Part shown: positions 1 through 45,394 of the stretch, one piece after another
Layout: every line of letters begins with the position of its first letter
Position numbering within the stretch: position 1 is the first letter of the stretch
Source: a virus
Length of the DNA: 45,394 bases
IMG/VR virus record: IMGVR_UViG_3300010376_000016
Location: 1-45,394 of that record
Strand: one strand, 5' to 3'
Made by a program: the position numbers and the translations under genes
The notes under the pieces: model-generated
Database searches by the model: none
What the model was told of the DNA's origin: nothing
What the model saw: the letters and a program-made list of their open reading frames with translations, nothing else

Positions 1-123
1 CTACACACAAGGAGGAACCACGATGGAAACACTCACTGCTACGCCGTGCGTGAACTGCGAGTCACGCTCATACGTCGAGCACGTTGACGTGAAGATCGCA
101 GGCGAGCTCTACCGCGTCTGCGA
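1..123. repeat. Terminal direct repeat, identical to 45272-45394 (circular assembly overlap or terminal redundancy)
   Basis: Compared base by base; 123/123 identical. Confidence 0.97.
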
Positions 124-592
124 CGTCTGCCTCGCTGACCATGACGGACCCGGCAAGTTTGAGCAGGTCCGACATGACGACGAGACGCTCGCGACTGCGC
201 TCGCGCTCTATGCGCTCGATCTGGCTGGGAGCTCGGAAGACTTTCTGTCCGACGAATGGAACGGTCATGCGTCGCGCATCGGCGCGTTCGTGCTCACGGT
301 GGACGGTCAAGGGTTCGTGAACTTCGAGGAGTTTGACTCGGAGGAGCTCGCGTCGAAGTGGCTCTACTCGCTGGAAGACGACGGCTTCGGCGCGTCCGAG
401 GATGATGCGTTCATCTCGTACGAGTCGAATGGGATCTACGCCTCGTTCGGCGGGAAGTCACTCGGTAGGTTCGAGCGCTTCACGCGAGCCAAGGCTGCGA
501 TCAGTGTCGAAATGCGTCGGCAGGGCTACTTCCCGAACGTGTTCGTCTCAGGCGAGCACGGGCCCGGCGTCCGTCGGATCGACGTCTGGTAA
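23..592 (+). CDS. Hypothetical acidic early protein with N-terminal CxxC...CxxC zinc ribbon (189 aa)
   Basis: ORF track; ATG 5 nt after AAGGAGGAAC; CVNC...CDVC motif; high GC3. Confidence 0.75.
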   Translation: METLTATPCVNCESRSYVEHVDVKIAGELYRVCDVCLADHDGPGKFEQVRHDDETLATALALYALDLAGSSEDFLSDEWNGHASRIGAFVLTVDGQGFVNFEEFDSEELASKWLYSLEDDGFGASEDDAFISYESNGIYASFGGKSLGRFERFTRAKAAISVEMRRQGYFPNVFVSGEHGPGVRRIDVW

Positions 593-594
593 CC

Positions 595-659
595 GGGAGC
601 GCTTCGGCGCTCCCCACGGTCCAACAGGGGCCAGAATCACTCACAAGGAGGAACGAACG
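595..659 (+). repeat. Intercistronic cassette copy B: hairpin GGGAGCGC-TTCG-GCGCTCCC, CACGGTCCAACAGGGGCCA box, CACAAGGAGGAAC SD
   Basis: Read directly; begins 3 nt after stop of upstream ORF, ends at ATG 660. Confidence 0.85.
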
Positions 660-1043
660 ATGTCGCGCACGATCACACTCAGCGCCAAGCAGTACGACCT
701 GCTGAGCTCGATCATGGGCTGGCTCGGAGACGAGGCTCACGCGGATCCCGCGTGGCTCGATCGCTTCGAGACGACCGATCATGAGCTCGACTGGCTCATC
801 CACGATCTGAACCCCGAGGCTCGTACGCTCTCGGGCGACGCTCGCACGGTGGAGCTCCAGGACGGCTCGACGCTCGCGGTGGACATCACTGACGACGGAG
901 AGACCGAGGGAGACCGCTCACGCGACGTTCCCTCGATCGGGCTCATCCGCGACGGCTACGTCGCAGTCGAGCTCACTTGGAACGAGGCCTACGCGCTCTC
1001 GTCGCATCTGAACGTCGTCACTCGCATCGCGGAGCACGGCTGA
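660..1043 (+). CDS. Hypothetical early protein (127 aa)
   Basis: Internal ATG of ORF 333..1043 placed directly after the SD motif; N-terminal extension is Arg/Ser-rich shadow. Confidence 0.7.
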   Translation: MSRTITLSAKQYDLLSSIMGWLGDEAHADPAWLDRFETTDHELDWLIHDLNPEARTLSGDARTVELQDGSTLAVDITDDGETEGDRSRDVPSIGLIRDGYVAVELTWNEAYALSSHLNVVTRIAEHG

Positions 1044-1050
1044 GCTCGGC

Positions 1051-1097
1051 GGAGCCCTACGGGGCTCCCACGGTCACCACTACACAAGGAGGAACAC
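1051..1097 (+). repeat. Intercistronic cassette copy C: hairpin GGAGCCC-TACG-GGGCTCC, CACGGTCAC box, ACACAAGGAGGAAC SD
   Basis: Read directly. Confidence 0.85.
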
Positions 1098-1454
1098 ATG
1101 GCGAAGTTCATCGTCATTCCGCTCTACGACCATGCACCCGCCGACGAGGTCCAGGAGATCCTGGACGGGCTCGCAGCGATGCAGTTCTCGCTCGCGCCGT
1201 ACTACGCCGAGGCGGAGCTCCCGCTCAACGTGGACGACGAGGACATCCCGCCCGACGAATGCCGGGCGATCCGCGAACGGCGCGAGCTCACGCAGTCGAT
1301 CAACACGGCTATCGGCCTGAAGGAGACCGCTGACGGCTCGGAGCTCGCGCTCCTGCGCTCGTTCGGAGTGCTGCGCGGGATCGTCAACGAGTACCGCGAC
1401 GGGGGCGATCAGATGGTCGAAGACTGCGACTGCGGCGAACACACGGGGAGCTAG
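1098..1454 (+). CDS. Hypothetical acidic early protein (118 aa)
   Basis: ORF track; ATG 2 nt after SD motif. Confidence 0.75.
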   Translation: MAKFIVIPLYDHAPADEVQEILDGLAAMQFSLAPYYAEAELPLNVDDEDIPPDECRAIRERRELTQSINTAIGLKETADGSELALLRSFGVLRGIVNEYRDGGDQMVEDCDCGEHTGS

Positions 1455-1507
1455 CGCTCCCCCACGGCTCAACAGGGGCCAAGACACACTCAACAAGGAG
1501 GAATCAC
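1445..1507 (+). repeat. Intercistronic cassette copy D: hairpin GGGGAGC-TAGC-GCTCCCC (stop codon TAG in the loop), CACGGCTCAACAGGGGCCA box, AACAAGGAGGAAT SD
   Basis: Read directly. Confidence 0.85.
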
Positions 1508-1723
1508 ATGACTGCTACCGACGTCGCCACTGCGTGGGACGTGGCGCTCGATCTGCTCGCGATCGTTGACGAGTCCCCCTCGGGACGGCTCGTCGGGTCC
1601 GAGGACACGACGATCGCGGAAGTGAAGCCCGGAGAGGGCTCGCGTCCGACGACGTTCCACGTCGTACTCGACAACGGCCAGCTCTTCACGATCAGCGTCG
1701 AAGACACGGGCATCTGGTCATGA
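1508..1723 (+). CDS. Hypothetical early protein (71 aa)
   Basis: ORF track; SD motif upstream. Confidence 0.7.
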   Translation: MTATDVATAWDVALDLLAIVDESPSGRLVGSEDTTIAEVKPGEGSRPTTFHVVLDNGQLFTISVEDTGIWS

Positions 1724-1842
1724 GTCACCTGATCCACATGACGATCATCGTCGGCGTGACGATCGCGCTCTGGGTCGGACTGATCGCGCTCGTGATCTAC
1801 GGCGTGATGATCGCCCGTGAGAAGTGGCAGGCACGACGATGA
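1720..1842 (+). CDS. Single-pass membrane micro-protein (40 aa, MSHLIHMTIIVGVTIALWVGLIALVIYGVMIAREKWQARR)
   Basis: Hand-translated; ATGA overlap with both flanking genes; hydrophobic core. Confidence 0.55.
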   Translation: MSHLIHMTIIVGVTIALWVGLIALVIYGVMIAREKWQARR

Positions 1843-2057
1843 CCACGTCCACGTTCAAGCTCGCGGGGATCCTGCTCAGCCTGCACGACGACGAATACGA
1901 GCACGACTACCTCGACGTGCTCGAAGAGCTCAAGACGCTCCTGCCCGAGCAGACGTTCAAGACGCTCTGCGAGGAGACGGAAACCTGCCCCGTCCACGTC
2001 TGCGACATCCAGATCTGCCTCGATGACAAGGAGCACGGATTGGAGGTCTACGAGTGA
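1839..2057 (+). CDS. Hypothetical acidic early protein (72 aa)
   Basis: ORF 1824..2057; the ATG at 1839 makes an ATGA overlap with the upstream stop. Confidence 0.65.
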   Translation: MTTSTFKLAGILLSLHDDEYEHDYLDVLEELKTLLPEQTFKTLCEETETCPVHVCDIQICLDDKEHGLEVYE

Positions 2058-2164
2058 CGGAGCTCGCGATCCTGCTCACGCTCGTCCAGGTCGGGCTCGT
2101 ACTCAGGTGGCTCGTGCTCGCGCACGTCGCGATCCGCAACAACCGACGCAACTGGGGCGCGTAA
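2054..2164 (+). CDS. Single-pass membrane micro-protein (36 aa)
   Basis: Hand-translated GTG ORF with GTGA overlap; stop TAA lies in the loop of hairpin E. Confidence 0.5.
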   Translation: MTELAILLTLVQVGLVLRWLVLAHVAIRNNRRNWGA

Positions 2165-2204
2165 GCGCCCCCACGGTCAACAACCAAACAAGGAGGAACC
2201 ACTC
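2154..2204 (+). repeat. Intercistronic cassette copy E: hairpin GGGGCGC-GTAA-GCGCCCC, CACGGTCAAC box, AACAAGGAGGAAC SD
   Basis: Read directly. Confidence 0.85.
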
Positions 2205-2561
2205 ATGACCAAGTGGATCGGAATGATGCTCGGCCTTGCGCTCTGCGCCATCGCGCTGACTGCCTGCACAACAGGCCAGTCGGCGTCAGGACAGGACGCG
2301 AACGGCACGTATAACTCGGGCGCTGCGCCCGCGAAGAACGCGATCAGCCTGAGCCAGTACCGCTCGGTCGCGATCGGCACACCCTGCTCGGACATCACGT
2401 TCGAGTTCGGCCCACCCGCCGACAAGCAGGACTTCTCGACGGGCGGATACCACGACGTGACGCTGATGTACAACGACGTCAACGCGAGCGGTGACTTCGC
2501 AATCCCGCAGTACTCGTTCGACTGCGTGAACGGCAAGCTCGATAGCAAGGCGAACGTGTAA
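2205..2561 (+). CDS. Putative lipoprotein (118 aa; signal peptide with lipobox LTAC); candidate superinfection-exclusion or surface protein
   Basis: MTKWIGMMLGLALCAIALTAC TTG... matches the signal peptidase II pattern. Confidence 0.75.
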   Translation: MTKWIGMMLGLALCAIALTACTTGQSASGQDANGTYNSGAAPAKNAISLSQYRSVAIGTPCSDITFEFGPPADKQDFSTGGYHDVTLMYNDVNASGDFAIPQYSFDCVNGKLDSKANV

Positions 2562-2710
2562 TGAACGCCGTCATCGTGCTCGTCCTCTTCCTGCTCGTCG
2601 CCTTCATAGTCCTGTCGCCTTGGATCGCGGTCGTCCGCATCCGGGAGACGGTCGCCAGGCTGCAGGAATGGCAACGACTGCACGAAGCCGAGCATCAGCA
2701 CAGTGAGTAA
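2561..2710 (+). CDS. Single-pass membrane micro-protein (49 aa)
   Basis: Hand-translated; TAATG overlap with lipoprotein stop; hydrophobic N-terminus. Confidence 0.5.
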   Translation: MNAVIVLVLFLLVAFIVLSPWIAVVRIRETVARLQEWQRLHEAEHQHSE

Positions 2711-2712
2711 GT

Positions 2713-2761
2713 GGGGCGCGAAAGCGCCCCCACGGTCAACCAACGACAAGGAGGAACAACG
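2713..2761 (+). repeat. Intercistronic cassette copy F: hairpin GGGGCGC-GAAA-GCGCCCC, CACGGTCAAC box, GACAAGGAGGAAC SD
   Basis: Read directly. Confidence 0.85.
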
Positions 2762-3169
2762 ATGACTCAACTGGACGTCGTCGGCATCGGGGACATCGCC
2801 TCGATGACCGGCGTCAACCGGATCACCATCTCGATGTGGCAGCGGCGTGGGCACTTGCCTCCGCCTGACGCGACACCGTCGTGTGGTCCGGTCTGGTGGC
2901 GCTCGACAATCGAGCGCTGGATGCTGGGCACAGGCCGGACGCGAGTCGGGCGCGTGACCAACGAGACGATCACGCCGAAGGATCTCGCAGCGGAGCTCGG
3001 GATCGACCCGAAACGGTTGCGCGATTGGCTCCGTGCGACCCATCCCCGGGCGCTCGAAGCGAAGCACACGACGTGGGCGATCGACCGCGCGACGGCAGAC
3101 GAAGCCCGCGCGTACTTCGAGCCCGGCGTTCTCGCCGTGCCCGATCAGGCCTGGAGAGCCAGGACATGA
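2762..3169 (+). CDS. MerR/excisionase-type HTH DNA-binding protein (135 aa); candidate excisionase/RDF
   Basis: IGDIASMTGVNRITISMWQRRGHLPPP...VWWRSTIERW resembles the Xis/AlpA-type HTH; ATG follows the SD motif. Confidence 0.6.
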   Translation: MTQLDVVGIGDIASMTGVNRITISMWQRRGHLPPPDATPSCGPVWWRSTIERWMLGTGRTRVGRVTNETITPKDLAAELGIDPKRLRDWLRATHPRALEAKHTTWAIDRATADEARAYFEPGVLAVPDQAWRART

Positions 3170-3378
3170 AGGTCCGCATCGCATACACGACCGAAGTCAG
3201 TGACGACTACCGCCGAGCGATCAACGTGTTCTACGGCCTGCCGGGACTCGCGTCCCGCGACGAGGTGAAGAACTGGCTGCTCAACTACGGCTCGTCGCAA
3301 GACGACGACCTGATGCACGATCTCCAAGAGCACGAACGGCAGGTCCACGACCTGATCGGTGAGCTCGGGAGCGACTGA
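3166..3378 (+). CDS. Hypothetical protein (70 aa)
   Basis: ATGA overlap with upstream stop; last gene of the early-left operon. Confidence 0.6.
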   Translation: MKVRIAYTTEVSDDYRRAINVFYGLPGLASRDEVKNWLLNYGSSQDDDLMHDLQEHERQVHDLIGELGSD

Positions 3379-3401
3379 GTGGGAGGAGGAAATGTGGAGG
3401 C

Positions 3402-4181
3402 TCAGGGCCGGGCGCAGGCTGCGCCCATCTCCAGGTTCGGCACCAGCCCCGAGGGGCCATCCGATTCACCAATCCTACTGCGCTGGCGCTGCTTTCGCAG
3501 CGTCCGCTTGACGTGCTCGCGGGAGAGCCCGAGCCGGGCTGCGATCGCGCCCGGCTTGAAGCCGTCGGCAGCGAGCTCGGCCACGGTCGCGTTCACGCTC
3601 ATTCGCTCGTGCTCCATCAGCCACGGCGGTACCCGGATCACGCGCATCCGAAGCGTGATCGTCACGACACCGAGGTCGAGCTCCAGCTGGTCGAGCTCAT
3701 CGAGGCGGCGCGGCTGCTGCTCGACCAGGACGACCCGGACAAGCGTGTGACGACGGGGCGCGTCGAGCGCGAGCTCGGCTAGCCGCTGGCGCACCTCACG
3801 GTAGCTCCCGCGCCGCTCGTACGCCTCTCTCAGCCGCTCCCACTGGTAGGGCGACTCGTTGGTCGCGTCCGGTGTCCGACGCCGGGGAGCGACCTCGACG
3901 GGCAGCGCGACGGCCTCCTGAACGGGCAGGCCGACGTAGGCGTCCCATTCGAGCTCGCCGTGCTGGCGGCGACGCCAGCCGACGCCGTCGCAGACAAGGC
4001 AGAGGGCGAACTCGCGCCGTCGGCGGATCCAGCCGGTCCGCTTGCACGTCTCGCAGGGGACGTAGCGCGACGCGGCGGGCCCTGACTCTGGCCGCAGCGA
4101 CGTGCGCGGCTGCGGGTATGGGTCGTTCAACGTTTCCAGCAGGAGACGGACCCGCTGGACGCGCTCCACGAGGTCGGACAC
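3402..4181 (-). CDS. Transcriptional regulator (259 aa): two CxxCxGxG zinc-finger motifs plus C-terminal LuxR/sigma-70 region-4-like HTH; candidate immunity repressor or late regulator
   Basis: CETCKRTG and CLVCDGVG motifs; VAELAADGFKPGAIAARLGLSREHVKRTLRK; GTG start after GGGAG; divergent from the Cro-like gene. Confidence 0.6.
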   Translation of the reverse strand: MSDLVERVQRVRLLLETLNDPYPQPRTSLRPESGPAASRYVPCETCKRTGWIRRRREFALCLVCDGVGWRRRQHGELEWDAYVGLPVQEAVALPVEVAPRRRTPDATNESPYQWERLREAYERRGSYREVRQRLAELALDAPRRHTLVRVVLVEQQPRRLDELDQLELDLGVVTITLRMRVIRVPPWLMEHERMSVNATVAELAADGFKPGAIAARLGLSREHVKRTLRKQRQRSRIGESDGPSGLVPNLEMGAACARP

Positions 4182-4290
4182 ACGGCTCCCGTCCGCGCTC
4201 CTCGCGAGCCTTCGGCCGCCGCCACCTCTATCACACGAGCGCCCGCGTCAGGAAGAACTTCGCTTCGAGCAGGGGCTTTGCGGTTCCCGC

Positions 4291-4318
4291 TTGACGTCGT
4301 GGCAAACCGCTTTATCGT
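4291..4318 (+). promoter_or_regulatory. Sigma-70-like promoter candidate TTGACG-16 nt-TATCGT
   Basis: Read in the 380-bp divergent intergenic region. Confidence 0.35.
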
Positions 4319-4394
4319 GTCCCCGTTACATCGCCCAAGGACTCTCCTGGACGAGGGCGTCTGACGGCGCAGGATGGGTGTGGGTCTCTGCGGG

Positions 4395-4450
4395 CCCCGC
4401 CTCCACGCAGGCGGGGAACCCTCCCCCTTGGACCGCGAAAAGGGGAAGGG
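4395..4450. promoter_or_regulatory. Two adjacent GC-rich hairpins (CCCCGCC/GGCGGGG 7 bp; CCCTCCCCCTT/AAGGGGAAGGG 10 of 11 bp)
   Basis: Arms paired by hand. Confidence 0.5.
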
Positions 4451-4473
4451 AAATGCGTTTGCATTTCCTGCCG

Positions 4474-4479
4474 TATAAT
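4474..4479 (+). promoter_or_regulatory. Perfect TATAAT -10 hexamer in an AT-richer island, preceded by the inverted repeat AAATGC-N4-GCATTT (4451-4466)
   Basis: Read directly; no canonical -35 at 16-18 nt. Confidence 0.45.
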
Positions 4480-4484
4480 CGAAG

Positions 4485-4545
4485 TTGCAACACCCTTGCA
4501 GCAGTCTTGCAGCAGATCTGCCTGAGATCTGCCTATCATCTGCCT
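4485..4545 (+). repeat. Operator-like phased repeats: TTGCA(A/G)CA x3 at 4485, 4496, 4507, then ATCTGCCT x3 at 4516, 4527, 4538, each set spaced exactly 11 bp
   Basis: Positions counted from the sequence lines. Confidence 0.8.
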
Positions 4546-4562
4546 ATCGCTTTTCGGCTCGT

Positions 4563-4847
4563 GTGGCGAGGATCAACTCGTTGCGCTTGACTGCTATCCA
4601 CGCGAGCGAGGAGCGGCATGACGGCCGGTTTCACGAGCGAATCCGACGGCTTCGCCTGCAGCAGGGCATGAGCCAGCAGGAGGTCGCTGACGTGACCGAG
4701 ATCAGCGTCAGGACGTACCGGGAGTGGGAGAGCGGCCGGACCGTGCCCTACCCAGGCCCGAACCTGCGCCGGATCGTCGGCCTCTTCCGGGTGACGCCCA
4801 CCTACCTCCTGCGTGGCGACGAGGAGGGGCTCGATGCCTTCGATTGA
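4563..4847 (+). CDS. XRE-family HTH regulator, Cro-like (start uncertain: TTG 4485, GTG 4563 or TTG 4581)
   Basis: RIRRLRLQQGMSQQEVADVTEISVRTYREWESGR is a typical XRE HTH. Confidence 0.8.
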   Translation: MARINSLRLTAIHASEERHDGRFHERIRRLRLQQGMSQQEVADVTEISVRTYREWESGRTVPYPGPNLRRIVGLFRVTPTYLLRGDEEGLDAFD

Positions 4848-5436
4848 CACCCATATCACCAAGGTCGAGAAGGACGAGGCGACCGGCTGGGGCCGGATCT
4901 CGACCGACGACCCGAACGTGAAGACGCTCCAGACGAAACGTCCCGATCTGCTGGCCGAGGCCGGTCAGTTGAGGCTCTCGGGTGTCCTGGTGCGGATCGA
5001 GTACACGGAGCGCGAAGGGAACGTCAACCCGAACACGGGCCGCCCGTACCTGAACCGCTATTACGAGAAGGCAACGGCGCTCGGAGAGCCCCCGCAGGCG
5101 ACCGATAGCGGCGTCGAGACCGTCCGCCAGACCCGGACGCCGACCGACCCGGATGAAGCCTGGCGGATCTCGCTGGCAGCTGGCGGGAAGCTCGCGGTGA
5201 TGACGCTCCCGATGATGCCGACGGCGCAGCGCTCGTTCGAGATCCAGAAGCGGATCGCGCTCGCCTGGGCGGAGTTCTTCTTCTTCACGTCGCGCCCGTC
5301 GCGACCGTCGGTGAACGGAAATCCGACCAGCCCATTTCAAGCCCCCACCGACGCCGGAGCCGAGCATCACAGTCCCGGAGCCTACGACGAGCCCGTCATG
5401 GCTGGCTATACGGGGCCGGATGACATTCCGTTCTAG
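4834..5436 (+). CDS. ssDNA-binding-like or annealing protein with canonical SSB C-terminal tip (…GPDDIPF) (200 aa)
   Basis: Ends in DDIPF; ATG after GAGGAGGGG; sits next to an exonuclease. Confidence 0.55.
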   Translation: MPSIDTHITKVEKDEATGWGRISTDDPNVKTLQTKRPDLLAEAGQLRLSGVLVRIEYTEREGNVNPNTGRPYLNRYYEKATALGEPPQATDSGVETVRQTRTPTDPDEAWRISLAAGGKLAVMTLPMMPTAQRSFEIQKRIALAWAEFFFFTSRPSRPSVNGNPTSPFQAPTDAGAEHHSPGAYDEPVMAGYTGPDDIPF

Positions 5437-5449
5437 ATAACGACAGGAA

Positions 5450-5815
5450 ATGAGCACCGAATCTGTGACAGTCCCTTCGCCCGCCGACACGCCGACGTTC
5501 ACGGCCGACGAGCTCCTTCAGGAGCTCCGCCTGCGCGGGGCCCGCGTCTACCGGATGCGCGAGGTGCTGGTCTTCGCGTTGACGAACGACGCGAAGCTCG
5601 CGGAGTGGCTGGAGGCGCTCGGCGGTCGCCCGTACCTGCCGCGTCACGCCGAGCGACTCTTCATGGACTTGCCGCCCGGCGCGTACCGACGAGCTCGCGG
5701 CGGCTCGGCCGAGTGGGACATCTGGATCCACACGATCCCGGTTCGGGGCGAAGAGACAGTCTGGGAGGCTGCAGGGCGCTGGGCGCGTGAGGTCGAGCCG
5801 ACGGAGTTCGCGTGA
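5450..5815 (+). CDS. Hypothetical protein (121 aa)
   Basis: ORF track; coding-like composition; GTGA overlap with the next gene. Confidence 0.65.
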   Translation: MSTESVTVPSPADTPTFTADELLQELRLRGARVYRMREVLVFALTNDAKLAEWLEALGGRPYLPRHAERLFMDLPPGAYRRARGGSAEWDIWIHTIPVRGEETVWEAAGRWAREVEPTEFA

Positions 5816-6684
5816 CGCTCGACATCAGCGACTACCTCGGCAAGGTCGAGCGACAGGAGGAAGCGCCGCCCGACTGGAACCTGCCGATCGACCACTGGTC
5901 GCCGTCGTCCTTCGCGATGCTGCAACGCTGCCCGCGCCAGTGGCAAGAGCGCTACATCCACGGGCGCAAAGAACGTCCGGCTGAGTCGATCGTCGTCGGC
6001 TCGGCGGTGCACGTCGCCGTCGAGATGAACTTCAAACAGAAGATCGAGAGCCACGCCGACGTCCCGACGGCCGATCTGCTCGACTACTACGAGTCGGCCT
6101 GGCCGGTCGTGATCTCGCAGCAGCAGGAAAACGCGGGCGACGACGTGCTCTGGGACACCGACGCGAACGAGGCGGGCAAGCGCGGCCGTCTGATGCTGGC
6201 CGCCTACCAGAACATCGTCGCGCCGCGCATCCAGCCGCTCGCCGTCGAGACGTTCGTCACCGTCGATGTCGGCTTGCCGATCCCGATCGAGGGACGCTTC
6301 GACGTCGAGCGCGACGCCTCGGTGATCGACCTCAAGTCGGGGAAGCGGGCGCAGCGCAAGCCGAAGGAGGCGTGGCGGATCCAGGGCGTCGTCTACGGCG
6401 AGGCACGAAACAAAGCAGTTGAGTTCCACTCGATCAGCGCGAGCCAGTCATCGAGCAAGGTGACGGTCGTCACGCCACTGGAGTCGGAGCTCCTGCTGAT
6501 CCAGCCCAGTTGGGCGGAGCGCCAGTCGCGTCTGCGCATCCTGCGCGCGCTCTCCGACGAGGCCTGCTTCTACATGGAGCGCTACGGGCCCGACGAGCCG
6601 TGGCCGCCGAAGGGCGTCTACCACGACTGGGCTTGCGACTACTGCGGCTACCGCTCGGACTGCCCAGCCTGGAGAGCGACGTGA
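5812..6684 (+). CDS. Cas4/RecB-family PD-(D/E)XK exonuclease with 4-Cys cluster (290 aa)
   Basis: N-terminal Cys (LQRCPRQW), DxxVIDLKSG nuclease motif, C-terminal CDYCGYRSDC (CX2CX5C). Confidence 0.8.
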   Translation: MTLDISDYLGKVERQEEAPPDWNLPIDHWSPSSFAMLQRCPRQWQERYIHGRKERPAESIVVGSAVHVAVEMNFKQKIESHADVPTADLLDYYESAWPVVISQQQENAGDDVLWDTDANEAGKRGRLMLAAYQNIVAPRIQPLAVETFVTVDVGLPIPIEGRFDVERDASVIDLKSGKRAQRKPKEAWRIQGVVYGEARNKAVEFHSISASQSSSKVTVVTPLESELLLIQPSWAERQSRLRILRALSDEACFYMERYGPDEPWPPKGVYHDWACDYCGYRSDCPAWRAT

Positions 6685-6989
6685 GCCTCGACGTCGCCGT
6701 CCCGAACGTCGAGCCGAGCGAGCTCGGCTTCTGGTGGGCGCACGAACACCCCGACAGTTACGTCGTGCGGTGGGTGGACGACGATAGATGTCGTCCCGCG
6801 ACCCACGCGGAGTACGTCGAGCGCGAGTGCCGTCGGCCGCACTGCCACGGCGATCCGGTGATGGCGATGCTGCGCGGCTACGGCGACGGTGCTCGCTGGT
6901 GGCTCTACTGCCGCGAGCACCTGTACGGCCGTCGGATTGAAGACGGCATCGTCCAGTCACCGCGTCTCGTGCACAAGGACGAGTTGTGA
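6681..6989 (+). CDS. Hypothetical Cys/His-rich protein (102 aa)
   Basis: GTG with GTGA overlap; in frame with ORF 6510..6989. Confidence 0.55.
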   Translation: MSLDVAVPNVEPSELGFWWAHEHPDSYVVRWVDDDRCRPATHAEYVERECRRPHCHGDPVMAMLRGYGDGARWWLYCREHLYGRRIEDGIVQSPRLVHKDEL

Positions 6990-7096
6990 CGGCCGCGCTG
7001 ATGTTCCTAATCGGGATGTTCGTCGGCGCGCTCTTCGACGCGATCTGGCGCTGGGCGGTCGAGCTCCTCGACATCGCCCGCGAGGAGGACGAGTGA
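6986..7096 (+). CDS. Membrane micro-protein (36 aa)
   Basis: Hand-translated VTAALMFLIGMFVGALFDAIWRWAVELLDIAREEDE; GTGA overlaps at both ends. Confidence 0.45.
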   Translation: MTAALMFLIGMFVGALFDAIWRWAVELLDIAREEDE

Positions 7097-7524
7097 GCGA
7101 CGACCAGATCGACATGTTCGCGGCGCTCGCCCCTCTCAGTGGCGCAACCTCGTTGCTTCCCAGCCCAAGCGTCAACGAGCCGGGGAAGGTGCAACGCGAC
7201 GGGATGGCGACGTCGCGAGCGGCGGCGATCGCACTCTTCCCGAAGTCGGGGACGCAGCGCCGAACGGTGCTCGACTACATCGGCCGCTACGACCCGCACG
7301 GGCTGACCGACCGCGAGCTCCAGCAGATGACGCGCATTCGGCGAGCCCGCACCCGTCGCAGTGAGCTCGTGGAACAAGGCTGGGTGATCGACTCCGGGCG
7401 TAAGCGCCGTCTGCCGGACACGAAGAACCTGGCGGAGGTCTGGATCCTCTCCGACGCCGGACGCGAGCAATGGGTCGATCTCGGTTCGATCCCGACGAAC
7501 GACATCGGCGTCGAAGGAGACTGA
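7093..7524 (+). CDS. Winged-helix DNA-binding protein (143 aa)
   Basis: RRTVLDYIGRYDPHGLTDRELQQMT...RRSELVEQGWV resembles a MarR-like wHTH. Confidence 0.5.
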   Translation: MSDDQIDMFAALAPLSGATSLLPSPSVNEPGKVQRDGMATSRAAAIALFPKSGTQRRTVLDYIGRYDPHGLTDRELQQMTRIRRARTRRSELVEQGWVIDSGRKRRLPDTKNLAEVWILSDAGREQWVDLGSIPTNDIGVEGD

Positions 7525-8213
7525 TGACACTCGCGCCGCTCGAAGAGCGCTGGCAAGTCAAGGGCGTCACGGGCGCGGCCTACAAGGTCGGGCCGTGGTG
7601 CGCGAACCCGTTCTGCAGCCGTCAGGCGCAACACGCGCATCACATCGTGCGCCGTTCGGCGCTCGGCGGCGAGTTCCCTTGGGTCGAGATCGACGGCTGG
7701 GTCGTCGGCAACCTGACCGGGCTCTGCGTCCCCTGCCACAACGACATCACCGGCAAGCTCGGCGGTCACAAGGCCGCGATCTCGATCGACGTCCCGGACC
7801 GAAAGTTCTACTGGGCGACCGTCGATGCGGTCGTCAACGGTGTCCCTCGTCTTTCCAACTTCGGGCTGCTCGAACCGCAGCCTCCGACTCCTGAGCTACT
7901 GCTCTCTGAGCGAGCCCTCGGCCAAGGGATCGAGTCGGAGCACTGTCCGTTCTGCGGCTCGATCAAGCGGCGGCGGCGCGACAAGGTGGGGCCAGACACG
8001 CGCCGCCGCCGTAAGACCTGGACGGTCTCCGTCCCCGACGACACCGAAGACGGCGCGGCGATCCTCGACACGTTCATCGAGGACATCGAGTCGCTGCTCG
8101 GGGTGAGCGAATGGGAGGAACGGAACCGCCGCTACTGGGCGCTCGTCCATGCGCTCGCCTGGGTGATGCAGCACCGTGGTTCGTTCGAGCACGACTGGAA
8201 GGTCGCGGCATGA
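7524..8213 (+). CDS. HNH endonuclease (229 aa)
   Basis: QHAHHIVRRS...GNLTGLCVPCHNDIT. Confidence 0.85.
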   Translation: MTLAPLEERWQVKGVTGAAYKVGPWCANPFCSRQAQHAHHIVRRSALGGEFPWVEIDGWVVGNLTGLCVPCHNDITGKLGGHKAAISIDVPDRKFYWATVDAVVNGVPRLSNFGLLEPQPPTPELLLSERALGQGIESEHCPFCGSIKRRRRDKVGPDTRRRRKTWTVSVPDDTEDGAAILDTFIEDIESLLGVSEWEERNRRYWALVHALAWVMQHRGSFEHDWKVAA

Positions 8214-8353
8214 ACGACGACGAGCTCGTCACCGAAGAAGGAGCTCCACGCTGTCCGTACTGCGACCGCGTGATGTCGAACCGCGAAGCGGCCGAGCAAG
8301 GAGCCTGCAACGACTGCTACGGCGGTGCGTGGTCGCCCGAGGAGGACGCATGA
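8210..8353 (+). CDS. Small zinc-ribbon protein (47 aa)
   Basis: CPYC...CNDC; ATGA overlaps. Confidence 0.5.
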   Translation: MNDDELVTEEGAPRCPYCDRVMSNREAAEQGACNDCYGGAWSPEEDA

Positions 8354-8760
8354 GCGCCGGATCGCGCGGGTCGAGCCGCGAACGGCAGGTCCTGATCAAG
8401 CTCGTGACGGACGGCTGGGTCGTCTACCGCTCAGCTGGCTCGCACAAGCCCGCCGACCTGATCGCGCTGCACGTCGGGGAGACGCCGCGCCTGATCCAGG
8501 TCAAGGGATCGAAGGTCGGTGCGTTCCACGACTTCCCGCCCGATGATCGCAAGGCGCTGATCGAGGAGGCGTTCCGTGCTGGCGCAGAAGCGTGGCTCGT
8601 CTGGTGGCCACCACGAGGCGAGATGCGCTGGATCGCGCCGGACGCCTGGCCGAACGGCAGAGAGATGAGGACGCAGATCGCACGTCTGGTGATCGCGTCC
8701 GACGGCGACCTGGATCACGCGCTCCGCGTGAGCCGTGAAATCGAGAGGACGGCCCCATGA
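8350..8760 (+). CDS. Hjc-like PD-(D/E)XK Holliday-junction resolvase (136 aa)
   Basis: GSSRERQVLIKLVTDGWVVYRSAGSHKPADLIAL...LIQVKGSK matches the Hjc pattern. Confidence 0.7.
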   Translation: MSAGSRGSSRERQVLIKLVTDGWVVYRSAGSHKPADLIALHVGETPRLIQVKGSKVGAFHDFPPDDRKALIEEAFRAGAEAWLVWWPPRGEMRWIAPDAWPNGREMRTQIARLVIASDGDLDHALRVSREIERTAP

Positions 8761-8897
8761 CGATCCATCTCGCCACCTACACGTTCCTGCGCGGCAAGAC
8801 GTTGGTGCAGTGCAGTTGCGGCTGGAACGGCGGCAAGCACGTCAAGTACGCGAAAGCCCAGAACGCCTGGCTCGAACACGAACGGAGGGCAGCATGA
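8757..8897 (+). CDS. Hypothetical small protein (46 aa)
   Basis: Hand-translated; ATGA overlaps at both ends. Confidence 0.45.
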   Translation: MTIHLATYTFLRGKTLVQCSCGWNGGKHVKYAKAQNAWLEHERRAA

Positions 8898-9349
8898 GCG
8901 ACGAACCCGACGAGCTCGAAGAGATCGAAGGCGAAGTGATCCTGGCCGAGAGCGAGGGCAGTGAGCCCGGCTCGACACGCACGATCCGCGTCTACGACAA
9001 AGCCCGGGGCGACTTCACGCTGGAGATCCCGTCCGAGTCCACAGTGACGTTCGGCTACTTCAACCCGGCAACGGCGGGCGACCGCTCTCCGAACTACGAC
9101 ATGCGCGGCGCGGGGCTGACGTTGAAGGCGACGGCGCTGCGAATCTACAAGAAGGGCAAGACGAGCTCGCAGCTTGCCTGCTTCCTCGGCGTCGATGGCT
9201 TCCGCGATCTCTCGCTCAAGCTGACGCGCCTCCGCCAGCGCGTCGTGATCGAGTCGAACTTCGAGGACGACGGCGAGGGCAACCAGAAGTGGGGAGGGAA
9301 CGAGCAGCGCAAACTGATCCGTGCAGCGGAGGACGAGGAGATCCTCTAG
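8894..9349 (+). CDS. Hypothetical protein with acidic N-terminus (151 aa)
   Basis: In frame with ORF 8735..9349; ATGA overlap. Confidence 0.65.
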   Translation: MSDEPDELEEIEGEVILAESEGSEPGSTRTIRVYDKARGDFTLEIPSESTVTFGYFNPATAGDRSPNYDMRGAGLTLKATALRIYKKGKTSSQLACFLGVDGFRDLSLKLTRLRQRVVIESNFEDDGEGNQKWGGNEQRKLIRAAEDEEIL

Positions 9350-9958
9350 GTGCTGATCCTCGTCCATACCGCGCACCCGCAGGCGGTCGAACACGCCGGT
9401 CCCGGCTTCGGTCGTCTCCTCTCGCCGCGCGACTACTCGCGGGCCCGCGACACGGGCGCGGCCGGAATCCCCTGGGCGGCCGACAACGACGCCTTCAACG
9501 ACTTCCACCCGCACCGCTACGCGCAGATGCTGATGACACTGCGCGGAGCCCCCGGCTGCCTGTTCGTGACGCTGCCCGACGTCGTGGCCGACTGGCAACA
9601 GACCCGGCATCTAGCCGACCAGTGGCTAGCGTCGCTGCACGACCTGCCGGTCGCCTACGTCGCGCAGGACGGCCAGCCCGAGGCGCTCGTCCCTTGGGAG
9701 TCGATCGACTGTTTGTTCCTCGGCGGGACGACGTCGTTCAAGCTCTCCGCCGACGCGCAGCGGCTCGGCCGCGAGGCGAAGGACAAGGGCAAGTGGCTGC
9801 ACATGGGGCGCGTCAACTCGCGCAAGCGGTTCGACTACGCGCGGGCGATCCACTGCGACTCGGTGGACGGCTCGTCGTTCTCGAAGTGGCGCGAGACGTA
9901 CGTGCCCGAAGCCCTCGAATGGCACAAGGAGCCGTTTCAGATGGTGACCGAGACATGA
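9350..9958 (+). CDS. dpdA: DpdA-like DNA-guanine transglycosylase (TGT superfamily, short form, 202 aa)
   Basis: WAADNDAF and HMGRVNS...CDSVDGSSFSKW resemble the two conserved TGT/DpdA blocks; adjacent to a YhhQ-type transporter. Confidence 0.5.
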   Translation: MLILVHTAHPQAVEHAGPGFGRLLSPRDYSRARDTGAAGIPWAADNDAFNDFHPHRYAQMLMTLRGAPGCLFVTLPDVVADWQQTRHLADQWLASLHDLPVAYVAQDGQPEALVPWESIDCLFLGGTTSFKLSADAQRLGREAKDKGKWLHMGRVNSRKRFDYARAIHCDSVDGSSFSKWRETYVPEALEWHKEPFQMVTET

Positions 9959-10227
9959 TCGCGACCCGTTACGTGCTGACCGTGACCGCCAAGTGTCCGG
10001 TCGCCTTCGACTACGTCGATGTCTACGACCTGACGGTCGAGGCGGAGCAGCGAACGATCCCGGTCGAGGACATCCTCGACGCCATCGCCCGCCTGACCGA
10101 GAAGCCGATCTTCCAGGAGGAGCTCACCGAACGACTGTCGGAAGAGCTCAGAGCGACCGTCGAGACGTTCGGCACCCACTCGGGTGTCAAGACGACCTGC
10201 GTTGCGGTCTACGAGGAGCAGCCATGA
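9955..10227 (+). CDS. QueF/QueF-L-like T-fold protein (90 aa)
   Basis: KCPVAFDYVDVYDLTV...FQEELTERLSEEL parallels QueF CPxTGQPDF...FHEDC; the ExKSxKLY NADPH motif is absent. Confidence 0.4.
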   Translation: MIATRYVLTVTAKCPVAFDYVDVYDLTVEAEQRTIPVEDILDAIARLTEKPIFQEELTERLSEELRATVETFGTHSGVKTTCVAVYEEQP

Positions 10228-10751
10228 CGAAGCTCGTCGCCACGCTCGCCGCCGTCTACGTCGGGCTCGCGATCCTCGCGAACTGGCTGGCCTCGAAGTA
10301 CACGATCACCGTCCCCTTCACCGACTACCTCGCCCCAGTTGGCGTCCTCGCGATCAGGGCCGTGCTCGTGATCCGCGACTGGCTGCAGCAGTTGACGAAC
10401 CTCTGGTGGTCGCTCGCGTTGATGGTGCTCGCCGCCGCCTCGTCCTACCTGATCGGCGTCGCGGCCGGGTGGACGTCGCTGCAGAAGATCGCGATCGCGT
10501 CGGTGATCGCCTTCCTCGTCTCCGAGTCGATCGAGGCCGTCGTCTTCACGCCGCTGCGGAACCGCAACCTGACGCTCGGCGTCGGCTTGAGCGCGACGGT
10601 CGGCAACGCGATCGACTCCTACCTGTTCCTGACGATCGCCTTCGGCTCGCTCGCCTTCTTCTGGGGCAACTTCATCGGCAAGTTGGAGATGATCGCCGTC
10701 GGCGTCGTCCTGACGCTCGGCCGTCGCAGGTTCCTGGCGGTGGCGACGTGA
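10224..10751 (+). CDS. yhhQ: YhhQ/DUF165 (VUT) family queuosine-precursor (preQ0) transporter (175 aa)
   Basis: Multi-pass membrane protein; SATVGNAIDSYLFLTIAFG matches the conserved YhhQ block. Confidence 0.65.
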   Translation: MTKLVATLAAVYVGLAILANWLASKYTITVPFTDYLAPVGVLAIRAVLVIRDWLQQLTNLWWSLALMVLAAASSYLIGVAAGWTSLQKIAIASVIAFLVSESIEAVVFTPLRNRNLTLGVGLSATVGNAIDSYLFLTIAFGSLAFFWGNFIGKLEMIAVGVVLTLGRRRFLAVAT

Positions 10752-10837
10752 GCATCACCGCCATCTTCACCGGAGCGCTGCTCGGGCTCGCGGCTTGGCT
10801 GCTGATCATCGGCCTCGTCTGGTGGTGGGTCTCGTGA
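10748..10837 (+). CDS. Membrane micro-protein (29 aa, VSITAIFTGALLGLAAWLLIIGLVWWWVS)
   Basis: GTGA overlaps at both ends. Confidence 0.45.
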   Translation: MSITAIFTGALLGLAAWLLIIGLVWWWVS

Positions 10838-11091
10838 GGCCGCGCTTCAAGGCGGGCAGCCTGACCGGCTTCACGAGCGACAAGGCAGTCAGCCCGACCA
10901 CGACCTGGTACGTCTTCGACCGCTCCTACGCGCACCGGGTCGTCGGCACCTTCGACGGCCCGCGCGGCGCGCAGCGCGCGCAAGCCTTCGCCGCCAAGCT
11001 GAACGACTGCCCCGAGCTCCTGCAGCAGTTGCTCGCAGGTGATTTATCTCTTTCACCGAGACGGCAAAGCGGGGTGAGGCTGCAGGGCTGA
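10834..11091 (+). CDS. Hypothetical protein (85 aa)
   Basis: GTG in frame with ORF 10795..11091. Confidence 0.5.
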   Translation: MRPRFKAGSLTGFTSDKAVSPTTTWYVFDRSYAHRVVGTFDGPRGAQRAQAFAAKLNDCPELLQQLLAGDLSLSPRRQSGVRLQG

Positions 11092-11358
11092 GCCGCCGAC
11101 AAGCTCTGTGAGAGCCGGGAACCAGTCTGGACGGGTCGGGGGCACTCGTAACTAGGTGAGCTCGACGGCCAGGAGTGGGCTCTGACTCGGATGGCCGACA
11201 GCGGACCTCGCTAGGCACCGCGCACCGCCCGAGTCAGAGCGAGTGGGGATCCGCCAGCGCAAGCAGTGGGACGGCTGGGAACCCCGGACACAGAGCGTAG
11301 CGAGCCGAAGGCAAGCCCGCCGCTGCTCGGCTCGACTAGGCGGCCTACCTAGCAAGGG

Positions 11359-11835
11359 ATGAGCAAGCCGTTCCCTGAAACCAAGCGCTGCAACGGGCCC
11401 GCACACGCCGAGCCGGTCCTGCTCCCGCTCGACGGCGAACACTGGTACTTCCACCGGACCGGCAGTCGAGTCGGCTCGCCGGTCACGCCCTGCCGCCAGT
11501 GCGTGAACTGGAGCAAGCTGCTCAAGCCGGAGGGCCCGCACGGCTACGTGCCGATCAAGGACGTGCTCCCCTACGTGCGCGAGCTCGTGGAGCGCTGCGG
11601 CTCGATCTACAAGACCTGCAGGCGGCACGGGTTCGCGGAGGACACGTTGCGTCAGGCCTTGAACGGCGGGCACGAGCAGATGCAGAAGAAGACGATCGGG
11701 CGCGTCCTGCTCGCGCTGCAGGAGCAGCGTCAGTTCGACCGCAAGAACGGGACGAGCTCGCGCTTTCACGAGGAGGTACGACGGCGAGCAGAAGCGGAGA
11801 AGAGAAGGATGCGGAGCGAGTGGAATCGAGAATGA
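11359..11835 (+). CDS. Hypothetical Cys-containing basic protein upstream of the integrase (158 aa); possible DNA-binding function
   Basis: ORF track; high GC3; basic C-terminus. Confidence 0.65.
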   Translation: MSKPFPETKRCNGPAHAEPVLLPLDGEHWYFHRTGSRVGSPVTPCRQCVNWSKLLKPEGPHGYVPIKDVLPYVRELVERCGSIYKTCRRHGFAEDTLRQALNGGHEQMQKKTIGRVLLALQEQRQFDRKNGTSSRFHEEVRRRAEAEKRRMRSEWNRE

Positions 11836-11902
11836 GTACGGCCCGACTAGTGCGGCTAGAATGCGATGGTCTAAATCCATCGACCTCACACAAGGAGGAA
11901 CC

Positions 11903-13126
11903 GTGTCTGAGTTCATCCCGCACCCTGACCGTGCGGCCTTCCCGTACCTCAAGCAACGCCGCAACGGCGTCTGGTACATCATCCAGGGGCGCAACGGCCG
12001 CTCACCGCGTCGCGACTCGCTCAAGACGACCGAGATCCGCGAAGCCGAGAAGCGCTACCACCAGCTGGTCGGGCTCGACCCCGGCGCGAACCAGAAGATC
12101 ACCGTCACCAAGGCGTGGGCGCTCTTCATGGCTGACCACTCCGCCAGCGAAGACACCCGTGACCGCTACCAGACCGCCTGGCGGATGGACATCGAGAACG
12201 AGATCGGGCACATGCTGGTCGCCAAGGTGACGCCCGGCGACTTGCAGCGGCTGCTCGACAAGGCTGCCGAGCGCAAGACGAGTCGAGGCACCCTGCTCTC
12301 CGAGAACTCGCGCCGCAACATCGAGGTCGCGCTCTCTGCCTTCTTCACCTGGTGCATCTCAGTCCCGCAGGAGTACCGGCTCGACAGTCCGGTCAAGCGG
12401 CTCGACAAGAAGAAGCGAGCTCGCGTCCGCAAGCGTTCTCACGCCGAGCTCAACCTGTACGTCACGACCGAGGAGATCGACCTGATCGCGGCGGCGGCCG
12501 GAAAGGTCGGACGGAACAACGTCAACGGCCAGATCCTCGCCGTCCAGATGCCGGTGATCGTGCTCCTGCTGCCGCTGCTCGGGCTCCGCATCAGCGAGCT
12601 TCTCGGCCTCCGTGTCAGCGACTGGCACCGCCTGCACGGCGAGCTCGTGGTCGAGCGCCAGCGCGCGCGCAAGGGCTCGGTCAAGGACCCCGGCTCGCTC
12701 GTCAAGGGACTCAAGGGCGAGGCGACCACGATCGGTGACAAGCGGCGCGTCGTCACCCTCTCGCCCTTCGCGTCGAAGACGCTGGCCGCCTACGTCGATC
12801 GCGGCGTCACGGAAGGCTGGCTGCACCACGACGGCTATCTCTTCCCGACCTACAAGGGGACGCCGCGCACCTCGTCATTCGTGATGGCGAAGCTGCGCGA
12901 GGCGGTCAAAGAGGCAGGAATCGGGCGCACGATCACCGCCCACTATTTCCGACACACGCTCGTCTCGGACGCGATCAAGTCGTACACCGATCAGGGCTCG
13001 AACGTGAACTGGACGTTGATCGGTGACACGCTCGGCCACACGCCCGAGGTCGCCCGCAAGATCTACGGGCACGTCGAACGGACCGACGCGATCCGGCGCG
13101 AGCAGGCGCGCTTCGCGGGACGCTAG
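11903..13126 (+). CDS. int: Tyrosine integrase (407 aa)
   Basis: AHYFRHT (HxxR), LGH, KIYGHV catalytic Tyr region; GTG directly after CACACAAGGAGGAACC. Confidence 0.92.
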   Translation: MSEFIPHPDRAAFPYLKQRRNGVWYIIQGRNGRSPRRDSLKTTEIREAEKRYHQLVGLDPGANQKITVTKAWALFMADHSASEDTRDRYQTAWRMDIENEIGHMLVAKVTPGDLQRLLDKAAERKTSRGTLLSENSRRNIEVALSAFFTWCISVPQEYRLDSPVKRLDKKKRARVRKRSHAELNLYVTTEEIDLIAAAAGKVGRNNVNGQILAVQMPVIVLLLPLLGLRISELLGLRVSDWHRLHGELVVERQRARKGSVKDPGSLVKGLKGEATTIGDKRRVVTLSPFASKTLAAYVDRGVTEGWLHHDGYLFPTYKGTPRTSSFVMAKLREAVKEAGIGRTITAHYFRHTLVSDAIKSYTDQGSNVNWTLIGDTLGHTPEVARKIYGHVERTDAIRREQARFAGR

Positions 13127-13232
13127 ACTCGTGCCCCCGCGAGGGGGAATCGGGACACCGGAGGGTGTCAGTCTGTTGGTAGGAGAGACGACAGGCTGGC
13201 ACCCTCTTCGTGTCTCTTGGAAGTGATAAAAG

Positions 13233-13248
13233 AGCCAGACAGAGCCAA
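13233..13248 (+). repeat. Arm-type site candidate AGCCAGACAGAGCCAA (15 of 16 identical to 13448-13463)
   Basis: Direct repeats flank the tRNA-like core. Confidence 0.5.
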
Positions 13249-13301
13249 AAACGAGGAGAACGTAACGCAAGACACGAACGATTTGGCTTAGATACAAGCT
13301 C

Positions 13302-13340
13302 GGAGGGGTGGCAGAGCGGTCGAATGCGGCGGTCTCGAAA
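13302..13340 (+). other. attP core candidate: 39 nt that read as the 5' half of a tRNA-Ser(CGA), from acceptor stem through anticodon loop
   Basis: GGAGGGG TG GCA GAGCGGTCGAA TGC G GCGGT CTCGAAA; no T arm or 3' acceptor strand follows. Confidence 0.6.
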
Positions 13341-13352
13341 CTCGCAAGGAGG

Positions 13353-13439
13353 CCCTGCAGGGGTGTTGCAAGATCGCGGAAGGGCTTAGGTAAGCCAAAG
13401 GCAGAAAAGCGGCAACGGTGTTGCAGGACTCCTGCAGGC
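13353..13439. repeat. Repeat cluster: palindromes CCCTGCAGGG (13353-13362) and CCTGCAGG (13431-13438) plus GGTGTTGCA(A/G)G at 13362 and 13417 (55 bp apart)
   Basis: Read directly; GGTGTTGCAA is the reverse complement of TTGCAACACC at 4485-4494. Confidence 0.7.
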
Positions 13440-13447
13440 CTGCGCAT

Positions 13448-13463
13448 AGCCAGCCAGAGCCAA
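13448..13463 (+). repeat. Arm-type site candidate AGCCAGCCAGAGCCAA, flanked by GCATAGCC direct repeats
   Basis: Read directly. Confidence 0.5.
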
Positions 13464-13483
13464 CGCATAGCCACCCCGGAACG

Positions 13484-13524
13484 ACAAAAAGCGACGGGAA
13501 CCAGCCCGAAGGCAGGTCCCCGTC
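13484..13524 (-). terminator. Intrinsic terminator of the late operon: long stem with UUCG loop followed by a U tract (minus strand GACGGGGACCTGCC-TTCG-GGCTGGTTCCCGTC GCTTTTTGT)
   Basis: Stem paired by hand, one mismatch; T5 run. Confidence 0.75.
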
Positions 13525-13707
13525 AGACTCTCTTACTCCCAGCAGCCCAAGCCACAGGAGTTGGACGAGAGCGAAAGGATGATAGGCACGAAGCGACTAC
13601 TTGAACAACTTCGTGACGAAGCAGCGCAACGTCTTTTTCATACGCGAAAAGCACATTGCGGAAACAAGAGTCGATTTGGAATCGAGGATGAGAGGTTGCG
13701 GTTAGAC

Positions 13708-14775
13708 CTAGCGGGAGATCACCCTCCGACCCCCGGCGAACTGACTCGCGTAGTAGGGCTCGGAGAGACTTGAGATCCGCACGACGTCCCCGGTGTGCGG
13801 GGCATGGATGAACTGGTTGTCACCGATGTAGAGCCCCTCGTGATGCACGTCGCCCTGGTCGCTGAAGAAGACGATGTCCCCCGGCCGGAGGTTCTGACGC
13901 GAGACGGGCTGGCCGACTTTGATCTGCTGGTAAGTCGTGCGCGGCAGGTTGACCCCGGCTTTGCCGTAGAGCCACTGGACGAAGCCCGAGCAGTCGAAGC
14001 CGGTCTTCGGGTTCGCGCCGCCCCACTGGTATGGCGTCCCGAGGTAGTGGTCAGCGAGACGGATCACCGCGCCCGCGTTCGGGCTGACGTCCTTCGAGTG
14101 ATCGACCTGGACGCCGACCGTGTTCGGGGTCGGTAGCGAGTAGGTGGTCGCCTGCGGCATCTGGCCGCTCATCCCCGGAGGCGGCTGCATCGCAACTGCC
14201 ATCGTCAGGTTCGAGAGCGCCTGGGAGGGGTCTTGTCCCAGTCCGCCGAAGGCGACCATGTTCGGGACCGAGAGCGGGTTCGAGAGCGGGTTCTGCGGCA
14301 GCGGCGGTGAGAGGGCCGACGGGGAGAGAGATGGTGCCGACCCTCCCAGGCCGCTGCCGGACATCCCCGGAAGGCTCGGTGAGCTCGGCAGTGGGAGGGG
14401 GGACGCCTGTCGGCCCGAAGAACCACCGAGGATGGACTTGACGTAGTTGTAAGTCTGACCGCCCGCGAAGTTCGGGTCGAGGTAGGCGTCGGGGCGGCCC
14501 GAGTTGTAGACGGAGAGCGCCTGCGCGACGTTGCCGCCGTGCTGGTTGACGAGCCCGGACATGTACTTGGCCGCCCAGTTCAGTTGGCCGACCGGGTCGT
14601 CCATCCCCGGCGCGTCCGGGTGCCAGTGCGGGACGATCTGGGCGATCCCCTGCGCCCCCGCGCCTGACTTAGCGTTCGGGTTGAAGCCCGACTCCTGCCG
14701 GATCTGGTTGACGAACCAATCCCCGAGCCCGTAGCGGCTGGCGATCTGTCTCGTGATCGCCTGGTAGTTCGGCAT
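13708..14775 (-). CDS. Virion-associated peptidoglycan hydrolase: N-terminal SLT lytic transglycosylase plus C-terminal NlpC/P60 endopeptidase (355 aa)
   Basis: ESGFNPNAKSGAGAQGIAQI...YNSG (SLT); YQWGGANPKTGFDCSGFV...GDIVFF...HHEGLYIG (NlpC/P60). Confidence 0.88.
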   Translation of the reverse strand: MPNYQAITRQIASRYGLGDWFVNQIRQESGFNPNAKSGAGAQGIAQIVPHWHPDAPGMDDPVGQLNWAAKYMSGLVNQHGGNVAQALSVYNSGRPDAYLDPNFAGGQTYNYVKSILGGSSGRQASPLPLPSSPSLPGMSGSGLGGSAPSLSPSALSPPLPQNPLSNPLSVPNMVAFGGLGQDPSQALSNLTMAVAMQPPPGMSGQMPQATTYSLPTPNTVGVQVDHSKDVSPNAGAVIRLADHYLGTPYQWGGANPKTGFDCSGFVQWLYGKAGVNLPRTTYQQIKVGQPVSRQNLRPGDIVFFSDQGDVHHEGLYIGDNQFIHAPHTGDVVRISSLSEPYYASQFAGGRRVISR

Positions 14776-17670
14776 CTACTGGCCCGCCTGCTTCTTCGCC
14801 CGAGCGACGGCCGGGTTGTACTCCTTGACTGGGATCCCGAGGTAGGAGAGAGCGGTCAGTGGCCGGTCGCGGGTCGGGTACAACTGCGACGGCTTCTGCG
14901 GGGCGACCAGCGTCGAGAGCGGCAAGTTGCGGACGATGTTGCCGAGCGTCTGGCCGACCAGCCAAGGCGTCGAAAGCGGCTTGCCTCGCGGCAGGTGCGC
15001 CGCCGCCTCGATCGGACCGACAAAGAACGGGTTCGCGCCGAGCGCGTTCACGTCCTGGAAGCTCTGCGGGAACTGGGCCAGCGTGGCGTACGGGTTGAGC
15101 CCCTGTGTCGAGAGGATGCGCTCAGTGCCGCGACGGCCGGGCCCCATCGGGATCGAGCCCTCCAGCCAGCTGGGGACGTCCTGGGCCGCGTACTGCTTCC
15201 CGATCTGGCCGAGGTGGGCGATGATGTTCGCCCGCAGCGGCGTGTCGCGAGCGAGCGTGTAGGTCGCCCGCAGGATCGCCCGGTACCAGGCGTAGAAGGG
15301 CAGGAGTTGCCGCACCCCCGACTCGACGCCAGACAGGTGCAGGTAGTCGCCCAGCGCGTCGTTGATCTGCTCGGAGACCAACCGCTGGTAGGCCGCACCG
15401 CCCTTACCCTGGAGGATCCTCGACGCCGCCTCCTCGAAGGTGCGTGTCTGCCTCGGCATGTCGCCCCAGAGCTTCTTGAACTCGGGCGAGCGGCGAATCG
15501 CGTTGCGGATCAGGGCGCGGCGGAACATCACCTCCGACTTGGAGGAGACCTCGGGCAGGGCCCGCGTGAGCGCGTTCCAGTTCCGCCCGACGGTGCCGGT
15601 GACACGGCCGAGCCCCGCCTCGACCGCAGGTGACTGCGTCCCGCCAAGCGAGCCCCACTTCGTGTGCTCGGGGAAGAAGCGGTCGTACATGCTCTGGAGC
15701 TCGGGTCGGAGCTCGGGCGGGGTGGCTGGATCGTTGATCAGCCGCTGCGCGACGCGCGCCCCGTGCTCTTCCATCATCGAACCGAAAAGGTCGCGGACTG
15801 CGCCCTTGCCTCCCGTCTTCATCGCGTACATCAGCGAGTTGCCGACGACGTTGTTGGTCAGGAAGCCGACGCGCAGGCCGAGCACGGCGGAGCGCCAGAG
15901 TTGCAGCGGCTTGGTCACAAGCGCTCGCTGCAGCGCGCTTGAGCGGGTGAACTCGCCCGTCGCCGCTTTGACCATCTCCGACGGGACGAGGTGGTAGCGC
16001 TGCCCGGCCCCGACGTAGGCCTTGTTGATGTCGGTAGTCGAGAGGTGCTGGCCGAGTTGCTCGTCGGTCATCTCGTGCGCGAGCAGGCCTTCGGCCCCCG
16101 GCTCTTCGCTGTGCAGAAGGGCGCTCATCGCTCCTTCGCCCTCGCGCTTCATCAGCGGCGGGATCGGGCCGCCCGCGACCCTGAGTCGCTTGCCGAGCTC
16201 GTTGATCGCGTACTGCGGCTTGACGTGCAGGTACTCCCAGCCCTTCGGCAGTCCGCCGAAGTGATCCTCGATCTCCTGCCTCGTCAGTTGCACCGCACCG
16301 CGCTTGAGCGCGTTGTGCGTCTCATCGAACTTGAGCAGCTTGACCCGCTTGGCCATCTCGGGCCCGAGGATGTCGCCACGCAAGTGCAGCTTCCCAGCCA
16401 GGAAGAGGCGGTTCTGGTTCGCCTTGACCGAGCCGAGCTCCTTCGGGACGCCCTTGCCGCCGACCGCCCGCATCGGGCTTCGCAGCACCTGCTGGCTGAG
16501 CGTGTCCGGGACGTAGTACGGCTCGGGCCCGCCCGGCAGCTTTCGGGCGGGGCGGTCGAGCAGGCCTGAGACGGCCTCGCGCTTGGCGAGCGGACGCATC
16601 TCGACGCTCTCGGCCTTCAGTCGGCCGGTCCGCGTGTAGAGCCGCTCCATCGACTTCGAGAGCTTCTGCGCCTCGCTCTCCGCCTTGAGCAGCCGCTTCG
16701 ACGGCTCGAAGACGTTCTTCAGCACCCCCGGACGGGCGAGCTCCTGGTAGTTCGGGGTGCCGTGCCAGACCTCGGCCAAGTCGGCAGGGTGGACACCGAA
16801 GGAGCGGATGTGCAGCGCCGACTTCTCGTCCCCGGAGAGGCGCGAGAAGCGCCGGTCGTACTCGTGCCCCGGCAGGCTGCGCCGCAGTGCCCGTTGCTCG
16901 GCCCGGCCCTTGATCCCCGCCCCGTAGGCCTTGTACTCCCCGAGCGGCTGGAGCTCGACCTTCTCGCCCGCCATCGCCGCCCGGTAGCGCTGAACGGGAG
17001 CGACACGCGGGTTTGCCCGCGCCCGCACCTGTGCCCGTTGCACGGCACGGCGGAGCGGCTTCTCGGCCGCGAGCTCGGTCTGTACCGGCCCCTTCTCCTG
17101 GAAGATCGCCTTGGGCGAGCGGGTCACGAGCTCGGCTCCTCGCGCCGCCTCCGCGCCCCTCGCGCCGAGCATCCCGAGCCGGACGCCAGCGGTCGCACCG
17201 AGGTCGAGGATCGTGGCGGCGTCAAGGATCGGGCCGAGTGGGTGGTCGTAGACGTGCGAGAAGTCGCCGTGCGCGATCGGGCCGTAGGTGTCGGCGTAGG
17301 ACTTCCCGAGCGCCTTGGCGGTGTTGACGAAGTAGCGGGACTGCTGCGCTCGCGCCCTCGTTGCCTGCGACGAGGTGAAGCCGTGAACGAAACCTTGGTA
17401 GGTCGGGTTGAGCAACTGCTTGCCGGTCTCGTAGAAGCCGGGAGCGAGGCCGACGGCCGTCGAGCCGACGTCCTTGCCGAGGTTGTCCACGAGCTCCGCG
17501 CCCGAGTAGCGGAAAGCGTCGTGCCAGAAGCCGCCGCCCTTCTTGCCGCCGCCGCCCTTACCGCCCTTGCCCTTGCCGCGAGGGGCAGCGCCGACGATCG
17601 GCAGCGGAACGAACGTGCCCCCACCGACACCGCCCTTGACGGTCGGCTTGTCGGGAACGAACGTCGGCAT
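14776..17670 (-). CDS. Large virion protein (964 aa), candidate internal/ejection protein
   Basis: Longest ORF in the late operon; Gly/Lys-rich N-terminus; position next to the lysin fusion. Confidence 0.6.
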   Translation of the reverse strand: MPTFVPDKPTVKGGVGGGTFVPLPIVGAAPRGKGKGGKGGGGKKGGGFWHDAFRYSGAELVDNLGKDVGSTAVGLAPGFYETGKQLLNPTYQGFVHGFTSSQATRARAQQSRYFVNTAKALGKSYADTYGPIAHGDFSHVYDHPLGPILDAATILDLGATAGVRLGMLGARGAEAARGAELVTRSPKAIFQEKGPVQTELAAEKPLRRAVQRAQVRARANPRVAPVQRYRAAMAGEKVELQPLGEYKAYGAGIKGRAEQRALRRSLPGHEYDRRFSRLSGDEKSALHIRSFGVHPADLAEVWHGTPNYQELARPGVLKNVFEPSKRLLKAESEAQKLSKSMERLYTRTGRLKAESVEMRPLAKREAVSGLLDRPARKLPGGPEPYYVPDTLSQQVLRSPMRAVGGKGVPKELGSVKANQNRLFLAGKLHLRGDILGPEMAKRVKLLKFDETHNALKRGAVQLTRQEIEDHFGGLPKGWEYLHVKPQYAINELGKRLRVAGGPIPPLMKREGEGAMSALLHSEEPGAEGLLAHEMTDEQLGQHLSTTDINKAYVGAGQRYHLVPSEMVKAATGEFTRSSALQRALVTKPLQLWRSAVLGLRVGFLTNNVVGNSLMYAMKTGGKGAVRDLFGSMMEEHGARVAQRLINDPATPPELRPELQSMYDRFFPEHTKWGSLGGTQSPAVEAGLGRVTGTVGRNWNALTRALPEVSSKSEVMFRRALIRNAIRRSPEFKKLWGDMPRQTRTFEEAASRILQGKGGAAYQRLVSEQINDALGDYLHLSGVESGVRQLLPFYAWYRAILRATYTLARDTPLRANIIAHLGQIGKQYAAQDVPSWLEGSIPMGPGRRGTERILSTQGLNPYATLAQFPQSFQDVNALGANPFFVGPIEAAAHLPRGKPLSTPWLVGQTLGNIVRNLPLSTLVAPQKPSQLYPTRDRPLTALSYLGIPVKEYNPAVARAKKQAGQ

Positions 17671-17673
17671 CGA

Positions 17674-19161
17674 CTAGCCGCCCGCCAGCAGGTTGCCCTT
17701 GAACTTGAAGGCGTCCTTGTCGGAGATCCCGAGCGACTTGCGCTCCTGCGCCGAGAGCCACGGCCGACCCTCCGTCTGCTGCTCCCAGCCGTAGTGCTGG
17801 CCGGGCTGCCAGTACTGGTTGAGCGCCTTCTGGATCATCGTCAGCGGGATCCCCTGCGAGAGCGCGTTGCGGATCGTTTGCTGGTAGCTCTCCTTGGCGA
17901 GACCGGGCACCGTCCTGGTCACCTGGACGTTGTTCTTGTCGTAGACGGGGTTGCCGTTCCGGTCTTGAACGGCGACGACCTGAGATGTCCGCTTGCCCTC
18001 GAAAGCGTCCCGCGCCAACTGACCGGCCCGCCTCTGCAACTGGATGACCTGCGACTGGGTGAAGCCGCCGTTCGCGGCGGACTGACCGAGCTTCGCCTGC
18101 AGTTGCGCTGCTCGGATTCTGAGCGTCCCCTGCGAGACGCCGAGCCGACTGAGCCCCAACTGGTAGTTACGGTCGCTATTCATTTGCCGGATCTGGTTGG
18201 TCATCGCCTGGTTTCTGATCCGCGCCATGCCGAGTTGCGTCGTCATCGTCGGCGCGCCCGTGTACGGGTCGATGCCGGTGATCATCGCGCCCGACTGGCG
18301 GAGCGAGTTCTGCAGGTACTGGCCCTGGAGCAGCGACGAGAGTGCCTGCTGCTGCTGACCGATGATCTGCGCGCGAGCCTGCAGTGCGAGCGTCGGCCGC
18401 TGCGCCTGCAGCTGGGCGATCTGAGCCTGGTTTTGCAGATGCAGGTTCGCGACCTGCTGCAGGTACTGCTGCGCGATGCTGCCGACGTTCGCGGCTCCTG
18501 CGGCACGGCCGTACTGCGCCTGCGCGAAGGCGTTCGCGGCCTGGTCTGCGAGATTCGCTGACGGCAGGACGACAGACCCGTACTGGAGCGTGTTGCGCAG
18601 CGAGGCCGGGTCGTAGCCGGTGCCAGGCGCGGAGCCTGCTGCCGGTGCGGCCGGTGCGCCGACGGCGGCGGTCCGTTGCGCGGCTTCGTCGGCTGCCTGC
18701 TGCTGCGCCTGCTGGAGCGAGCCGGTAAGTCCGGTGCCGAGCCCCTGCTCGAACTGTGCACTCTGCCGGTACTGGTTGGCGATCGCCTGCGGGTCGGGCG
18801 CGGTCGCTGCCGCGAGCGCCTGCGCGAAGCCCTGTGCCCGCTGCGCCTGCTGGTTCGCCATCGCGATCGGCACCTGCGAGGCCGCCTGAATGCCAGCGAT
18901 CCCGGCCTTGATCTGCGACCCGACGAGTTGGTTCTGCAGCGACGTCTGCTGCTGCGGGGTCATGATCATCGACTGGAACATCGGCAACGGGTTGAACGCG
19001 CCCATGCTCACGCCGGGAGCGCTCGGCGGACTCGCTGCAGCAGCAGCGCGGTTGGCACGGGTCTGGGTCACCCAGTTGACGTAACCGCCGTAGGAGGCTC
19101 CCGGCTTCTGTGCGGCCGGGGTCGCAGCGAACTGAGAACGGGTGAGAAGTGGGGCTGCCAT
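17674..19161 (-). CDS. Gln/Ala-rich virion protein (495 aa), candidate internal/ejection protein
   Basis: ORF track; compositional bias; start overlaps upstream stop by 1 nt. Confidence 0.6.
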   Translation of the reverse strand: MAAPLLTRSQFAATPAAQKPGASYGGYVNWVTQTRANRAAAAASPPSAPGVSMGAFNPLPMFQSMIMTPQQQTSLQNQLVGSQIKAGIAGIQAASQVPIAMANQQAQRAQGFAQALAAATAPDPQAIANQYRQSAQFEQGLGTGLTGSLQQAQQQAADEAAQRTAAVGAPAAPAAGSAPGTGYDPASLRNTLQYGSVVLPSANLADQAANAFAQAQYGRAAGAANVGSIAQQYLQQVANLHLQNQAQIAQLQAQRPTLALQARAQIIGQQQQALSSLLQGQYLQNSLRQSGAMITGIDPYTGAPTMTTQLGMARIRNQAMTNQIRQMNSDRNYQLGLSRLGVSQGTLRIRAAQLQAKLGQSAANGGFTQSQVIQLQRRAGQLARDAFEGKRTSQVVAVQDRNGNPVYDKNNVQVTRTVPGLAKESYQQTIRNALSQGIPLTMIQKALNQYWQPGQHYGWEQQTEGRPWLSAQERKSLGISDKDAFKFKGNLLAGG

Positions 19162-20057
19162 CAGATCTTGTATCCGATCGACTGGAGGTAGTTCTGCAGC
19201 GCCGACTGGGTGACGACCGGACTACCGCCGAGTGACCCGAGCGTCGCCCCCGGGACCGGCGCATAGCTCGGGCCGTACATCGAGGCAAGTCGGTTCGCCA
19301 CGTCGCTGACCGCCTGGTTGCGCTGCGCGGTCGCGTAGGCGAGGTTCTGGTTGTAGTTGGCAATGTTCCCGTAGAGCGAGCCAAGCAGGTTCTGCATCCC
19401 CTGGTAGCCCGCCACGTCGTACTGGTTCTTCAGCAGGCCGAGACCAGCGGTCAGAGCACCGCCCCTGCCCATCGACCCCGTTCCTCTCGCGGCGAGCGCG
19501 TAGTCAAGTCCGGTCTGCTGCTGGTTGTAGGCCTTGTCCAACTGCGCCCGCTGCGACATCTGGTTTTGGTTCGCGGCGTCGAGCGTCGCCTGGTCGAGGA
19601 AGTTGCCGTAGCCCTGAAGCTCGGAGTTCGACATGTCGGGCGTCCAGCCCGAGCCGATCACGGCCTGCCTGATCTGGTTCCCGAGCGCGTTGTAGCCGGT
19701 CTGCTGCTGCGTGTTGTAGGTCTGGATCGCCTGCTGGTAGAGCGGGTCGGCCTGGAGGATGTCGAGGAAGTTCGGCATCGTTTTCGCGCCGGACGAAATC
19801 CCGCCGTCGTTGGGCAGCGCGCCCGGCAGCGAGCCGCCTTGGAAGTTCGGGTCGAGCGGCATCCCTTGGTAGGTCGTCGGGATCTGCGCGGGCGCACCGA
19901 GCACCTGACCGGGGACACCGGGATCCTGGAGGATGCCGCTGCCGAGACCCCTGGGCGCATTGATCCCGCCGCCGAGCGTCGTGTTGCCGGGGACGCTCGG
20001 GTCTTTCAGGACCTTGAGCTTGGGGATCGGAGGCATCGGCGGGAGGCCTCTCGCCAT
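19161..20057 (-). CDS. Gly/Gln/Asn-rich virion protein (298 aa)
   Basis: ORF track; late operon context. Confidence 0.6.
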   Translation of the reverse strand: MARGLPPMPPIPKLKVLKDPSVPGNTTLGGGINAPRGLGSGILQDPGVPGQVLGAPAQIPTTYQGMPLDPNFQGGSLPGALPNDGGISSGAKTMPNFLDILQADPLYQQAIQTYNTQQQTGYNALGNQIRQAVIGSGWTPDMSNSELQGYGNFLDQATLDAANQNQMSQRAQLDKAYNQQQTGLDYALAARGTGSMGRGGALTAGLGLLKNQYDVAGYQGMQNLLGSLYGNIANYNQNLAYATAQRNQAVSDVANRLASMYGPSYAPVPGATLGSLGGSPVVTQSALQNYLQSIGYKI

Positions 20058-20068
20058 GACGATCTCCT

Positions 20069-20776
20069 CTACGAGACGATGATGAAGTTGACGACCTGGA
20101 AGGCCGGACCGTCTTGCGGGGTACCGCTCGGGCCAACCTGAACTGCAGACGTGGACGGGCCGGTCGTGCCGCCAGCGCCGGACCCGGTGATGCTGTACGG
20201 GGTCGAGCCTGGAGTCAGCGAGACGTTCTCACGCGCCTGGGCGTGTGAGTGCGAGCCGTGGTTGTGCTGCGGGCCGCGCGAACCGAGCGGCTGGTTCTCG
20301 TTCTGGCCCAGTTGGCTGATGCCGGTCTTGCTGCCGCGCCCGACGGGGATGCGCTCCCGCAGGTCGGGGACGTTGAAGCTGCTTGCGTCGGGTGCGCCGT
20401 ACGCGGTGCCGATCGCGTCGAAGAGGCGCTTCTCGACGGTACGCGAGTAGGCCGTCCCGTCGCACATCTTGGATCCGTTCGGGGCGATGCCGCCGCCGTA
20501 GGGAAAGATCAGCCCAGCTGGCAGCGTCCCCAGTGTCCCAGTGCCGACGCCGCTGATCCCGAGGATCGCCGTCAGCCCCGAAACCGAGCCCATCGGCAGC
20601 GTCATGTCGCTGGTCTCCAGGTAGGAGACGAGCCAGGTCTTGAACTGGATCGGGAGCGAGAACGGGTCGGAGAGCAGCCGCTGCAGCAGTTGGTACTCCT
20701 GGTCGGTGAGCGGCCTGTCGTCGGCGGGCCCGGTCCGTCCCGACTGGACGGCGAGCGCGGCGTCGAGTGAGCTCAC
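20069..20776 (-). CDS. Tail fibre/receptor-binding protein with phage tail-collar domain (235 aa)
   Basis: GLIFPYGGGIAPNGSKMCDGTAYSRTVEKRLFDAIGTAYG...FNVPDLRERIPVG. Confidence 0.75.
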   Translation of the reverse strand: MSSLDAALAVQSGRTGPADDRPLTDQEYQLLQRLLSDPFSLPIQFKTWLVSYLETSDMTLPMGSVSGLTAILGISGVGTGTLGTLPAGLIFPYGGGIAPNGSKMCDGTAYSRTVEKRLFDAIGTAYGAPDASSFNVPDLRERIPVGRGSKTGISQLGQNENQPLGSRGPQHNHGSHSHAQARENVSLTPGSTPYSITGSGAGGTTGPSTSAVQVGPSGTPQDGPAFQVVNFIIVS

Positions 20777-22335
20777 AGACGGCTCCGCTCAAGCGGCTGC
20801 CCCTCGATCGCGATGTCGTAGAGACGGGTCGCCATCGTCGGCTGCAACTGCTGGACGCGGAAGGCGACCCCGTAGGGAGCTTGTCGGATCGGGAGCTTGC
20901 GCCGCAGGTAGCGCGTCGAGGGCGGGAAGTGACCGGCCGTCGTGTACGTCTGGGCGCTCGGGCTGGTGATGTAGTCGAGCTCCAGCACGGGCGCGACGGT
21001 CGCGAGCACGTCGGGCGGGACGAGTGGGATCGCGCTCTCCGCGTCCTCCAACTGGAAGCCGTTCCGCCAAGCCGCGAGCTCCGAGCCGCTGCCGGGAGTC
21101 GTGCGCGCGTCGTAGGAGAGGTAGGCGAACTTGACCCGCTTGCGTCCCTCCGCGCCGAGCCGATACCAGGGCGTCTCGATCAGCGGCAGCACCGGCTTGC
21201 CGTCGTCGTCCTGCAGCAGCGCCGAGCCGAGCGTCGGGAACCACATCGGCCCGATCCGGGCGAGCCGGTTCGTGCCCGCCATCCCCGCCCAGCCGCGCTC
21301 CATCCCGGTGCCGCCCGCCGAGGCGAACATCGAGAGCGCGTAGAAGTTCGAGAAGCGGAACCACTGCCGCTTGTTCAGGTCGCAGACCAGCGTGTCCGAA
21401 GAGCCGTCGCTGCGGCGGACGGTGATGATGTAGTAGTCGAGGAAGGTGCAGGCTGCGGCGGTCGCTTTCGCGCCCCAGAGGACACGCCAGTAGTAGAGGA
21501 TCGAGCCCTGTGAGACGAGGTTGCGGATGACCGCGCCGTCGCAGATGTGGCAGCCGTGCTCGTCCGCGAAGAGGATGTTGTCGTTCCAGTAGGCGACCGT
21601 CTTCGGATCACTGCAGCCGACGCGGTCGAAGAGGTGCTCGGGGATCAGGTCGTTGTTCGACTGGCCGGTCGCGGGCGGCGTGGAACCTCTGATCCGTTCG
21701 ACGGAACCGGGGTGGAAGACGATGATCACCGAGCGAAGCGAGCCGATCGCGGTCACCCGGTTCGACATCGGGACGACCGAAGCCGAGTCCCAGGCGTGGG
21801 CGGGTTGGTTCGGGTAGGAGAAGTAGACGTTCTGTTCTTGCCCCGGCACCCCGGCGACGACGACGTACGCGCCGTAGATCGTCCCGAGCGGCGCATGCGG
21901 CGCGGAGGCGTCCATCGTCGCGAGCGAGAGGCTGCCGCCCGGCGCGGTGACCAACTGCGGGACGGCCGCGCCGTCGCCGTCGAGCACGATCACCGTGTCG
22001 GCCCATTGCATCGGGTTCTGCTTCGCGGTGTAGGTCGCGAACCTGTAGGTGGACGTGTAGGGCGGGCTCGACCCGACCTCGTACAGCTTCTTGTCGGCGG
22101 TGATGGCGAGACACTTCTCGCCGGTCGAGAACGACGCGAGAACCCCTGCGGCCACGTCGGCGGTCATCGCCGCGTCTGATCCCCACTGCCAGCCGCCGCG
22201 CCCGGTCAGTCCGGCGTCGATGATCAGCGGGACGTAGTCAACGACGTTCCAGAGGTAACCCGCTGGCATGCGATCGCGGGGGAAGTCGCGGGCGAACGCT
22301 CGTGCCTGCCCGAGCAGCGAGGTCGGCTCAGCCAA
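20773..22335 (-). CDS. Putative tail tubular/nozzle-like structural protein (about 520 aa; start TTG 22335, alternatives 22401 or 22269)
   Basis: Late operon; beta-rich sequence; GGAGCA SD before the TTG. Confidence 0.5.
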   Translation of the reverse strand: MAEPTSLLGQARAFARDFPRDRMPAGYLWNVVDYVPLIIDAGLTGRGGWQWGSDAAMTADVAAGVLASFSTGEKCLAITADKKLYEVGSSPPYTSTYRFATYTAKQNPMQWADTVIVLDGDGAAVPQLVTAPGGSLSLATMDASAPHAPLGTIYGAYVVVAGVPGQEQNVYFSYPNQPAHAWDSASVVPMSNRVTAIGSLRSVIIVFHPGSVERIRGSTPPATGQSNNDLIPEHLFDRVGCSDPKTVAYWNDNILFADEHGCHICDGAVIRNLVSQGSILYYWRVLWGAKATAAACTFLDYYIITVRRSDGSSDTLVCDLNKRQWFRFSNFYALSMFASAGGTGMERGWAGMAGTNRLARIGPMWFPTLGSALLQDDDGKPVLPLIETPWYRLGAEGRKRVKFAYLSYDARTTPGSGSELAAWRNGFQLEDAESAIPLVPPDVLATVAPVLELDYITSPSAQTYTTAGHFPPSTRYLRRKLPIRQAPYGVAFRVQQLQPTMATRLYDIAIEGQPLERSRL

Positions 22336-23032
22336 CCCAGGTGCTCCGATCCAGCGTCTGCGAGAGCGAGACACGCCGCGCCGGAGCTCGGGCGGTGCCA
22401 CGCTTGTTGATCAGCATCTTGATCTCACGGAGCCGACCGCCGCGCATGTCCTGCCCCTCGTATTGGATCCGGTAGCGCTCGCCCTGTTGGCCGGTCGCGT
22501 CGTCGCCGTAGTCGGCCATCTGCCAGAGCGCGTAGAGCACGATCGCGTCCTGGTACTCCTCCGGGATCGCGCCGTGCGACTCGTCGCTGGGAGAGTCGGA
22601 GTCGGCTGCCATCTGCGTCGGCAGCAGGACCGCCCAGACGTCGAACACGCCGTCCGACGTCGGTGTCGGGTTGATCCGGAAGAGGTCGGAGCGGATCAGC
22701 GTGAAGGTGAACGGCGTGTCGGCGGTGACACCTGCCGGGTAGACGACCGTGGTCGCGAAGGCCGGGTTGTAGCCGGTCTGGTCACGACGAGCTCGCCGTG
22801 TCGCTCCGTCCTCGACATCAACCAGCGCGAGGATCTTGTGGTCGAGGGTGTAGACGCCCTGGTTGGCCTGATAGTGCAGGTGGACGCAGCGGGCGACACA
22901 GCGGGTGCGGGCGAGCAGGTCAATCGTGCCCCGATAGATCGCGTTCTGGATCGGCAGCGTCTCGTCGTAGTCGTCCATCAGTTGCAAGCCGAGCCAGGCC
23001 TGGACTTGCGAGACCATCTGTCCTCTAGTCAT
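22328..23032 (-). CDS. Putative head-tail adaptor or tail tubular protein A-like structural protein (234 aa)
   Basis: GAGGAG SD; position before the nozzle-like gene. Confidence 0.45.
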   Translation of the reverse strand: MTRGQMVSQVQAWLGLQLMDDYDETLPIQNAIYRGTIDLLARTRCVARCVHLHYQANQGVYTLDHKILALVDVEDGATRRARRDQTGYNPAFATTVVYPAGVTADTPFTFTLIRSDLFRINPTPTSDGVFDVWAVLLPTQMAADSDSPSDESHGAIPEEYQDAIVLYALWQMADYGDDATGQQGERYRIQYEGQDMRGGRLREIKMLINKRGTARAPARRVSLSQTLDRSTWVG

Positions 23033-23041
23033 GGGCTCCTC

Positions 23042-23122
23042 TCAGATCCAGCCAAGGACACGGGCCAACGTCGCGAGCGCGACGACCGCCGCGAGGACGG
23101 CGAAGCGTTCACCCGTCGTCAC
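23042..23122 (-). CDS. Possible membrane micro-protein (26 aa)
   Basis: Hand-translated GTG ORF VTTGERFAVLAAVVALATLARVLGWI overlapping the upstream stop. Confidence 0.3.
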   Translation of the reverse strand: MTTGERFAVLAAVVALATLARVLGWI

Positions 23123-23306
23123 TGTCGTCCACGTCTTCTTCGGCGTGGACGTTGTCGCGCTCGATGAAGACGCCGACACGGAAGTTCCTGGTCGTCGGTG
23201 GCGGTGTCCTGCGCAGCGCGAGGCGGGCGAAGATGAGGATCGCGATCAGAGCGAAGAAACCGACGACCGAGATGGTGATCGTCGTCGGCGTACTGACCGC
23301 GAGCAT
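23109..23306 (-). CDS. Membrane protein with acidic C-terminus (65 aa), holin-like or lysis accessory
   Basis: ATGA overlap with upstream stop; one TM segment. Confidence 0.55.
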   Translation of the reverse strand: MLAVSTPTTITISVVGFFALIAILIFARLALRRTPPPTTRNFRVGVFIERDNVHAEEDVDDSDDG

Positions 23307-23587
23307 CAGTCCTTGATGCACGTCCAGAGCGTCGTCTGACCGCCTGGATGGTTGATCACAAGGTCACCGGCCGTGAAGCCGCTCGGGCAGGTGAGACCAG
23401 CCGGTCCTGGCGGGCCCGGGTCGCCCTTCGGCCCCGGAGGGCCGGGCGTTCCTTGTTGGCCGGTGCCGACGTTGATCGTCACCGTGCGCGTTGACTGAGC
23501 ACTGCCGACGGAGGTCGCGACGAAGAAGCCCGACGTCCCAGCAAGCGCGAGCGACGCTCCCATTGCAACCACGTACAGGCGTCTCAT
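23306..23587 (-). CDS. Secreted/anchored mini-protein with collagen-like GXY run (93 aa)
   Basis: Signal-like N-terminus; GTPGPPGPKGDPGPPGPAG; two Cys. Confidence 0.65.
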   Translation of the reverse strand: MRRLYVVAMGASLALAGTSGFFVATSVGSAQSTRTVTINVGTGQQGTPGPPGPKGDPGPPGPAGLTCPSGFTAGDLVINHPGGQTTLWTCIKD

Positions 23588-23754
23588 TCGTGGTGCTCTC
23601 CGATCTCGATCCCTTCGCGCAACGTTCGCATGAGCTCTTCGACGCGCTGGTCGCAGTCGTGGTGCATGCGCTTCTGGACGAGCCGCAACGAGACGACCCC
23701 GCCGATCACCGCGCCGACGCCAGACAAGAATGCGCCGACTGCTGCCGTGTCCAT
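23584..23754 (-). CDS. Holin candidate (56 aa from ATG 23754, or 61 aa from TTG 23769)
   Basis: One TM segment AAVGAFLSGVGAVIGGVVSL plus charged C-terminus; immediately after the endolysin. Confidence 0.55.
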   Translation of the reverse strand: MDTAAVGAFLSGVGAVIGGVVSLRLVQKRMHHDCDQRVEELMRTLREGIEIGEHHE

Positions 23755-23755
23755 C

Positions 23756-24655
23756 TCACGGCTCGGCAACGCGGACGAAAGTGATCCTGTTCGCTTGCGA
23801 GCGGCTTCGCGACCGGCGCATCACTTCGCCGCCGTTCGAGTTGTTGCCGTTCGAGGTGTTGCCTTCGATGGCGTTGAACTGCGCCGAGGATCCCGACTCG
23901 AAGATGCCGACGTGGTCGTACTCGCCGCCGTCCCAGTCGTAACAGACGAGGTCACCCGGCTGCGGTGACGTGGTGGTGCTCAAGCCGTAACGCCCCGCGT
24001 TCGCGTCGCTGACGATGTACGGGACATAGGCGTAGCGCGAGCCGCGCACGAACGAGGGCGAACCGCCGACCGCCTCGATCTCGAAGCAGTAAGTGGCGAA
24101 CATCGCGCACCAGGGCTGGTAGTTCGCGCCGTACCACTGGCCGAACAACGTGTCGTTCGAGTCCGCTGGCTGCTCGGTGTAGCCGAGCCAAGTCTTCGCG
24201 CCGTCGAGCGCCTGCTCGCGCACGGTCTTCTTCGGCTTCGGCTTGTAGATCTGCCAGGCCTCACCGATCAGGTTCTGCGCGGTCACGTCCATCGCGTACT
24301 CCCCGGCATGGGGGAGCGGCGAGGGGATGATGATCGAGCGCAGCCCGTTGAACGTCGCCTCTCCGATGTAGCCGGTGTCGGGCGAGATGCTCAGCTGGCG
24401 CTGCACTCCCGCGACGCCGGAGTCGGGCACGTTGCCACCGGCCTTGCCGTGAGCGAATCCGTTGGAGTACGAGTCATCGAACTTCTGCCACGGCCAGCGT
24501 CCGGCGCGGCTGACGGTTCGCTTGTAGGCGAGGATGTCGGGCCCGTCCGGCGACGGCTCGTAGCCCTTCGCGTCGGGCGGGTAGACGCTGCGCGGAAACC
24601 CCGGCACGGGAACCATCGGGCCACCGGGGTAGCCCTTTTCCCACCATTCAGTCAT
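23756..24655 (-). CDS. Endolysin: peptidoglycan-binding domain plus C-terminal CHAP amidase/peptidase (299 aa)
   Basis: QPWCAMFATYC...GDLVCYDWDGGEYDHVGIF...EGNTS (CHAP); GVAGVQRQLSISPDTGYIGEATFNGL (PG binding). Confidence 0.85.
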   Translation of the reverse strand: MTEWWEKGYPGGPMVPVPGFPRSVYPPDAKGYEPSPDGPDILAYKRTVSRAGRWPWQKFDDSYSNGFAHGKAGGNVPDSGVAGVQRQLSISPDTGYIGEATFNGLRSIIIPSPLPHAGEYAMDVTAQNLIGEAWQIYKPKPKKTVREQALDGAKTWLGYTEQPADSNDTLFGQWYGANYQPWCAMFATYCFEIEAVGGSPSFVRGSRYAYVPYIVSDANAGRYGLSTTTSPQPGDLVCYDWDGGEYDHVGIFESGSSAQFNAIEGNTSNGNNSNGGEVMRRSRSRSQANRITFVRVAEP

Positions 24656-24723
24656 AGCCGTCCTTTCCTGCAGTGCGGACCGACCGACGACCCGTAGGCC
24701 GATCCGCACCGCAAGCTCTCGTC

Positions 24724-25026
24724 CTAGCTCTTCGCGGAGCTCGTGGCAGCCGTCGAGGCAGCCTTCTCCTGTTCCTTGGCCTGCCCCTTCGCTTCCTTCT
24801 CCGCTTGCGCGATCCGCTCGCGAGCGACCTTGTCCTCGTGCTCGGCCACGGCCTCGACCTCATCTTCATGGGCCGCGATCGCCTCGTCATGAGCTTCTTG
24901 CGTCTCGTCATCGAACAACTCGACCCCGTCCACGAGCGAGCGATCGGGGGAGACGTATCCGGCCTCGGGGTCGCCCGCCGAGAGCGTCAGCTTGCGCTCT
25001 TCCTTCTCCTTCGTCTTCGCTGGCAT
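24724..25026 (-). CDS. Highly acidic hypothetical protein (100 aa)
   Basis: ORF track. Confidence 0.6.
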   Translation of the reverse strand: MPAKTKEKEERKLTLSAGDPEAGYVSPDRSLVDGVELFDDETQEAHDEAIAAHEDEVEAVAEHEDKVARERIAQAEKEAKGQAKEQEKAASTAATSSAKS

Positions 25027-25029
25027 GGT

Positions 25030-25362
25030 TCACCCCCTCTCGATCTCTTCGTGCATGTGTTCGCGCTCCTCGTCGTAGTCGAAGCCTTTGCTCTTCAACT
25101 CGCCTGCAAACTCGCGGGCGAAGTACTCGGCCTGCTCGCTGCGAATCGGTGCGCCGCAGACAGGGCACCTCTCGGGCCAGGGAGTCTCGAACGGTTCCAA
25201 GCACTTGCAGCACATGTAGCCGAGCCGCATCCGCTCGACCGTCTCGGGCAAGCAGACCAGTCGCGCCTGTCGTTGAACACGGCCACCGGGAAGCCAGATG
25301 GCTTCCGTCTCGTGCGGTTCGATCGCGATCACGCTGGCCGGACGACGCCAGCGTTCAGGCAA
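25030..25362 (-). CDS. Zinc-ribbon protein (110 aa)
   Basis: CCKC...CPVC; TTG start 6 nt after GAGGAGG. Confidence 0.6.
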   Translation of the reverse strand: MPERWRRPASVIAIEPHETEAIWLPGGRVQRQARLVCLPETVERMRLGYMCCKCLEPFETPWPERCPVCGAPIRSEQAEYFAREFAGELKSKGFDYDEEREHMHEEIERG

Positions 25363-25903
25363 GGATTTCCTCCTCGCTGGGAATGCCGTTGATCTCTTCC
25401 TCCAGCGCCTGCACCAATGGGGCGCGATTCTGCATGGCGAGCTCGTACTCCAACACCGCCTCCAGGTCGTGGCCGTCCTCCTTGAGCTTTACGATCAACT
25501 CTTCGACGGTGCCGACGAACTCGTCGTACTTCGGCCACGGCGGCGGGATGACCGTCCTTGGCAGCGTGAGGACGTAGTCGAAGTGGGCAAGGTCGATCAG
25601 TCCCTTCTCGACCATCAGGCGTGTGTCGTCCGACCAGGCGGACTGTTGCTGCGCGAGCTCGCTATCGAAGACGCCGATCCGGTAATCGGGCTGAACCGTC
25701 GTGGCCTCGTCTGCCTCCTGGTAGAGGCCTTGGAACTGCCAGTGCTCAAGGACGAGCTCGCGCTCGAACGGCTGCAGACCTTCGGGCTTGAACTCCGCCC
25801 AGACGTTCGGCTGCAGCACTCTGGAGGTGCCGGTGGCGTAGGCCTCAACGATCTCACGCTGGATCTGCACAACCAGATGGCCGTACTTGGAGGCGAACCT
25901 CAT
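25355..25903 (-). CDS. Hypothetical head-module protein (182 aa)
   Basis: ATG after AAGGAGATGAG; follows the capsid gene. Confidence 0.6.
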   Translation of the reverse strand: MRFASKYGHLVVQIQREIVEAYATGTSRVLQPNVWAEFKPEGLQPFERELVLEHWQFQGLYQEADEATTVQPDYRIGVFDSELAQQQSAWSDDTRLMVEKGLIDLAHFDYVLTLPRTVIPPPWPKYDEFVGTVEELIVKLKEDGHDLEAVLEYELAMQNRAPLVQALEEEINGIPSEEEILA

Positions 25904-25972
25904 CTCATCTCCTTGGGTTGTCGGGGGCGGCGGCAAGGACGGCCAGTCGGCCACCGCCCCACGACGGTTGGC

Positions 25973-27175
25973 CTACGTCGTCGGCGCGGTCACGCCGAAG
26001 AGGATCCCGTGCGCCCTCTCGTGCGCGAACTCCCACGTCGCCTCACGCATGTACTCCGCCGAATAGGTGTCCGAACCCTTCGGCTGCTGGTCGGTGAGCA
26101 GCTTCGTGTCGCGGTCACGCAGCGGGACCTGCTGGATGTACGCCATGTCGAGCAGGAAGGCGTAGCCGCCGTACCCCTTGTTCGCGACCGGGAACTGTGA
26201 CCACTCCTTCTTCACGACCACCGGGATGCGGTAGCCGTATGCGCCCGAGATGAACGCATCGACCTGAACGCCGAACACGTTCTCGGGCTCCGGCCGCCAC
26301 TGTGCACCCATCCCCGTCCGCACCCAAGAGGAGAAGTTGAGCGCGACGGTCGGGGCGCAGAAGAGCACCTTCGAGTTTGGATCACCGAACGCGAGGATCG
26401 GCATGATCCAGTTGTCGAAGAAGAGGCCCGTCAGCGGCCCGTTCGCGTCGTTGCGATAGGTCTGGATGAACTCGACCGCTCCGCCTGCGCTTCCCTGCGG
26501 CTCGGTGTTACCGGCCGGAGCAGCCGACGACGAGACGAACGAGCGGGCACCGAAGAAGCCGATCTGCTCCCACTTCTTCTTGTGCTCCCGCGCCTTGCGC
26601 ACCGCCTCCTTCGCAGGCTCACGGCCGCCGTAGAGCTCGATCGCGGTCTGGGTGCCCGTGAACGTCCACGCGGTGCGAGTGATCTGGGTGTAGTTGTAAC
26701 CGAGAACGCGGGCGAGGTAGCGCGCCGTCGGGAACGCGGAGCCCTGCGGCTGCGCGTCACCGACAACGAGGAACACGTCACCAACGTTGACGGCTGCAGC
26801 GGCGATCGAACCGATGCCGCGTGAGACGGTCAGCGTGTCGGTCGTCACCACGGTGACACGGCTCATCTCGCCCGAGCGCATGTTGCGGATCAGATCGTTC
26901 GGCTGAACGATCTTGCCCTGACCGGCCTGCAGAACGAGCGCGGTGTCGGTCGAAAGCTGGGCGGTTGTGGTCGTCACCTGGCGGGGAAAGTCCTCTTCCT
27001 CCAGCCAGTTCGTCTTCTCTCTGAGTGTCGTGCGGTTGGTCGCACGGTCGGTCATCGTCGTGAACTGCGTGTCGTCAGGCTGAAGCTGACGAATCTTCTC
27101 GTCCATGTCGATGACCCGCTCGTCGGGCAGGATCTCTTCGGTCGAGATCGCACCTGTAGCGACGGTGCCAGCCAC
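25973..27175 (-). CDS. Major capsid protein (400 aa)
   Basis: Size and position after the scaffold; strong GAAGGAGG SD; GTG start. Confidence 0.7.
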   Translation of the reverse strand: MAGTVATGAISTEEILPDERVIDMDEKIRQLQPDDTQFTTMTDRATNRTTLREKTNWLEEEDFPRQVTTTTAQLSTDTALVLQAGQGKIVQPNDLIRNMRSGEMSRVTVVTTDTLTVSRGIGSIAAAAVNVGDVFLVVGDAQPQGSAFPTARYLARVLGYNYTQITRTAWTFTGTQTAIELYGGREPAKEAVRKAREHKKKWEQIGFFGARSFVSSSAAPAGNTEPQGSAGGAVEFIQTYRNDANGPLTGLFFDNWIMPILAFGDPNSKVLFCAPTVALNFSSWVRTGMGAQWRPEPENVFGVQVDAFISGAYGYRIPVVVKKEWSQFPVANKGYGGYAFLLDMAYIQQVPLRDRDTKLLTDQQPKGSDTYSAEYMREATWEFAHERAHGILFGVTAPTT

Positions 27176-27255
27176 GATGGGCCTCCTTCGGAACGAAGAA
27201 CGGTGAGTTGTCCTTCGGCCCTCGGGGGTGTCTCCGCTAAGGGAGGCCCGTCGGC

Positions 27256-28320
27256 CTACTTATCCCAGGCTTCGTCCAGTTGCTCCAAGGTGAGGCCCGG
27301 AACGATCACCCTGTTGCGCCGGGGTGTCTCGCTTGAAGCTGGCGTTGCCTGTCCTGAACTTACCACCGCCGCCGCTTTCGCGTCATCGGCCGCCTGGCGG
27401 CGCTCGGCCTTCACCTTCTCGCGGGTCCCGGCGACACGCAGGTTGGTCGCCCGTGCGATCTCGTAGATGCCGATAATCCCTCGCGCGGCAATCTCGGGGT
27501 CGTTCGAGCGCGCATCCGCGACGAGCGGATGCCCATCACCGAGCGACTGCAGCGTCGAGACCATCTGCTCCTCGTACTGCGGCATCTCGGGGAAGTGCTC
27601 GACCAGGACGCCCATCAGCGCGTTGTGATCGACCTGGAAGCCCGCTGCCTGCTCCTGCTGCGCCTGCCAGTTCATGCTGGCTTCGGTCTGGTCGATCCAC
27701 TGCGCGACCCGGGCGGCGTCGTACGGGGAGTCCACCGACCATTCCTCGCAGACGGCGCGAGCGAGGTCGTATTCGCCCGCCTGCACCGCCTGTTGGACGT
27801 AGACGCGGGGTGTCCCGGACTGGACGGCCGCCGCGACCCAGTTGCGCTGCTCGTCGTTCAGGATCGGGTTGGCGAACGACTGCGCCTGCGCGAGCTCACG
27901 CTGCAGTTGCTCCACCTGCCGGGTGAGGACGGCTTTCTCTTGGCCTTGCCGTCCCAGCACCTGCTGGAGTTGGACTGCGGCCTTGAGCGCCTTCTCCGGG
28001 TCGCCCTGGTACTTGGAGAGGTAGGCCTGGATCTCCGGGTCGTCGCTCTGGTAGGCGGCGACCGTGGCCGCCTCTTCCTCTTCCGGCTCCTCCTCGTCTG
28101 GCTCGGACGGCTCCTCCGGCTCCTCGGGCTCTTCCGGCTCCTCGGGTTCGGTCTCCGACGAGGCTTTCTCTTCCGGCTCAGGTGCTTCCGGCTCGGGTGC
28201 CTCGTCGGGCTCGGGGGCTTCCGGCTCGGGCTCGATCGGCTGCTCGGGCTCCGCACCCGTCCCTTCGACCTCGTTCCACGCGCCGAGGATCTGGTCGGTC
28301 AGGTCACGATTTCTGCTCAC
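27256..28320 (-). CDS. Scaffolding protein (354 aa) with Pro/Glu-rich acidic N-terminal tract
   Basis: Helical Gln/Ala-rich body; lies between portal and capsid. Confidence 0.6.
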   Translation of the reverse strand: MSRNRDLTDQILGAWNEVEGTGAEPEQPIEPEPEAPEPDEAPEPEAPEPEEKASSETEPEEPEEPEEPEEPSEPDEEEPEEEEAATVAAYQSDDPEIQAYLSKYQGDPEKALKAAVQLQQVLGRQGQEKAVLTRQVEQLQRELAQAQSFANPILNDEQRNWVAAAVQSGTPRVYVQQAVQAGEYDLARAVCEEWSVDSPYDAARVAQWIDQTEASMNWQAQQEQAAGFQVDHNALMGVLVEHFPEMPQYEEQMVSTLQSLGDGHPLVADARSNDPEIAARGIIGIYEIARATNLRVAGTREKVKAERRQAADDAKAAAVVSSGQATPASSETPRRNRVIVPGLTLEQLDEAWDK

Positions 28321-28616
28321 TCAACTCCTCCTTCGAGCTTCACGCCCTGCTGCTGCAGGTAGCGCTCCAGCGAGTTCTCCGCCGAGACCGGCACGGCGAC
28401 CAGCCAGCGCATCCCGTTCACGAAGCCGCGCAGATAGTCGATCTCGCGCTGCGTGAACTCCTGCGGGGAGCCCATCGTGCGCGCGAGGACATGCTTCTCC
28501 AGCCGGGTGATCTTGCGCTGCACTTCCGCTTCGAGCTCCGGCCAGGCCGGATGACGGGAGAGCGCGGTCAGGTTCGCCTGCCGTTGCGCGAGCAGAGCGC
28601 GGTCATGCTCGCTCAT
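28317..28616 (-). CDS. Hypothetical head-module protein (99 aa)
   Basis: ATG 28616 after GAGGG, 10 nt past the portal stop. Confidence 0.55.
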   Translation of the reverse strand: MSEHDRALLAQRQANLTALSRHPAWPELEAEVQRKITRLEKHVLARTMGSPQEFTQREIDYLRGFVNGMRWLVAVPVSAENSLERYLQQQGVKLEGGVE

Positions 28617-28626
28617 CGCCCTCGGT

Positions 28627-30573
28627 CTAGCCACCGCCGCCGCCGTTCGCCGCACCGCCGCGCATCCGCAGCATCGTCGCCATCGCGTTCTCCGGGCTCA
28701 TCGACTCGGTCGCGTTCGGAGAGAGCGGGCCTGCCGCCGCATCGACGTTCGTCATCCCGCTGCCACCGCCCGCGCCCGGAGGCGGAAGCTGTTGCTGGCC
28801 GGGCGGCAACTGCTGGCCGGGCGGCGGTTGCTGCTGCGGCGGCCCGCCCGCCGTCTGAGCGCCAACTTGCGGTGGCATGAAGTAGCGCTCCTTGTCGGGG
28901 ATGTCGTAGGCGTCGAGGGTCTTCTCCATGAAGGCGCGCAGGTTGAGCGGCGAGCCCGAGACGGAGAAGACCTGCTGCACCTGGGCGGCGATCTGGAGCA
29001 GCGACTGTGACTCGGCGCGGCGCTCCTGCCGCAGCAGCGAGTCGGTCGTGACGTCGATCGTCACGTCGTAGTCGCCCTGGATTTCCAGCGGCGAGATCGT
29101 CCGGTAAGCCGTCGCACCCTGCTGGCCGACGATCTTGACGACACGCTCGTCGCGCATGAACTGCTGGTAGAGCAAGAGGAAGTGCTTGCCGAGCGTGGCG
29201 TAGGCCCACTGGTAATGCTGCTTGCGCGACTGGATGATCCGTTGCGCGATCGTGGTGATGATCGACATCCCGGTCGCCGTCTGCTGGTCGATCGTCTGCG
29301 ACTGGACACCGGAGGCCATCGGCAGGCCGCCCATGATGTTCTGCAGGTCGCCCTTCAAGAGCGCCTCGGCTTGCAGCGTGATCGACGCGACGGTCGGGTC
29401 GATCTTCAGCGTGTCCACTTGGCCGGGGTCTTCCACGAACCACTGTGCGTTCGGGGCCCACTCGAAGGAGTCCGGGTCATCGACATCGGAGCGGATGACG
29501 GTGATCAGGTTGGCCAGCATCCGAACCACGTCGAGCCGCTGGTTCTGCAGCGTCCAGAGCATGTCTTGCAGTTGGGCGAGCGCTTCGACCACGGAGATCC
29601 CAGGGATCTGGAAAGCGTCCGGCATGGCGCTGCAGACGACGAACGGGAGCCGTCCGTTCCAGAACGGGTTCGGCTTGTCGGCCAGGACGACGGTGCGGTT
29701 GCCGACAGTGATCACGCGCTCAGGCGTCCAGTACTCCAGCACCTCGACGAGGTCTTGGGTGCGGTCGATGTTGCGCAGCCGCATCTCTCGCTGCGAGATG
29801 TTCTTGAGCGCGCCGAGCGACTCGCCGTTCTTCAGTTGCTCGACGTTCTGGTAGATGCCCCGCGCCTGCTTGCGCTTGAGCTCGTCGTAGGAGACCCAGG
29901 TGCGGTCGATCAGGTACTCGGCGGTCTCGACCCGTGAGGCCTGGGGTGGCCAGAAGAAGTCGCGCACGTCGCGCACCTCGACGGCGGCGTCGTCGCAGAT
30001 CAGCGCGTCCTTCGTCACCTGCTCCTGATGGGTGGCGATCGAGTCGATGGTCGCGCCGTAGTTGTCGGTGATCGAGACCGTGTCGGGCGCGAGCGTGGTC
30101 ACGTCGCGCCGTTCCTGGTGCCAGTAGTCCTTGAGCACGGTGATCCCGGCGATCAGATCCTGCTGCATGAAGTCGCGCTGCTTCTGCGCGAAGGCGGCCC
30201 GATCGAGCGCGTAGCGAAGCGTGTCGTCAAGCGCGTTGACTGCACCGACCCGCGCCAGCACCGCCTCCAACGGCTCCTCGGGCCGTGGTCGTGGCTGCAC
30301 GTTGAAACGCGGGTAGGGCTCCAGCATCGTCGCCAGCATCCCCTCGCAGGTCTGCAGGACGTACGGGGTCGTGATCGTGGAGTGCCAGTCCTCGTCCGAC
30401 TGGGCAGCTGGCGAGGACTCCGCGTCGGCCAGCCCCCGGTAGGCGTTGTAGCGGTGCTCGACTCGTTGCACGAAGGCGTCGTGGTAGCGACGCTCGCACT
30501 GTTCGACGGCGTGAGTGACGAGGTCGAGCGCAGAATCGACCGACGCCTCGTCGTAAGGGGTGGTCTCAGCCAC
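28627..30573 (-). CDS. Portal protein (648 aa) with Pro/Gln/Gly-rich C-terminal tail
   Basis: Size and position after TerL. Confidence 0.72.
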   Translation of the reverse strand: MAETTPYDEASVDSALDLVTHAVEQCERRYHDAFVQRVEHRYNAYRGLADAESSPAAQSDEDWHSTITTPYVLQTCEGMLATMLEPYPRFNVQPRPRPEEPLEAVLARVGAVNALDDTLRYALDRAAFAQKQRDFMQQDLIAGITVLKDYWHQERRDVTTLAPDTVSITDNYGATIDSIATHQEQVTKDALICDDAAVEVRDVRDFFWPPQASRVETAEYLIDRTWVSYDELKRKQARGIYQNVEQLKNGESLGALKNISQREMRLRNIDRTQDLVEVLEYWTPERVITVGNRTVVLADKPNPFWNGRLPFVVCSAMPDAFQIPGISVVEALAQLQDMLWTLQNQRLDVVRMLANLITVIRSDVDDPDSFEWAPNAQWFVEDPGQVDTLKIDPTVASITLQAEALLKGDLQNIMGGLPMASGVQSQTIDQQTATGMSIITTIAQRIIQSRKQHYQWAYATLGKHFLLLYQQFMRDERVVKIVGQQGATAYRTISPLEIQGDYDVTIDVTTDSLLRQERRAESQSLLQIAAQVQQVFSVSGSPLNLRAFMEKTLDAYDIPDKERYFMPPQVGAQTAGGPPQQQPPPGQQLPPGQQQLPPPGAGGGSGMTNVDAAAGPLSPNATESMSPENAMATMLRMRGGAANGGGGG

Positions 30574-30889
30574 CGACCGCCGCCGCCCGCCCCTGCAGCG
30601 CCCGCGTCAGACTCTTCATCCCACCCGCCTGCGTGTCCTTCTGGTTCCCCGCCTGGATCGTCAGGACGAGCTTGAGCGCAGCGGTCGCCGTTGCGCGATC
30701 GCCGTGGTCGTGATCCATCGTGATGAACGCCTGTAGCGCGTCGGTCGCCGCGTCGAGCGCGTCCGTCGAGGTCTTGTAGGTCGGCTCGCCCTGCTCGTTG
30801 TCGGTGTCTCCGAGATCAGGCGGAAGCCCACCGGGGGGCCCGCCGGGGCCGCCGGGCCCGAGCGCGCCCGCGAAGTCCATCATGCTCAT
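30566..30889 (-). CDS. Hypothetical protein between TerL and portal (107 aa)
   Basis: ATGA overlap with the TerL stop. Confidence 0.6.
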   Translation of the reverse strand: MSMMDFAGALGPGGPGGPPGGLPPDLGDTDNEQGEPTYKTSTDALDAATDALQAFITMDHDHGDRATATAALKLVLTIQAGNQKDTQAGGMKSLTRALQGRAAAVGG

Positions 30890-32541
30890 GCGACTCTCCT
30901 TCTCTGCCAGGGGTAAGCGTGGGGACGACGGCGGTGCGCGGGTCTGTGCTGGACGCGCCGCTCGTGACGGCCGTAGAGCCGGTACATCTCAAGCGCGATC
31001 CCGAAGGCAATGACGCGGTCGTCGTTCGCGCCTTCCTGCGCTCGCGGTGAGGGCAGGGTCTTCTGTCGGACGAACGTGCGGAGCTCCATGATCAGGTGGC
31101 GCGGCAGCGCCGGGACGCTGCGCTCGCGGATCGCCTGCTCGATCTGGTTGACCACCTGCGGCCTCGTCTTCGTGTTCATCGGGAAGCCGTAGTTGGCAAG
31201 CATCTGCCCGTCCGGCCGGTCCTGGATCGTGTGCCGGTAGAGCTTCGGGTAGGTCGGGCGGCCCTTGCGTCCGTCGCGCAGCGAGATGATCACGGGCTCG
31301 CCGTAGCCGCCGCCCATCTCGACCGCGAGCCTGGCGTTGCCGTACCAGCGTCCGAGGAAGTGCAGTTGCTCCGCGAACTCGTCCGGGTCGATCTTGCCGT
31401 GGAACTCGGCGGCGAGCGCCATCGTCTGCAGGTCGATGACGTAGGCGGCCGAGTAGTCGAGGCCGCGCCCGGTCGCGACGTCCGCCCCGATTGCGTAGTC
31501 GTGCTCGGGGTTCGGCCGCGCGAAGACGTGAACGTGTCCCCGGTCGTACTTGTGCAGCTTCGACTTGCCCCCGGAGCCGTCGGTCTTGAAGTCGAAGCGG
31601 AAGTCGGCTTCGAGCGCCGCCTGCTCCGAGTACCAAGCGAGCGCCTCCAGGTCGAACCAGCATTCGCCCGTGTTGATGAAGGCGTCCTCGGGGGTGCGCG
31701 GGTACTGCTCGGCCCGGTCGTGCGCCGGAAGCGCCTTGGCGACGTTGGCGTACCAGTGCTCGTCGCGATCGGGATGCAACGACCAGGGCAGGAAAGCAAC
31801 GTCGATCCCGTACGCCTCCCCGTTCACGTACAGGTGGTGGAAGAAGTTGCCCTCGCCGGTCTGCTCGTTCGAGACGCCGTTGGCGGTCGAGACGACGATG
31901 ATCTGGCCGCCGTTGTCGGCGGTCGGGAACATCGCCTTCCAGGAGTCACGGGCGTATTCGTGGCGCGCGTACTCGTCCAGTAGCACGAGCGTCGCTACCT
32001 CGCCGTGACCGGCTCTGCGGGTGGAAGGGAGCCCGACCGCCGAGGAGATGCGCCCGTCCTTGAACGTGAACTCGATCAGTGTGGACGGCCGCGCGCCGCG
32101 TGACGGCTTCGTCACCTCAGCCTCGAAGCAGAGGTGATCGGGGAGCGAGTGGAACATGTCGAACATTCGGTTGACGACTTTGATCGCCTCGTCCTCGTTG
32201 ATCGAGACGATCAGGACGCGCGTCCCCGGCATCGTCAGGAGCTTCCAGAGCGCGTAGCCGACGGCGAGCCAGGTGATCCCCAACTGCCGCGCCTTCAGAA
32301 CGAGGTTTAGCGGGTTGGCCATCCAGTGGTCGATCGTCTCCCGTTGCCAGTACCAGCCCGCGTCGGGGTCGTTCATCGTGAAGGTGAAGCGCTCGCCGGT
32401 CCGCGAGTCCACGCACTCGGCGTGATCGAGCAGCCCAGCTGGGTGCTTCAGCGCGGCGGCTCGTTCGTTCAGCCGTCGCGCGTACTCGATCCAGAACGCC
32501 TCGACCATGTCGAGGTTCGCTTCGACTACTGGCAGGTCCAC
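30886..32541 (-). CDS. terL: Terminase large subunit (551 aa)
   Basis: KARQLGITW (Walker A-like), LVLLDEYA (Walker B), C-terminal nuclease block AIGADVATGRGLDYSAAYVIDL. Confidence 0.9.
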   Translation of the reverse strand: MDLPVVEANLDMVEAFWIEYARRLNERAAALKHPAGLLDHAECVDSRTGERFTFTMNDPDAGWYWQRETIDHWMANPLNLVLKARQLGITWLAVGYALWKLLTMPGTRVLIVSINEDEAIKVVNRMFDMFHSLPDHLCFEAEVTKPSRGARPSTLIEFTFKDGRISSAVGLPSTRRAGHGEVATLVLLDEYARHEYARDSWKAMFPTADNGGQIIVVSTANGVSNEQTGEGNFFHHLYVNGEAYGIDVAFLPWSLHPDRDEHWYANVAKALPAHDRAEQYPRTPEDAFINTGECWFDLEALAWYSEQAALEADFRFDFKTDGSGGKSKLHKYDRGHVHVFARPNPEHDYAIGADVATGRGLDYSAAYVIDLQTMALAAEFHGKIDPDEFAEQLHFLGRWYGNARLAVEMGGGYGEPVIISLRDGRKGRPTYPKLYRHTIQDRPDGQMLANYGFPMNTKTRPQVVNQIEQAIRERSVPALPRHLIMELRTFVRQKTLPSPRAQEGANDDRVIAFGIALEMYRLYGRHERRVQHRPAHRRRPHAYPWQRRRVA

Positions 32542-33023
32542 TCACCTCCGCGTCCGTGCATGTGCATCCAGCCCGCCGCCAGTGCGTTTGCGACGGGATC
32601 CCAGACTGAGAGCGAGGCATACGGCGTCGTCCGCCAGGTCGAAGGGAGGAACTGGAAGAGACCGCTCGCCCCAGAAGAAAGGTTGCGGGAGAAGCGGTTG
32701 AACGTCCCGCCCGTCTCGCAGCTTGCCTTGCGCCAGAGCGTCGTGCACCAGCCGTAGGTCGCGCAGGCGATGTCGATCGCTTCCGACACCGAGGGCGAAT
32801 GCAACTGCTCGCGTCGCTCCTTCAAGTACGCCTTGTGCCAGACGCGAGCTCGTTGCGCCCACGCCTCCGGGCCTAGACCGTCGAACTTGATCTGGCCGTA
32901 GCCGACGGTGCGCTGGTGCTTCGACGTGCGGTGCTGCGGGTCGGTGCCCCCCTTGGCGCTCGCCGCGAGGACGACAACACCGAAGAAGGATGCTGCGAGA
33001 ACGGTTGCGGATCCACGGCTCAC
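32526..33023 (-). CDS. Secreted Rpf-like (transglycosylase-like domain) protein (165 aa)
   Basis: Signal peptide; SCETGGTF...GLFQFLPSTW...GEWTC parallels Rpf CESGGNW...GLQF..STW...WP.C. Confidence 0.7.
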   Translation of the reverse strand: MSRGSATVLAASFFGVVVLAASAKGGTDPQHRTSKHQRTVGYGQIKFDGLGPEAWAQRARVWHKAYLKERREQLHSPSVSEAIDIACATYGWCTTLWRKASCETGGTFNRFSRNLSSGASGLFQFLPSTWRTTPYASLSVWDPVANALAAGWMHMHGRGGEWTCQ

Positions 33024-33169
33024 GCCTACCTCCGAGGTCGCTGACAGGAACCGCCGTAAGAGACGGCGTCAAGTCGCGCGACTACGGGGATGAGACCGTC
33101 TCGCTCGGCGTGTGGGTGAAAAGCTGACTTGCCTGAGGGCCCTGCGAACCAACCCCGGAGCGGGGCGGT

Positions 33170-33310
33170 CTACTTCTTCTTGGCGCTGCGCTTGCTCGCA
33201 GACTTGCTCTTCGAGCGCGAGCCGCTACGGGCTGCCCGCTCGCGAGCCTCGAAGGCCGCAGGCTCCTTGCTCTCGACCTTGTACGGGTCTTTGATCTTGC
33301 GTCCGGCCAC
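33170..33310 (-). CDS. Tiny Lys/Arg/Ser-rich protein (46 aa)
   Basis: Hand-translated GTG ORF after AGGAGAC. Confidence 0.45.
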   Translation of the reverse strand: MAGRKIKDPYKVESKEPAAFEARERAARSGSRSKSKSASKRSAKKK

Positions 33311-33320
33311 CTGGAGTCTC

Positions 33321-33509
33321 CTATCGCTTGGATTTGCGCCTGCGCGATTGACCCGACTGCGAGAGCGCGATCGCGACCGCCTGCTTCTGCGACTTGACGA
33401 CCGGCCCTTTCTTCGACCCCGAGTGCAACGTGCCCGCCTTCCACTCGTCCATCACCTTCTTGACCTTCGCTTTCTTTCCGGCCTTCGTCGTCGGCACCTT
33501 GCGCGGCAT
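33321..33509 (-). CDS. Tiny basic protein (62 aa), resembles the small MHEFKxGxLHSGS...KQAIAIALSEA family (DUF6496-type, from memory)
   Basis: MPRKVPTTKAGKKAKVKKVMDEWKAGTLHSGSKKGPVVKSQKQAVAIALSQSG. Confidence 0.6.
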   Translation of the reverse strand: MPRKVPTTKAGKKAKVKKVMDEWKAGTLHSGSKKGPVVKSQKQAVAIALSQSGQSRRRKSKR

Positions 33510-33676
33510 CAGAGCCTCTTGGCCTGCTGTCGCCAGCCGACCGGCATCGGGGGCACCGGAATCTGATCGTGCGTCTCCGCCTCGATCTTGTGACTCGCAC
33601 CGCCGAACCAACTCTTGCTCGGCTTCTTGTGAGAGATCGACGGAGCCCGCTGGTGGCCTGTCCTCGGGTACCTCAT
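33509..33676 (-). CDS. Tiny basic protein (55 aa)
   Basis: Hand-translated; ATGA overlap upstream and TGATG overlap downstream. Confidence 0.45.
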   Translation of the reverse strand: MRYPRTGHQRAPSISHKKPSKSWFGGASHKIEAETHDQIPVPPMPVGWRQQAKRL

Positions 33677-33921
33677 CGCTTGCTCCTCTTCTTCGCGGTG
33701 CGCCGACCGGCCGCGAGCATCCCGGTCGCGAAGCTCGCCTGCTTCTTCGCCTTCGGCCCGTAGCTACCGGCCTTCGCCGCCGCCATCTTCGAGGCGGGAA
33801 TCTTCTGACCTTGCGGCACACCGAGCGAACGGTGCAAGCCACCCTTCTGGAAGGTGACGGGCTTCTGGCCCTTCTTACTCGGCCCGATCGTCACCTTGCC
33901 CTTGCCGCTGGACTTCGCCAT
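33673..33921 (-). CDS. Small Lys-rich protein (82 aa)
   Basis: ATG 9 nt after AGGAGG; GGLHRSLGVPQGQKIPASKM motif. Confidence 0.6.
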   Translation of the reverse strand: MAKSSGKGKVTIGPSKKGQKPVTFQKGGLHRSLGVPQGQKIPASKMAAAKAGSYGPKAKKQASFATGMLAAGRRTAKKRSKR

Positions 33922-34108
33922 CGAGGGCAACCTCCTCCCCTAAGCGGTTCTCGGTTTTGATCTGTTGGTCGAGCCCGTGCATGAAGACGATGACCTCCTC
34001 AAGGCTGTAGCAAGGGGTCGCTTGGCCGAGCTTCTCACCGACGATCCGGCCGTCTTGATCGCGCTCCAGCACGACCGGCTGCACGATCACCTTGAGCAGT
34101 TCCAGCAT
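33875..34108 (-). CDS. Hypothetical protein (77 aa)
   Basis: ORF track; start overlaps the upstream stop. Confidence 0.55.
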   Translation of the reverse strand: MLELLKVIVQPVVLERDQDGRIVGEKLGQATPCYSLEEVIVFMHGLDQQIKTENRLGEEVALDGEVQRQGQGDDRAE

Positions 34109-34293
34109 CAGACCGCTGGGGCGACGGGAGGCGGCGGCAGCGTTCCGGCGTTGCCGCTCGCGTGGGCGAGCACCTCGCAGAAGTCCTTCGTCTCGTCGCC
34201 ACCCAGAGCCTTGAGAACGGCGTCGGCCGCTTCGGTCGTCGGCATCGTCCAGGTGTCTTCTGGAGCGAGGTCTATGTGGACGCTGATGCGCAC
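34108..34293 (-). CDS. Hypothetical protein (61 aa)
   Basis: GTG after AGGAGGAGAG, just past the fibre stop. Confidence 0.5.
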   Translation of the reverse strand: MRISVHIDLAPEDTWTMPTTEAADAVLKALGGDETKDFCEVLAHASGNAGTLPPPPVAPAV

Positions 34294-34303
34294 GTCTCTC
34301 CTC

Positions 34304-35866
34304 CTAGTAGTTGCCGATCGCGAACCAGTTGATCGTGACCGTCGTGTTCGCAAGCGCTGACCAGTTACCACCGGAGATAGTGACCGCCCTGACCCTGGCG
34401 ATGGTCGAGGAGATATTCCCCGGTGCGATGTCGCACTGGAACGCGGCTTGCCCCTGGTTGCCGTTCATCGCGACGACCGTGTCCGGTGTTGCGCCGAACG
34501 CGACCGGAAACGTGACCGTCAACTGGCCGCTCGCGTCGGTCGTCCCTGCGATGACGCCGCCCTGGACGCGCTTGTTCACGGACCCGGCGTTGCCGACTGC
34601 GACACCGTAGTTCGACTTGCACAGCACCGAATCAGTGCTCAGGACTGACGCGCTGGTCCGGTAGAGGTTCGTGTCGGCCGCAGTGCCGAACTGCAATCCG
34701 GCATAACCACCGATGTCTCCAACCCTGACCTGTCCGTTGACAACACCCCACGAACCAAAGATCTGCAGCCCGGAACCAAAGACCCCGTCGGTCTTCAACT
34801 GATTCGCCGCCGTGCGGTAGAGGTTCGTGTCAACGGCACTCGCAGCACCGGCACCCCACCACATCTGACCGTCCTTGCGGGTGTACCAAGTGAAGTTGCC
34901 GTCGGTCGTTGCGCCCGCAGTCGCGAACGCTACGTCGGTCGCGACAGTGCTGAACTTGACCAGCTTGCCGTCGGTGCCGAGCGAAGCCGCCCCATAGCGG
35001 TAGAGATCTGTGTCGGTCGCAGCGTTCCCTGGCCCCCACAAGATCGTCCCGCCAGCCTGCACGTTGAGACGGGGGTTCGTGTCACCGGCAACCGAAGTCT
35101 GTAGCGCAGACGAGCCTGCCGCCGCCATCCCGGCTGCGTTGAACCCCTGCGCGGCAATCAGCGACCCGTCGGTCTTGAGTGTCGCAGCACCAGCGCGGAA
35201 GAGGTCGGTGTCGGTCGCCGCAGTGCCCGGACCCCAGTTCATTTTGCCGTCGTTCCCAAGCGTGAAGCGATCGTTGGCGTCCGCGTTTACCGACACGTTG
35301 AGGATGAAGGCACCCAGTGAGCCCGCACGGCTGTAGATGGGGGCACCCCCAACCATCGAAAGGAACCCGCCCATCTGAAAGTTGCCGTCGCTTCTCAGCG
35401 TGTTCACCGCCGAGCGATACAGGTTGGTGTCGGTCGCGACGCTCTTCGGTCCCCAGTTGATCCGCCCGTTGATGTCGATGTAGAGGAACGGGTAGCTCTG
35501 GGCCGCGTTGTCGTAGAGCGTGAACGGCCAGAGCGTGGTGTCGGAGAGGATGTTCAGGGCACACGGCCAACCACCCTGACCGACCGATAACTGCTTAGCG
35601 CCGATGCGGAGCAACATCGTGTCCGCCCCCGCCGCGCCGCCCGGACCCCAGATGATCTTTCCCTCGCCGCGTATCTGGAGCGCGTACTGCGCGTCGGTCG
35701 AGATCAGCCTGTTCGTGAGCAGGTTGCTGCCCGTGGCGACAACCGAGTTCGTGTCAACCTTGCCCGAATCGAGCAGGCCGAGCCCCGCCTCGATGTGCGA
35801 CATGTGCGACGAGTCAACCGGCGTGGAACCGTCCGTCCAAGTCTGCTGCACGTAGCCGACGGTCAT
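34304..35866 (-). CDS. Tail fibre protein (520 aa) with about five (T/A)DT(N/D)L(Y/F)R...L.TDG repeats
   Basis: Repeats read in the translation; ATGA overlap with the upstream gene. Confidence 0.8.
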   Translation of the reverse strand: MTVGYVQQTWTDGSTPVDSSHMSHIEAGLGLLDSGKVDTNSVVATGSNLLTNRLISTDAQYALQIRGEGKIIWGPGGAAGADTMLLRIGAKQLSVGQGGWPCALNILSDTTLWPFTLYDNAAQSYPFLYIDINGRINWGPKSVATDTNLYRSAVNTLRSDGNFQMGGFLSMVGGAPIYSRAGSLGAFILNVSVNADANDRFTLGNDGKMNWGPGTAATDTDLFRAGAATLKTDGSLIAAQGFNAAGMAAAGSSALQTSVAGDTNPRLNVQAGGTILWGPGNAATDTDLYRYGAASLGTDGKLVKFSTVATDVAFATAGATTDGNFTWYTRKDGQMWWGAGAASAVDTNLYRTAANQLKTDGVFGSGLQIFGSWGVVNGQVRVGDIGGYAGLQFGTAADTNLYRTSASVLSTDSVLCKSNYGVAVGNAGSVNKRVQGGVIAGTTDASGQLTVTFPVAFGATPDTVVAMNGNQGQAAFQCDIAPGNISSTIARVRAVTISGGNWSALANTTVTINWFAIGNY

Positions 35867-36393
35867 GTGCACCCCGCTGGTTGAAGAGTGATGTCGCTCT
35901 CCTGGTCGAGCGCAAGCGTGAGATCGGTCTCGACATCGAGCGTGAGAGCCAGGTCGGTGCAGAGTTCGGGATGCAACCAGACGATGTAGACCTGGAGCCC
36001 CGCCGTTCCGAACGCCTGCGCAGACGGAACGCCTTGAACCGGGATCGTGACCGGGCCGGTCTTGATTGCGACGACCCCGAAGGCTTGGGCGCTCGCGACA
36101 GCTGGGCCGCGAACACCGAGCGCGAACTTCAGCGCACCGAACGCCTGCGCGGAGGCGACCGCTCCGACGGCAACGCGGACCGCTCCCGTCTTGAGCGTCG
36201 GGGCACCGAAGGCCTGGGCGGAGGGAATGCCCGTGACCTGTCCGGCCGGTGCCTTGACCGTGACGGTCGGCGTCCCGAACTGACTGCCGGGCGGTGTGTA
36301 GCCGACATCACGCCCGGTCCCGACCAGGAACGTGCCGACGATCGTGACGTTCGCGCCGGGGGGCCAGACTCCCGAGACGCCGACGACGGCCAC
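35863..36393 (-). CDS. Tail fibre-associated protein (176 aa) with four SAQAFG repeats
   Basis: Repeats read in the translation; GTG after AGGAGG. Confidence 0.65.
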   Translation of the reverse strand: MAVVGVSGVWPPGANVTIVGTFLVGTGRDVGYTPPGSQFGTPTVTVKAPAGQVTGIPSAQAFGAPTLKTGAVRVAVGAVASAQAFGALKFALGVRGPAVASAQAFGVVAIKTGPVTIPVQGVPSAQAFGTAGLQVYIVWLHPELCTDLALTLDVETDLTLALDQESDITLQPAGCT

Positions 36394-36402
36394 GTCAGCC
36401 TC

Positions 36403-36822
36403 CTAGAGCTTGGCGATCCAAGGAACGGAGTTCTGCCACTGGACGGTGATGTCGCCGCCGTTCGGCGTCACCGTGAAGCCATCTATATAGAAGAGCAGGT
36501 TCGAGGTCGCCGGGTTGCCGGTGTCCTTGAAGACGGCCAGGCAGTCGATCGCCGCTCCGGCCGGAACGGCGGTGAAGGTGGCGTCGGCTGCGTCGAAGCA
36601 GCCGGGGTCGGCTCCCCCACCGCCGTTCGCGGCTTTCGTCCCGAGCACGACGTCGGGGACGATCGCGGCCGGGAGCGAGGAGGCGAACTGGTGCGCCTGC
36701 GAGATCGTGTAGGCGGCAGTGCGCATCAGCCGCACCTTGATCGTCGTGCCCGCCGCAGTCACGTCACCGATCGTTCCCCTCCAGAACTCCTGCAGCGCCA
36801 GGTTGTAGTGCTGCGATGTCAT
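36403..36822 (-). CDS. Hypothetical structural protein (139 aa)
   Basis: ORF track; tail fibre module. Confidence 0.6.
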   Translation of the reverse strand: MTSQHYNLALQEFWRGTIGDVTAAGTTIKVRLMRTAAYTISQAHQFASSLPAAIVPDVVLGTKAANGGGGADPGCFDAADATFTAVPAGAAIDCLAVFKDTGNPATSNLLFYIDGFTVTPNGGDITVQWQNSVPWIAKL

Positions 36823-37004
36823 CAGACGTCCACCCCCTGCGAGCTCGCCTCGATCGCCGCCACCTCGTCGTGGTCGTAGGCGCGGGAGAGATCGCCCTCG
36901 GCGTAGCCCAAGAGGATGAAGCGGTCAGCGGTCTCGGGGTCGAGCTCGACCTCGGCCCCGGCGACGTGCTCGCCCACCGAGTTGATCATCGTGACCTTCG
37001 CCAT
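36822..37004 (-). CDS. Hypothetical acidic protein (60 aa; short form of ORF 36822..37148)
   Basis: The N-terminal 48 codons of the long form are Arg-rich and out of character; ATG 37004 overlaps the upstream micro-ORF stop. Confidence 0.5.
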   Translation of the reverse strand: MAKVTMINSVGEHVAGAEVELDPETADRFILLGYAEGDLSRAYDHDEVAAIEASSQGVDV

Positions 37005-37096
37005 CAGATCAAGTCCGTCCCGAAGAGAACGCCGATCCAGAGCGCGATCGCGACCAGCCAGAGCGCCGCATCGCCCGCCGAGAGGTGAATGCTCAT
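37004..37096 (-). CDS. Membrane micro-protein (30 aa), first ORF of the late strand
   Basis: MSIHLSAGDAALWLVAIALWIGVLFGTDLI; ATG after GGGGAGGCAAC. Confidence 0.45.
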   Translation of the reverse strand: MSIHLSAGDAALWLVAIALWIGVLFGTDLI

Positions 37097-37216
37097 GTTG
37101 CCTCCCCTGAAGACGTTTGTAAAATCTCGTTTCGCTTAGCTGAGCCAAGTCGTCAAGACGGACAACTAGAAAGCCCCTGCAAATGGCCGGCTAGTTCGTT
37201 GCCTCCGCAGAGAACA

Positions 37217-37250
37217 GTTGCACCGATCTGCGAAAATGTGTCTGTGCAAC
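37217..37250. promoter_or_regulatory. Operator-like inverted repeat GTTGCAC-N20-GTGCAAC containing TTGCACCGATCTGCG
   Basis: Read directly; resembles TTGCAGCAGATCTGCC at 4507-4522. Confidence 0.55.
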
Positions 37251-37279
37251 CCGCACGAAACACGACACAAGGAGGAACG

Positions 37280-37570
37280 GTGACCGACATCTACGGACAC
37301 CTCAGCGAGGCGCAAGAACTGCTCGACATGGCGATAGAGAACCAGCGCCACGGCGACCACATGAGCGTCCTGCGAACGCTCGACGGAGCTCTCAAGCGGA
37401 TGCAGGAGGCGGCGATCGCGACCGTGCAGAAGGCGTACGACGGAGGCGCGAGCAAGAAGGCGATCGCGCAAGCGCTCGACATCCCGGCCTCGACGCTGCG
37501 CGGGCTGAAGAAGACGGACGGCTCCCGGGGCCCGAAAGCCCTGGAGGAGCTCCTGAGACTCGACCAGTGA
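37280..37570 (+). CDS. HTH DNA-binding protein (96 aa)
   Basis: GTG after ACACAAGGAGGAACG; SKKAIAQALDIPASTLRGLKK. Confidence 0.6.
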   Translation: MTDIYGHLSEAQELLDMAIENQRHGDHMSVLRTLDGALKRMQEAAIATVQKAYDGGASKKAIAQALDIPASTLRGLKKTDGSRGPKALEELLRLDQ

Positions 37571-37731
37571 CGACGACGCTCGAACACCTCGCCCGCGAGG
37601 CCTGGCATCGCTGGGCCGAGTACCGCCAGCACGGGATCTGCGCCTGCTGCAACGAGCCCAAGTACGTCGGGCGGCGCAGACCGAGCGGACGCTGGCTCTG
37701 CCTCGACTGCTTCGACCAGGGCGAGCGCTAG
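37567..37731 (+). CDS. Zinc-ribbon protein (54 aa)
   Basis: Hand-translated; CACC...CLDC; GTGA overlap. Confidence 0.5.
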   Translation: MTTTLEHLAREAWHRWAEYRQHGICACCNEPKYVGRRRPSGRWLCLDCFDQGER

Positions 37732-37740
37732 ATGATCGGA

Positions 37741-37766
37741 GGGCGGGGGTCCGAGGATCCCCGCCC
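37741..37766 (+). terminator. Strong GC hairpin GGGCGGGG-N10-CCCCGCCC without a U tract
   Basis: Paired by hand. Confidence 0.4.
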
Positions 37767-37803
37767 CACCGACGAGCCAAGAACCAAACCTCCAGAAGGA
37801 GGC

Positions 37804-37816
37804 CACAAGGAGGAAC
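37804..37816 (+). promoter_or_regulatory. Orphan copy of the CACAAGGAGGAAC motif, about 100 nt upstream of the next credible start
   Basis: Read directly; in-frame stop at 37834 excludes an extension of the 37918 ORF. Confidence 0.7.
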
Positions 37817-37917
37817 TTGGTCGGCCCGGATGGTAGCCGCCCACGGGCAGCCGCTCGACTTGGTTTACTTCCAGGTCACCGCAGCAGCCCAGCAGCGAAG
37901 GAAAGGACGACCCCAAT

Positions 37918-39372
37918 ATGCCTGCAGCACCGACAGGCTCGAAGGAGCTCGACCAGCTGGTCGCCCGCTTCAAGCGCGGCTACGCGCTGGAGAAGACACG
38001 CGGCGGACACTTCCGTGTTCGCAACCCGAAGGGCGAGTTCGTTGAGCTCAACGGGAAGAACCTAACTCTCACCGGGACGGCGCACGGCGGACGGGCGGTC
38101 GCGAACATGACCGCCGAACTGCGAAACGCGGGTGTCCTAAAGGCAACGACGAACGGCAAGGTGACCACCCGGCGCAAGATGGACCGCGCCGTGGTCGAGC
38201 GGCGACAGAAGGCGCAGCGCGAGTCGTTGCGGATCCGCAGCGAGAACCGGCAGAAGGTCGCGGACGAGTTGTACGAACGGCTCGACCAGGCGCTGAAGTC
38301 CGTCGGCGGGATCAACGGCAACGGCGTCCGCGCCGACCTGGCGAACGTCGGGGCACTCGTCGCCCGCCAGTCCGGGCACTCGAACATCACGCCCGACCTG
38401 ACGACCGGCAGCGTCTATCGGCTAACGCAACGGCACTGGGTCGAGCCCCGTTACCAAGAAGTCTGGAGCGAGGTCGCGGAGCGAGTCGAGCAAGCCGACG
38501 ACAAGACCGACGCCTGGTTCGCGCTCGTGCGCGAGGCGCGCGGTCTGCCCGGCGAGGTCGTGCATGTCGGCAAGCCGATCGAGGGAGACTGGCCGTTCGA
38601 GGTCAGGCAACTCGCGATCGAGGCGCTCCTGATCGACCACGAGTACCAGCGGCCTCCCGACTGGCCGTTCATTCGCCGCACCGCCGCCGCCTTCGATGAA
38701 TCGCTGGTCGGGACGATCGACGTCTCCGAGCGTCGGCACGGCGCGATCTTCGCGATCCTCGACGGCCAGCAGCGCTACGAGGCCTGCCGTCTGGTCGGCA
38801 AGAAGACAGTCTGGGCCTCTGTCTACTCCGGGCTCGACCGCGCGAGCGAGGCGCGCTTCTTCCTGCACAAGAACCGCGACAAGAAGGCGATCCATCCCTT
38901 CTACACCTTCCGCGCCCGCCTGGCGGCGCAGGAGCCGGACGCGCTGGCGATCGAGAAGCGGACGGCGAAGCACGGCTACAAGGTGACCGCGCAGGCAGCG
39001 AACGAGCGTTACCCGGAGCAGATCTCCGCGATCGCCGCGCTCGATGAAGCGTTCGGACGCAAGCAGCCCGACGGCAAGGACGCGCTCGACCCGTCGCTGC
39101 AGGCGATGAAGGCCTCGACCTTCGGGATGCGGCACGGGCAGAACCACATCCTGATCCGAGCGCTCGGGATCGTCTTCCAGGAGAAGGGCGACCTGGTCGA
39201 GATGAAACGGATTCAGGACGTGCTGATCAAGACGCCGCCCGAACTGATGCTGCAGAAGGCGCGCGAGGCGGCCCGTTACGCGAGCTCGAACACCGGCTGG
39301 GCGATGGCGCGGATCATCGCCTCCGACTACGACCGGGGGCTGAGCCGGGAGCAGAAGCTCGGCAAGCTATGA
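37918..39372 (+). CDS. Fusion protein: N-terminal HicA-like domain plus ParB/Srx-superfamily domain with DGQQR motif (484 aa)
   Basis: GYALEKTRGGHFRVRNPKGEFV...TGTAHGGRAVANM; IDHEYQRPPDW...AILDGQQRYEAC. Confidence 0.65.
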   Translation: MPAAPTGSKELDQLVARFKRGYALEKTRGGHFRVRNPKGEFVELNGKNLTLTGTAHGGRAVANMTAELRNAGVLKATTNGKVTTRRKMDRAVVERRQKAQRESLRIRSENRQKVADELYERLDQALKSVGGINGNGVRADLANVGALVARQSGHSNITPDLTTGSVYRLTQRHWVEPRYQEVWSEVAERVEQADDKTDAWFALVREARGLPGEVVHVGKPIEGDWPFEVRQLAIEALLIDHEYQRPPDWPFIRRTAAAFDESLVGTIDVSERRHGAIFAILDGQQRYEACRLVGKKTVWASVYSGLDRASEARFFLHKNRDKKAIHPFYTFRARLAAQEPDALAIEKRTAKHGYKVTAQAANERYPEQISAIAALDEAFGRKQPDGKDALDPSLQAMKASTFGMRHGQNHILIRALGIVFQEKGDLVEMKRIQDVLIKTPPELMLQKAREAARYASSNTGWAMARIIASDYDRGLSREQKLGKL

Positions 39373-39722
39373 GCCCCGGCCGCAAGCGCGACGAGACGCC
39401 GCCCGTCGAGCTCGTCTGGGAAGCACCGCCCGACCACACACAGACGGGGATCTACGACGCGACGATCGTGACGGTCAAGCAGAGCCCCGGGCGCTGGGCC
39501 CGGGTCCGTGCCTACGCTTCACCGAGCCCCGCCTACAACGCGAAGCGCACCCTGATGCGGCGCACGAGCGGCGACGAGCACTGGGAGGTCAAGGTCTCCC
39601 AGTTCGACAACGGTGGCACGACGATGTACGGGATCTGGTTGCGCTACCGGAACGAGGAGCAGATGGGTGCTCTGCAGGCAACACCGAGAAAGCCGCGAGC
39701 GAAGCCGGGAGCGAAGAAGTGA
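39369..39722 (+). CDS. Hypothetical protein (117 aa)
   Basis: ORF track; ATGA overlap. Confidence 0.65.
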   Translation: MSPGRKRDETPPVELVWEAPPDHTQTGIYDATIVTVKQSPGRWARVRAYASPSPAYNAKRTLMRRTSGDEHWEVKVSQFDNGGTTMYGIWLRYRNEEQMGALQATPRKPRAKPGAKK

Positions 39723-39844
39723 TCGCGCTCGTCGTCATCGGGGCGATGCTCGCCGCCTTCGCGATCGGGGTCGCCTGCGGGGTGGCGCTGACCAGTCGCC
39801 GTTACCAACAAGCCATGCGCCGACGACCGGAGATGCTGCCCTGA
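39719..39844 (+). CDS. Membrane micro-protein (41 aa)
   Basis: VIALVVIGAMLAAFAIGVACGVALTSRRYQQAMRRRPEMLP; GTGA overlap. Confidence 0.45.
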   Translation: MIALVVIGAMLAAFAIGVACGVALTSRRYQQAMRRRPEMLP

Positions 39845-39927
39845 TGCTCGATGCGATCATGATCGCGCTCGACTTCGTCTGGGACATGTTCGATCGACGG
39901 CGCAAGAGACGGCGCGGGCCGCAATGA
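39844..39927 (+). CDS. Possible micro-protein (27 aa)
   Basis: Fills the gap with overlapping stop/start at both ends. Confidence 0.3.
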   Translation: MLDAIMIALDFVWDMFDRRRKRRRGPQ

Positions 39928-40115
39928 AAGTCGTCGTCGCCGTCCGCTGCTACGACTGCGGTCGCGTGTTCCACTTCGACCCGGAGACGACAACCGTGAT
40001 CGACATCCCGCCCGAGGATGTCAAGCCGGGCGACCCCGTCATCCCGACGTACGCGCTCGGGTTCGGGTTCACCGGCCGCTACCACTCGCAGCTATGCCCC
40101 GAATGCGCACGATGA
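39924..40115 (+). CDS. Zinc-ribbon protein (63 aa)
   Basis: CYDC...CPEC. Confidence 0.6.
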   Translation: MKVVVAVRCYDCGRVFHFDPETTTVIDIPPEDVKPGDPVIPTYALGFGFTGRYHSQLCPECAR

Positions 40116-40252
40116 TCGAGCGCGTCGTCGTGGACAAATGGTTCACTCGTCACATGGACGAATGGAAGGCGCTGCGTCCCGAGTGGGACGTGACGGCGCT
40201 GATCGCGCCCGACAAGAAGACCGTCGTCTTCCTGGCGGTGCGGTATGAGTGA
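40112..40252 (+). CDS. Hypothetical small protein (46 aa)
   Basis: Hand-translated; ATGA overlap; ends inside junction repeat 1. Confidence 0.45.
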   Translation: MIERVVVDKWFTRHMDEWKALRPEWDVTALIAPDKKTVVFLAVRYE

Positions 40253-40257
40253 ACGGG
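40234..40257 (+). repeat. Gene-junction repeat copy 1: GGCGGTGCGGTATGAGTGAACGGG
   Basis: 24 of 24 identical to 40344-40367, exactly 110 bp apart. Confidence 0.9.
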
Positions 40258-40343
40258 ATTTGGGGATGACGACACGAACGCCTGAGAGCGCCTCATCCCT
40301 GAGGGAGTCAAAAGGCGGCGAGGGCGCGACTCCCACTCTTTGC

Positions 40344-40367
40344 GGCGGTGCGGTATGAGTGAACGGG
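40344..40367 (+). repeat. Gene-junction repeat copy 2
   Basis: Identical 24-mer. Confidence 0.9.
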
Positions 40368-40392
40368 CGGCGACGACATCTAGGAGCAGCAG

Positions 40393-40629
40393 ATGACGAT
40401 CACGATTGACGACCTGGCCGACGAGTGCGCCGACCGGCGCGAGAACGGACGCGGCTGGCTGATCGCCCGCAACTGGATCGCACGAGCGCGGGCGGCGGAG
40501 CTCCTGATCAGCGAGCCACGAACACCGCTTCACATTGCCGCCGACGGCGCGAGAGGCGATCGAGCGCTACCAGAGGGAGTGGAATGTCTGAGGCCGAGCA
40601 ACGCGCCCTCGCCTCGCTGCTCGACGTAG
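40393..40629 (+). CDS. Hypothetical protein (78 aa)
   Basis: ORF track; weak support; 3' end overlaps the next gene. Confidence 0.4.
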   Translation: MTITIDDLADECADRRENGRGWLIARNWIARARAAELLISEPRTPLHIAADGARGDRALPEGVECLRPSNAPSPRCST

Positions 40630-40757
40630 TCGAGGAGCTCGTGCTTGGACTGGCAGCTGGGCAGCGGCCCGACGACGACTGGGCGCAGATCGTGGCCGAC
40701 AACTTCGAGAACCACCGACGTGAACTGCGCGGCGAAGAAGTCGTCTGGCCGTCGTGA
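40584..40757 (+). CDS. Hypothetical protein (57 aa)
   Basis: ATG after GAGGGAGTGG. Confidence 0.5.
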   Translation: MSEAEQRALASLLDVVEELVLGLAAGQRPDDDWAQIVADNFENHRRELRGEEVVWPS

Positions 40758-40951
40758 AACGGGATGTCCGCATGCGCTTCAGCCTGCGCGAGATCGAACT
40801 GCTCGATGACGCCCTGACCGCCTACCTCGACAGTTTCGAGGGAAGGATCGTCAGACCGGACGAGGCGGAACTGCAACGGCTCCGACTGCGGATCGAGCAG
40901 ACACGCTGGTCTACCGAGCCCGTCCCGCGCCGACAGGGCGGCACGGTATGA
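40754..40951 (+). CDS. Hypothetical protein (65 aa)
   Basis: ORF track; GTGA overlap. Confidence 0.55.
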   Translation: MKRDVRMRFSLREIELLDDALTAYLDSFEGRIVRPDEAELQRLRLRIEQTRWSTEPVPRRQGGTV

Positions 40952-40960
40952 GCGAACGGG
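40937..40960 (+). repeat. Gene-junction repeat copy 3 (21 of 24 match)
   Basis: GGCGGCACGGTATGAGCGAACGGG at the 40951/40948 stop-start overlap. Confidence 0.7.
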
Positions 40961-41220
40961 ACGTGCGCCGAACCGAAGACGAGCCACACGACCGGCTGAC
41001 CCGGATCAGCAGCCGCGCGATCGAGGCGATCGAGCACGACCCGGAGACCAAGCCCGGCGACAAGTGCATCGTCTTCCTCGACACCGCCGAGCGCGGCGGA
41101 ATCGGTCTCAGCGGCTACGACTCTGACAGCGAGGCGATGGCCGCGCTGCTCGTCCACCTGCGGGCGATCTTCGAGGCAAACGGGAAGACGCTCCTGCTCG
41201 CGCCGCTCGGGCGGGGATGA
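40948..41220 (+). CDS. Hypothetical protein (90 aa)
   Basis: ORF track. Confidence 0.65.
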   Translation: MSERDVRRTEDEPHDRLTRISSRAIEAIEHDPETKPGDKCIVFLDTAERGGIGLSGYDSDSEAMAALLVHLRAIFEANGKTLLLAPLGRG

Positions 41221-41366
41221 GAACCGGGATCGCCTTCCTCTGCGGCGCGATCTTCGGCGTCTCCTTCATCCTGATCCGGCTCGGCTGGCGACGGACACCG
41301 CCGCTCGTCTGGGCGCTCTTCGCCACCAGCTTCGGCGTCTACCTGGCAGACGCGCTCGTCCGCTAG
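41217..41366 (+). CDS. Two-segment membrane micro-protein (49 aa)
   Basis: Hand-translated; ATGA overlap. Confidence 0.5.
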   Translation: MRTGIAFLCGAIFGVSFILIRLGWRRTPPLVWALFATSFGVYLADALVR

Positions 41367-41560
41367 GCCGGGTGCCCCTGGCGGTGGTGCTCGTCTACCA
41401 CCGAACGCAAGACCTCGTCCGTGTCCTTGTTGTGGTTCTGGCCGACCGCCGCACACGCCTCAAGCAGGCCGGGCGTGTTGAACATGAAGTCGAAACAGTC
41501 GGGGCAGACCGGCCAGCCGAGGCCGGTCAGGTCCTCGTCCCACTCCAGTATCTCCTCCAC
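41363..41560 (-). CDS. Hypothetical Cys-containing protein (65 aa)
   Basis: ORF track; convergent with the plus-strand block. Confidence 0.55.
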   Translation of the reverse strand: MEEILEWDEDLTGLGWPVCPDCFDFMFNTPGLLEACAAVGQNHNKDTDEVLRSVVDEHHRQGHPA

Positions 41561-41667
41561 CGGGACTCCCGTAGCAACAGGATGCCAGGAACGAGAAGAA
41601 ACGGACGGCCCCGGCTACCGCGCAACCCTCGGGAAGGGACCCCCTGAAGAGGCGGGACCGCCCGCTC

Positions 41668-41970
41668 TCAGGGCACCTTACCGAGCATCACCTGGCGGTG
41701 CGACGCTGGCTTGAGCTCGACCTGCTGCGGCAGACCGACACCCGCGTCGATCGCGCTGCGCATCTCGCTGAGCTCATCGACCGGCATCAGCGAATGCGCG
41801 ACGTCGGCCACCGGCAAGTTCGAGAACGGCGTCTCCGCTTCCAGCGAGGCCTTCGCGAACTCCAGCATCTTCGCCGCCTCACCCGAGAGCGAACTCGACC
41901 CCGCCTGTGCACGTTTCGTCAACCAGGAGAAGACCTCCTCCGAGACCGAGACCTGCAGACGATGGGTCAC
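41668..41970 (-). CDS. Ribbon-helix-helix (CopG/Arc-like) DNA-binding protein (100 aa)
   Basis: VTHRLQVSVSEEVFSWLTKRA at the N-terminus; GTGA overlap with the upstream gene. Confidence 0.6.
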   Translation of the reverse strand: MTHRLQVSVSEEVFSWLTKRAQAGSSSLSGEAAKMLEFAKASLEAETPFSNLPVADVAHSLMPVDELSEMRSAIDAGVGLPQQVELKPASHRQVMLGKVP

Positions 41971-42176
41971 TCCTGCACCGCCTGCGGCTGGTAGCCGATC
42001 GCCGCGACCGGCGTGTCGGTGTCGTCGTAGATCAGCAGCGAGACACCCGCCTCCGCGAAGACCGCCGCCGCCAAAACGCAAGCGTTCGCGACCGTATCCG
42101 CACCCGCCACCCAGTCCTCCGTCCCCGTCGAAAGCCTGACCTTGCAGACCCCCGGCTTCGCCGCGCTCTCCGTCAT
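41967..42176 (-). CDS. Hypothetical protein (69 aa), translationally coupled to the RHH gene
   Basis: ATG after AAGGAGAAGCG. Confidence 0.6.
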   Translation of the reverse strand: MTESAAKPGVCKVRLSTGTEDWVAGADTVANACVLAAAVFAEAGVSLLIYDDTDTPVAAIGYQPQAVQE

Positions 42177-42305
42177 CGCTTCTCCTTTCTTCTCTCCGGG
42201 CGACGGTCGGTGGTGCCGACGGCGGGCGCTGCAGCGAGTCGCCGGACAGGCCGTGCCGTCGCCCGGATCTTCATATCGAGGGCGGGTACATCGAGCACCA
42301 CCCCC

Positions 42306-42545
42306 TTACGGCCGCAGATCACCCTGACGCTGGTTCGGGAAGAGCACCGGATCGAGAGCCACGAACTTCACCCGGGCGACGATCCTCGCCGCCAGCGCAT
42401 CCCGTTCCGCCTTCGAGCTCGTCTCCGACTTCGCGTAGCCGAAACGATCCCGGATCTCCTGCTCGCGCTCCTCGTCCAAGACCTCCGCCTGCTCCCGTTG
42501 CCGGTCGCGGTAGGCCTTCTGCTTCTCGGCCGCTGTCAAGGGCAT
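42306..42545 (-). CDS. Hypothetical charged helical protein (79 aa)
   Basis: Internal ATG of ORF 42306..42680; the upstream part is repeat-encoded. Confidence 0.5.
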   Translation of the reverse strand: MPLTAAEKQKAYRDRQREQAEVLDEEREQEIRDRFGYAKSETSSKAERDALAARIVARVKFVALDPVLFPNQRQGDLRP

Positions 42546-42546
42546 A

Positions 42547-42578
42547 GCGTTACCGAACCCCCTCTCTCGCGTTACCGA
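42547..42578. repeat. Direct repeats GCGTTACCGA x2, 22 bp apart, just upstream of the 42545 start
   Basis: Read directly. Confidence 0.7.
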
Positions 42579-42584
42579 GCCTGG

Positions 42585-42612
42585 CCCCCAAGCCCCAGGG
42601 CCCCAGGGCCCC
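42585..42612 (-). other. G-quadruplex motif on the minus strand: GGGG CCCT GGGG CCCT GGGG CTT GGGGG
   Basis: Four G tracts of 4 or more with 3-4 nt loops. Confidence 0.6.
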
Positions 42613-42770
42613 AGGCTCGCCGGAAGTGGGGCTGGCAAGCGGATCCTGCCGTCTTTCGCGCGCGCGCGGGGGTGGGCCACCCTCCGGGCCCGGGCCCGAG
42701 CTCGGCCGCTCCAGCTGGCCGCGAGCTCCGCCGCTCAAATACGGCGGTCTCAGGGATCGCTGCAGGCTCG

Positions 42771-43481
42771 CTAGCCCTGTATTGATGCGGGATCTAGGGA
42801 GGGTGGCTCTGGCTGGCTCTGGCCCTCCAGCAGGCTTGCCGCGAGCTCCTGCATCGCCTGCCACGACATGGATCCGAGCTCCTCAGCCGAGCTCGGGAGC
42901 TCCACGCTGATCGACGCAGAGCTCGGCGGATAGAGGAGCTCCAGAGCCCGCAAGGCCGCTTGTTGCCTAGCGATTGTGCCGAGCTCGTCGTCGTCTAGCG
43001 GCGCGTCCACGATCGCAGCCGCGAAGTCTTCCGCGCGAATCTGCGCAGCGACGCGCGCCGCTTGCAGGGGGCTTGCCGCTCGTCTGGCGCTGATGCCCAA
43101 CGTTGCGCGAGCTCTAGCGCGGGCTCTCTTCTGCTCGTGGCCCTGCTTCGAGAAGCGTCCAGGATCCCGAGCTATGCCCGTTCCAGCATGCCCAGCGCAG
43201 AGCCCGCCGAACCTGTGCGAGCGTGTCCCCCTGCAGCGCGAGCCGTCTGGCTTGATGACTCGACAGCGTCCATCGTCTGGCCCCTCGAATAACTCATACG
43301 TGTCAGGCAGGGTGTAACTTTGTGTTTCACTCTGTGACTCGTCGGGCACGACTGCCGACGCTGAACCTTGAAAACCGAGCGTCACGAGCTCCGCCGAGCG
43401 GTCTCCCTCCGTGGGACGGTTAGACCCGTCCGCGTGTTGGCCCTCATTGGCTGCGAGCTCCTGCCGCTCGGTTTCGCGCAC
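42771..43481 (-). CDS. Hypothetical protein (236 aa) with Cys/His motif RCRVIKPDGSRCRGTRSHRFGGLCAGHAG; weak candidate for small terminase or DNA-binding protein
   Basis: ORF track; GTG after GGAGGAGG. Confidence 0.6.
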   Translation of the reverse strand: MRETERQELAANEGQHADGSNRPTEGDRSAELVTLGFQGSASAVVPDESQSETQSYTLPDTYELFEGPDDGRCRVIKPDGSRCRGTRSHRFGGLCAGHAGTGIARDPGRFSKQGHEQKRARARARATLGISARRAASPLQAARVAAQIRAEDFAAAIVDAPLDDDELGTIARQQAALRALELLYPPSSASISVELPSSAEELGSMSWQAMQELAASLLEGQSQPEPPSLDPASIQG

Positions 43482-43673
43482 CTTGAAACCTCCATATTTC
43501 CTCCTCCTTACCCTGGATCACGATCCAAGCGGAGGAGCTCTCTTGACCCTGACGACCGCGACGGCGGAGCGCTTCGGCGCTGACTGGGGAGAGCTCCGCT
43601 CGTCCGCTCGTGATCACCAGTCGAATGGGGACGGGAAGGCTCCCTGTCGTGGGGAGCCGAGCTCCTCCCGATC

Positions 43674-43703
43674 CACGGTCACACACTCACACAAGGAGGA
43701 ACC
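43674..43703 (+). repeat. Intercistronic cassette copy G (first of the operon): CACGGTCAC box plus CACACAAGGAGGAAC SD, no canonical tetraloop hairpin
   Basis: Read directly. Confidence 0.8.
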
Positions 43704-43946
43704 ATGGCAGCGCATACGTCCACCCATATCGAGGGGCTCGGCGTGTTCACGATCACAAGTCACGTTGTCGAGTCGCTCGCGCTGAAGCCCTACATCGAGT
43801 TTCGCCTAGAGCATCGCTCCGAGCTCGATGGCTCGTTTCTCGGCTTCTGCGCGATGGGTTCGCACCTGTTCTGCACGGAAGCGCTGGAGCGCATCCAAGA
43901 CGAGCAGGCAGCCGGGAAGGCCGAGCTCCGAGCTCGCACCCAGTAG
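43704..43946 (+). CDS. Hypothetical early protein (80 aa)
   Basis: ORF track; SD motif. Confidence 0.7.
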   Translation: MAAHTSTHIEGLGVFTITSHVVESLALKPYIEFRLEHRSELDGSFLGFCAMGSHLFCTEALERIQDEQAAGKAELRARTQ

Positions 43947-43953
43947 CGCACGG

Positions 43954-44016
43954 GCTCCACGCGAGTGGAGCTCCACGGCTCAACAGGGGCCACACTCACA
44001 CAAGGAGGAACACACG
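43954..44016 (+). repeat. Intercistronic cassette copy H: hairpin GCTCCAC-GCGA-GTGGAGC, CACGGCTCAACAGGGGCCA box, SD
   Basis: Read directly. Confidence 0.85.
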
Positions 44017-44259
44017 ATGTCACGCAAGGATTACCGGGCGATCGCTGCCGCTCTCGCGGAAGTCGAGAGCATCATCGAGACGACGGGCGATGCTGAGGGA
44101 CACTCAGCCTCAACCCTTCGGCTCGTCGTGGACGCAGTCGGCGGAGCTCTCAAGCGCGACAATGCGCGCTTCGATTACGAGCGTTTCCAGGCTGCCGCTC
44201 TGCCGATCCAGACGGAGCGGAAGGTTCGCATCATCCGCGAGACCCTCGCACGGTCGTAA
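44017..44259 (+). CDS. Hypothetical early protein (80 aa)
   Basis: ATG after the SD motif, in frame with ORF 43828..44259. Confidence 0.7.
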   Translation: MSRKDYRAIAAALAEVESIIETTGDAEGHSASTLRLVVDAVGGALKRDNARFDYERFQAAALPIQTERKVRIIRETLARS

Positions 44260-44264
44260 GCGCT

Positions 44265-44310
44265 GGAGCTCCTCCGGGAGCTCCCACGGTCACACACACA
44301 AGGAGGAACC
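44265..44310 (+). repeat. Intercistronic cassette copy I: hairpin GGAGCTCC-TCCG-GGAGCTCC, CACGGTCAC box, SD
   Basis: Read directly. Confidence 0.85.
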
Positions 44311-44544
44311 ATGTCGGATCAGACTTATAACGGCTGGACGAACTATGAAACGTGGAATGTCGGGCTCTGGCTCATGAATGAGGAGCCGCTCTACCACGAA
44401 ACCATGCGCATCGTTGCGCGGCCTAACGCGGCGGCCGAGCTCGAATCGTTCGTGCGCGAGCTCGCGCCGAACGGCTTCGAGACCGAGCCCTATTCGCTCG
44501 ATGACGTGAACTGGGACGAGCTCGCAGAAAGCCTGAATGACTGA
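44311..44544 (+). CDS. Hypothetical early protein (77 aa; NGWTNYETWNV motif)
   Basis: ORF track; SD motif. Confidence 0.75.
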   Translation: MSDQTYNGWTNYETWNVGLWLMNEEPLYHETMRIVARPNAAAELESFVRELAPNGFETEPYSLDDVNWDELAESLND

Positions 44545-44602
44545 GACCGCTTCGGCGGTCTCCACGGCTCAACAGGGGCCAAACACACAAGGAGGAAACG
44601 CA
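44543..44602 (+). repeat. Intercistronic cassette copy J: hairpin GAGACCGC-TTCG-GCGGTCTC, CACGGCTCAACAGGGGCCA box, SD
   Basis: Read directly; the stem starts inside the upstream TGA. Confidence 0.85.
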
Positions 44603-44977
44603 ATGTACGAGCACCTGAACACCTGGACCCCGAACGGTTTCCCGTCTGCCTGTGAGGCACGGCTCGACCTGTGGGAGACAGGCAGGACGCGCGACGGGAA
44701 GCACGAGCTCCGCTATGCGCTCTGGCTCATGGCGGAGGGTCGCTCCGCGACTATCGAGGGTGAAGACTTCTGGCCCTCCCCGCTTCACGCGCTTGACTCG
44801 GACGAGAGCGCTGCAGGCCTGCTCGGCTTCCTCGCATACGACGCGGAAGCGCTCAGGTTCGGCACGGATGACGAGCTCATCATTCAGCGCTACTCAGAAC
44901 GTCAGCGCGAGCTCCTCGAACGGCTCGGAGACGAGCTCAGTATGTGGAGCTCGGAGCTCGAAGACGGAGCCGCTTAG
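44603..44977 (+). CDS. Hypothetical early protein (124 aa)
   Basis: ATG after the SD motif. Confidence 0.7.
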   Translation: MYEHLNTWTPNGFPSACEARLDLWETGRTRDGKHELRYALWLMAEGRSATIEGEDFWPSPLHALDSDESAAGLLGFLAYDAEALRFGTDDELIIQRYSERQRELLERLGDELSMWSSELEDGAA

Positions 44978-45017
44978 CGGCTCCCACGGTCACACACAAC
45001 ACAAGGAGGAACCTGCA
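44966..45017 (+). repeat. Intercistronic cassette copy K: hairpin GGAGCCGC-TTA-GCGGCTCC (stop TAG spans the loop), CACGGTCAC box, SD
   Basis: Read directly. Confidence 0.85.
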
Positions 45018-45221
45018 ATGACTGGTACTGCCGATCTGAGTTTCGAGCAGATTTTCACGATCCATCGCTCCGCTCAGGAGACGAGCTCACACATACATCG
45101 TGTGCTCATCCACCCGGGCTACACCGCAAAGGCGGTCCGCGTCGTCTTCGAGTGCGGCTCACGCTCATTCGCATTCGGCGTCCTGCGCGACGGTAGGCGC
45201 GTTCCCGTAGAGACGCTCTAG
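45018..45221 (+). CDS. Hypothetical early protein (67 aa)
   Basis: ATG after the SD motif. Confidence 0.7.
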   Translation: MTGTADLSFEQIFTIHRSAQETSSHIHRVLIHPGYTAKAVRVVFECGSRSFAFGVLRDGRRVPVETL

Positions 45222-45228
45222 TCACATG

Positions 45229-45293
45229 GCCCCGCTGCTCGCGGGGCTTCACGGCTCAACAGGGGCCAGAACTACACACAAGGAGGAACCACG
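45229..45293 (+). repeat. Intercistronic cassette copy A: hairpin GCCCCGC-TGCTC-GCGGGGC, CACGGCTCAACAGGGGCCA box, SD (3' part duplicated at 1-22)
   Basis: Read directly. Confidence 0.85.
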
Positions 45294-45394
45294 ATGGAAA
45301 CACTCACTGCTACGCCGTGCGTGAACTGCGAGTCACGCTCATACGTCGAGCACGTTGACGTGAAGATCGCAGGCGAGCTCTACCGCGTCTGCGA
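45272..45394. repeat. Terminal direct repeat, identical to 1-123
   Basis: Base-by-base comparison. Confidence 0.97.
45294..45394 (+). CDS. Truncated duplicate of the 5' end of the 23..592 gene (assembly overlap, not a separate gene)
   Basis: Identical to 23-123. Confidence 0.9.
   Translation, partial: METLTATPCVNCESRSYVEHVDVKIAGELYRVC

Follow-up and report, generated by a model that had tools for sequence, protein, structure and literature searches.

Hairpin-box cassettes between the early genes of a soil phage and their complementarity to a hammerhead-like leader RNA

A cassette repeated along an early operon

The window, i.e., the whole stretch of DNA that was analysed (45,394 nucleotides, IMG/VR virus record IMGVR_UViG_3300010376_000016), belongs to a soil phage and carries a 16-gene, + strand operon of early genes that spans from 43704, across the window end, to 3378. 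The same cassette is found in all ten non-overlapping gene junctions and consists of a perfect hairpin of 7-9 bp, CAC, a box (GGUCA or GG(C)UCAAC), a CA-rich spacer, ACAAGGAGGAA, and ATG (Table 1). The 3' arm of the hairpin directly abuts CAC-GG in nine gaps and is offset by 1 nt in the other. When the first site, upstream of gene 1, is included, 6 of the 11 boxes in the window are perfect GGUCA, four have a 1-nt insertion (GGCUCAAC), and one has a substitution (GGUCCAAC). The box is a conserved island between a hairpin and a spacer that are both variable, and the sites, which are intergenic and in a single orientation, are limited to this one operon. The boxes of the cassettes after gene 1 (GGCUCAAC) and gene 6 (GGUCCAAC) are able to form small hairpins themselves (43977-91 and 618-632, respectively). 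A promoter scan of 43200-45394 returned no promoter-like sites, TANNNT is not conserved in the cassettes, and a terminator scan returned no terminator-like sites.

Table 1. Coordinates of the leader elements, intercistronic cassettes, and adjoining features in the window
Feature	Position	Strand	Details
Leader arm UUGACC	43543-43548	+	reverse complement of GGUCAA box; position of hammerhead stem I 5' strand; covaries
CUGACGA, hammerhead C block (C3-A9)	43549-43555	+	single-stranded in junction, directly 3' of stem I strand
Helix a	43556-43567	+	CCGC-GACG-GCGG; double compensatory changes at all 5 pairs; 100% of cells paired; RNAalifold agrees
Helix b	43568-43581	+	A-GCGC-UUCG-GCGC-U; double changes at all 5 pairs
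Helix c	43582-43622	+	GACUGG (43582-87)/CCAGUC (43617-22); closes variable insert; double changes at 4/6 pairs
GAA (G12 A13 A14), then UGG (15.1-15.3)	43623-43628	+	GAA at 43623-25; UGG complementary to box CCA
Variable stem III domain	43629-43675	+	alternative hairpins 43638-58 and 43651-67; ends in CCA (43673-75)
First site	43676-43703	+	C17 43676; GGUCAC 43677-82; CA-rich spacer; SD 43691-43701; gene 1 ATG 43704
Cassette after gene 1	43952-44016	+	hairpin 43952-43973, GGGCUCCAC-gcga; CA; C17 43976; box GGCUCAAC 43977-84; SD 44000-10
Cassette after gene 2	44265-44310	+	hairpin 44265-44284, GGAGCUCC-uccg; C17 44287; box GGUCAC 44288-93; SD 44298-308
Cassette after gene 3	44543-44602	+	hairpin 44543-44562, GAGACCGC-uucg; C17 44565; box GGCUCAAC 44566-73; SD 44587-97
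Cassette after gene 4	44966-45017	+	hairpin 44966-44984, GGAGCCGC-uua; C17 44987; box GGUCAC 44988-93; SD 45001-11
Cassette after gene 5	45228-45293	+	hairpin 45228-45248, GGCCCCGC-ugcuc; UCA; C17 45252; box GGCUCAAC 45253-60; SD 45278-88
Cassette after gene 6	595-659	+	hairpin 595-614, GGGAGCGC-uucg-GCGCUCCC; C17 617; box GGUCCAAC 618-625; SD 643-653
Cassette after gene 7	1051-1097	+	hairpin 1051-1068, GGAGCCC-uacg; C17 1071; box GGUCAC 1072-77; SD 1084-94
Cassette after gene 8	1445-1507	+	hairpin 1445-1462, GGGGAGC-uagc; C17 1465; box GGCUCAAC 1466-73; SD 1493-1503
Cassette after gene 12	2154-2204	+	hairpin 2154-2171, GGGGCGC-guaa; C17 2174; box GGUCAAC 2175-81; SD 2188-98
Cassette after gene 14	2713-2761	+	hairpin 2713-2730, GGGGCGC-gaaa; C17 2733; box GGUCAAC 2734-40; SD 2746-56
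Box-less hairpin	3410-3426	.	GGGCGCA-ggc-UGCGCCC; between operon end and convergent anchor gene
Conserved zinc-ribbon plus HTH protein	3402-4181	-	convergent with operon; adjoins it in related loci

The hairpins as RNA elements

A preliminary description of this DNA had placed ten hairpins in the operon, with stems that differ in sequence while pairing is kept, and all ten were found. Their folding energies range from -13.6 to -16.6 kcal/mol, and comparison with shuffled sequences gives z scores of -4.0 to -5.3 per hairpin. Seven of the ten loops belong, as described, to the UNCG or GNRA class and have a C-G closing pair. The stop codons also lie where they had been reported: TAG (1452-54) and TAA (2162-64) inside the loops of the gene 8 and gene 12 hairpins, TAG (44975-77) across the loop and first 3'-arm base of the gene 4 hairpin, and TGA (44542-44) overlapping the 5' arm of the gene 3 hairpin. 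Equally in agreement, a U tract follows none of the ten hairpins, the next 8 nt being G+C-rich (CACGGUCA). A lone hairpin would be unremarkable, since in a genome of 66% GC such as this one, stems of at least 7 bp arise approximately once every 400 nt; the cassette hairpins nonetheless stand out because they occupy 10 of 10 gaps, with the 3' arm on CAC-GG in nine.

The zinc-ribbon/HTH gene served as an anchor, with which 75 related loci were retrieved; the family sample comprises 122 non-identical cassettes from 33 related soil-phage contigs/loci. UNCG and GNRA loops account for 43 of 67 cassette tetraloops (64%), compared with 130 of 1411 (9%) in control hairpins, and for 2 of 42 when the cassette tetraloops are read in antisense. 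G.U pairs outnumber A.C mismatches (60 versus 16 in the 122 cassettes), and in 14 orthologous junction pairs, the hairpin is kept but its sequence is different. This sense-only tetraloop enrichment, the excess of G.U over A.C, and the conservation of structure without sequence, both across the 122 cassettes and in the orthologous pairs, bear out the RNA-level function that had been proposed. Thus, it is strongly supported that the hairpins are real RNA elements under selection on the sense strand.

A leader RNA with hammerhead core motifs

The operon leader (43543-43682) is a conserved, structured RNA, supported by covariation, that carries hammerhead core motifs. Its elements are ordered as UUGACC, CUGACGA, three helices, GAA-UGG, a stem, and CCA-C/GGUCA (the slash after N17 marks the putative cleavage position here and below). 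Fourteen leaders were found, ten of which were used for alignment and covariation analysis. The share of paired cells in the 10-leader alignment is 93.6%, compared with 78.5% after shuffling, and none of 500 shuffles matched; double changes occur at 16 of 25 leader pairs, slid controls give 14-41%, and RNAalifold independently recovers the same helices. CUGAUGA or CUGACGA is found in 14 of 14 leaders. In the ten aligned leaders, the C block is invariant except at N7 (U or C) and GAA is invariant, and the other four leaders also carry C block and GAA motifs. Within the operon, CUGACGA at 43549-55 is the sole CUGANGA of this kind, apart from a chance match at 889.

The arrangement follows the hammerhead in several respects. 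CUGANGA is single-stranded and lies directly 3' of the stem I strand, and GAA is located between the positions of stem II and stem III. The stem I pairing, UUGACC/GGUCA(C), covaries from C-G to U-A and also includes U.G. The closing G-C pair of helix c is invariant, adjoins GAA, and resembles the hammerhead 10.1-11.1 pair. Among the first sites, of which 11 were found, N17 is always C, U, or A; in the window it is C43676. Other features depart from the model. Pair 15.1/16.1 covaries among leaders from A-U to U-A: seven leaders have A15.1-U16.1, whereas U15.1-A16.1 (GAAU...AC) is present in the window, L047, and L055. NAH triplets can be cleaved under the relaxed NHH rule, but they are poorer substrates (PMC3884650). 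A single stem II joining A9 and G12 is absent; because the three abutting helices a, b, and c replace it, the core is a five-way junction, and its activity is uncertain. An Rfam search of the window gave no match at E <=10, and the hammerhead models miss the leader.

The leader also bears on the first cassette (box 43673-43682), which had been described as free of a hairpin and taken as a sign that the hairpin serves the upstream cistron. Two mutually exclusive hairpins (43638-43658 and 43651-43667) in fact lie 5-15 nt upstream, inside the larger conserved leader structure, and their presence weakens that argument. The preliminary description overlooked the complementarity of the box behind each hairpin to the hammerhead-like leader RNA.

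Complementarity between leader arms and cassette boxes

In each genome, almost every box can pair with the arms of the leader encoded there, with a single C or U left unpaired between the two paired stretches, and arms and boxes co-vary between lineages in four clear groups. In group A, leader GAA-UGG and UGA(C/U)C face cassette CCA-C/GGUCA; the counterparts are GAA-AGG and UGACC with CCU-C/GGUC in group B, GAA-AGA and UGACU with UCU-C/AGUCAUC in group C (at all 9 sites), and GAA-ACG and GGAA with CGU-C/UUCCC in group D. A fifth specificity pair is possible in L045. Of the 122 cassettes, 99 have C just before the box, 12 have U, 3 have A, and 8 have G, which is near the hammerhead H17 rule. 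The internal cassettes are complementary to both putative enzyme arms around one unpaired H; a self-cleaving motif with all three blocks is absent from them, as are a C block of their own and, in a search of their vicinity, CUGANGA...GAA.

Most cassettes yield a site with their own leader in 13 of 14 genomes (exceptions: L036, 6/15; L062, 3/12), and the pattern holds in 22 of 23 cassettes from further IMG/VR contigs. When cognate and non-cognate combinations are compared, the own-group mean is 4-9 bp for groups A-C and approx. 3 for group D, versus 0-0.8 with the leaders of other groups. Group B cassettes, however, cross-react with the L041 (group C) leader via a G.U pair, and L062 cassettes reach 1.6-1.8 even with their own leader. 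Moreover, many cassettes of L062 and group D have only 1-4 bp of stem I complementarity, and in several lineages the hairpin itself includes N17 as a paired base (offset 0). In cofolding, UUGACC/GGUCAA is the top intermolecular contact for canonical boxes (ddG -6 to -8 kcal/mol). In four genomes (L035, L041, L047, and L025), the first, cis site is a poorer match to the leader arms than the internal cassettes are, which argues against pure hitch-hiking. Few independent evolutionary events underlie the specificity groups, and part of the complementarity signal could be mimicked by concerted cassette evolution through recombination.

Alternative functions of the cassettes

Exchange of genes at the cassettes suggests that they might act as DNA, as linkers promoting homologous recombination of small orphan genes. 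In close relatives, the breaks in homology fall exactly at cassettes: L055 and L058 differ by the insertion or deletion of a gene together with its cassette, with a 21-bp overlap, and genes have been replaced between cassettes in L073/L074. Gene content is mosaic, only 3 of 16 operon genes being common to the window and L010, and PHROG matches are restricted to the products of genes 3 and 15, the other 14 of the 16 operon proteins having none. A precedent is provided by the PeSLs of T4-like phages, stem-loop-plus-SD repeats that likewise flank small orphan early genes and at which recombination shuffles genes; they combine, however, an AT-rich tract with a strong sigma-70 promoter and have the stem-loop as a terminator (PMC2839356), and no leader complementarity is known for them. 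No sigma-70-type promoter was found in the scanned part of the window (0 sites, 43200-45394), and a DNA-level function, which we consider improbable, leaves unexplained the sense-strand tetraloops, the excess of G.U over A.C, the compensated variable stems, and the leader complementarity. The box-SD tract is a recombination joint for swapping small genes, but as a by-product; recombination is better viewed as a consequence of the conserved tract. The same joints and mosaic gene content, together with the real RNA-level signals of the hairpins, could also be reconciled with generic mRNA punctuation, in which the hairpin is a 3'-end stabiliser or insulator and box, CA-rich spacer, and strong SD form a leader optimised for translation, where a host RNase perhaps makes the cut. 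A true hammerhead substrate would then be present at the first site alone, and internal boxes would descend from it, homogenised by recombination. The poor pairing of boxes with the arm in L062 and group D would suit this explanation, as would the stable C(UUCG)G hairpins that Tuerk et al. reportedly described in T4 intercistronic regions in 1988. It is nevertheless rather unlikely. The box is an isolated conserved island between variable hairpin and spacer, and selection on it is therefore needed in every cassette; internal boxes surpass the first site in leader-arm match in four genomes; and two-sided complementarity around one unpaired non-G base recurs in four to five groups. We know of no host factor that reads GGUCA.

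The preliminary description had also considered a terminator lacking a U tract, and hairpins acting as such intrinsic terminators or attenuators might set an expression gradient along the operon. GC-rich hairpins right after stop codons and the box-less hairpin at the operon end (3410-3426) are in line with this, as are the terminators without poly-U that Ingham et al. are said to have described in 1995 in the early region of actinophage phiC31. The T4 and phiC31 elements, reportedly, are like the cassettes in being hyperstable tetraloop hairpins between cistrons without U tracts, but an adjacent conserved box or partner RNA has not been described for them. Termination here is quite improbable because ten hairpins in series, with no promoter-like sequence in the scanned 43200-45394, would silence the distal genes, which must be expressed. 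It would leave the covariation of box and leader unexplained, the sequence past each hairpin is G+C-rich, and in vitro, termination by mycobacterial RNA polymerase depends on a U tract (PMC3993855). Protection of the 3' end of the upstream cistron by the hairpin, also suggested earlier, fits the findings. The box, in turn, might be bound by a phage protein, either as a stoperator-like site or by an RNA-binding regulator, the candidate being the zinc-ribbon/HTH protein. Stoperator sites of Cluster A are asymmetric, genome-wide, and repressor-bound. The cassette sites are asymmetric, in one orientation, and intergenic, their box variant is lineage-specific, and the conserved predicted DNA-binding protein is always adjacent; however, they are limited to one operon, and two-sided Watson-Crick complementarity to the leader can account for the lineage variants with no protein involved, which makes protein binding very improbable.

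A proposed hammerhead-type processing system

The complementarity of the box to a hammerhead-like leader RNA points to site-specific cleavage between hairpin and box. On these sequence features, we tentatively propose, as the best explanation, that the cassettes may be processing sites of hammerhead type that share a single core encoded in the leader. Each cassette would mark a site of RNA processing between two cistrons and would correspond to the substrate half of a hammerhead ribozyme, in which the variable, very stable stem-loop would act as stem III and, after the cut, would be left as a cap at the 3' end of the upstream mRNA. The two to three bases that follow (CCA in the window phage) would pair with UGG just past the leader GAA, the one unpaired base (C, sometimes U) would be the cleavage nucleotide N17, and GGUCA(A) would form stem I with the leader arm UUGACC. 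The catalytic strand, UUGACC-CUGACGA-helices a, b, c-GAA-UGG, would be encoded once per operon, in the 5' leader. It would cut in cis directly before the first GGUCA, between C43676 and G43677, and would also cut the ten internal cassettes, either in trans or over a long distance. Single-gene mRNAs would thereby arise from the early polycistronic transcript, each starting with a 5'-OH GGUCA-CA-rich-SD leader and ending in a tetraloop hairpin. Catalysis, action on the internal sites, and effects on mRNA stability or expression are what we infer from these features. With slightly more reserve, we suggest that this might represent a natural one-enzyme, many-substrates hammerhead, with a leader core serving approx. 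ten dispersed intercistronic sites through two short arms. Several points count against the hammerhead reading: stem III in trans would have only 2-3 bp, 5 of the 11 window boxes have an extra or changed base (GGCUCAAC, GGUCCAAC), and once the leader had cleaved itself, its own stem III and 3' tail would act as competitors. No report of a natural hammerhead with one core and many substrate sites was found in the literature that was searched. Natural hammerheads are described as self-cleaving, and to our knowledge, no natural multi-substrate hammerhead is known.

Related systems show parts of this organisation. Clusters of active hammerheads have been described on either side of single genes in prophages (Perreault et al. 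2011, PMC3088659). Like the cassettes, they are intercistronic in phage operons, with cleavage right before the downstream leader, and their presumed role is the division of long phage transcripts into single-gene mRNAs, as proposed here; their downstream GG(U/C)C...GUCAA resembles the window box. However, each of their junctions has a whole ribozyme, with C, G, and S blocks, whereas the internal junctions of the window consist of stem III, the cleavage triplet, and the stem I strand, with a single C+G core in the leader. Complete hammerheads are found at the same junctions in the relatives L011, L016, and L017, whose gene-6 homolog has 58-61% identity; they are followed by GG(U/C)CUA(U)GUCAA, and these cis ribozymes score only 28.7 bits against RAGATH-1-hammerhead (gathering score 56.3). 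In engineered trans-cleaving hammerheads (Haseloff-Gerlach design) and RiboJ insulators, short arms flank an unpaired H17, and the cut separates cistrons from their upstream context, as proposed here, although those systems are artificial. In the discontinuous Clec2 hammerhead of mammalian 3' UTRs (Martick et al. 2008, reviewed in PMC6155905), enzyme and substrate strands lie hundreds of nt apart in the same mRNA, as proposed here; yet it is eukaryotic and combines one enzyme and one substrate with a canonical core, whereas the window has one core, approx. 11 candidate sites, and three helices in place of stem II. The SAS/ESAS elements of Cluster K mycobacteriophages (PMC3203893) also place a conserved SD-containing motif before non-structural genes, often with an upstream inverted repeat, and have a subcluster-specific consensus; however, ESAS arms keep their sequence, and where they deviate, RNA pairing is not supported, whereas the window stems vary freely and always pair.

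If hammerhead-type processing by the leader is true, each site would present a pre-formed tetraloop hairpin as stem III, and the arm and box would constitute a lineage-specific, co-evolving 'address', such that cassettes would be exchangeable between phages that share it.

Genomic context of the cassette operon

The window holds a complete phage-like genome (45,271 bp, 66% G+C), which must be circularly closed or terminally redundant, since the window ends carry an exact 123-bp repeat. No nucleotide match to it, near or distant, was found among GenBank phages, and its terminase shares less than 30% identity with that of any of them; the window contains no tRNAs, and Rfam returned no family for it at the gathering score or at E ≤10. 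The cassettes are confined to a single operon of 16 small genes, 14 of whose products lack a PHROG family. The product of gene 3 matches a PHROG family of unknown function, and that of gene 15 (second-to-last) is an excisionase/MerR-like HTH protein. Exact cassette patterns gave single chance matches only in IMG/VR and GTDB genomes, and no host prophage.

The anchor gene beyond the operon encodes a four-Cys zinc ribbon with a C-terminal HTH (weak HTH_23 / sigma70_r4 signals); it is always convergent with the cassette operon and has 148 homologs, many on 44-50 kb contigs. The non-coding gap past this gene holds a cluster of hairpins and short repeats (e.g., GCAGATCT...AGATCTGC; ctatcatctgcctat) that may be a regulatory or origin region. 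Elsewhere, a 484-aa ParB-like gene is preceded by an 11-bp GC hairpin, a CA-rich tract, and the same ACAAGGAGGAAC SD as in the cassettes, with no GGUCA box.

Coordinates of the features discussed (window positions unless a related locus, L0xx, is named)
Feature	Location	Remarks
End repeat	1-123 = 45272-45394	exact, 123 bp
Cassette operon	43704, across window end, to 3378 (+)	
Alternative hairpins before first box	43638-58; 43651-67	
Switch-like segments	43638-43667	GGCUCCC (A) / GGGGAGCC (B) / GCUCCUC (C)
Variant-box cassettes	43977-43991; 44566-44580; 45253-45267; 1466-1480; 618-632	box then AGGGGCC
Leaders with GAAGC and CGAGCU(N)CUC	window 43629-43672; L022; L029; L035; L041; L047; L072; L080	
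Cassettes with AUGA(A/G)UC loop	L047(-) 1470-1512; L055(-) 1860-1904, 2670-2710, 2970-3009; L073(-) 1040-1081	
Type I hammerheads flanking gene-6 homolog, both sides	L011 1820-1890, 2487-2569; L016 600-690, 1290-1380; L017 about 505-600	
Anchor gene	3402-4181 (-)	
Hairpin and short-repeat cluster	4395-4545	inside non-coding gap 4181-4813
Hairpin/CA-rich/SD element	37741-37815	upstream of ParB-like gene

Cassette structure and conservation

The preliminary description is borne out. The same cassette recurs at each non-overlapping gene junction (10 of 10), in the order stop codon, perfect 7-9 bp hairpin, CAC, GGUCA or GG(C)UCAAC, A/C-rich spacer, ACAAGGAGGAA, and ATG; overlapping junctions (ATGA, GTGA) are without it. 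Folding energies of the hairpins range from -13.6 to -16.6 kcal/mol (z about -4 to -5). The stable tetraloops reported earlier were found in seven of the ten window loops, as C(UNCG)G or C(GNRA)G. Similar-sized hairpins are frequent genome-wide, at about one per 400 nt; the non-random feature is the presence of a hairpin in 10 of 10 gaps, in fixed register with the box. The claim that the first cassette is hairpin-free did not hold, as two alternative hairpins precede its box. The three segments concerned can pair either A:B or B:C, a switch-like arrangement within the leader stem III domain, immediately before the first site. Variant boxes in the window (four GGCUCAAC, one GGUCCAAC) could, with the AGGGGCC that follows them, fold into GGCUC-AACAG-GGGCC, a small hairpin in which the box would be hidden; this hairpin, not seen in relatives, may tune processing.

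Homologs of gene 6 and of the anchor gene led to approximately 80 related metagenomic loci, mostly from soil, at least 33 of which carry the cassette, in 122 non-identical copies. The RNA-level function to which the loops had been thought to point gains support from this larger set: UNCG or GNRA make up 43 of 67 cassette tetraloops (UUCG alone 17), against 9.2% among 1411 control hairpins from the same DNA and 2 of 42 cassette hairpins read antisense. The stems contain 60 G.U pairs versus 16 A.C mismatches. Some stems are G-rich in the 5' arm and others C-rich, so it is not the sequence of the arms that is read. Pairing is indeed kept despite sequence change, since at 14 pairs of orthologous junctions the hairpin is wholly different yet perfect; at the other 23 it is identical (upstream gene 72-99% identity). 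Because hairpins are either identical or wholly replaced, point-mutation covariation among close orthologs is nearly uninformative. The differing pairs include single compensatory swaps in L035/L047 and L055/L058. Selection on the hairpin acts on the sense-strand RNA, and the cassette is a family trait.

The upstream stop codon lies 0-7 nt 5' of the hairpin in 49 cases (58 upstream overall), in the loop in 47, and almost never in the stem. TAG accounts for 58% of cassette-preceding stops across all loci (68/117) versus 41% in other window genes, where most stops are TGA. In some cassettes, a longer imperfect hairpin with a conserved AUGA(A/G)UC loop replaces the short tetraloop hairpin.

A hammerhead-like leader RNA

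A common leader lies about 130-160 nt 5' of the first gene in 14 genomes and comprises, in order, (U)UGACC, CUGA(U/C)GA, helices a, b, and c, GAA(A/U), a long variable stem, and (A/U)H↓GGUCA (arrow, predicted cut). Helix b is often GCGC-UUCG-GCGC, helix c has the form GACNNN...N'N'N'GUC, and the box and the arm UUGACC are reverse complements of each other. When folded without constraints, most leaders form the same multi-helix junction, which RNAalifold predicts from the alignment. Pair counting gives 93.6% paired versus 78.5% for shuffled alignments (0/500 shuffles reach the observed value); two-sided changes occur in 16 of 25 pairs, and slid controls are 14-41% paired. In order and placement, CUGANGA, GAA, and the unpaired non-G base that precedes stem I match a type I hammerhead. 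The leader departs from the canonical form in having three abutting helices in the stem II position, with a canonical G-C pair of helix c adjoining G12, and in the 15.1-16.1 pair, which is U-A in the window and canonically A-U. This pair covaries among leaders, GAAU occurring with ...AC↓ and GAAA with ...UC↓. No complete or trans hammerhead was found elsewhere in the window; a leader 14-mer had at least 120 chance matches in IMG/VR, and the leader structure was present in none of the matches listed. All leaders share two conserved, apparently unpaired motifs, GAAGC and CGAGCU(N)CUC, within a stem III domain that is variable elsewhere; these motifs could be a tertiary contact or protein site.

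In three relatives whose gene-6 homolog shows 58-61% identity (L011, L016, and L017), complete hammerheads occupy the same junctions. They consist of CUGACGAG, stem II, GAAAC, stem III, and GUC/GUU/AUU 5' of the predicted cut, after which come GG(U/C)CUA(U)GUCAA, an SD, and the start codon; some bear an extra 5' hairpin, as RAGATH-1 does, and the Rfam match of these hammerheads to RAGATH-1 is weak (28.7 bits, below gathering). The cassette corresponds to this type of hammerhead minus the 5' strand of stem I, the C block, stem II, and the G block. Prophage hammerhead clusters flanking single genes are known to be active, and a role in dividing phage transcripts into single-gene mRNAs has been proposed for them (PMC3088659). 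Together with the discontinuous Clec2 hammerhead (PMC6155905), they are the nearest known systems, from which the present arrangement would differ in its one proposed core for many sites.

Complementarity between boxes and leaders

The box is a conserved island flanked by a hairpin and a spacer that both vary, and its exact sequence is lineage-specific. When all cassettes were scored against all leaders (stem I pairs from 1.1/2.1 plus stem III pairs from 16.1/15.1, with one non-G base between), the scores formed a matrix with clear blocks.

Specificity groups of leaders and cassette sites (arrow, predicted cut)
Group	Loci	Leader	Site
A	window, L047, L055	GAA-UGG + UGA(C/U)C	CCA-C↓GGUCA
B	L022, L029, L035, L072, L073, L080, L081	GAA-AGG + UGACC	CCU-C↓GGUC
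C	L041	GAA-AGA + UGACU	UCU-C↓AGUCAUC, all nine sites
D	L025, L036	GAA-ACG + GGAA	CGU-C↓UUCCC

L045 possibly adds a fifth pair, GUCAGCC with GGCUGGC. There are exceptions: a G.U pair lets group B cassettes score against the L041 leader as well, and those of L062 obtain low scores even with their own leader; in L062 and part of group D, stem I is poorly complementary. Further IMG/VR contigs, retrieved by a two-anchor leader pattern, conform to the pairing pattern in 22 of 23 cassettes. Of the 122 cassettes, 99 have C directly before the box, 12 have U, 3 have A, and 8 have G; this base lies 0-5 nt past the hairpin. The best intermolecular contact in cofolding is UUGACC/GGUCAA (-6 to -8 kcal/mol); pairing of CA (16.2-16.1) with U4-G5, also suggested by cofolding, was discarded for want of covariation in group B. 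No internal cassette of the window has a CUGANGA of its own.

Proposed processing mechanism and alternatives

These features are best read as hammerhead processing at multiple sites by one leader core, which we regard as a serious possibility, if not quite a probable one. The leader core would cut 5' of the first GGUCA and also at each internal cassette, either long-range or in trans, recognizing its sites through a 5-6 bp stem I and a 2-3 bp stem III stacked onto the hairpin that the cassette itself provides. This would yield single-gene mRNAs with a 3' tetraloop hairpin ending in a 2',3'-cyclic phosphate and a 5'-OH leader of GGUCA, CA-rich tract, and SD. What the sequences show are the structures, complementarity, and covariation; catalysis, action on internal sites, and any physiological effect are what we infer. 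As the stop codon hugs the hairpin and N17 is buried in the hairpin base in several lineages, it might be speculated that cleavage is coupled to translation of the upstream gene. The weak points are that the leader core is non-canonical, that the trans stem III is very short, and that the leader's own stem III would compete with trans pairing. Others are the variant boxes of the window, the poor stem I fit of L062 and part of group D, the few independent events behind the specificity groups, and recombination between cassettes, through which boxes could have been homogenized. Even if the predicted cleavage should fail, the leader remains a structured RNA that is new and backed by covariation, and the cassettes remain a well-documented element at the RNA level.

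That the hairpins are generic stabilizers or insulators whose boxes were simply inherited is possible, though rather unlikely. In L035, L041, L047, and L025, the first site matches the leader arms less well than the internal cassettes do, which is hard to explain if the first site alone mattered. A primary role as recombination linker seems improbable, even though homology between close relatives breaks exactly at cassettes: L055 and L058 (minus strands) differ by gain or loss of a gene-plus-cassette unit with a 21-bp overlap, L073 and L074 (minus strands) by replacement of genes between cassettes, and the window has just genes 6, 15, and 16 plus the anchor gene in common with L010. Such shuffling parallels that mediated by PeSLs in T4-like phages, from which the cassettes differ in lacking the PeSL promoter (PMC2839356), no sigma-70-like promoter having been found in them. 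They differ also from ESAS repeats, whose arms are conserved and offer no support for RNA pairing (PMC3203893).

Termination or attenuation is slightly more improbable still. The absence of a U tract, noted earlier, was confirmed after all ten window hairpins, and the proposal of a U-tract-less terminator was not upheld: these are not canonical terminators, as mycobacterial RNA polymerase requires a U tract (PMC3993855). A protein-binding site is very improbable. Several other candidates were rejected: an RNase P or tRNA-like minihelix (NCCA is absent from most lineages), an integron attC (in view of the perfect stems and an RNA-level loop signal that is strand-specific), an RNase III site (the stems are too short), and box pairing with the anti-SD or 16S rRNA tail, to which the box is not complementary.

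Implications

Natural hammerheads are described as self-cleaving, with one ribozyme per site. If multi-site processing is true, the leader would be, as far as could be found, the first hammerhead in nature to act on multiple substrates (in trans or at long range), and the hammerhead core would tolerate a multi-helix junction in place of stem II. The system would also offer compact natural insulator parts (about 45 nt) driven by a single ribozyme, and would give a concrete function to repeats of the hairpin-plus-conserved-box kind, such as the so far unexplained SAS/ESAS of actinophages. It would explain how orphan-gene-rich early operons are punctuated in a large group of uncultured soil phages. 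Since the same 25-nt tract would be both ribozyme address and recombination joint, RNA processing would be linked to mosaicism.

Follow-up and report, generated by a model that had tools for sequence, protein, structure and literature searches.

Joint control of prophage excision and of the genetic switch by a single protein is known mainly from the P2-like coliphages. In 186 the Apl operators are short direct repeats with a core of about 6 bp, set 10-11 bp apart; seven of them occupy the pR-pL switch between face-to-face promoters which are 40-60 bp apart, and five, of similar sequence and arrangement, are found at attP. The operators of P2 also lie between face-to-face promoters, its cox-boxes repeat at helical periodicity, and recombination directionality factors (RDFs) bind cooperatively and head to tail on one side of the helix. 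The MerR/excisionase fold is common to known RDFs and to the direct-repeat binders L5/D29 gp36 and BldC of actinobacteria; BldC, from Streptomyces, oligomerizes on GC-rich direct repeats and represses transcription. Palindromes, bound by dimers, are the usual targets of XRE/Cro-type HTH proteins, and the small C repressor of P2, whose HTH is of the Cro/CI type, gives a precedent for the reading of non-palindromic operators by an XRE-type protein. Oligomeric filaments of P2 Cox on DNA are described in two reports (PMC3936717, PMC5009727), and L5/D29 gp36, a small MerR-like Xis homologue of actinobacterial phages, forms oligomers on GC-rich direct repeats and represses transcription (PMC12266134). 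The operators of P2-type C proteins contain two directly repeated sequences and differ among heteroimmune phages in sequence and spacing (PMC1904268).

The locus described here lies in a 45,394-nucleotide stretch of viral DNA, the whole of which is referred to as the window (IMG/VR record IMGVR_UViG_3300010376_000016). The host is an uncultured Thermoleophilia actinobacterium, and searches of 50,697 GenBank phages at both DNA and protein level gave no match. The features under discussion are collected in Table 1. As in lambda, a short control region (4182-4562) separates divergently oriented regulator genes of this temperate phage, and the Cro-like XRE gene is the first of the rightward early operon; protein-level conservation with one of the closest relatives, locus L099, begins at the start of this gene. 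The initial annotation had described six 8-mers spaced by 11 bp in this region, and these were all found, with TTGCA(A/G)CA starting at 4485, 4496 and 4507 and ATCTGCCT starting at 4516, 4527 and 4538. When the repeats were anchored on a YTGCM core all six units fell into one 11-bp register (4485, 4496, 4507, 4518, 4529 and 4540), reading in order TTGCAACACCC, TTGCAGCAGTC, TTGCAGCAGAT, CTGCCTGAGAT, CTGCCTATCAT and CTGCCTATCGC, with three units of a TTGCAGCAG-like subtype and three of a CTGCCTAT-like subtype. There were seven copies of TTGCARCA in the window where 1.08 were expected, a number reached in none of 100 shuffles, and four of ATCTGCCT where 0.96 were expected, while the expected number of three phased YTGCM cores per shuffled window was 0.00. 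Chance is excluded as the source of this array. A local drop in GC content, from 0.66 over the window as a whole to 0.49, is seen at 4450-4549.

Table 1. Position and basis of the features discussed in the text (window coordinates).
Feature	Position	Strand	Basis or detail
MerR/excisionase-like protein	2711..3169	+	domain residues 18-82
259-aa leftward regulator	3402..4181	-	ORF; lone gene on minus strand
Sigma-70-like promoter TTGACG-16-TATCGT	4291..4318	+ (rightward)	promoter scan
Two stacked GC-rich hairpins	4392..4450	+	arms 4395-4402/4409-4416 and 4419-4429/4440-4450
Perfect inverted repeat GGAAATGC-N4-GCATTTCC	4449..4468	.	inverted-repeat scan, 8-bp arms
TATAAT hexamer	4474..4479	+	5 bp upstream of first repeat; possible -10, not conserved
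Switch array, six 11-bp direct repeats, YTGCM core	4485..4550	+	pattern and shuffle counts
XRE-family (HTH_3) 94-aa protein	4563..4847	+	Pfam HTH_3, E = 3e-11
Tyrosine integrase	11861..13126	+	PHROG integrase, E = 6e-42; last gene of rightward block
Putative integrase arm-type sites	13233..13473	+	(G/T)AGCCA x2 at 13233-13247, x3 at 13448-13473
attP core homology	13302..13340	+	5' half of tRNA-Ser(CGA) up to anticodon loop
attP array	13350..13437	-	eight 11-bp slots, one register, 6/8 matching YTGCM

Arrays of this kind recur across related metagenomic loci, where 28 of 61 (approx. 46%) exceeded their own 99.5% shuffle threshold at a period of 10, 11 or 20-22 bp and only 0-4 loci did so at any other period. 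Exact 7-mer repeats from 75 related loci peaked solely at spacings of 10, 11, 20-22, 30 and 33 bp, with 100 pairs at 10 bp and 141 at 11 bp as compared with approximately 5 in shuffles, and degenerate phased repeats were visible by eye in many of the remaining loci. The unit sequences are phage-specific and the arrays always precede the first rightward gene of XRE type by 10-50 bp; phages which lack the XRE gene (L003/L016 and L017) have no array. The motif of the window phage is found in L099, again as six units whose order is changed while unit number and phase are kept, and in L234 as four units. Two interleaved unit subtypes are present in the window phage and in several relatives. Array period (10 vs 11 bp) was not significantly associated with XRE subfamily (p = 0.12) or with the subfamily of the MerR-like protein (p = 0.46). 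The suggestion that such repeats reflect cooperative binding along one face of the DNA is thus borne out as far as the phased direct repeats and the helical periods of the relatives are concerned; binding itself and its cooperativity we infer from this spacing.

The main new result is the recurrence of the switch units at attP, a second copy that the initial annotation had missed. A weight matrix made from the switch units was used in a phased scan of the 45 kb and returned one further site only, the attP array, with a score of 29.0 (next best site 9.7, shuffle maximum 12.0). Its units are CTGCAGGAGTC, CTGCAACACCG, TTGCCGCTTTT, CTGCCTTTGGC, TTACCTAAGCC, CTTCCGCGATC, TTGCAACACCC and CTGCAGGGCCT, and TTGCAACACCC occurs in the window only as unit 1 of the switch array and at 13361-13371 in the attP array. 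The adjoining attP core is matched exactly, over 39 nt, in more than 120 genomes of Thermoleophilia/Gaiellaceae, where ARAGORN calls a tRNA-Ser(CGA), and the same core adjoins the integrases of L104 and L105 (the L105 sequence ends inside the core). Scans of the window and the first related loci called no tRNA. The (G/T)AGCCA sets flank the core and bracket the array; AGCCA-N5/6-AGCCA matched four times in the window against 0.12 expected, three of these at attP, and analogous sets of 2+3 repeats were found on both arms in L104, L226, L102 and L103. The attP array is therefore situated between the core and the putative arm-type repeats, which is the usual location of RDF sites. No excisionase-type gene was found among the ORFs near the integrase of the window phage, and the HTH_17 Xis proteins encoded next to the integrase genes of L102 and L103 had no tblastn match in the window.

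An independent replicate of the switch-plus-attP pairing, with a different motif, was obtained in L104. There TTCGYG-N5-TTCGYG occurs only at the switch and beside the same tRNA-Ser core (three matches vs 0.04 expected), and the attP array likewise lies between core and arm-type repeats. Neither the window phage nor L104, the two phages in which sharing of units between switch and attP was seen, has a Pfam-recognisable HTH_17 gene beside the integrase gene. L102, L103 and L233, which have both an integrase-adjacent HTH_17 Xis and a switch array, carry no switch-type units at attP. The tRNA core is shared by L226, where no obvious array was seen beside the core (attP side only). An integrase-profile scan of IMG/VR returned distant integrases only, and the sequences of L227 and L228 end before the integrase gene.

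The promoter-like sequence TTGACG-16-TATCGT, also reported in the initial annotation, is present at the position given there and is the single promoter-like match in 3300-5000, where 0.1 were expected. Of 77 related gaps 21 contain the pattern TTGmnn-N16-18-TAnnnT, as compared with 3 in shuffles, and the distance of these sites from the start of the regulator is mostly 85-160 nt; judged by these counts TTGACG-16-TATCGT, which lies approximately 170 bp upstream of the array, is the element conserved as a predicted promoter. The perfect TATAAT had been read as a -10 element. This hexamer is indeed there, in its only copy in the window, but as 29% of shuffles contain at least one copy it is not significant alone, and at its position the two closest relatives which keep the units have TTGATC (L099) and TATACC (L234). 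An AT-rich hexamer precedes 64% of the arrays and 13% of control windows (p = 6.5e-8), with no enrichment of TAnnnT before arrays across the family, indicating an AT-rich patch only, and TATAAT as a conserved -10 was rejected on these grounds.

The two stacked hairpins of the initial annotation were likewise found in place, although their recurrence did not extend beyond the closest relative. Inverted repeats at 4395-4416, 4419-4450 and 4449-4468 gave an RNA fold of three stacked hairpins (z = -2.85), which was kept in L099 with different stem sequences (z = -2.4); in L101 and L024, the other two leaders compared, folding was no better than in shuffles. Covariation by RNAalifold was weak (-0.88 kcal/mol), and the structured-RNA reading was dropped in view of these last two results. 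The inverted repeat AAATGC-N4-GCATTT, noted previously at 4451-4466, proved to have longer arms of 8 bp. At least 20 loci contain an AT-rich element, GAAAAAnCCCGCAAATAGCGAnTTTTTC, in one orientation or the other, and L234 has at the same place a palindrome with 13-bp arms containing GGAAAT/ATTTCC. The inverted repeat is the local counterpart of this group-wide AT-rich near-palindrome and is a candidate operator of a dimeric protein; it is separate from the array and is not repeated. A sigma-54 promoter in the AT-rich element was discarded, by inspection, for its misfit in spacing. A scan for intrinsic terminators found none, and Rfam matched no family in 3300-5500 at E <= 1.

As regards known systems, recurrence of the units at attP places the locus, by analogy, in the Apl/Cox class with respect to operator placement, and direct-repeat operators at a switch have precedent there. 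Six adjacent direct repeats at 11 bp correspond to the 10-11 bp spacing of the Apl operators, six units at the switch compare with seven in 186 and six of eight attP slots with five, and similar arrays are found at switch and attP both here and in L104. The geometry differs, however, in that the regulator and XRE genes are divergent and the promoters back-to-back rather than face-to-face, and the array follows the rightward promoter and immediately precedes the XRE gene. The integrase gene ends the rightward block and is not in a lysogenic operon, and the host is an actinobacterium. None of ten window proteins matched a Cox family (Pfam, E <= 0.01), and P2 Cox differs in addition by the two interleaved unit subtypes seen here and by its gene order and promoter geometry. 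P2 C reads two half-sites about two turns apart with no copy at attP, in contrast to contiguous one-turn runs of 4-8 units in the window phage and its relatives. The difference from lambda drawn in the initial annotation holds, in that the six units are direct repeats in one register; the conserved rightward promoter is upstream of them and a second set is present at attP, and palindromic operators overlapping divergent promoters, as for CI/Cro, were not found. Nor were the units dispersed in the manner of the stoperators of cluster A mycobacteriophages, being confined to two loci with single 8-mers scattered at about chance frequency. The arrangement also differs from type II parC/ParR, since the products encoded downstream are the XRE protein, a protein with an SSB-like tail and a nuclease, and a ParB-like gene is found only at 37918-39372, 33 kb from the array.

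We consider it probable that the units are operators of a small phage DNA-binding protein acting at the switch and at attP as Apl and Cox do. Because switch and attP arm carry the same units, action of one protein is predicted at both, and a single small phage protein would thus probably govern the excision of the prophage as well as transcription of the early genes. Its monomers would line up head to tail on one side of the helix, one for each turn, and would bind cooperatively. At the switch the protein would cover the DNA from the early promoter region to the beginning of the early operon, thereby throttling rightward transcription of the operon from the XRE gene to the integrase gene, and we infer repression of a promoter in this region. 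At attP/attR it would bend the arm and direct excision.

As binder of the array we favour, on balance, the XRE product. It matches only HTH_3 and related families in Pfam and falls into PHROG transcriptional regulator/repressor families, its nearest solved structures are DdrO and P22 C2, and its recognition helix, ISVRTYREWESG, is identical in the window phage, L099 and L234, the three phages that share the unit motif. Over the same three phages the domain of the MerR/excisionase-like product diverges, with identities to the window phage of 78% (L099) and 48% (L234), and it is this combination of an identical XRE helix and shared units with a diverging MerR-like domain which favours the XRE product. 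The co-variation of helix and array could also reflect linkage, because the array adjoins the XRE gene. That the XRE (HTH_3) protein is itself the RDF, forming a head-to-tail polymer on up to eight phased repeats at both sites, is a possibility which we put forward tentatively, with the balance slightly against it; the protein would then be an analogue of Apl and Cox with an XRE fold, in phages of uncultured Thermoleophilia. As for the two interleaved subtypes, TTGCAGCAG and CTGCCTAT, the protein might alternate between binding modes to read them, or a second protein might join it in a mixed filament.

The dual-site model would also accommodate the MerR/excisionase-like product as the protein that polymerizes head to tail on the units, in the manner of L5/D29 gp36, BldC and lambda Xis, with the XRE product binding elsewhere, e.g. 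at the palindrome 4449-4468. Among the family matches of the MerR-like protein are PHROG 66 'excisionase and transcriptional regulator' (E = 1.2e-10) and MerR_1 (E = 1.4e-7), together with a weak one to the BldC family (16 bits vs a cut-off of 77). It is the only excisionase-fold gene product found in a phage without an integrase-adjacent Xis, and Gp36 of D29, a member of the MerR family, is a repressor which recognises GC-rich direct repeats (PMC12266134). A homologue is encoded in every related locus with enough flank, a point in favour of this reading, and because the gene is universal in the group its presence or absence cannot discriminate between the two binders. We nevertheless regard this assignment as unlikely. 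L234 keeps the motif of the window phage at 48% domain identity with most recognition-helix positions changed, whereas L101 and L104, with 54-55% identity in this domain, differ in XRE helix and carry unrelated units (a small sample); unlike in the gp36/BldC systems, the unit motif thus tends to follow the XRE recognition helix and not the MerR-like protein. Moreover, XRE-less phages retain the MerR-like gene yet have no switch array, and relatives with an integrase-adjacent Xis carry it as well. Even less probable is it that the 259-aa zinc-ribbon/HTH regulator uses the repeats as its operators, coating the beginning of the early operon as immunity repressor and thereby defining immunity specificity. 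The gene is a divergent, lone leftward gene adjoining the gap, and fast-diverging operators are expected of immunity determinants, but its C-terminal HTH is nearly invariant (LSREHVKRTLRK in the window phage, LSREAVKRTLRR in L101) despite different arrays, it is present in XRE-less loci that have no arrays, and repressor sites inside attP would have no obvious rationale. The family-wide AT-rich palindrome would be a better fit for so conserved an HTH.

The helical spacing of the direct repeats and the dip in GC would also suit a replication origin in which iterons beside an AT-rich meltable patch are bound by a phage initiator, and recombination/replication-type genes follow (SSB-like tail, PD-(D/E)XK nuclease). 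Against this, a scan of 24 window ORFs, a set covering the early ORFs in part, recognised no initiator, helicase or primase, the units are contiguous and, at 10-11 bp, shorter than typical iterons of 17-22 bp, and an origin, expected at a single locus, leaves unexplained the second array between attP core and arm sites in two phages; with a GC content falling only to 0.49, we find an origin very improbable. Since integrases of the lambda family have arm-type sites made up of short direct repeats some 10 bp apart, and one array is inside attP, the units might instead be contacted by the N-terminal domain of the integrase, with the switch set allowing Int to regulate early transcription. That function is, however, better matched by the different repeat (G/T)AGCCA, whose 2+3 arrangement in both arms is typical of arm sites and has analogous sets in related attPs, whereas YTGCM units occur in one arm only, beside the core, and the switch arrays of L102, L103 and L233 match nothing in their own attP, which makes this proposal extremely improbable. 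We give the least credence of all to repeats with no protein-binding role, that is, recent duplications by slippage or a motif repeated in the leader RNA of the XRE gene. Slippage can generate tandem repeats, and the units are placed where a transcript from the 4291-4318 promoter would probably have its 5' leader, but the periods in dozens of independent phages are limited to the helical repeat and its multiples, which would be meaningless for RNA or slippage. In addition, unit number and phase are kept between the window phage and L099 while the order is changed, the second array at attP is on the opposite strand, and the Rfam search had no match.

If confirmed, the dual-site action proposed here for a small phage protein would represent the same logic as in P2-like coliphages in an unrelated, metagenome-only phage lineage of soil Thermoleophilia, probably with a different protein fold. 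The family offers dozens of natural specificity variants, in which different 10- or 11-bp units are paired with different recognition helices and which could be used for studying how cooperative one-face DNA binders evolve new specificities. For annotation, a phased array before the first early gene which recurs beside an attP core may serve to point to the RDF and its sites in phages with no annotated Xis.

The 259-aa regulator itself is a candidate maintenance repressor. It is made up of an N-terminal helix, a CxxC...CxxC zinc ribbon, a helical domain and a C-terminal HTH, with a weak HTH_23 match at residues 198-232. A search of GTDB genomes found none encoding it, and the homologues, at least 148, are all metagenomic, with the cysteines and the HTH invariant in the alignment. 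An AlphaFold2 model (pLDDT 78.8) gave nothing below E = 0.4 by Foldseek against the PDB and showed a weak resemblance to sigma factors and to the LuxR-type HTH.

The motifs that the initial annotation had listed between the leftward 259-aa regulator gene (3402-4181) and the rightward gene for a 94-aa HTH_3-family (XRE) protein (4563-4847) were all recovered in this gap at their positions (see table). Both types of 8-mer are commoner than chance in the window, and when the six units of the switch array were anchored on their common core YTGCM they fell into a single 11-bp register (4485, 4496, 4507, 4518, 4529 and 4540); three phased cores were expected 0.00 times per shuffled window.

Features of the window and of related metagenomic phage loci (L-numbers)
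Genome	Feature	Position	Strand	Detail
Window	TTGACG-16-TATCGT promoter	4291-4318
Window	Inverted repeats	4395-4416, 4419-4450, 4449-4468
Window	TATAAT	4474-4479
Window	TTGCA(A/G)CA 8-mers	starts 4485, 4496, 4507
Window	ATCTGCCT 8-mers	starts 4516, 4527, 4538
Window	207-aa protein	4813-5436	+	after XRE gene in nearly all relatives; C-terminus ...GPDDIPF
Window	PD-(D/E)XK nuclease	5812-6684
Window	Tyrosine integrase	11861-13126
Window	attP core, 39-nt block	13302-13340		5' half of tRNA-Ser(CGA) in Thermoleophilia/Gaiellaceae genomes
Window	Large terminase	30886-32541
L002	Array			unit CCAATCGCTGT, 11 bp x 7
L095	Array			unit TTCGGACATGA, 11 bp x 8
L014	Array			unit GCCCAGCTAG, 10 bp x 6
L033	Array			unit AAGTCCGAGG, 10 bp x 6
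L077	Array			two subtypes, 11 bp x 3 and x 2
L101	Array			unit GTCACGATCA, 11 bp x 4
L029, L032, L003	GAAAAAnCCCGCAAATAGCGAnTTTTTC	~53, ~342, ~206		reverse-complemented upstream coordinates

About 75 distinct related switch regions were compared. Gene order is kept in these relatives (leftward regulator, gap, usually the XRE gene, then an SSB-tailed protein), and many have an array of their own immediately 5' of the XRE gene. An unbiased count of exact 7-mer spacings in the related loci peaked at 10, 11, 20-22, 30 and 33 bp only, and segments of strong self-similarity had periods of 10, 11, 20-22 and 30 bp only, save one at 24 bp. At 10, 11 or 20-22 bp, 28 of 61 loci scored above the 99.5% threshold set by shuffles of each locus itself, while any other period gave 0-4 such loci; most of the loci below threshold contained degenerate phased repeats as judged by eye. 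Periods confined to the DNA helical repeat point to a protein bound along one face of the double helix, as had been proposed for the window, and disfavor an RNA motif or replication slippage as the origin of the arrays. Six units also occupy this position in L099, the closest relative, but in a different subtype order, indicating that unit count and phase are preserved while single units turn over.

Apart from the switch, the window contains the pattern YTGCM-N6-YTGCM-N6-YTGCM at a single place, minus-strand 13400-13437, where a second array runs from 13437 down to 13350 in eight 11-bp slots in register, six of them matching. Its unit TTGCAACACCC is the same as switch unit 1, an 11-mer found nowhere else in the window, and a window scan with a weight matrix made from the switch units scored this site at 29.0 (runner-up 9.7, shuffle maximum 12.0). 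The second array sits between the tRNA-Ser(CGA) core block and repeats of (G/T)AGCCA, which are distinct from the YTGCM units, occur in 2+3 copies across the two attP arms and are read here as putative integrase arm sites. The stretch between core and arm sites is the normal location of sites for a recombination directionality factor. The core is matched exactly in over 120 MAGs, nearly all of them from Thermoleophilia (Gaiellaceae, Miltoncostaeaceae), which suggests that clade as host. A 15-mer, AGCCAGCCAGAGCCA (putative integrase arm-type site pair), is identical at 13448-13462 (+) and 42804-42818 (-); the latter copy, far from attP and within or beside ORF 42771-43481, could be an additional integrase-binding or regulatory site.

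From the two arrays it appears probable that one small phage protein binds units at both the switch and attP. The 259-aa regulator is unlikely to be the binder, because its HTH hardly varies between phages whose units are unrelated. Two candidates are left, the XRE product and the MerR/excisionase-like product of 2711-3169. The window's XRE recognition helix (ISVRTYREWESG; units TTGCAGCAG / CTGCCTAT) is identical in L099 and L234, which carry the window's unit motif while their MerR-like domains are 78% and 48% identical to that of the window (100%). In L101 and L104 (54% and 55%) the helix differs and the units are unrelated. This comparison favors the XRE protein, to which we give a somewhat better than even chance, with the caveat that the array adjoins the XRE gene, so that linkage contributes to the co-variation of helix and unit. 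A MerR-like binder would have fold precedent in lambda Xis, L5/D29 gp36 and BldC, to which the protein has a weak match, and its gene is universal in the phage group; however, phages lacking the XRE gene retain it and have no array, and we regard this assignment as improbable.

L104 and L105 have the same tRNA core as the window, yet their integrases share only 29-31% identity with that of the window (L104, 29%). The L104 unit, TTCGYG, differs from that of the window, but the pairing of switch and attP recurs: its phased motif is confined to the L104 switch and attP-core flank (3 matches vs 0.04 expected). L102, L103 and L233 have an HTH_17 Xis gene adjoining int, with switch arrays present and attP without matching units; nothing in the window corresponds to the Xis encoded beside int in L102 and L103, and the genes near L104 int gave no HTH_17 matches.

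The closest known match is Apl of coliphage 186, together with the related P2 Cox. As described in two papers (PMC7498355; PMC3936717), Apl is the product of the first early gene; its operators, seven of them in the switch and five at attP, are repeated directly every 10-11 bp, and it binds only where three or more lie next to each other. Unlike that system, the window has a candidate of a different fold (HTH_3), back-to-back rather than face-to-face promoters, an array just ahead of the candidate's own gene, units of two subtypes and a probable uncultured actinobacterial host. We infer whatever goes beyond sequence architecture and co-variation, including that the system would work like Apl and Cox from outside their protein families.

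Comparison with relatives supports the TTGACG-16-TATCGT promoter: 21 of 77 related gaps contain a strict promoter pattern, vs 3 in shuffles. The perfect TATAAT of the initial annotation is present, but it reads TTGATC in L099 and TATACC in L234, and 29% of shuffles contain one, so that a lone copy is not above chance. TAnnnT was not enriched ahead of arrays in related loci; an AT-rich patch 5' of the arrays was (64% vs 13% of control windows, p = 6.5e-8). The stacked hairpins, three in our analysis, fold well in the window (z = -2.85) and, via other stems, in L099 (z = -2.4), but poorly in the L101 and L024 leaders, and covariation is weak; they could be an attenuator/terminator between promoter and array, or protein-binding palindromes. 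A leader motif, GGGGnACCCTC (4409-4425, with equivalents in L099, L101 and L024), is invariant amid diverged sequence and includes an anti-Shine-Dalgarno-like CCCTCC.

The inverted repeat nearest the array occupies the same position as an AT-rich near-palindrome found family-wide, GAAAAAnCCCGCAAATAGCGAnTTTTTC (about 28 bp, either orientation, at least 20 switch gaps), which is also carried by phages without the XRE gene and by others whose arrays are unrelated. As a candidate operator of the conserved 259-aa regulator this element is preferable to the arrays; alternatively, it may be a promoter element. This zinc-ribbon/HTH regulator (minus strand) has at least 148 homologues, in metagenomes only and many on 44-50 kb contigs; its AlphaFold2 model (pLDDT 78.8) found no significant relative among PDB structures, the top Foldseek matches (weak) being sigma factors and LuxR/NarL-type HTH domains. 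Some relatives have an extra gene between regulator and array (L234:2132-2737 (+), L101:2598-2825 (+)). The L234 product is a PAS-domain/HTH protein in the same orientation as the regulator, a hint that the switch of that phage is under signal-responsive control.

The window (66% GC) appears to be the complete genome of a temperate phage, and no relative was found among 50,697 GenBank phages. Its rightward block opens with the XRE gene, followed by the conserved SSB-tailed protein and the PD-(D/E)XK nuclease, with integrase last. The 207-aa protein ends in DDIPF, the motif of the acidic C-terminal tail in bacterial SSB, and has no matches in Pfam, PHROG, NCBIfam or GenBank phages; with the nuclease it may form a recombination module, as a novel SSB-like or SSB-mimicking protein. 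A 484-aa ParB-like/DUF6551 protein (37918-39372, +) is encoded within this integrating phage and has a homologue in L233. Near the 3' part of minus-strand ORF 42306-42680, GCCCCAGG occurs three times as a perfect tandem repeat of period 8 (42592-42615).

Follow-up and report, generated by a model that had tools for sequence, protein, structure and literature searches.

A phage gene trio predicted to use an imported 7-deazaguanine base for nucleic acid modification

Three overlapping genes on the plus strand, here called g1, g2 and g3, form a compact unit in the phage DNA analysed (hereafter the window, meaning the whole stretch of 45,394 nucleotides):

9350-9958, plus strand: g1, 202 aa, short DpdA-like member of the TGT superfamily
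9955-10227, plus strand: g2, 90 aa, QueF-L-like T-fold protein
10224-10751, plus strand: g3, 175 aa, membrane transporter of the Vut_1/DUF165/YhhQ (QPTR) family

A preliminary description of this DNA had proposed three translationally coupled genes, and the open reading frames indeed lie exactly at these coordinates. The first one starts with GTG directly after the TAG of the upstream gene, whereas ATGA overlaps join the stop codon of g1 to the ATG of g2 and, likewise, g2 to g3, with no promoter- or terminator-like sites inside the three-gene unit. The start of g1 fits the alignment of its family, whose members open with MLILVHTAHPQ, and the two motifs quoted before, WAADNDAF and HMGRVNS...CDSVDGSSFSKW, are both present in its translation. 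A 29-aa membrane-like ORF overlaps the stop codon of g3; it was dropped as a member of the module, its counterpart being missing in all related loci.

The window represents approximately the whole ENA metagenome contig k141_4724142 (45,503 bp) in rotated form. The end of the contig corresponds to window position 3531/3532 and the sequence is continuous on either side of it, from which we infer a complete circular genome of about 45.4 kb. The source is a temperate soil actinobacterial phage, with no close relative among the INPHARED phages, as megablast of the region against them gave no match. Searches of the window returned no tRNA genes and no preQ1 riboswitch or any other Rfam family.

Folds and families of the three proteins

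The g1 family comprises 927 homologs of about 200 aa and corresponds to phrog_15826 (2e-42). Pfam, NCBIfam and PADLOC gave no match for g1, although the last is uninformative in this case, since PADLOC does not match even the DpdA1 of Rosebush. In cluster P mycobacteriophages, its homologs bear the annotation 'DpdA-like tRNA-guanine transglycosylase', and the fold agrees with this annotation: the AF2 model (pLDDT 94.7, pTM 0.91) is a (beta/alpha)8 TIM barrel of TGT type, whose best 21 Foldseek matches in the PDB are all TGTs (E 1e-5 to 2e-4, TMq 0.51-0.58), with unrelated TIM barrels nearly equal to them in TM-score. Among its fold matches in BFVD are phage proteins with a queuine tRNA-ribosyltransferase annotation as well as the DpdA3 of phiST (CGPG_00065). 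At the level of sequence, hhalign gave no meaningful alignment with phiST DpdA3 (E=0.28), and the g1 family profile found nothing among PDB sequences at E<=10.

The invariant positions of the family are D45 N46, P76 D77, Q106 D107, G125 G126 K131, H151 G153 R154 V155 N156 and D173 G174, the three aspartates D45, D77 and D173 being invariant across 51-53 homologs. In an hhalign profile alignment, these three are collinear with D64, D100 and D199 of DpdA1, so that their assignment to the active site comes from a low-probability profile alignment (E=0.0016, probability 16%) and not from structural superposition. The spacing between the first and the second aspartate is 32 residues in g1, 36 in DpdA1 and 35 in bacterial DpdA, and that between the second and the third is 96, 99 and 126, respectively. 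F49, four residues past D45, is F or Y in the alignment rows shown and does not figure among the listed conserved columns.

DpdA1 has been experimentally tied to dPreQ0 in Mycobacterium phage Rosebush (PMC6884629), where it is the product gp2 and dPreQ0 accounts for 28% of G. Like g1, phage DpdA1 has a TGT barrel with the collinear motifs D-x3-F, (P/L)DV(V/I)GD, GG and SVD(G/S)S, gives no Pfam TGT match and has no conserved Zn-binding Cys (the alignment is devoid of any invariant Cys). Unlike g1, it measures 300-385 aa instead of some 200 aa, and the profile similarity between both is marginal. The bacterial DpdA of the Salmonella Montevideo Dpd restriction-modification system, with Asp95, Asp130 and Asp256 in its active site (PMC10164549), likewise shares with g1 the three aspartates and the stacking Phe that comes four positions past the first of them, and both would exchange guanine for preQ0 in DNA, an activity that is predicted in the case of g1. 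However, the bacterial enzyme carries the insertions Ins1, Ins2 and Ins8 and a CxCx2Cx22H Zn site, whereas none of the three insertions and no such Zn site is present in g1, which has no CxCxxC motif and ends 29 residues past D173. The context is also different, a defence island for the bacterial system and a phage for g1.

The bacterial DpdA requires the ATPase DpdB. Family and annotation searches of the window identified neither a DpdB ATPase nor DpdC, and named no restriction enzyme. The sole candidate for a ParB-like DpdB equivalent is a 484-aa DUF6551 protein encoded about 17 kb upstream, which has no relative among PDB sequences. Taken together, the modelled barrel, the 21 TGT fold matches and the aspartate triad collinear with that of DpdA1 agree with the earlier proposal of a short DpdA-like protein of the TGT superfamily, which we predict to be a guanine/7-deazaguanine transglycosylase.

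As for the second protein, a word-index protein search with g2 retrieved only one relative and tblastn against phages none, while an exhaustive representative search delineated a family of 343 representative clusters, in which C14, P15, E38, Q54, E55 and H75 are invariant and D22 is kept in at least 90% of the members. Whereas the single sequence found nothing in the PDB, the family profile retrieved the QueF-L structures 5jyx/5k0p (5jyx at E=1.5e-6, 31.4 bits), with C14 aligned to Cys21, D22 to Asp28 and the QE pair to HE. The AF2 model (pLDDT 96.5) is a beta-beta-alpha-alpha-beta-beta unimodular tunnel fold (strands 3-13, 21-31, 68-75 and 78-84; helices 37-47 and 54-65) and its best 12 Foldseek matches are all QueF-L 5k0p/5jyx (TMq 0.74-0.82), QueF structures ranking behind both QueF-L and GTP cyclohydrolase I. 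Furthermore, g2 does not match Pfam PF14489 and is devoid of the NADPH-binding QueF motif E(S/L)K(S/A)hK(L/Y)(Y/F/W), its E38 being followed by DILDAIA, with no consensus Lys. The QueF-like T-fold protein of the preliminary description is, more precisely, QueF-L-like, by profile as well as by structure.

The archaeal QueF-L of Pyrobaculum calidifontis, an archaeosine synthase (5jyx/5k0p), shares with g2 the unimodular T-fold, the Cys-Pro nucleophile, the Asp at position Cys+7, the Glu after the second helix and the lack of an NADPH motif. Nevertheless, identity is only about 20%, the g2 family measures 85-90 aa against 109, and it has Gln-Glu in place of His-Glu. In addition, QueF-L has no equivalent of His75, whose counterpart in the alignment is His179 of GTP cyclohydrolase I. 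Contrary to QueF-L, the g2 family occurs in viruses of bacteria and as fusions with DpdA-like or transporter domains, and its substrate would presumably be DNA or the free base, whereas that of archaeal QueF-L is tRNA. No phage QueF aligned with QueF-L in the work of Cui et al. 2023. We predict preQ0 binding and thioimide formation for g2, and its chemistry may differ from that of QueF-L, given the Gln for His before the anchoring Glu and the invariant His75.

The third protein, g3, contains several hydrophobic segments and scores 33.6 bits against Pfam PF02592 (Vut_1), above the gathering score of 27.2; precomputed Pfam data also assign Vut_1 to g3 and to its homologs. It matches phrog_4899 at 8e-26, and a profile of the phage g3 homologs aligns with residues 14-166 of E. 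coli YhhQ (41.5 bits), sharing with the YhhQ/QPTR family (PF02592, COG1738) conserved motifs along this region, even though g3 is phage-encoded and shorter (175 aa versus 221). The earlier assignment to the YhhQ/DUF165 transporters is therefore upheld by the Pfam threshold and the family profile. The NCBIfam equivalog cut-offs are not reached, neither for TIGR00697 (31.1 bits, cut-off 50.95) nor for PRK11212 (25.3 bits, cut-off 252), which makes a preference for preQ0, preQ1 or queuine unassignable. Since all characterised QPTR members transport 7-deazaguanine bases (PMC11130926), g3 is predicted, from its family, to import preQ0-type bases. In sum, all claims of the preliminary description that lent themselves to a computational test held up.

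Gene linkage, fusions and the origin of the base

We compared 80 viral loci that encode a g1 homolog. A Vut_1 gene occurs in 37 of these loci, at no more than 300 bp in 35 of them, whereas a preQ0 biosynthesis gene (QueC, QueE, QueD or FolE) lies in the fetched flank of 12. These two sets share a single locus (Fisher p=0.0044), that is, beside g1 homologs the transporter stands as an alternative to preQ0 biosynthesis genes. QueC and radical-SAM QueE-like genes directly adjoin the g1 homologs in two cases (L075 and L028), and QueD, FolE and canonical QueF are also present in the flanks of biosynthesis-linked homologs, with three ORFs for canonical QueF among those scanned with Pfam around eight of these loci. 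In the window itself, no GTP_cyclohydroI, PTPS, QueC, QueF or radical-SAM family was found by Pfam in 71 candidate ORFs spanning its full length, nor did Rosebush-seeded FolE, QueD, QueE and QueC profiles match any six-frame ORF of at least 40 aa, in spite of detecting such genes at other phage loci. Hence, that this genome has no FolE, QueD, QueE or QueC, as previously noted, is confirmed by both approaches, and the distribution across viral loci supports the idea, raised at the same time, that the preQ0 comes from outside the phage.

The association with an importer is far tighter for the g1 family than reported for DpdA generally. A YhhQ gene adjoins dpdA in the DpdA-only phages CDKM15, eHP-6 and phiLM21, from the group of Hutinet et al. 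2019; the DpdA catalogue of that work does not contain the cluster P phages and ReqiPine5, both of them carriers of g1 homologs.

These associations bear on whether the genes have anything to do with 7-deazaguanines. They could be homologous to such genes and yet inert or unrelated in function, with, for example, g1 acting on another substrate and g3 on another small molecule, which would be in line with the missing Pfam match of g1 and the weakness of its profile matches to DpdA families already known, the generic name of Vut_1, the scores of g3 under the equivalog cut-offs, the apparently idle DpdA of Orion (PMC6884629) and the many g1 homologs that stand alone, for example in Solirubrobacterales genomes. 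We consider this quite unlikely: three independent links point to these bases, namely a QueF-L-like partner with preQ0-binding residues, a QPTR partner, and QueC, QueD, QueE, FolE or QueF as neighbours elsewhere, and the anti-correlation between importer and biosynthesis would be hard to account for.

The three genes are also connected by natural fusions, one of g1 with g2 (P0224) and another of Vut_1 with g2 (P0263), and by shuffled yet adjacent gene orders (L005/L086, L008, L016 and L146), so the genomic context supports a functional unit. With g2 beside g1 in only three of the 80 viral loci, g2 is an accessory and not a core part of it. Cluster P phages are devoid of g2, as the small genes next to the g1-transporter pair of GreaseLightnin show no similarity to it.

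The fusions could also be read in another way, in which g2 is a covalent trap or carrier that captures preQ0 as a thioimide at the exit of the transporter, hands it over to g1 and thereby drives uptake, with dPreQ0 as the final base. QueF-L does form a stable thioimide with free preQ0 without turnover (PMC5485725), and g2 has no NADPH motif and occurs in two kinds of fusion, one with the transporter and the other with the transglycosylase. However, 34 of the 37 transporter-positive loci have g1 and the transporter in the absence of g2, and two invariant residues, His75 and Glu38, hint at a catalytic role in addition to binding. As we also know of no precedent for a covalent preQ0 carrier protein, we give this reading a small chance of being correct.

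DNA methylases flank the module in one locus (L145) and recur near g1 homologs, which also have recombinases and nucleases as neighbours and occur on a conjugative-type element. These neighbours argue against a module that modifies RNA, that is, a queuosine-type salvage by which the phage would place the precursor into host tRNA, tuning the translation of its own genes in a Q-less host. TGT enzymes do act on tRNA and archaeal QueF-L on preQ0-tRNA (PMC5485725), bacterial QPTR-bTGT fusions serve tRNA salvage (PMC11130926), and tRNA TGTs are the best match to the g1 fold among solved structures. Nevertheless, this phage encodes no tRNA, g1 is devoid of the Ins8/Zn region by which TGTs grip the anticodon stem-loop, and all phage 7-deazaguanine pathways examined to date modify DNA (PMC6884629; PMC10516641), which makes a role in RNA improbable.

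A putative mechanism and its implications

We think it probable that the three genes constitute a co-translated unit modifying nucleic acid, most likely the phage DNA, with a 7-deazaguanine that the phage does not make itself. What is observed consists of folds, family memberships and conserved catalytic residues, together with the linkage of the genes and their fusions, and the transported substrate, the DNA target, the order of the steps and the final product would be as follows. Early in infection, g3 would enter the host membrane and take up environmental preQ0 or a closely related base, supplementing or replacing the supply of the host, since many Actinomycetota do not have the 7-deazaguanine precursor pathway. 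The transglycosylase g1 would then remove guanine from DNA and put the imported base in its place through the double-displacement mechanism of TGTs, with D173 as the putative nucleophile, D45 as the general acid/base and D77 reading the base. Finally, Cys14 of g2 would attack the nitrile of preQ0, probably already in the polymer, to form a thioimide that is subsequently converted, by analogy with archaeal QueF-L, into an amidine (archaeosine, dG+). The expected outcome would be a DNA resistant to restriction.

Several observations count against this mechanism: the absence from g1 of Ins8 and the Zn site, which provide nucleic-acid contacts in bacterial DpdA and TGT, the weak sequence link between g1 and DpdA1, the lack of an obvious DpdB partner, and the DNA of the DpdA-only phage Orion, which is unmodified (PMC6884629). 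In phages 7-11 and MED16, just 0.02-0.13% of G is modified (PMC6884629; PMC8306585).

A broader proposal, possible but rather doubtful, would be that the ~200-aa g1 family represents a sixth, minimal DpdA subfamily working without Zn or Ins8, and the standard system by which, in Q-less Actinomycetota, phages and conjugative elements hypermodify their DNA with preQ0 scavenged from the environment. The ~85-aa g2 family would then be the first QueF-L of bacterial viruses, with DNA or the free base as its substrate and dG+ or an as yet unseen derivative as its product, possibly channelled from importer to transglycosylase as the fusions suggest.

To our knowledge, QueF-L has only been found in the tRNA metabolism of Crenarchaeota, and a QueF-L-like g2 would carry an enzyme of that metabolism into bacterial viruses. 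A transglycosylase of 200 aa would be, in turn, smaller than any other member of the TGT superfamily, and would inform on the minimal requirements for a base swap in duplex DNA. Phages without the base pathway are reportedly the largest class of those carrying DpdA, and whether they modify their DNA is said to have been a question since 2019, to which this module offers a concrete answer in the form of base import. The novelty of scavenging as such had been somewhat overrated in the preliminary description, as DpdA-only phages possibly using host or exogenous precursors, some of them with YhhQ, are known since 2019 (Hutinet et al.). What is new is a short DpdA-like family tightly tied to an importer and a QueF-L-like third component.

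The unmodified state of Orion DNA could be due to preQ0-poor media; Orion is the one DpdA-only mycobacteriophage tested, with a DpdA from a different family and no importer listed. Cluster P mycobacteriophages, which are culturable on growth media that probably do not contain preQ0, encode the enzyme-plus-importer pair.

Gene layout and the phage genome

The three genes proposed to form a 7-deazaguanine DNA-modification module occupy exactly the interval given in the preliminary description (9350-10751), and they overlap, both internal junctions being ATGA. They are listed here with three other features of the window:

9350-9958, + strand: g1, 202 aa, TGT/DpdA-like; its GTG start comes immediately after the preceding gene's stop
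9955-10227, + strand: g2, 90 aa, QueF-L-like T-fold protein; ATGA overlap with g1
10224-10751, + strand: g3, 175 aa, Vut_1/DUF165/YhhQ (QPTR) transporter; ATGA overlap with g2
10748-10837, + strand: 29-codon ORF (VSITAIFTGALLGLAAWLLIIGLVWWWVS); GTGA overlap with the g3 stop
11861-13126: integrase
37918-39369, + strand: early protein of 484 aa, DUF6551 domain at residues 243-362

Simple scans found neither promoter-like nor + strand terminator-like sites within the g1-g3 unit. The 29-codon ORF encodes one hydrophobic helix and, since no counterpart was found in related loci, may not be a gene. The DUF6551 protein, which has no relative of solved structure, was considered as a DpdB-like helper, with nothing found in support.

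The phage is temperate, with a GC content of about 66%. Its - strand encodes a capsid, portal and adaptor module of the SU10 type, and its + strand early genes include a PD-(D/E)XK nuclease and an Hjc-like resolvase. The ENA metagenome contig k141_4724142 (45,503 bp) matches the window in a rotated arrangement, with 3 mismatches in 16.7 kb. Since that contig ends at what is position 3531/3532 of the window, where the sequence is continuous, we take the genome to be circular and essentially complete; the window is 109 bp shorter, consistent with trimming of the terminal repeat in a circular assembly. No close relatives were found among 50,697 deposited phage genomes.

The three predicted components

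The g1 protein has no match in Pfam, NCBIfam or PADLOC, its sole database family being PHROG 15826, of unknown function. Its family is large: a word-indexed protein database has 927 clusters of it, and homologs were located at 251 places in IMG/VR and 58 in GTDB genomes; almost all are about 200 aa long. Members with 39-45% identity are found in cluster P mycobacteriophages (GreaseLightnin gp55 and others), Arthrobacter phages Aoka and Sonali, and Rhodococcus phage ReqiPine5, several of them labelled "DpdA-like tRNA-guanine transglycosylase" by SEA-PHAGES. The proposed TGT-superfamily, DpdA-like nature of g1 agrees with its AlphaFold model, a beta/alpha barrel (pLDDT 94.7) whose best 21 PDB matches are all tRNA-guanine transglycosylases, at a TM of about 0.56 that other TIM barrels equal. 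Matches among viral models include phage "queuine tRNA-ribosyltransferases" and Cellulophaga phage phiST CGPG_00065, the DpdA3 prototype (PMC10516641).

The family invariants are D45 (WAADN), D77 (PDVV), G125-G126 and D173 (SVDG), which in a weak profile-profile alignment with Rosebush-type DpdA1 (E=0.0016, probability 16%) are collinear with D64, D100, GG150-151 and D199. In bacterial DpdA, Asp95 is the acid/base, Asp130 recognizes the base, Asp256 is the nucleophile and Phe99 stacks, the active-site Asp being invariant throughout TGT and DpdA (PMC10164549). Between the first and second Asp, and between the second and third, the spacings are 32 and 96 in g1, 36 and 99 in DpdA1, and 35 and 126 in bacterial DpdA. 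Window g1 has F49 at D45+4, outside the conserved columns. Since the protein ends 29 residues past the predicted nucleophile, it lacks both the large Ins8 insertion and the CxCx2Cx22H zinc site; for this reason, and because it has no sequence similarity to DpdA3, we file g1 as a separate short subfamily outside every named DpdA subfamily.

Single-sequence searches with g2 returned almost no matches, and an exhaustive HMMER scan yielded 343 representative clusters, mostly of 80-90 aa, with C14, P15, E38, Q54, E55 and H75 invariant and D22, Y24, T58 and G73 nearly so. That g2 is a QueF-like T-fold protein was borne out, with QueF-L as its nearest relative: against solved proteins, the profile has one significant match, the Pyrobaculum archaeosine synthase QueF-Like (5jyx/5k0p; E=1.5e-6), placing C14 on Cys21, D22 on Asp28 and Q54-E55 on His-Glu, and a second, weak one to GTP cyclohydrolase I. 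Modelled at a pLDDT of 96.5, g2 adopts the canonical beta-beta-alpha-alpha-beta-beta tunnel fold, and its best 12 PDB matches are QueF-L chains (TM 0.74-0.82), with GTP cyclohydrolase I and bacterial QueF ranking lower. The NADPH-binding QueF motif is absent. In g2 the residue before the anchoring Glu is Gln, where QueF-L has His; a second difference is the invariant His75, which aligns with His179 of GTP cyclohydrolase I. Since no QueF sequence from a phage aligned to QueF-L in Cui et al. 2023, the g2 family appears not to have been described before.

For g3, the proposed YhhQ/DUF165 assignment is upheld by a Pfam Vut_1 score of 33.6 bits (gathering score 27.2), and a profile from 41 phage homologs matches E. 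coli YhhQ over residues 14-166 (41.5 bits). Matches to the NCBIfam queuosine-precursor-transporter equivalogs are sub-threshold. Several stretches of the protein are hydrophobic. Characterized QPTR members transport preQ0/preQ1 (E. coli) or queuine (Chlamydia) (PMC11130926); the exact substrate of g3, itself a QPTR/YhhQ-family transporter, is not readable from sequence.

Linkage to the importer and to precursor synthesis

Precursor genes had been reported absent from the genome, as was confirmed: Pfam detected no GTP cyclohydrolase I, PTPS/QueD, QueC, QueF or radical-SAM protein in the 71 ORFs spanning the window, and Rosebush-seeded FolE/QueD/QueE/QueC profiles, run on six-frame ORFs of 40 aa or more, matched other phage loci and nothing in the window. 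Neighbourhoods were counted in the fetched flanks of 80 IMG/VR loci with a g1 homolog, some truncated at contig ends. A Vut_1 gene lies within 300 bp of the g1 homolog in 35 of the 80 and anywhere in the flank in 37, at least one of QueC, QueE-like, QueD and FolE accompanies it in 12, and a g2-like gene in 3. Vut_1 and biosynthesis genes coincide at one locus (Fisher p=0.0044, odds ratio 0.08; some loci end at contig edges), so importer and biosynthesis act as alternatives beside the same enzyme. Pfam placed canonical QueF in 3 of the ORFs scanned around 8 of the biosynthesis-positive loci.

The g2-like genes are rare; these contexts tie g2 to g1 and g3:

Window: g1-g2-g3
L005, L086: g1-g3-g2
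L008, L016, L146: g3-g2-g1
L150: g2-g1
P0224 (302 aa): g1::g2 fusion
P0263 (242 aa): Vut_1::g2 fusion; a g1 gene comes next, and two DNA methyltransferases lie on the flanks

L147-L149 (in L147, 791-2166) depart from this: after g2 comes a 227-aa protein not recognized by the g1 profile, which may be an alternative base-exchange partner for the QueF-L-like protein. The gene ahead of this pair has a weak nucleoside 2-deoxyribosyltransferase match (PF05014), and an N6/N4 DNA methylase also lies upstream in L149.

Other loci carry two transglycosylase-type genes per phage: L015 and L068 combine a Rosebush-type DpdA1, a g1 homolog and the full FolE/QueD/QueE/QueC set, and L066 a DUF6610 protein (DpdA4-type domain; 6817-8160), a g1 homolog, Vut_1 and QueC. 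In the related L028-L030 (L028, 10604-11164), a QueE-like radical-SAM gene and a DUF1643 gene precede the g1 homolog; at L028, the one locus examined for this, a NADAR-domain gene follows.

On about 25 Solirubrobacterales MAG chromosomes (L087-L111) the g1 homolog (46-47% identity) stands alone, and neither a transporter nor g2 nor a Que gene lies within 6 kb. In L099 (OY970251.1, 4700-12100) it lies about 2.5 kb upstream of a 908-aa TrwC relaxase, and ~105-bp direct repeats, 85% identical, bracket the g1 region (4758-4866, 6758-6862). The 99.98% identity of L099 and L104 across 9.3 kb suggests a conjugative or mobilisable element.

Proposed role, precedents and host

In our best reading, g3 would import the base, g1 would exchange it into DNA, and g2 would perform nitrile chemistry, with the amidine dG+ as the simplest product. 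Cys21 of QueF-L binds preQ0 as a thioimide, and ammonium resolves the tRNA adduct to archaeosine (PMC5485725). Alternatively, g2 might be a covalent carrier, or its product might be dADG or dPreQ1 instead of dG+. DNA is favoured over tRNA as the target because g1 lacks the tRNA-gripping insertions, the genes around it encode DNA methylases, recombinases and nucleases, the family is present on a conjugative-type element, and DNA is the precedent in every phage system analysed to date, none of these points being proof. Some points count against any activity: the DpdA-only phage Orion is unmodified and no more than traces occur in 7-11 and MED16 (PMC6884629; PMC8306585), bacterial DpdA needs DpdB, and the sequence link between g1 and proven DpdAs is weak.

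A "DpdA only" group of 76 phages was already defined by Hutinet et al. 2019, who suggested dependence on host or exogenous precursors, noted YhhQ homologs in some, and tabulated adjacent DpdA and YhhQ in CDKM15, eHP-6 and phiLM21. The g1-family phages (cluster P, ReqiPine5) are absent from that table. New here are the delineation of the short g1 subfamily, its quantitative coupling to the importer and exclusion from biosynthesis genes, and a QueF-L-like third component with Rosetta-stone fusions. The module is open to direct test in culturable mycobacteriophages.

The nearest three-gene module (g1 65% identity) is found on a contig that was placed in a Conexibacteraceae MAG bin, and many Solirubrobacterales MAGs carry g1 homologs, which together weakly indicate a soil Thermoleophilia host. 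The family is not limited to Actinomycetota, since the low-GC (46%) Firmicute Paenibacillus chitinolyticus NBRC 15660 carries a homolog with 45% identity (L143, 6001-6585). Weaker relatives were detected by tblastn in Synechococcus, Escherichia, Erythrobacter, Roseobacter and Vibrio phages.

Follow-up and report, generated by a model that had tools for sequence, protein, structure and literature searches.

The window (the whole stretch of 45,394 nucleotides that was analysed) was found to encode a 90-aa protein, P0001, which appears to be a minimal single-module T-fold of the QueF/QueF-L branch, nearer to archaeal QueF-L; this placement is supported by profile alignment and by a structural model. 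With a probability of about 0.6, this mini protein acts as an NADPH-independent Cys-thioimide enzyme on imported preQ0, and the base is then placed in phage DNA. The gene lies between two others:

9350..9958, + strand: short DpdA-like transglycosylase, 202 aa, upstream, translationally coupled (homology, fold)
9955..10227, + strand: mini QueF-L-like T-fold gene, P0001, 90 aa (translation, GC3, homologues, AF2 model)
10224..10751, + strand: Vut_1/YhhQ-type queuosine-precursor transporter, downstream, translationally coupled (Pfam, NCBIfam, PHROG)

The open reading frame 9955-10227 (+) is a real gene, and its translation agreed with the 90-aa protein quoted in the initial annotation. The GC contents of its three codon positions (0.63/0.40/0.87) were similar to those of the flanking genes; therefore, the frame is coding. 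Its ATG overlaps the stop codon of the upstream gene (ATGA at 9955-9958), and its own stop codon is overlapped by the ATG of the downstream gene (ATGA at 10224-10227). No signal above shuffled controls was obtained when positions 8000-11900 were scanned for promoters and terminators.

The AF2 model of P0001 (pLDDT 96.6) adopted the canonical T-fold with the order beta-beta-alpha-alpha-beta-beta (strands 3-13, 21-31, 68-75 and 78-84; helices 37-47 and 54-65). The invariant E55 was located at the start of helix 54-65, the position at which T-folds keep a Glu/Gln to anchor a 2-amino-4-oxo-pyrimidine. In the Foldseek search, the top 13 matches were all structures of QueF-L (5jyx/5k0p, TM 0.74-0.82), the single-module T-fold archaeosine synthase of Pyrobaculum calidifontis. 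VIA-align gave Z scores of 12.8 for QueF-L, 11.3 for GTP cyclohydrolase I, 10.0 for QueF and approximately 10 for FolX and FolB. The best 24 VIA-align matches (Z 12.8 to 6.7) were all T-fold proteins or their homologues, namely, QueF-L, GTP cyclohydrolase I, FolX, QueF, dihydroneopterin aldolases, PTPS/QueD and urate oxidases. When P0001 alone was compared with PDB sequences by phmmer, only noise was returned, and the relation to QueF-L was seen only with the family profile, which matched QueF-L 5jyx with an E value of 1.4e-6. Considering the profile E value and the Z score for QueF-L together with the 343 homologues described below, it may be concluded that the resemblance was far above chance. 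The comparison of a predicted structure with QueF and QueF-L that was proposed in the initial annotation thus revealed a T-fold, and the reading of QueF-L as the nearer of the two held for the profile match and for both structure searches. Identification of the protein as DpdL, a QueD paralogue, or as DpdC (DUF6884) was considered and rejected, since these belong to different families (PMC10516641, PMC12235509).

The mini family is sizeable, unannotated and mainly viral; it comprised 343 representatives at E<=1e-3, mostly of 80-90 aa. The small size pointed out earlier for P0001 is therefore typical of the family, compared with 109 aa for the QueF-L PDB chain and 165 aa for unimodular QueF. 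Scans of the single P0001 sequence against Pfam, NCBIfam and PADLOC gave no meaningful match, and the Pfam QueF model (PF14489) did not match it at E<=1. Among 127 aligned members, that model gave weak matches in only two (best E 0.009), and its gathering score was not reached. The sole PHROG match of P0001 was a weak one, to phrog_37496 (function unknown), and the family has no Pfam, NCBIfam or PHROG annotation. A word-indexed search of 5.8 billion proteins returned one relative only. When three family members were compared by tblastn with deposited phage genomes (50,697), no match was obtained, and megablast of the whole window gave none either.

Residue conservation was counted over the alignment of 127 family members. 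The codons for the residues to which a function may be assigned are located as follows:

9994..9999, + strand: C14-P15, with the predicted thioimide-forming Cys (C14 127/127, P15 126/127; C14 on Cys21 of 5jyx)
10018..10020, + strand: D22, predicted general acid/base (Asp 122/127; on Asp28 of the QueF-L chain)
10066..10068, + strand: E38, the sole survivor of the QueF NADPH motif (127/127)
10111..10119, + strand: F53-Q54-E55, predicted base-anchoring motif (Q54 and E55 invariant; position 53 F/Y in 111/127)
10177..10179, + strand: H75, family-specific invariant His in strand 3 (127/127)

C14, E38, Q54, E55 and H75 were invariant in the 127 sequences, and P15, D22 and Y24 were conserved in at least 90% of them. 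In the profile alignment, C14-P15 was placed on the catalytic Cys-Pro and D22 on the catalytic Asp, while F53-Q54-E55 was aligned with (F/L)-H-E of QueF and QueF-L and with Q-E in GTP cyclohydrolase I. The parallels to QueF claimed in the initial annotation, in the Cys context and in the F-Q-E segment, were reproduced in this way. F53, which falls on the F/L just before H-E, would be part of the proposed anchoring site. Where H-E has its His, the family has the invariant Q54; H75 was matched to a Tyr of QueF-L and, in GTP cyclohydrolase I, to the His within A-V-H-Y. The Asp follows the Cys at +7 in the family consensus but at +8 in P0001, where A17 stands in place of D/N and one residue, F18, is inserted; this insertion was absent in 126 of the 127 sequences. 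The Cys-Asp loop of P0001, which had gone unremarked, is thus atypical among its relatives, and it counts against the proposed enzymatic function.

The NADPH motif E(S/L)K(S/A)hK(L/Y)(Y/F/W) was absent in all 127 members. Its replacement, described previously for P0001, therefore extends to the family, in which only the first Glu is kept: E38 fell on the Glu in the I-E-E segment of QueF-L and in the V-E-S-K segment of Bacillus subtilis QueF. Position E+2 was I/L/V in 127/127 and position E+5 mostly A/V/E (91/127), so that Lys was not among the commonest residues at either lysine position. This bears on whether the mini protein could be a true nitrile reductase that converts preQ0 to preQ1, with NADPH or another reductant bound non-canonically. 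The phage QueF-family proteins examined so far are all reductases (PMC10516641), and at one DpdA-like locus (L109) the place of the mini gene is taken by a canonical QueF. In the survey of phage QueF-family proteins, the NADPH motif was retained in every one, and none aligned with QueF-L (PMC10516641). The mini family shares with unimodular QueF (B. subtilis, 4f8b; PF14489) the T-fold core, the catalytic Cys and Asp and the Glu anchor, but it lacks both the motif and the N-terminal extension, carries Gln in place of the catalytic His, stays below the Pfam threshold and is nearer to QueF-L in both profile and structure. A reductase is therefore considered highly improbable.

The similarity to GTP cyclohydrolase I (FolE) was also weighed, because the T-fold protein could serve pterin/folate metabolism (FolX/FolB/FolE-like) or some other purpose unrelated to deazaguanine and merely adjoin the flanking genes. 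Weak matches to Pfam GTP_cyclohydroI were found in 27 of the 127 members, the family has the Q-E-x-L-T motif and a His matching His75 in common with FolE, and the Z scores for FolE, FolX and FolB are given above. Such a role is nonetheless hardly credible. The signature C-P...D is a specific mark of QueF and QueF-L, and the zinc ligands C-E-H-H of FolE are not present, the corresponding segment being C-P-V-D in the family consensus and C-P-V-A in P0001. The mini protein is about half the size of FolE and has no N-terminal helices. The linkage to DpdA-type genes and the two fusions described below also stand against it.

Common to the mini family and QueF-L are the Cys-Pro with an Asp downstream, a Glu that serves as anchor, a further Glu where helix 1 starts, and the lack of an NADPH motif. 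It differs from it by a sequence identity of only approximately 20%, by Q-E instead of H-E and by the new His75. QueF-L is archaeal and acts on tRNA-bound preQ0, whereas the mini family is viral and, judged by net charge only, acidic: 89% of members are negative (mean -4), and P0001 has a charge of -9. By its sequences the family thus appears unlike what would be expected for a nucleic-acid-binding QueF-L. Together with Q54 in place of His, this could mean that the chemistry has changed.

The upstream DpdA-like protein showed 39-44% identity to actinophage proteins annotated as 'DpdA-like tRNA-guanine transglycosylase' and matched phrog_15826 at 2e-42, while Pfam TGT did not match it. The best PDB folds for its AF2 model (pLDDT 94.4) were bacterial TGT (E 8e-6, TMq approximately 0.56), and further TIM barrels followed closely. 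This only moderate lead of TGT over the other TIM barrels counts against the proposed pathway. The downstream transporter scored 33.6 bits with Pfam Vut_1 (cut-off 27.2) and matched phrog_4899 at 8e-26; NCBIfam TIGR00697 ('queuosine precursor transporter') was matched with E 1.9e-7, below the TIGR00697 cut-off.

Further loci with a mini gene were sought by a degenerate DNA pattern, whose hits were true in 7 of 8 cases in IMG/VR and in 1 of 22 in species genomes. A DpdA-type gene adjoined the mini gene in all seven IMG/VR loci examined, one of which uses a different DpdA family (phrog_887). With A for the DpdA-type gene, Q for the mini gene and V for Vut, the gene orders were A-Q-V, A-V-Q, V-Q-A, Q-A and A-Q, and no fourth conserved gene was found in the module. 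As in phage DpdA-type modules, a gene of the DpdA/TGT superfamily and a base source are encoded together, and DNA transglycosylase activity is predicted from sequence and model. Two rare natural fusions were found, each as one metagenomic representative only, which counts against the proposed reading: P0104 joins a DpdA-like part, 38% identical to the upstream neighbour of P0001, to a mini protein, and P0143 joins Vut_1 to a mini protein. A search of the 5.8 billion proteins with the family alignment for longer proteins revealed no fused forms, which is weak evidence. The fusions to both transporter and transglycosylase point to an action of the mini protein on the free base.

Only 3 of 80 DpdA-like loci contained a mini protein; 5 contained a protein of the type found in Arthrobacter phage Aoka, and 1 the canonical QueF mentioned above. 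The mini protein is therefore an optional add-on to DpdA-like/YhhQ modules and not a core part of them. That most of these modules work without it counts against the proposed function. Elsewhere its slot is filled by QueF-family proteins, as in phage Aoka, where the order is Vut, QueF-family protein, DpdA-like. Aoka gp39 (109 aa, Pfam QueF 29.5 bits) and its IMG/VR relatives are homologous to the mini family by hhalign (86.5% probability, E 4.5e-6 for the Aoka protein), but they are longer and keep both an NADPH-motif variant, E-L-H-S-L-R-x-Y, and the H-E motif. No clear specificity shift was seen in the DpdA-like proteins beside a mini gene: the putative pocket residues were all near-invariant, and the only trend, a weak one, was towards a small residue at the third position behind the G-G motif. 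The lack of a clear pocket shift likewise counts against the proposed function.

These observations could also be accounted for by a carrier that binds preQ0 covalently or tightly without net chemistry, traps the base at the transporter and hands it to the DpdA-like protein, yielding dPreQ0. Trapping of a scarce base would drive its uptake by mass action. A carrier would agree with the fusions to both neighbours, with the acidic net charge, with the lack of a visible shift in DpdA-like specificity and with the finding that QueF-L and free preQ0 form a stable, unreactive thioimide (PMC5485725). It appears unlikely, however, since 34 of 37 Vut-containing DpdA-like loci have no mini protein, so that neither uptake nor insertion requires one. 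The filling of the same slot by QueF-family proteins, including canonical QueF, argues for a modifying role, and the additional invariant H75 and E38 suggest catalysis beyond binding.

In the complete phage genome carrying P0001, no Pfam matches to QueC, QueD, FolE, radical-SAM or TGT were found. QueC was also absent from complete relatives of the phage, and those relatives carry Vut. The 7-deazaguanine source in the P0001 module is the Vut_1/YhhQ-type transporter, and import of preQ0 by it is proposed because the phage encodes no preQ0 synthesis. Accessory enzymes that diversify DpdA-inserted 7-deazaguanine are known from other phages, namely, Gat-QueC in phage 9g and QueF in Dp-1, HVTV-1 and phiSM (PMC6884629, PMC10516641). 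In contrast to the phage studied here, those phages making G+ or preQ1 mostly encode preQ0 synthesis, and Gat-QueC has a fold unrelated to that of the mini protein.

The preferred reading is thus a three-gene salvage-and-modify operon in a temperate, high-GC phage. The YhhQ-type transporter would import preQ0, which the mini protein would bind with the 2-aminopyrimidinone anchored by E55. Cys14 would then attack the nitrile, with D22 as the proton donor, and the two would be linked covalently as a thioimide, in the manner of QueF and QueF-L. Because the mini protein has no NADPH site, the thioimide would be resolved by a small nucleophile and not by hydride. Ammonia, with the amidine G+ as product, would be the most likely one, and water, which would yield the amide ADG, the alternative; H75 is a candidate base for this step. 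Finally, the short DpdA-like protein would put the base so formed into phage DNA in exchange for guanine. QueF-L forms its Cys thioimide with free preQ0 as well as with preQ0-tRNA and uses NH4+ (PMC5485725). Instability has been reported for G+ as a free base (PMC5485725), so that an amidine route through the free base would be difficult without channelling.

The variant with water as the nucleophile was also weighed as an explanation in its own right. In it, water would attack the Cys thioimidate, giving 7-amido-7-deazaguanine (ADG) or 7-carboxy-7-deazaguanine (CDG), which would then enter DNA. The same conserved Cys/Asp apparatus without a cofactor site would serve such a hydrolysis, the family-specific His75 could activate water, and dADG and dCDG are known to occur in phage DNA, with incompletely assigned enzymology (PMC10516641, PMC6884629). 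The closest characterised relative, however, is an amidinotransferase and not a hydratase, the known preQ0-to-ADG enzyme DpdC is from the unrelated family DUF6884 (PMC12235509), and the PADLOC Dpd models did not match. Hydrolysis is hence regarded as quite unlikely. The initial annotation had stated that the chemistry is beyond sequence-based prediction; this judgement was right.

7-Deazaguanine modifications of DNA shield phage genomes from restriction enzymes (PMC6884629) and protect from Cas9 in vitro (PMC10484667), and the number of such bases is still rising. The mini family, with at least 343 sequence clusters nearest to QueF-L, fills a gap left by the most complete survey (PMC10516641); in phages without preQ0 synthesis it is linked with short DpdA-like transglycosylases and with YhhQ importers, and current profile libraries miss this whole branch of the QueF superfamily. 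It is possible, although doubtful, that the mini protein is the first viral enzyme of the QueF-L type, converting a nitrile independently of NADPH, acting on a free imported base and coupled physically to a transporter and a DNA transglycosylase. If so, it would be the smallest catalytic T-fold known, and phages without preQ0 synthesis could decorate their DNA with G+ or with an uncatalogued 7-deazaguanine derivative. The mini protein is a small, easily expressed candidate for explaining how salvage-only phages diversify their DNA base, and it bears on whether T-fold nitrile chemistry can use a free base channelled to a transglycosylase and on what the widespread DpdA-like proteins of 200 aa insert.

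The genome is complete (45,394 bp, 66% GC, direct terminal repeats), and the gene of interest lies between two others on the same strand:

9350-9958, plus strand: short DpdA-like transglycosylase of 202 aa, 39-44% identical to actinophage proteins
9955-10227, plus strand: mini QueF-L-like gene, a 90-aa open reading frame
10224-10751, plus strand: Vut_1/YhhQ-type transporter of 175 aa, above the Pfam Vut_1 threshold

Translation of 9955-10227 reproduced the protein quoted in the initial annotation. GC content by codon position in this interval (0.63/0.40/0.87) was the same as that in the flanking genes; therefore, the sequence is translated, a chance frame is excluded, and the mini QueF-like gene proposed earlier is real. 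The gene shares ATGA junctions with both neighbours, its ATG overlapping the upstream stop codon and its stop codon the downstream ATG, as is typical of translationally coupled genes. The 153-aa product of 8888-9349, which has an acidic N-terminus and whose gene abuts the start of the DpdA-like gene (TAG, then GTG), matched no family and was not conserved at related loci.

A word-indexed search of 5.8 billion proteins returned one relative of the mini protein (P0001). Exhaustive HMMER searching of 1.84 billion cluster representatives returned 343 at E<=1e-3, of which 49 also reached E<=1e-10; almost all of the 343 are 80-90 aa long. P0001 matched no Pfam, NCBIfam or PADLOC model; in PHROGs, its only match was a weak, full-length one to phrog_37496, of unknown function, and in the ESM Atlas it fell among 'hypothetical protein' clusters that were 56-100% viral. 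No match to three family members was found by tblastn in 50,697 deposited phage genomes. Of 401 Actinomycetota genomes sampled, one carried the mini gene; the contig concerned (13.6 kb, from a Conexibacteraceae MAG) seems to belong to the same type of phage. The mini proteins are a real, mainly viral, unannotated family.

The AlphaFold2 model, obtained with an alignment of 127 family members (A1) as input, had a pLDDT of 96.6, a pTM of 0.87 and the order beta-beta-alpha-alpha-beta-beta, that is, a T-fold; a model lacking this fold was what the initial annotation had named as grounds for refutation. In a Foldseek search of the PDB, the 13 top-ranked hits were all to QueF-L (5jyx/5k0p; E about 5e-5, TM 0.74-0.82), with GTP cyclohydrolase I at E about 1e-3 and QueF 4f8b at E 0.036. 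VIA-align against 48,161 chains gave Z scores of 12.8 for QueF-L (89 aligned, rmsd 2.9), 11.3 for GTP cyclohydrolase I, 10.0 for QueF 4f8b, 10.0 for FolX and about 9.7 for dihydroneopterin aldolases, so that all strong rows were T-fold enzymes. When the A1 profile was compared with PDB sequences, QueF-L was found at E 1.4e-6 and GTP cyclohydrolase I at E about 0.05, and QueF 4f8b was not listed at E<=10. Sub-threshold Pfam hits of the 127 members scanned singly were to GTP_cyclohydroI (27 members) and QueF (2).

Five residues are invariant in A1 (C14, E38, Q54, E55 and H75) and a further seven (P15, D22, Y24, V37, T58, V69 and G73) reach at least 90% conservation, the consensus being C-P-V-D-x3-D-x-Y ... 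V-E-x-I-L ... (F/Y)-Q-E-x-L-T ... G-x-H-S-G-V. Profile alignment to QueF-L placed C14 on Cys21, the thioimide-forming residue of that enzyme (PMC5485725), and D22 on an Asp that follows it by seven residues; V-E, opening helix 1, coincides with I-E of QueF-L, and Q-E, opening helix 2, with H-E. Where QueF and QueF-L have the His of this last pair, the mini family always has Gln. The counterpart of the invariant His75 (strand 3) is a Tyr in QueF-L and, in GTP cyclohydrolase I, the His of an A-V-H-Y stretch. The helix-1 segment of unimodular QueF reads E-S-K-S-L-K-L-Y in the alignment; the mini family retains only the Glu of this NADPH motif, with Ile, Leu or Val at E+2 in 127/127 members and Ala, Val or Glu at E+5 in 91/127, and it also lacks the N-terminal roughly 50 residues of unimodular QueF. 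The absence of the motif, initially claimed for the single protein, thus extends to the whole family, and structure, profile and motif comparisons together support the earlier reading of a QueF-like T-fold nearer to QueF-L. P0001 itself is slightly atypical in having Ala where 111 of the 127 relatives carry Asp or Asn, and its Cys-Asp loop contains a one-residue insertion absent in 126/127. Net charge is negative in 89% of the family and -9 in P0001.

The actinophage homologues of the upstream product are annotated by SEA-PHAGES as 'DpdA-like tRNA-guanine transglycosylase', and this short (200-aa) family, which has no Pfam domain, numbers over 900 clusters when grouped at 90% identity. The AF2 model of the window's protein (pLDDT 94.4) best matched bacterial tRNA-guanine transglycosylase (TGT; E 8e-6, TMq about 0.56), with other TIM barrels scoring close behind. 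About 30 residues are invariant in the family alignment (A3), including D-N, P-D, Q-D, G-G, H-x-G-R-V-N and D-G motifs, the order of which we take to be that of the TGT catalytic and pocket motifs. The family looks like a much-reduced TGT barrel. In Escherichia phage phiG7 (Seuratvirus; L017:2929-3521) and phage SHIN8, Queuovirinae that already encode canonical DpdA and FolE, the homologue is split into two ORFs flanked by polymerase beta subunit and DNA polymerase genes; synteny of processivity factor, DpdA-like gene and polymerase was also seen in locus L005 and Vibrio phage R29Z. The names given to two further homologues, 'ssDNA-binding protein' in Roseobacter phage CRP-701 (L020:2902-4027), where a VUT family protein follows directly, and 'DarB-like antirestriction protein' in Erythrobacter phage ZS04, are probably mis-annotations.

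Searching IMG/VR with a degenerate DNA pattern that covers the codons of C-P, Q-E-x-L-T and H-S-G-V found eight loci, seven of them with true family members. At six of the seven, the mini gene (Q) adjoins the same short DpdA-like gene (A), and the orders, with V for the Vut transporter, are A-Q-V, A-V-Q, V-Q-A, Q-A and A-Q. At the seventh (L005, a 52% GC phage), its neighbours encode a polymerase processivity factor and a protein of 223 aa matching phrog_887, 'queuine tRNA-ribosyltransferase' (E 4e-46), which is a DpdA lineage other than the window's. No fourth gene is common to the seven loci. Natural fusions occur in two cluster representatives. In P0104 (302 aa), the mini domain comes after a DpdA-like part that has 38% identity to the window's, and in P0143 (242 aa) it comes after Vut_1 (E 1e-13).

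Among the top 80 DpdA-like loci of IMG/VR, taken with 3.5 kb on each side, Vut was present in 37 and the mini protein in only 3; a 109-aa 'Aoka-type' QueF-family protein was present in 5 and textbook QueF with E-S-K-S-L-K-L-Y in 1. The cultured Arthrobacter phage Aoka has the same layout (gp38 Vut_1, gp39 QueF-family, gp40 DpdA-like). Its gp39 exceeds the Pfam QueF threshold (29.5 versus 27.3 bits), matches A1 in hhalign (86.5% probability, E 4.5e-6) and retains H-E and a variant NADPH motif, E-L-H-S-L-R-x-Y. This is a second unannotated QueF-family subtype, of about 109 aa and with the variant motif conserved; Aoka (L003:2562-2891), L093, L100, L101 and L104 all carry it, with Vut on one side and a DpdA-like gene on the other. 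The name of gp39 is only 'hypothetical protein' despite its passing the threshold. Therefore, three QueF-superfamily T-folds (mini, Aoka-type and canonical QueF) alternate in one slot. In a tree of the DpdA-like proteins (quick search only, some loci truncated), the mini-associated rows were scattered and had sisters without the mini protein, which implies a minimum of two or three gains or losses. The mini protein is an optional add-on to a transporter and transglycosylase core. It is less likely to be a pure carrier of the base, since most DpdA-like/Vut modules do without it and enzymes take its place at other loci. No clear specificity shift was seen in the DpdA-like proteins next to the mini protein, so conversion of the base could come before or after its insertion.

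The transporter gave sub-threshold matches to the NCBIfam 'queuosine precursor transporter' and preQ0/preQ1 transporter models. No match to QueC, QueD/PTPS, FolE, radical SAM or canonical TGT was found in the complete genome; therefore, the phage depends on imported or host-made base. Complete relatives contained Vut, and QueC was not found in them. The Conexibacteraceae MAG, which is incomplete, encodes a strong TGT (403 bits); QueD was not found in it, and the only hits for QueC were PP-loop ones below threshold, so the organism looks like a Q-precursor salvager; that such a salvager is the host is weakly suggested, the contig being possibly mis-binned. This echoes some phages with QueF-L-annotated genes, whose hosts lack preQ0 synthesis and have YhhQ (PMC6884629).

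In both QueF and QueF-L, a conserved Cys, assisted by Asp, attacks the preQ0 nitrile to form a thioimide, which is resolved by NADPH hydride in QueF and by ammonia in QueF-L. Because the mini family keeps the Cys, the Asp and the Glu anchor and has no NADPH site, we infer that it would bind preQ0 covalently and that a small nucleophile would resolve the adduct. By analogy with QueF-L, the nearest relative, this nucleophile would most likely be ammonia, giving G+, with water (and ADG or CDG as product) as the main alternative. In QueF-L, both free preQ0 (KD about 8 uM) and preQ0-tRNA give the adduct, and only preQ0-tRNA is turned over (PMC5485725). That the mini protein acts on the free base, and not on DNA, is favoured by the fusion to a membrane transporter in P0143, the transporter encoded in the same operon and the acidic composition of the family. 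The reported instability of free G+ (PMC5485725) counts against a free-base amidine route, and channelling via the transglycosylase fusion could answer it.

Phage 7-deazaguanine systems, DpdA1-4, phage QueF, Gat-QueC, ArcS, DpdL, DpdM and DpdN are already known (PMC6884629, PMC10516641), and in a 2023 survey no phage QueF aligned with QueF-L, all retaining the NADPH motif (PMC10516641). No paper returned by full-text searches to late 2026 on DpdA with QueF-L, T-fold, DpdA-like or YhhQ described the mini family. The system type is thus known. With respect to the literature searched, the QueF-L-like mini enzyme is new, as are the signature of invariant Q-E and His75 that marks it and its coupling to salvage modules of the short DpdA-like and YhhQ kind. 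The evidence supports narrowing its function to NADPH-independent preQ0 handling in a phage DNA-modification module. An integrase-like gene (11861-13126) lies shortly downstream, which places the module in an accessory region adjoining lysogeny genes, and a prophage expressing it could modify host DNA too.

Follow-up and report, generated by a model that had tools for sequence, protein, structure and literature searches.

Stable hairpins between cistrons that process or stabilize messages include the early RNase III sites of T7, the C(UUCG)G hairpins of T4, and the REP stabilizers of malEFG. An RNase III site needs a double helix, possibly interrupted, of roughly at least 20 bp, and the attC sites of integrons span 57–141 bp, carry paired R''/L'' and L'/R' core sites, and are accompanied by the IntI integrase. 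Several repeat systems of phage genomes combine short conserved sites with gene starts or intergenic gaps. The PeSL cassettes of T4-type phages are composite units found as direct repeats between the ORFans of a hypervariable region (PMC2839356, Arbiol et al., 2010; PMC4122927, Comeau et al., 2014). The SAS of cluster K phages, with their extended form ESAS, are asymmetric repeats a few nucleotides 5' of the ATG (PMC3203893; PMC12699233; 2011) and are defined by a 13-bp consensus, GGGATAGGAGCCC, with at most two mismatches (PMC3203893). The stoperators of cluster A phages are short asymmetric sites bound by a known repressor (PMC9283540, PMC6550527), and T4 RegB cleaves at an extended SD motif (PMC3014915). 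An eleven-copy cassette resembling several of these in part was analyzed in an uncultivated phage, represented by the window, i.e., the whole stretch of 45,394 nucleotides studied here.

The Phage and Its Array of Small Genes

The window, a circular or terminally redundant contig whose ends overlap by 123 bp, represents a temperate phage of 45 kb and 66% GC that has an SU10/P22-type portal. All 11 cassettes are confined to one arc of ∼5 kb that runs from 43.7 kb to 3.4 kb across the contig junction and comprises 16 small plus-strand ORFs (43704..45271 and 23..3378). The arc closes with a MerR/excisionase-like HTH gene (2762–3169) followed by a 70-aa ORF and is convergent with the gene of a 259-aa HTH regulator on the minus strand (3402–4181). 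Several HTH proteins, one of them an HTH_3 protein at about 4600–4847, are encoded by the phage, and the sole recombinase found is a phage tyrosine integrase located at a distance from the arc. The expression of the arc was assumed to be early.

The proteins of the arc are singletons, and matches to Pfam or PHROG are almost absent among them. The 189-aa arc protein had no match among phages, and the 236-aa divergent flanking protein (42771–43481) returned neither a fold match (structure model pLDDT 71) nor a PDB sequence match; a tRNA scan found none. A DNA similarity search against 50,697 phage records gave no match and the terminase showed at most 30% identity to that of any isolated phage; hence, the actinophage framing of the initial annotation found no support in the database search. 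No relative was recovered by an IMG/VR search anchored on the DUF6551 protein or by a smaller anchor-protein alignment search. The terminase alignment search identified one MAG contig labeled Candidatus Binatus, which is weak host evidence because that contig is phage-sized.

Organization of the Eleven Cassettes

A scan of the window with the pattern CACGGY-N6-34-AAGGAGGAA returned 11 matches on the plus strand, none on the minus strand, and none in 100 shuffles, which bears out the eleven-copy unit of the initial annotation and its places. The positions given there correspond to the hairpin starts, except for 43674, which is the start of the box in the first copy. A cassette pattern with fixed spacing found no match even inside the window because the spacing differs among copies, and a scan of the window for hairpin, GGTCA, and SD together found no unit outside the arc. 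The cassettes occupy all 10 non-overlapping gene junctions of the arc, with gaps of 40–72 nt, as well as the 5' leader of the first gene; the remaining five arc junctions are overlaps of 1–4 nt.

Each unit consists of a hairpin (hp1), a box, a second small hairpin (hp2) in five copies, a G-depleted C/A-rich linker, AAGGAGG, and the ATG. The hp1 stem is a perfect GC stem of 7–9 bp in 10 of the 11 copies and, relative to the end of the upstream stop codon, its start ranges from 12 nt on the 5' side to 7 nt on the 3' side. The CACGG lies 3' of hp1 by 0–4 nt, the distance from hairpin to SD is 15–32 nt, and that from AAGGAGG to ATG is 4–8 nt. The sequence ACAAGGAGGAA is invariant in 11/11 cassettes. 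The linker contains four G in 125 nt against an expected 33% (P about 1e-16).

Among the short copies, all on the plus strand like the long ones, cassette A (43651..43706) lies 5' of the first gene of the arc, in its leader, and has an imperfect hp1, the box CACGGTCACA at 43674, a C/A linker, AAGGAGG at 43693, and the ATG at 43704. An SD is present between box and ATG in cassettes B to K as well. Cassette C (44265..44313) has the hp1 GGAGCTCC-TCCG-GGAGCTCC, with box at 44285 and ATG at 44311, and cassette E (44966..45020) has GGAGCCGC-TTA-GCGGCTCC, whose loop holds the stop codon TAG, followed by the box at 44985 and the ATG at 45018. The hp1 of cassette H (1051..1100) is GGAGCCC-TACG-GGGCTCC, followed by the box at 1069 and the ATG at 1098. 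Cassettes J (2154..2207; GGGGCGC-GTAA-GCGCCCC, stop codon in loop) and K (2713..2764; GGGGCGC-GAAA-GCGCCCC) both carry the box CACGGTCAAC, at 2172 and 2731, respectively, with ATGs at 2205 and 2762.

The long copies, each with CAACAGGGGCCA, are the second, fourth, sixth, seventh, and ninth, i.e., B, D, F, G, and I, and not A, B, D, H, and J as had been annotated initially. The order S L S L S L L S L S S (S, short; L, long) agrees with the earlier remark that the two forms mostly alternate. Cassette B (43954..44019) has the hp1 GCTCCAC-GCGA-GTGGAGC, box at 43974, hp2 at 43977–43991, and ATG at 44017; in cassette D (44543..44605), the hp1 GAGACCGC-TTCG-GCGGTCTC overlaps the stop codon and is followed by the box at 44563, hp2 at 44566–44580, and ATG at 44603. 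Cassette F (45229..45296; hp1 GCCCCGC-TGCTC-GCGGGGC, box 45250, hp2 45253–45267, ATG 45294) runs into window positions 1–25, where its 3' part is repeated owing to the 123-bp end overlap. Cassette G (595..662) is built of the hp1 GGGAGCGC-TTCG-GCGCTCCC, a box at 615, a GGTCC variant of hp2 at 618–632, and the ATG at 660, and cassette I (1445..1510) of GGGGAGC-TAGC-GCTCCCC, whose loop holds the stop codon, a box at 1463, hp2 at 1466–1480, and the ATG at 1508. The segment added in the long form is hp2 itself, which has G-U pairs on the sense strand, and the GGUCA core of the box is broken in all five long copies of the window (GGCUCA, GGUCCA).

The Hairpin Acts in RNA

Covariation was evaluated on 37 hairpins from seven phages. 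In these, 82% of the cells were paired as against 59% in shuffles, and 66 double-sided changes were observed against 25.5 ± 3.5 in shuffles, a value reached by 0 of 500 shuffles; in slid registers, only 38–53% were paired. Of 46 tetraloops, 33 (72%) were of the UNCG or GNRA class as compared with 4.7% expected, a 15-fold enrichment (P about 1e-33), and only two were of the reverse-complement classes. The confinement of these loops to the sense strand indicates that the hairpin acts in RNA. Taken across phages, the comparative data show hp1 to be an RNA hairpin under selection for stability, the stem sequence being free to vary. As hp1 often overlaps the upstream stop codon, it is part of the 3' end of the upstream cistron. 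A search of Rfam at gathering and relaxed thresholds gave no credible match for the cassette or the leader.

An intrinsic (Rho-independent) terminator was considered and rejected, since CACGGUCA, rather than a U-tract within 0–2 nt, comes after the GC hairpin. Scanning for U-tract terminators found none in the arc and none convincing elsewhere, which leaves no reference for the terminator style of the host. The hairpins could be partial terminators in such a host.

If the units were PeSLs in the strict sense, each would be a terminator plus a promoter, with the box read by an alternative sigma factor of the host or by a phage factor. The hairpins are indeed terminator-like, i.e., GC-rich with UUCG or GNRA loops, they are positioned as in PeSLs (PMC2839356), and the box is conserved without rRNA pairing. 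However, no sigma-70-like promoter was found on scanning the arc, and no −35/−10 match was seen, in line with the initial observation that the box has no sigma-A look. The 15–32 nt available between hairpin and SD are too little for a promoter plus a leader, T is scarce in the linker (13 of 125 nt), and the CACGGUCA that stands in place of a U-tract would form a strong RNA-DNA hybrid. The protein scan detected neither an RNA polymerase nor a sigma factor, although a 964-aa and a 495-aa protein were left without assignment. The related phages have ordinary sigma-70 promoters 5' of the first unit; in one of them (L011), a consensus promoter, TTGACA-17-TACAAA, is placed directly 5' of the first hairpin-linker-SD unit, so that the unit is part of the transcript. 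Such a strict reading is therefore most improbable.

Conservation and Gene Exchange Among Related Phages

Ten related uncultivated phages were found to share this architecture, with box variants particular to each phage, and the conservation of hairpin, box, and linker beyond the SD supports the initial view that the unit is not generic. The GGUCA core is kept across the ten phages, whose arcs share almost no genes; the gene content of the arc is almost wholly different even between phages with 77–82% identical terminases. One relative (L015) has a unit with two hairpins. Exact scans of IMG/VR for the long and the short box found none, and a JGI metagenome scan for the box gave nine matches, all due to chance and without hairpin or SD.

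Orthologous ORFs carry the box-SD type of the phage in which they reside, and hp1 moves with the upstream ORF. As judged from sequence, the box-to-SD segment is shown to follow the genome and not the gene, and homology between relatives to break there. Breakpoints bounded by cassettes come from two pairs of relatives, which are not close relatives of the window. L020 carries one ORF and one cassette more than L017, in which a lone chimeric cassette takes their place, the crossover lying in GGCACGGTCA. Between L013 and L019, 95% identity extends over the leader as far as the box in the first cassette, past which the two sequences are unrelated. These breakpoints inside the cassette directly support the recombination linker that had been proposed at the outset. 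Homology ending at intergenic spacers is also expected from ordinary phage mosaicism.

These data bear on the simplest explanation, i.e., that the cassette is a good ribosome site without further function, its spacer copied along with incoming genes by recombination or gene conversion and its hairpins incidental GC palindromes. The copies are strongly alike within a genome, recombination at the cassettes is demonstrated in the relatives, and ACAAGGAGGAA also occurs 5' of three genes outside the arc, where hairpin and box are absent. On the other hand, the hairpin sequences differ while pairing is retained, the stable RNA tetraloop classes are enriched on one strand only, the linker is depleted of G to an extreme degree, and the GGUCA core is shared by ten phages whose arcs have almost no genes in common. 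A lack of function is thus very unlikely.

A Structured RNA in the Leader and Its Possible Link to the Box

The leader of the arc contains a three-way-junction RNA (43534..43597, plus strand). The helix P1 is formed by 43534–43542 with 43589–43597; it is followed by the junction strand J1/2, TTGACCCTGACGA (43543–43555), and by P2 (43556–43567) and P3 (43568–43581). Covariation was observed in all three helices. The fold was taken from independent single-sequence folds and not from RNAalifold on a MAFFT alignment, which under-called the structure because helices of unequal length were misaligned. Even at E values of up to 10, the element matched no Rfam family. Hammerhead ribozymes have CUGANGA between stems I and II, GAA between stems II and III, and a single H at the cleavage site. 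The element contains CUGA(U/C)GA, but the GAA is absent, and the spacing is 0–1 nt between P2 and P3 and 4–7 nt after P3; a hammerhead was accordingly rejected. A scan of IMG/VR for TTGACCCTGAYGACC returned at least 119 stretches; among the matches listed, only L119, L124, and L131 were judged to be real junction elements, the others being without fold or context. The peptide D-P-D-D-P encoded by the motif probably explains many of its matches.

The junction strand 43543–43555 contains UGACC, the complement of GGUCA, twice, and the GGUCAA of the box is complementary to the UUGACC of the junction. Cassettes and leader RNA might therefore form one system, in which the UGACC of the leader would pair, in cis or as a small RNA of its own, with the GGUCA beside each hairpin or would act via a recruited factor, co-ordinating processing, translation, or anti-termination/read-through at every cistron. 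The leader element and the GGUCA box are both present in ten phages and both absent from L011 and L014, and in L015 an altered junction (GAGACC...GACCGUC) goes with an altered box (GACGGUC). A genome-specific partner RNA would also explain why the cassettes follow the genome. However, the complementarity amounts to only 5–6 contiguous bp in most copies, with a post hoc chance of roughly 0.01–0.05; the junction is nearly invariant, so that it offers no real covariation test; and the long forms of the window break the GGUCA core. As the tree of the neighboring protein is star-like, the co-occurrence may reflect one or two events. Coupling of this kind appears rather unlikely. If the leader RNA did govern the cassettes, those of a genome would be forced to stay alike while the genes are exchanged, and a DNA phage would then show operon-wide cis/trans RNA control of a new kind. 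The leader RNA itself is a structured RNA without an Rfam class and, if linked to the cassettes, would represent a new regulatory principle.

The same leader sequence can be read as DNA. The box would then be a stoperator-like site at which a regulator of the phage, either the immunity repressor or some other HTH protein, would bind to silence or modulate transcription through the arc, and the inverted GGTCA pair of the leader would be the operator. The leader does have two GGTCA-like sites on the other strand, 9 nt apart, and the long form of the window resembles two tandem box-like 10-mers. The box is asymmetric, of single orientation, and intergenic only, its copies being alike within a genome and different between genomes, as immunity specificities are, and the phage is temperate with several HTH proteins. 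Against this, the box always lies 0–5 nt after an RNA-type hairpin and 10–30 nt before the SD, which would be needless for a DNA site, and it is limited to the arc instead of being genome-wide. The palindromes of the CI/Cro-like region (4395–4532) are unlike the box, and the leader "sites" are part of the junction, a conserved single strand within a covarying RNA fold. A regulator-binding site is hence regarded as unlikely.

Proposed Role of the Cassettes

With moderate confidence, the cassettes are considered to be transcribed intercistronic spacers that act mainly at the mRNA level in one operon of small hypervariable accessory genes and double as a recombination linker; a promoter-less, PeSL-like module is the best reading of their structure. 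From the arrangement of the parts, we infer effects on mRNA processing, stabilization, and translation. The hp1 hairpin would lock up the GC-rich end of the upstream gene, serving as a barrier to 3' exonucleases and as a folding insulator. It is followed by a short conserved single-stranded box with the GGUCA core, then by the C/A linker and a perfect 7-nt SD at optimal distance from the ATG. The G-depleted linker may keep the ribosome site open, so that each foreign ORF would be translated efficiently and independently of its neighbors.

The box could be a site of recognition, most likely by an endonuclease that would cut the RNA between hp1 and the ribosome site; in L015 and in the long form of the window, the cut would fall between hp1 and the second hairpin. 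Stable monocistronic mRNAs would result. We know of no nuclease motif that matches the GGUCA box, and the loss of the core in the five long copies makes a single sequence-specific reader of the box not obvious. As the box-SD segment of 25–45 bp is repeated in direct orientation, homologous recombination between cassette copies might insert or delete whole ORFs with expression unharmed, i.e., ORF exchange as in the T4-type PeSL cassettes with no promoter per unit.

Comparison With Known Systems

Like the stabilizing hairpins of other operons, some of which also have UUCG loops, stable hairpins between cistrons would remain at the 3' end of the upstream message. With RegB-type sites, the cassettes share a conserved SD context and a possible nuclease signal. 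An RNase III site of the T7 early type was rejected since stems of 7–9 bp are too short, and an integron attC array was rejected since the hairpins span 18–20 nt without internal core sites and the only recombinase is the distant tyrosine integrase.

Cluster A stoperators and the cassette boxes are both short asymmetric sites of one orientation with respect to transcription, lie in short intergenic gaps, and resemble one another inside a genome but diverge from one genome to the next. The immunity repressor binds the stoperators, and the same site is the operator of the early promoter. Stoperators are spread over both genome arms and are not tied to a hairpin or SD, whereas 11/11 boxes fall in one ∼5 kb arc, fixed beside an RNA hairpin; the cassettes were thus not assigned to them.

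The likeness to cluster K SAS and T4-type PeSLs suggested initially holds as analogy, the cassettes being members of neither group. SAS and cassettes are asymmetric repeats that include an SD core, lie 3–8 nt before the start codon in one orientation, serve only non-structural genes with a real upstream gap, have conserved positions without 16S rRNA pairing, and carry an extra upstream element in about half of the copies. However, the sequence differs (ACAAGGAGGAAC in the cassettes vs. GGGATAGGAGCCC in SAS), and as the invariant motif is ACAAGGAGGAA and not the 13-bp consensus, the cassettes are not SAS. The arms of ESAS are conserved 17-bp imperfect inverted repeats whose deviations speak against RNA pairing, whereas the cassette stems are variable, with compensatory changes and RNA tetraloops. 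There is no relationship between this phage and those of cluster K. SAS-like elements have been without an assigned function since 2011, and the present lineage would offer a second, structurally clearer test system.

PeSLs and cassettes are both composite units in which a GC stem-loop after the upstream ORF leads to SD and ATG, and both are direct repeats between ORFans of a hypervariable region. Either kind sets close relatives apart by an ORF plus a cassette, with a chimeric cassette left behind, as seen here in L017/L020. Termination at the stem-loop and the formation of mini-circles also belong to the PeSL model. Unlike PeSLs, the cassettes have no sigma-70 promoter, AT-rich segment, or U-tract and have instead the GGUCA box and the C/A linker; they are internal spacers of one operon, not autonomous transcription units, and occur in a phage unrelated to T4. 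An uncultivated temperate phage lineage would thus express a plug-in array of accessory ORFans through a standardized RNA spacer that is also the site of gene gain and loss. This would extend the PeSL idea beyond T4-type phages in a promoter-less, purely intercistronic form, a natural counterpart to the insulator-plus-RBS parts of synthetic operons.

Occurrence and Anatomy of the Intercistronic Cassettes

The arc, which begins at 43704, crosses the contig junction, and ends at 3378, comprises 16 small plus-strand ORFs, with five junctions overlapping by 1–4 nt and the other ten being gaps of 40–72 nt. One cassette, i.e., a hairpin (hp1), a box, a linker, and a Shine–Dalgarno (SD) sequence, was present in each of the ten gaps and one in the leader of the first gene. 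The pattern CACGGY-N6-34-AAGGAGGAA gave 11 matches on the plus strand (copies A–K), none on the minus strand, and none in 100 shuffles. The initial annotation had described 11 three-part units in the arc gaps, which agrees with one match per gap plus that in the first leader. The rest of its description also held, except for the list of copies with an extra segment (A, B, D, H, and J), where three of the five letters were wrong; the long forms are the second, fourth, sixth, seventh, and ninth copies (B, D, F, G, and I). The extra segment folds as a second hairpin (hp2), GG(CU/UC)C-AACAG-GGGCC, with one G-U pair.

The cassettes are non-random and conserved, with ACAAGGAGGAA invariant among all 11. 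The hp1 stem is perfect (7–9 bp) in ten cassettes and imperfect in copy A. Relative to the end of the upstream stop codon, the start of hp1 ranges from 12 nt before to 7 nt after, and in copies E, I, and J this codon lies inside the hp1 loop. CACGG follows 0–4 nt after hp1, and the ATG lies 4–8 nt after AAGGAGG. The SD is canonical (AAGGAGG, a perfect 7-nt match), and the C/A-rich linker between box and SD is purged of G (4 G in 125 nt against 33% expected; P about 1e-16).

Copies B, C, H, and I have an additional CACGG at most 25 nt 5′ of hp1 (43943–43953, 44244–44264, 1030–1050, and 1437–1444; Poisson P about 1e-3), which in copies C and H lies within the final codons of the upstream ORF. 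In the related loci L017 and L020, (C/A)ACGG is present on both sides of nearly every hairpin. This upstream motif either is a scar left by crossovers in the past or constitutes a second recognition site. Very small hydrophobic ORFs occupy the translationally coupled part of the arc at 1720–2208 and 2205–2710 (plus strand), along with a 118-aa predicted lipoprotein at 2205–2561 (plus strand; lipobox LTAC), a kind of content (1720–2710) seen in superinfection-exclusion or lysogenic-conversion modules.

Sense-Strand RNA Signature of hp1 and Its Probable Function in RNA

Outside the arc, ACAAGGAGGAA with a C/A-rich leader, and lacking hairpin and box, occurs at 11890, 37267, and 37805 (plus strand), ahead of the integrase gene, the HTH gene at 37280, and the ORF at 37817; hence, the SD part is favored by this phage in general. 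A cassette devoid of function beyond its SD is nevertheless improbable. The hp1 stems vary among copies with pairing kept. Across 37 tetraloop hairpins from seven phages, 82% of cells were paired as against 59% in column shuffles, and double-sided changes numbered 66 as against 25.5 ± 3.5, the observed value being reached by no shuffle; pairing in slid registers was 38–53%. The C-G pair closing the loop is nearly invariant. Tetraloops were found in 46 of 76 cassette hairpins, including 17 UNCG and 16 GNRA (expected 4.7%, P about 1e-33), and the reverse-complement classes accounted for only 2 of the 46. Hence, selection acts on the hp1 structure, which bears an RNA-type signature on the sense strand, and the function of hp1 was placed in sense-strand RNA mainly because extra-stable RNA tetraloops are favored on one strand. 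Neither a DNA cruciform nor an opposite-strand site would be expected to show this preference.

No sigma-70-like promoter was found in the arc, in keeping with the earlier remark that the box does not look like one, and no hairpin-plus-U-tract terminator was found there. Since the distance from hp1 to the SD is only 15–32 nt, there is no space for a promoter plus leader, and a terminator–promoter pair is a very improbable reading of the cassette. A consensus promoter, TTGACA-17-TACAAA, is present directly 5′ of the first hairpin in the related locus L011, and the L011 unit is therefore part of the mRNA, there its 5′ end. The cassette had no match in Rfam. An RNase III site and an integron attC site were rejected, the stems (7–9 bp) being too short for the former and the hairpins too small for the latter.

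Cassettes in Related Phages

Scans for exact box patterns yielded nothing in IMG/VR and chance matches only in JGI metagenomes; hence, relatives were sought through the conserved 236-aa divergent protein (42771–43481) and, in some cases, through a three-way-junction motif in the leader. This protein (minus strand, divergent from the arc) shows 48–63% identity in all relatives, with invariant C73, C83, C95, and H98 and long Arg/Ala-rich helices, and gave no match by Pfam, PDB sequence, or fold.

Syntenic contigs of the relatives carried cassettes of this design, flanked by the same pair of genes. The cassette reads (C/A)ACGG-hp1-CA(C/A/T)GGTCAAC-C/A linker-AAGGAGGAAC in L017, L020, and L119, while in L012, L013, L019, L124, and L131, hp1 is lengthened by GAGG/CCUC pairing and followed by GGTCA(A/C)C(C). 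The L015 form is stop-AGGAG-hp1-(T)GACGGT-hp2-CCAAACAAGGAGGAACACC, with hp2 stems all different and compensated. In these two-hairpin cassettes (L015:5463–9648, minus strand of the locus), the SD-like AGGAG stands directly behind each stop codon, and the hp2 loops, mostly NACC, could pair with the linker GGU as a pseudoknot. L011 has a unit without box, hairpin-CAACACACAC-SD, and L016 has hairpin-CCACCACCAC-SD units and a promoter, TTGACT-17-TAGATG. The hairpin–box unit is absent from L014, the gaps of which carry a different repeat of about 90 nt, ...CCGTTCGCGGCAT(G/A)GGC...GTCCAAGGAGGATGCAAGACA (7981–9168, minus strand of the locus). GGUCA, 0–5 nt past hp1, is the core common to ten phages. 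When all loci were scanned on both strands, all occurrences but one of hairpin plus GGTCA plus SD were located in arcs and oriented in arc sense; hairpin plus GGTCA without SD was at background frequency.

Gene Turnover and Recombination at the Cassettes

Terminase identity among the window, L011, L012, and L013 is 77–82%. Only the MerR/excisionase-like gene of the window's arc recurs in any relative, and the other arcs have scattered gene-sized blocks in common, in differing order. Proteins encoded by the window's arc are singletons for which almost no family match was obtained.

Orthologous ORFs, e.g., those starting at L012:8151, L015:7147, and L013:5181, bear the box–SD type of the resident phage, and the box-to-SD segment is thus a homologous repeat that follows the genome. 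In L017, L119, and L131, the gene ending in ...EEGYAAQ* retains a hairpin of its own, GCCGCGCA-GTGA-TGCGCGGC, the loop of which contains the stop codon, and is followed in each case by the box of that phage. As this hairpin travels with its gene, hp1 belongs to the upstream ORF and appears individually selected. Homology breakpoints lie within the cassette. L017 and L020 are 81–91% identical, and L020 has an extra 122-aa ORF and one cassette at the site of a single cassette in L017. The latter is chimeric, its 5′ part corresponding to the left copy of L020 and its 3′ part to the right copy, with the crossover in GGCACGGTCA. L013 and L019 match at 95% identity along the leader as far as CTCGGTCACCCA of the first cassette, and from the linker on they are unrelated.

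A Three-Way-Junction Element in the Leader

A 64-nt RNA element is located at 43534–43597 (plus strand), between the divergent gene and cassette A. Independent folds of sequences from ten phages gave the same three-way junction, in the order P1, a single-stranded 13–15 nt UUGACCCUGA(U/C)GACC, P2, P3 (UUCG loop), 4–7 nt, and P1. The junction UUGACCCUGA(U/C)GACC is invariant; P1, P2, and P3 vary between phages with pairing kept, G-U pairs being confined to the arc-sense strand. No Rfam match was obtained even at E up to 10, and a hammerhead ribozyme was ruled out because P2 and P3 are not separated by GAA. The element is present as a single copy per genome in exactly those ten phages that have GGUCA-core cassettes and is absent from L011 and L014. 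The tree of the neighboring protein is star-like.

UGACC, present twice in the junction, is the exact complement of the box core GGUCA. The match covers 5–6 bp in most copies, and the junction is too invariant for a covariation test. This complementarity is a lead; it may reflect RNA–RNA pairing or an inverted copy of the same DNA site, or it may be fortuitous. Leader RNA as the partner of the box, a reading that overlaps with the main one, is a minor possibility. A stoperator-like DNA site at the box is slightly less likely still; the opposite orientation of the motif in the leader would suit it, and the strand-specific signature of the adjoining hp1 is of the RNA type.

The Phage Genome and Its Host

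With a unique length of 45,271 bp and a GC content of 66%, the window represents a phage contig that is complete or terminally redundant. Positions 1–123 are identical to 45272–45394 (123 bp), indicating a circular or terminally redundant contig, and cassette F and the start of ORF 23–592 consequently appear twice. The genome codes for a large terminase, an SU10/P22-type portal, a major head protein, a tyrosine integrase, and a CI/Cro-like pair, i.e., a 259-aa HTH protein (3402–4181, minus strand) and an HTH_3 protein ending at 4847 (plus strand). The gap between these divergent genes (4291–4532) contains a promoter-like TTGACG-16-TATCGT (4291–4318) and three perfect palindromes (4395–4416, 4449–4468, and 4512–4532) that look like operators and bear no likeness to the cassette box. 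There are 112 GAGCTC sites in 45 kb, as against about 15 predicted by base composition; 56 of them lie in the arc region, and their density is highest at 40–45.3 kb and 0–5 kb. The palindromes ATCGAT, ACGCGT, and ACCGGT (about 15 each expected) are absent, which suggests restriction-site avoidance.

No DNA similarity was found to 50,697 phage records, and terminase identity to isolated phages is at most 30%. The genome was also assembled independently in ENA and Logan. The sole match among 185,579 species genomes was a contig of phage size assigned to a Candidatus Binatus MAG. This contig, L016 (DATILR010000470.1, 48,750 bp; terminase 74% identical), is the only relative found in GTDB species genomes. 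Its label, borne by a phage-sized contig, is a weak indication of Candidatus Binatus sp. as host.

Proposed Function and Comparison With Known Systems

We consider a composite reading moderately probable. hp1 would insulate the upstream message and shield its 3′ end, and the G-free linker would leave the ribosome site open, allowing each newly gained ORF to initiate independently. The box would serve as a recognition site, with cleavage between hp1 and the ribosome site as the most plausible outcome; in the long forms of the window and in L015, both products would then retain a hairpin. As direct repeats, the cassettes would render ORF-sized insertions and deletions harmless to expression. There is good evidence for RNA structure in the cassette and for a role in gene shuffling.

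T7 RNase III sites and the intercistronic C(UUCG)G hairpins of T4 offer analogies. The closest system in logic is the promoter-early stem-loop (PeSL) of T4-type phages. PeSLs consist of a stem-loop, a promoter, and an SD-ATG and flank ORFans in hyperplastic regions, and indels between RB49 and phi1 are marked by chimeric PeSLs (PMC2839356; PMC4122927). The cassette shares the stem-loop, the ORFans, and the chimeric indels but lacks the defining promoter; its evolutionary behavior is that of a PeSL, although it is not one itself. An extended SD context can serve as a nuclease signal, as with T4 RegB (PMC3014915). The start-associated sequences (SAS/ESAS) of cluster K mycobacteriophages, the function of which was still unknown in 2025 (PMC3203893; PMC12699233), are likewise start-associated, in one orientation, at non-structural genes, and with unexplained conservation around the SD. 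However, their sequence is different, and the ESAS arms are not RNA-helix-like, whereas those of the cassette are. The observation is genuine and out of the ordinary: an intercistronic cassette of the PeSL-like or SAS-like type, devoid of a promoter, in an uncharacterized phage lineage.
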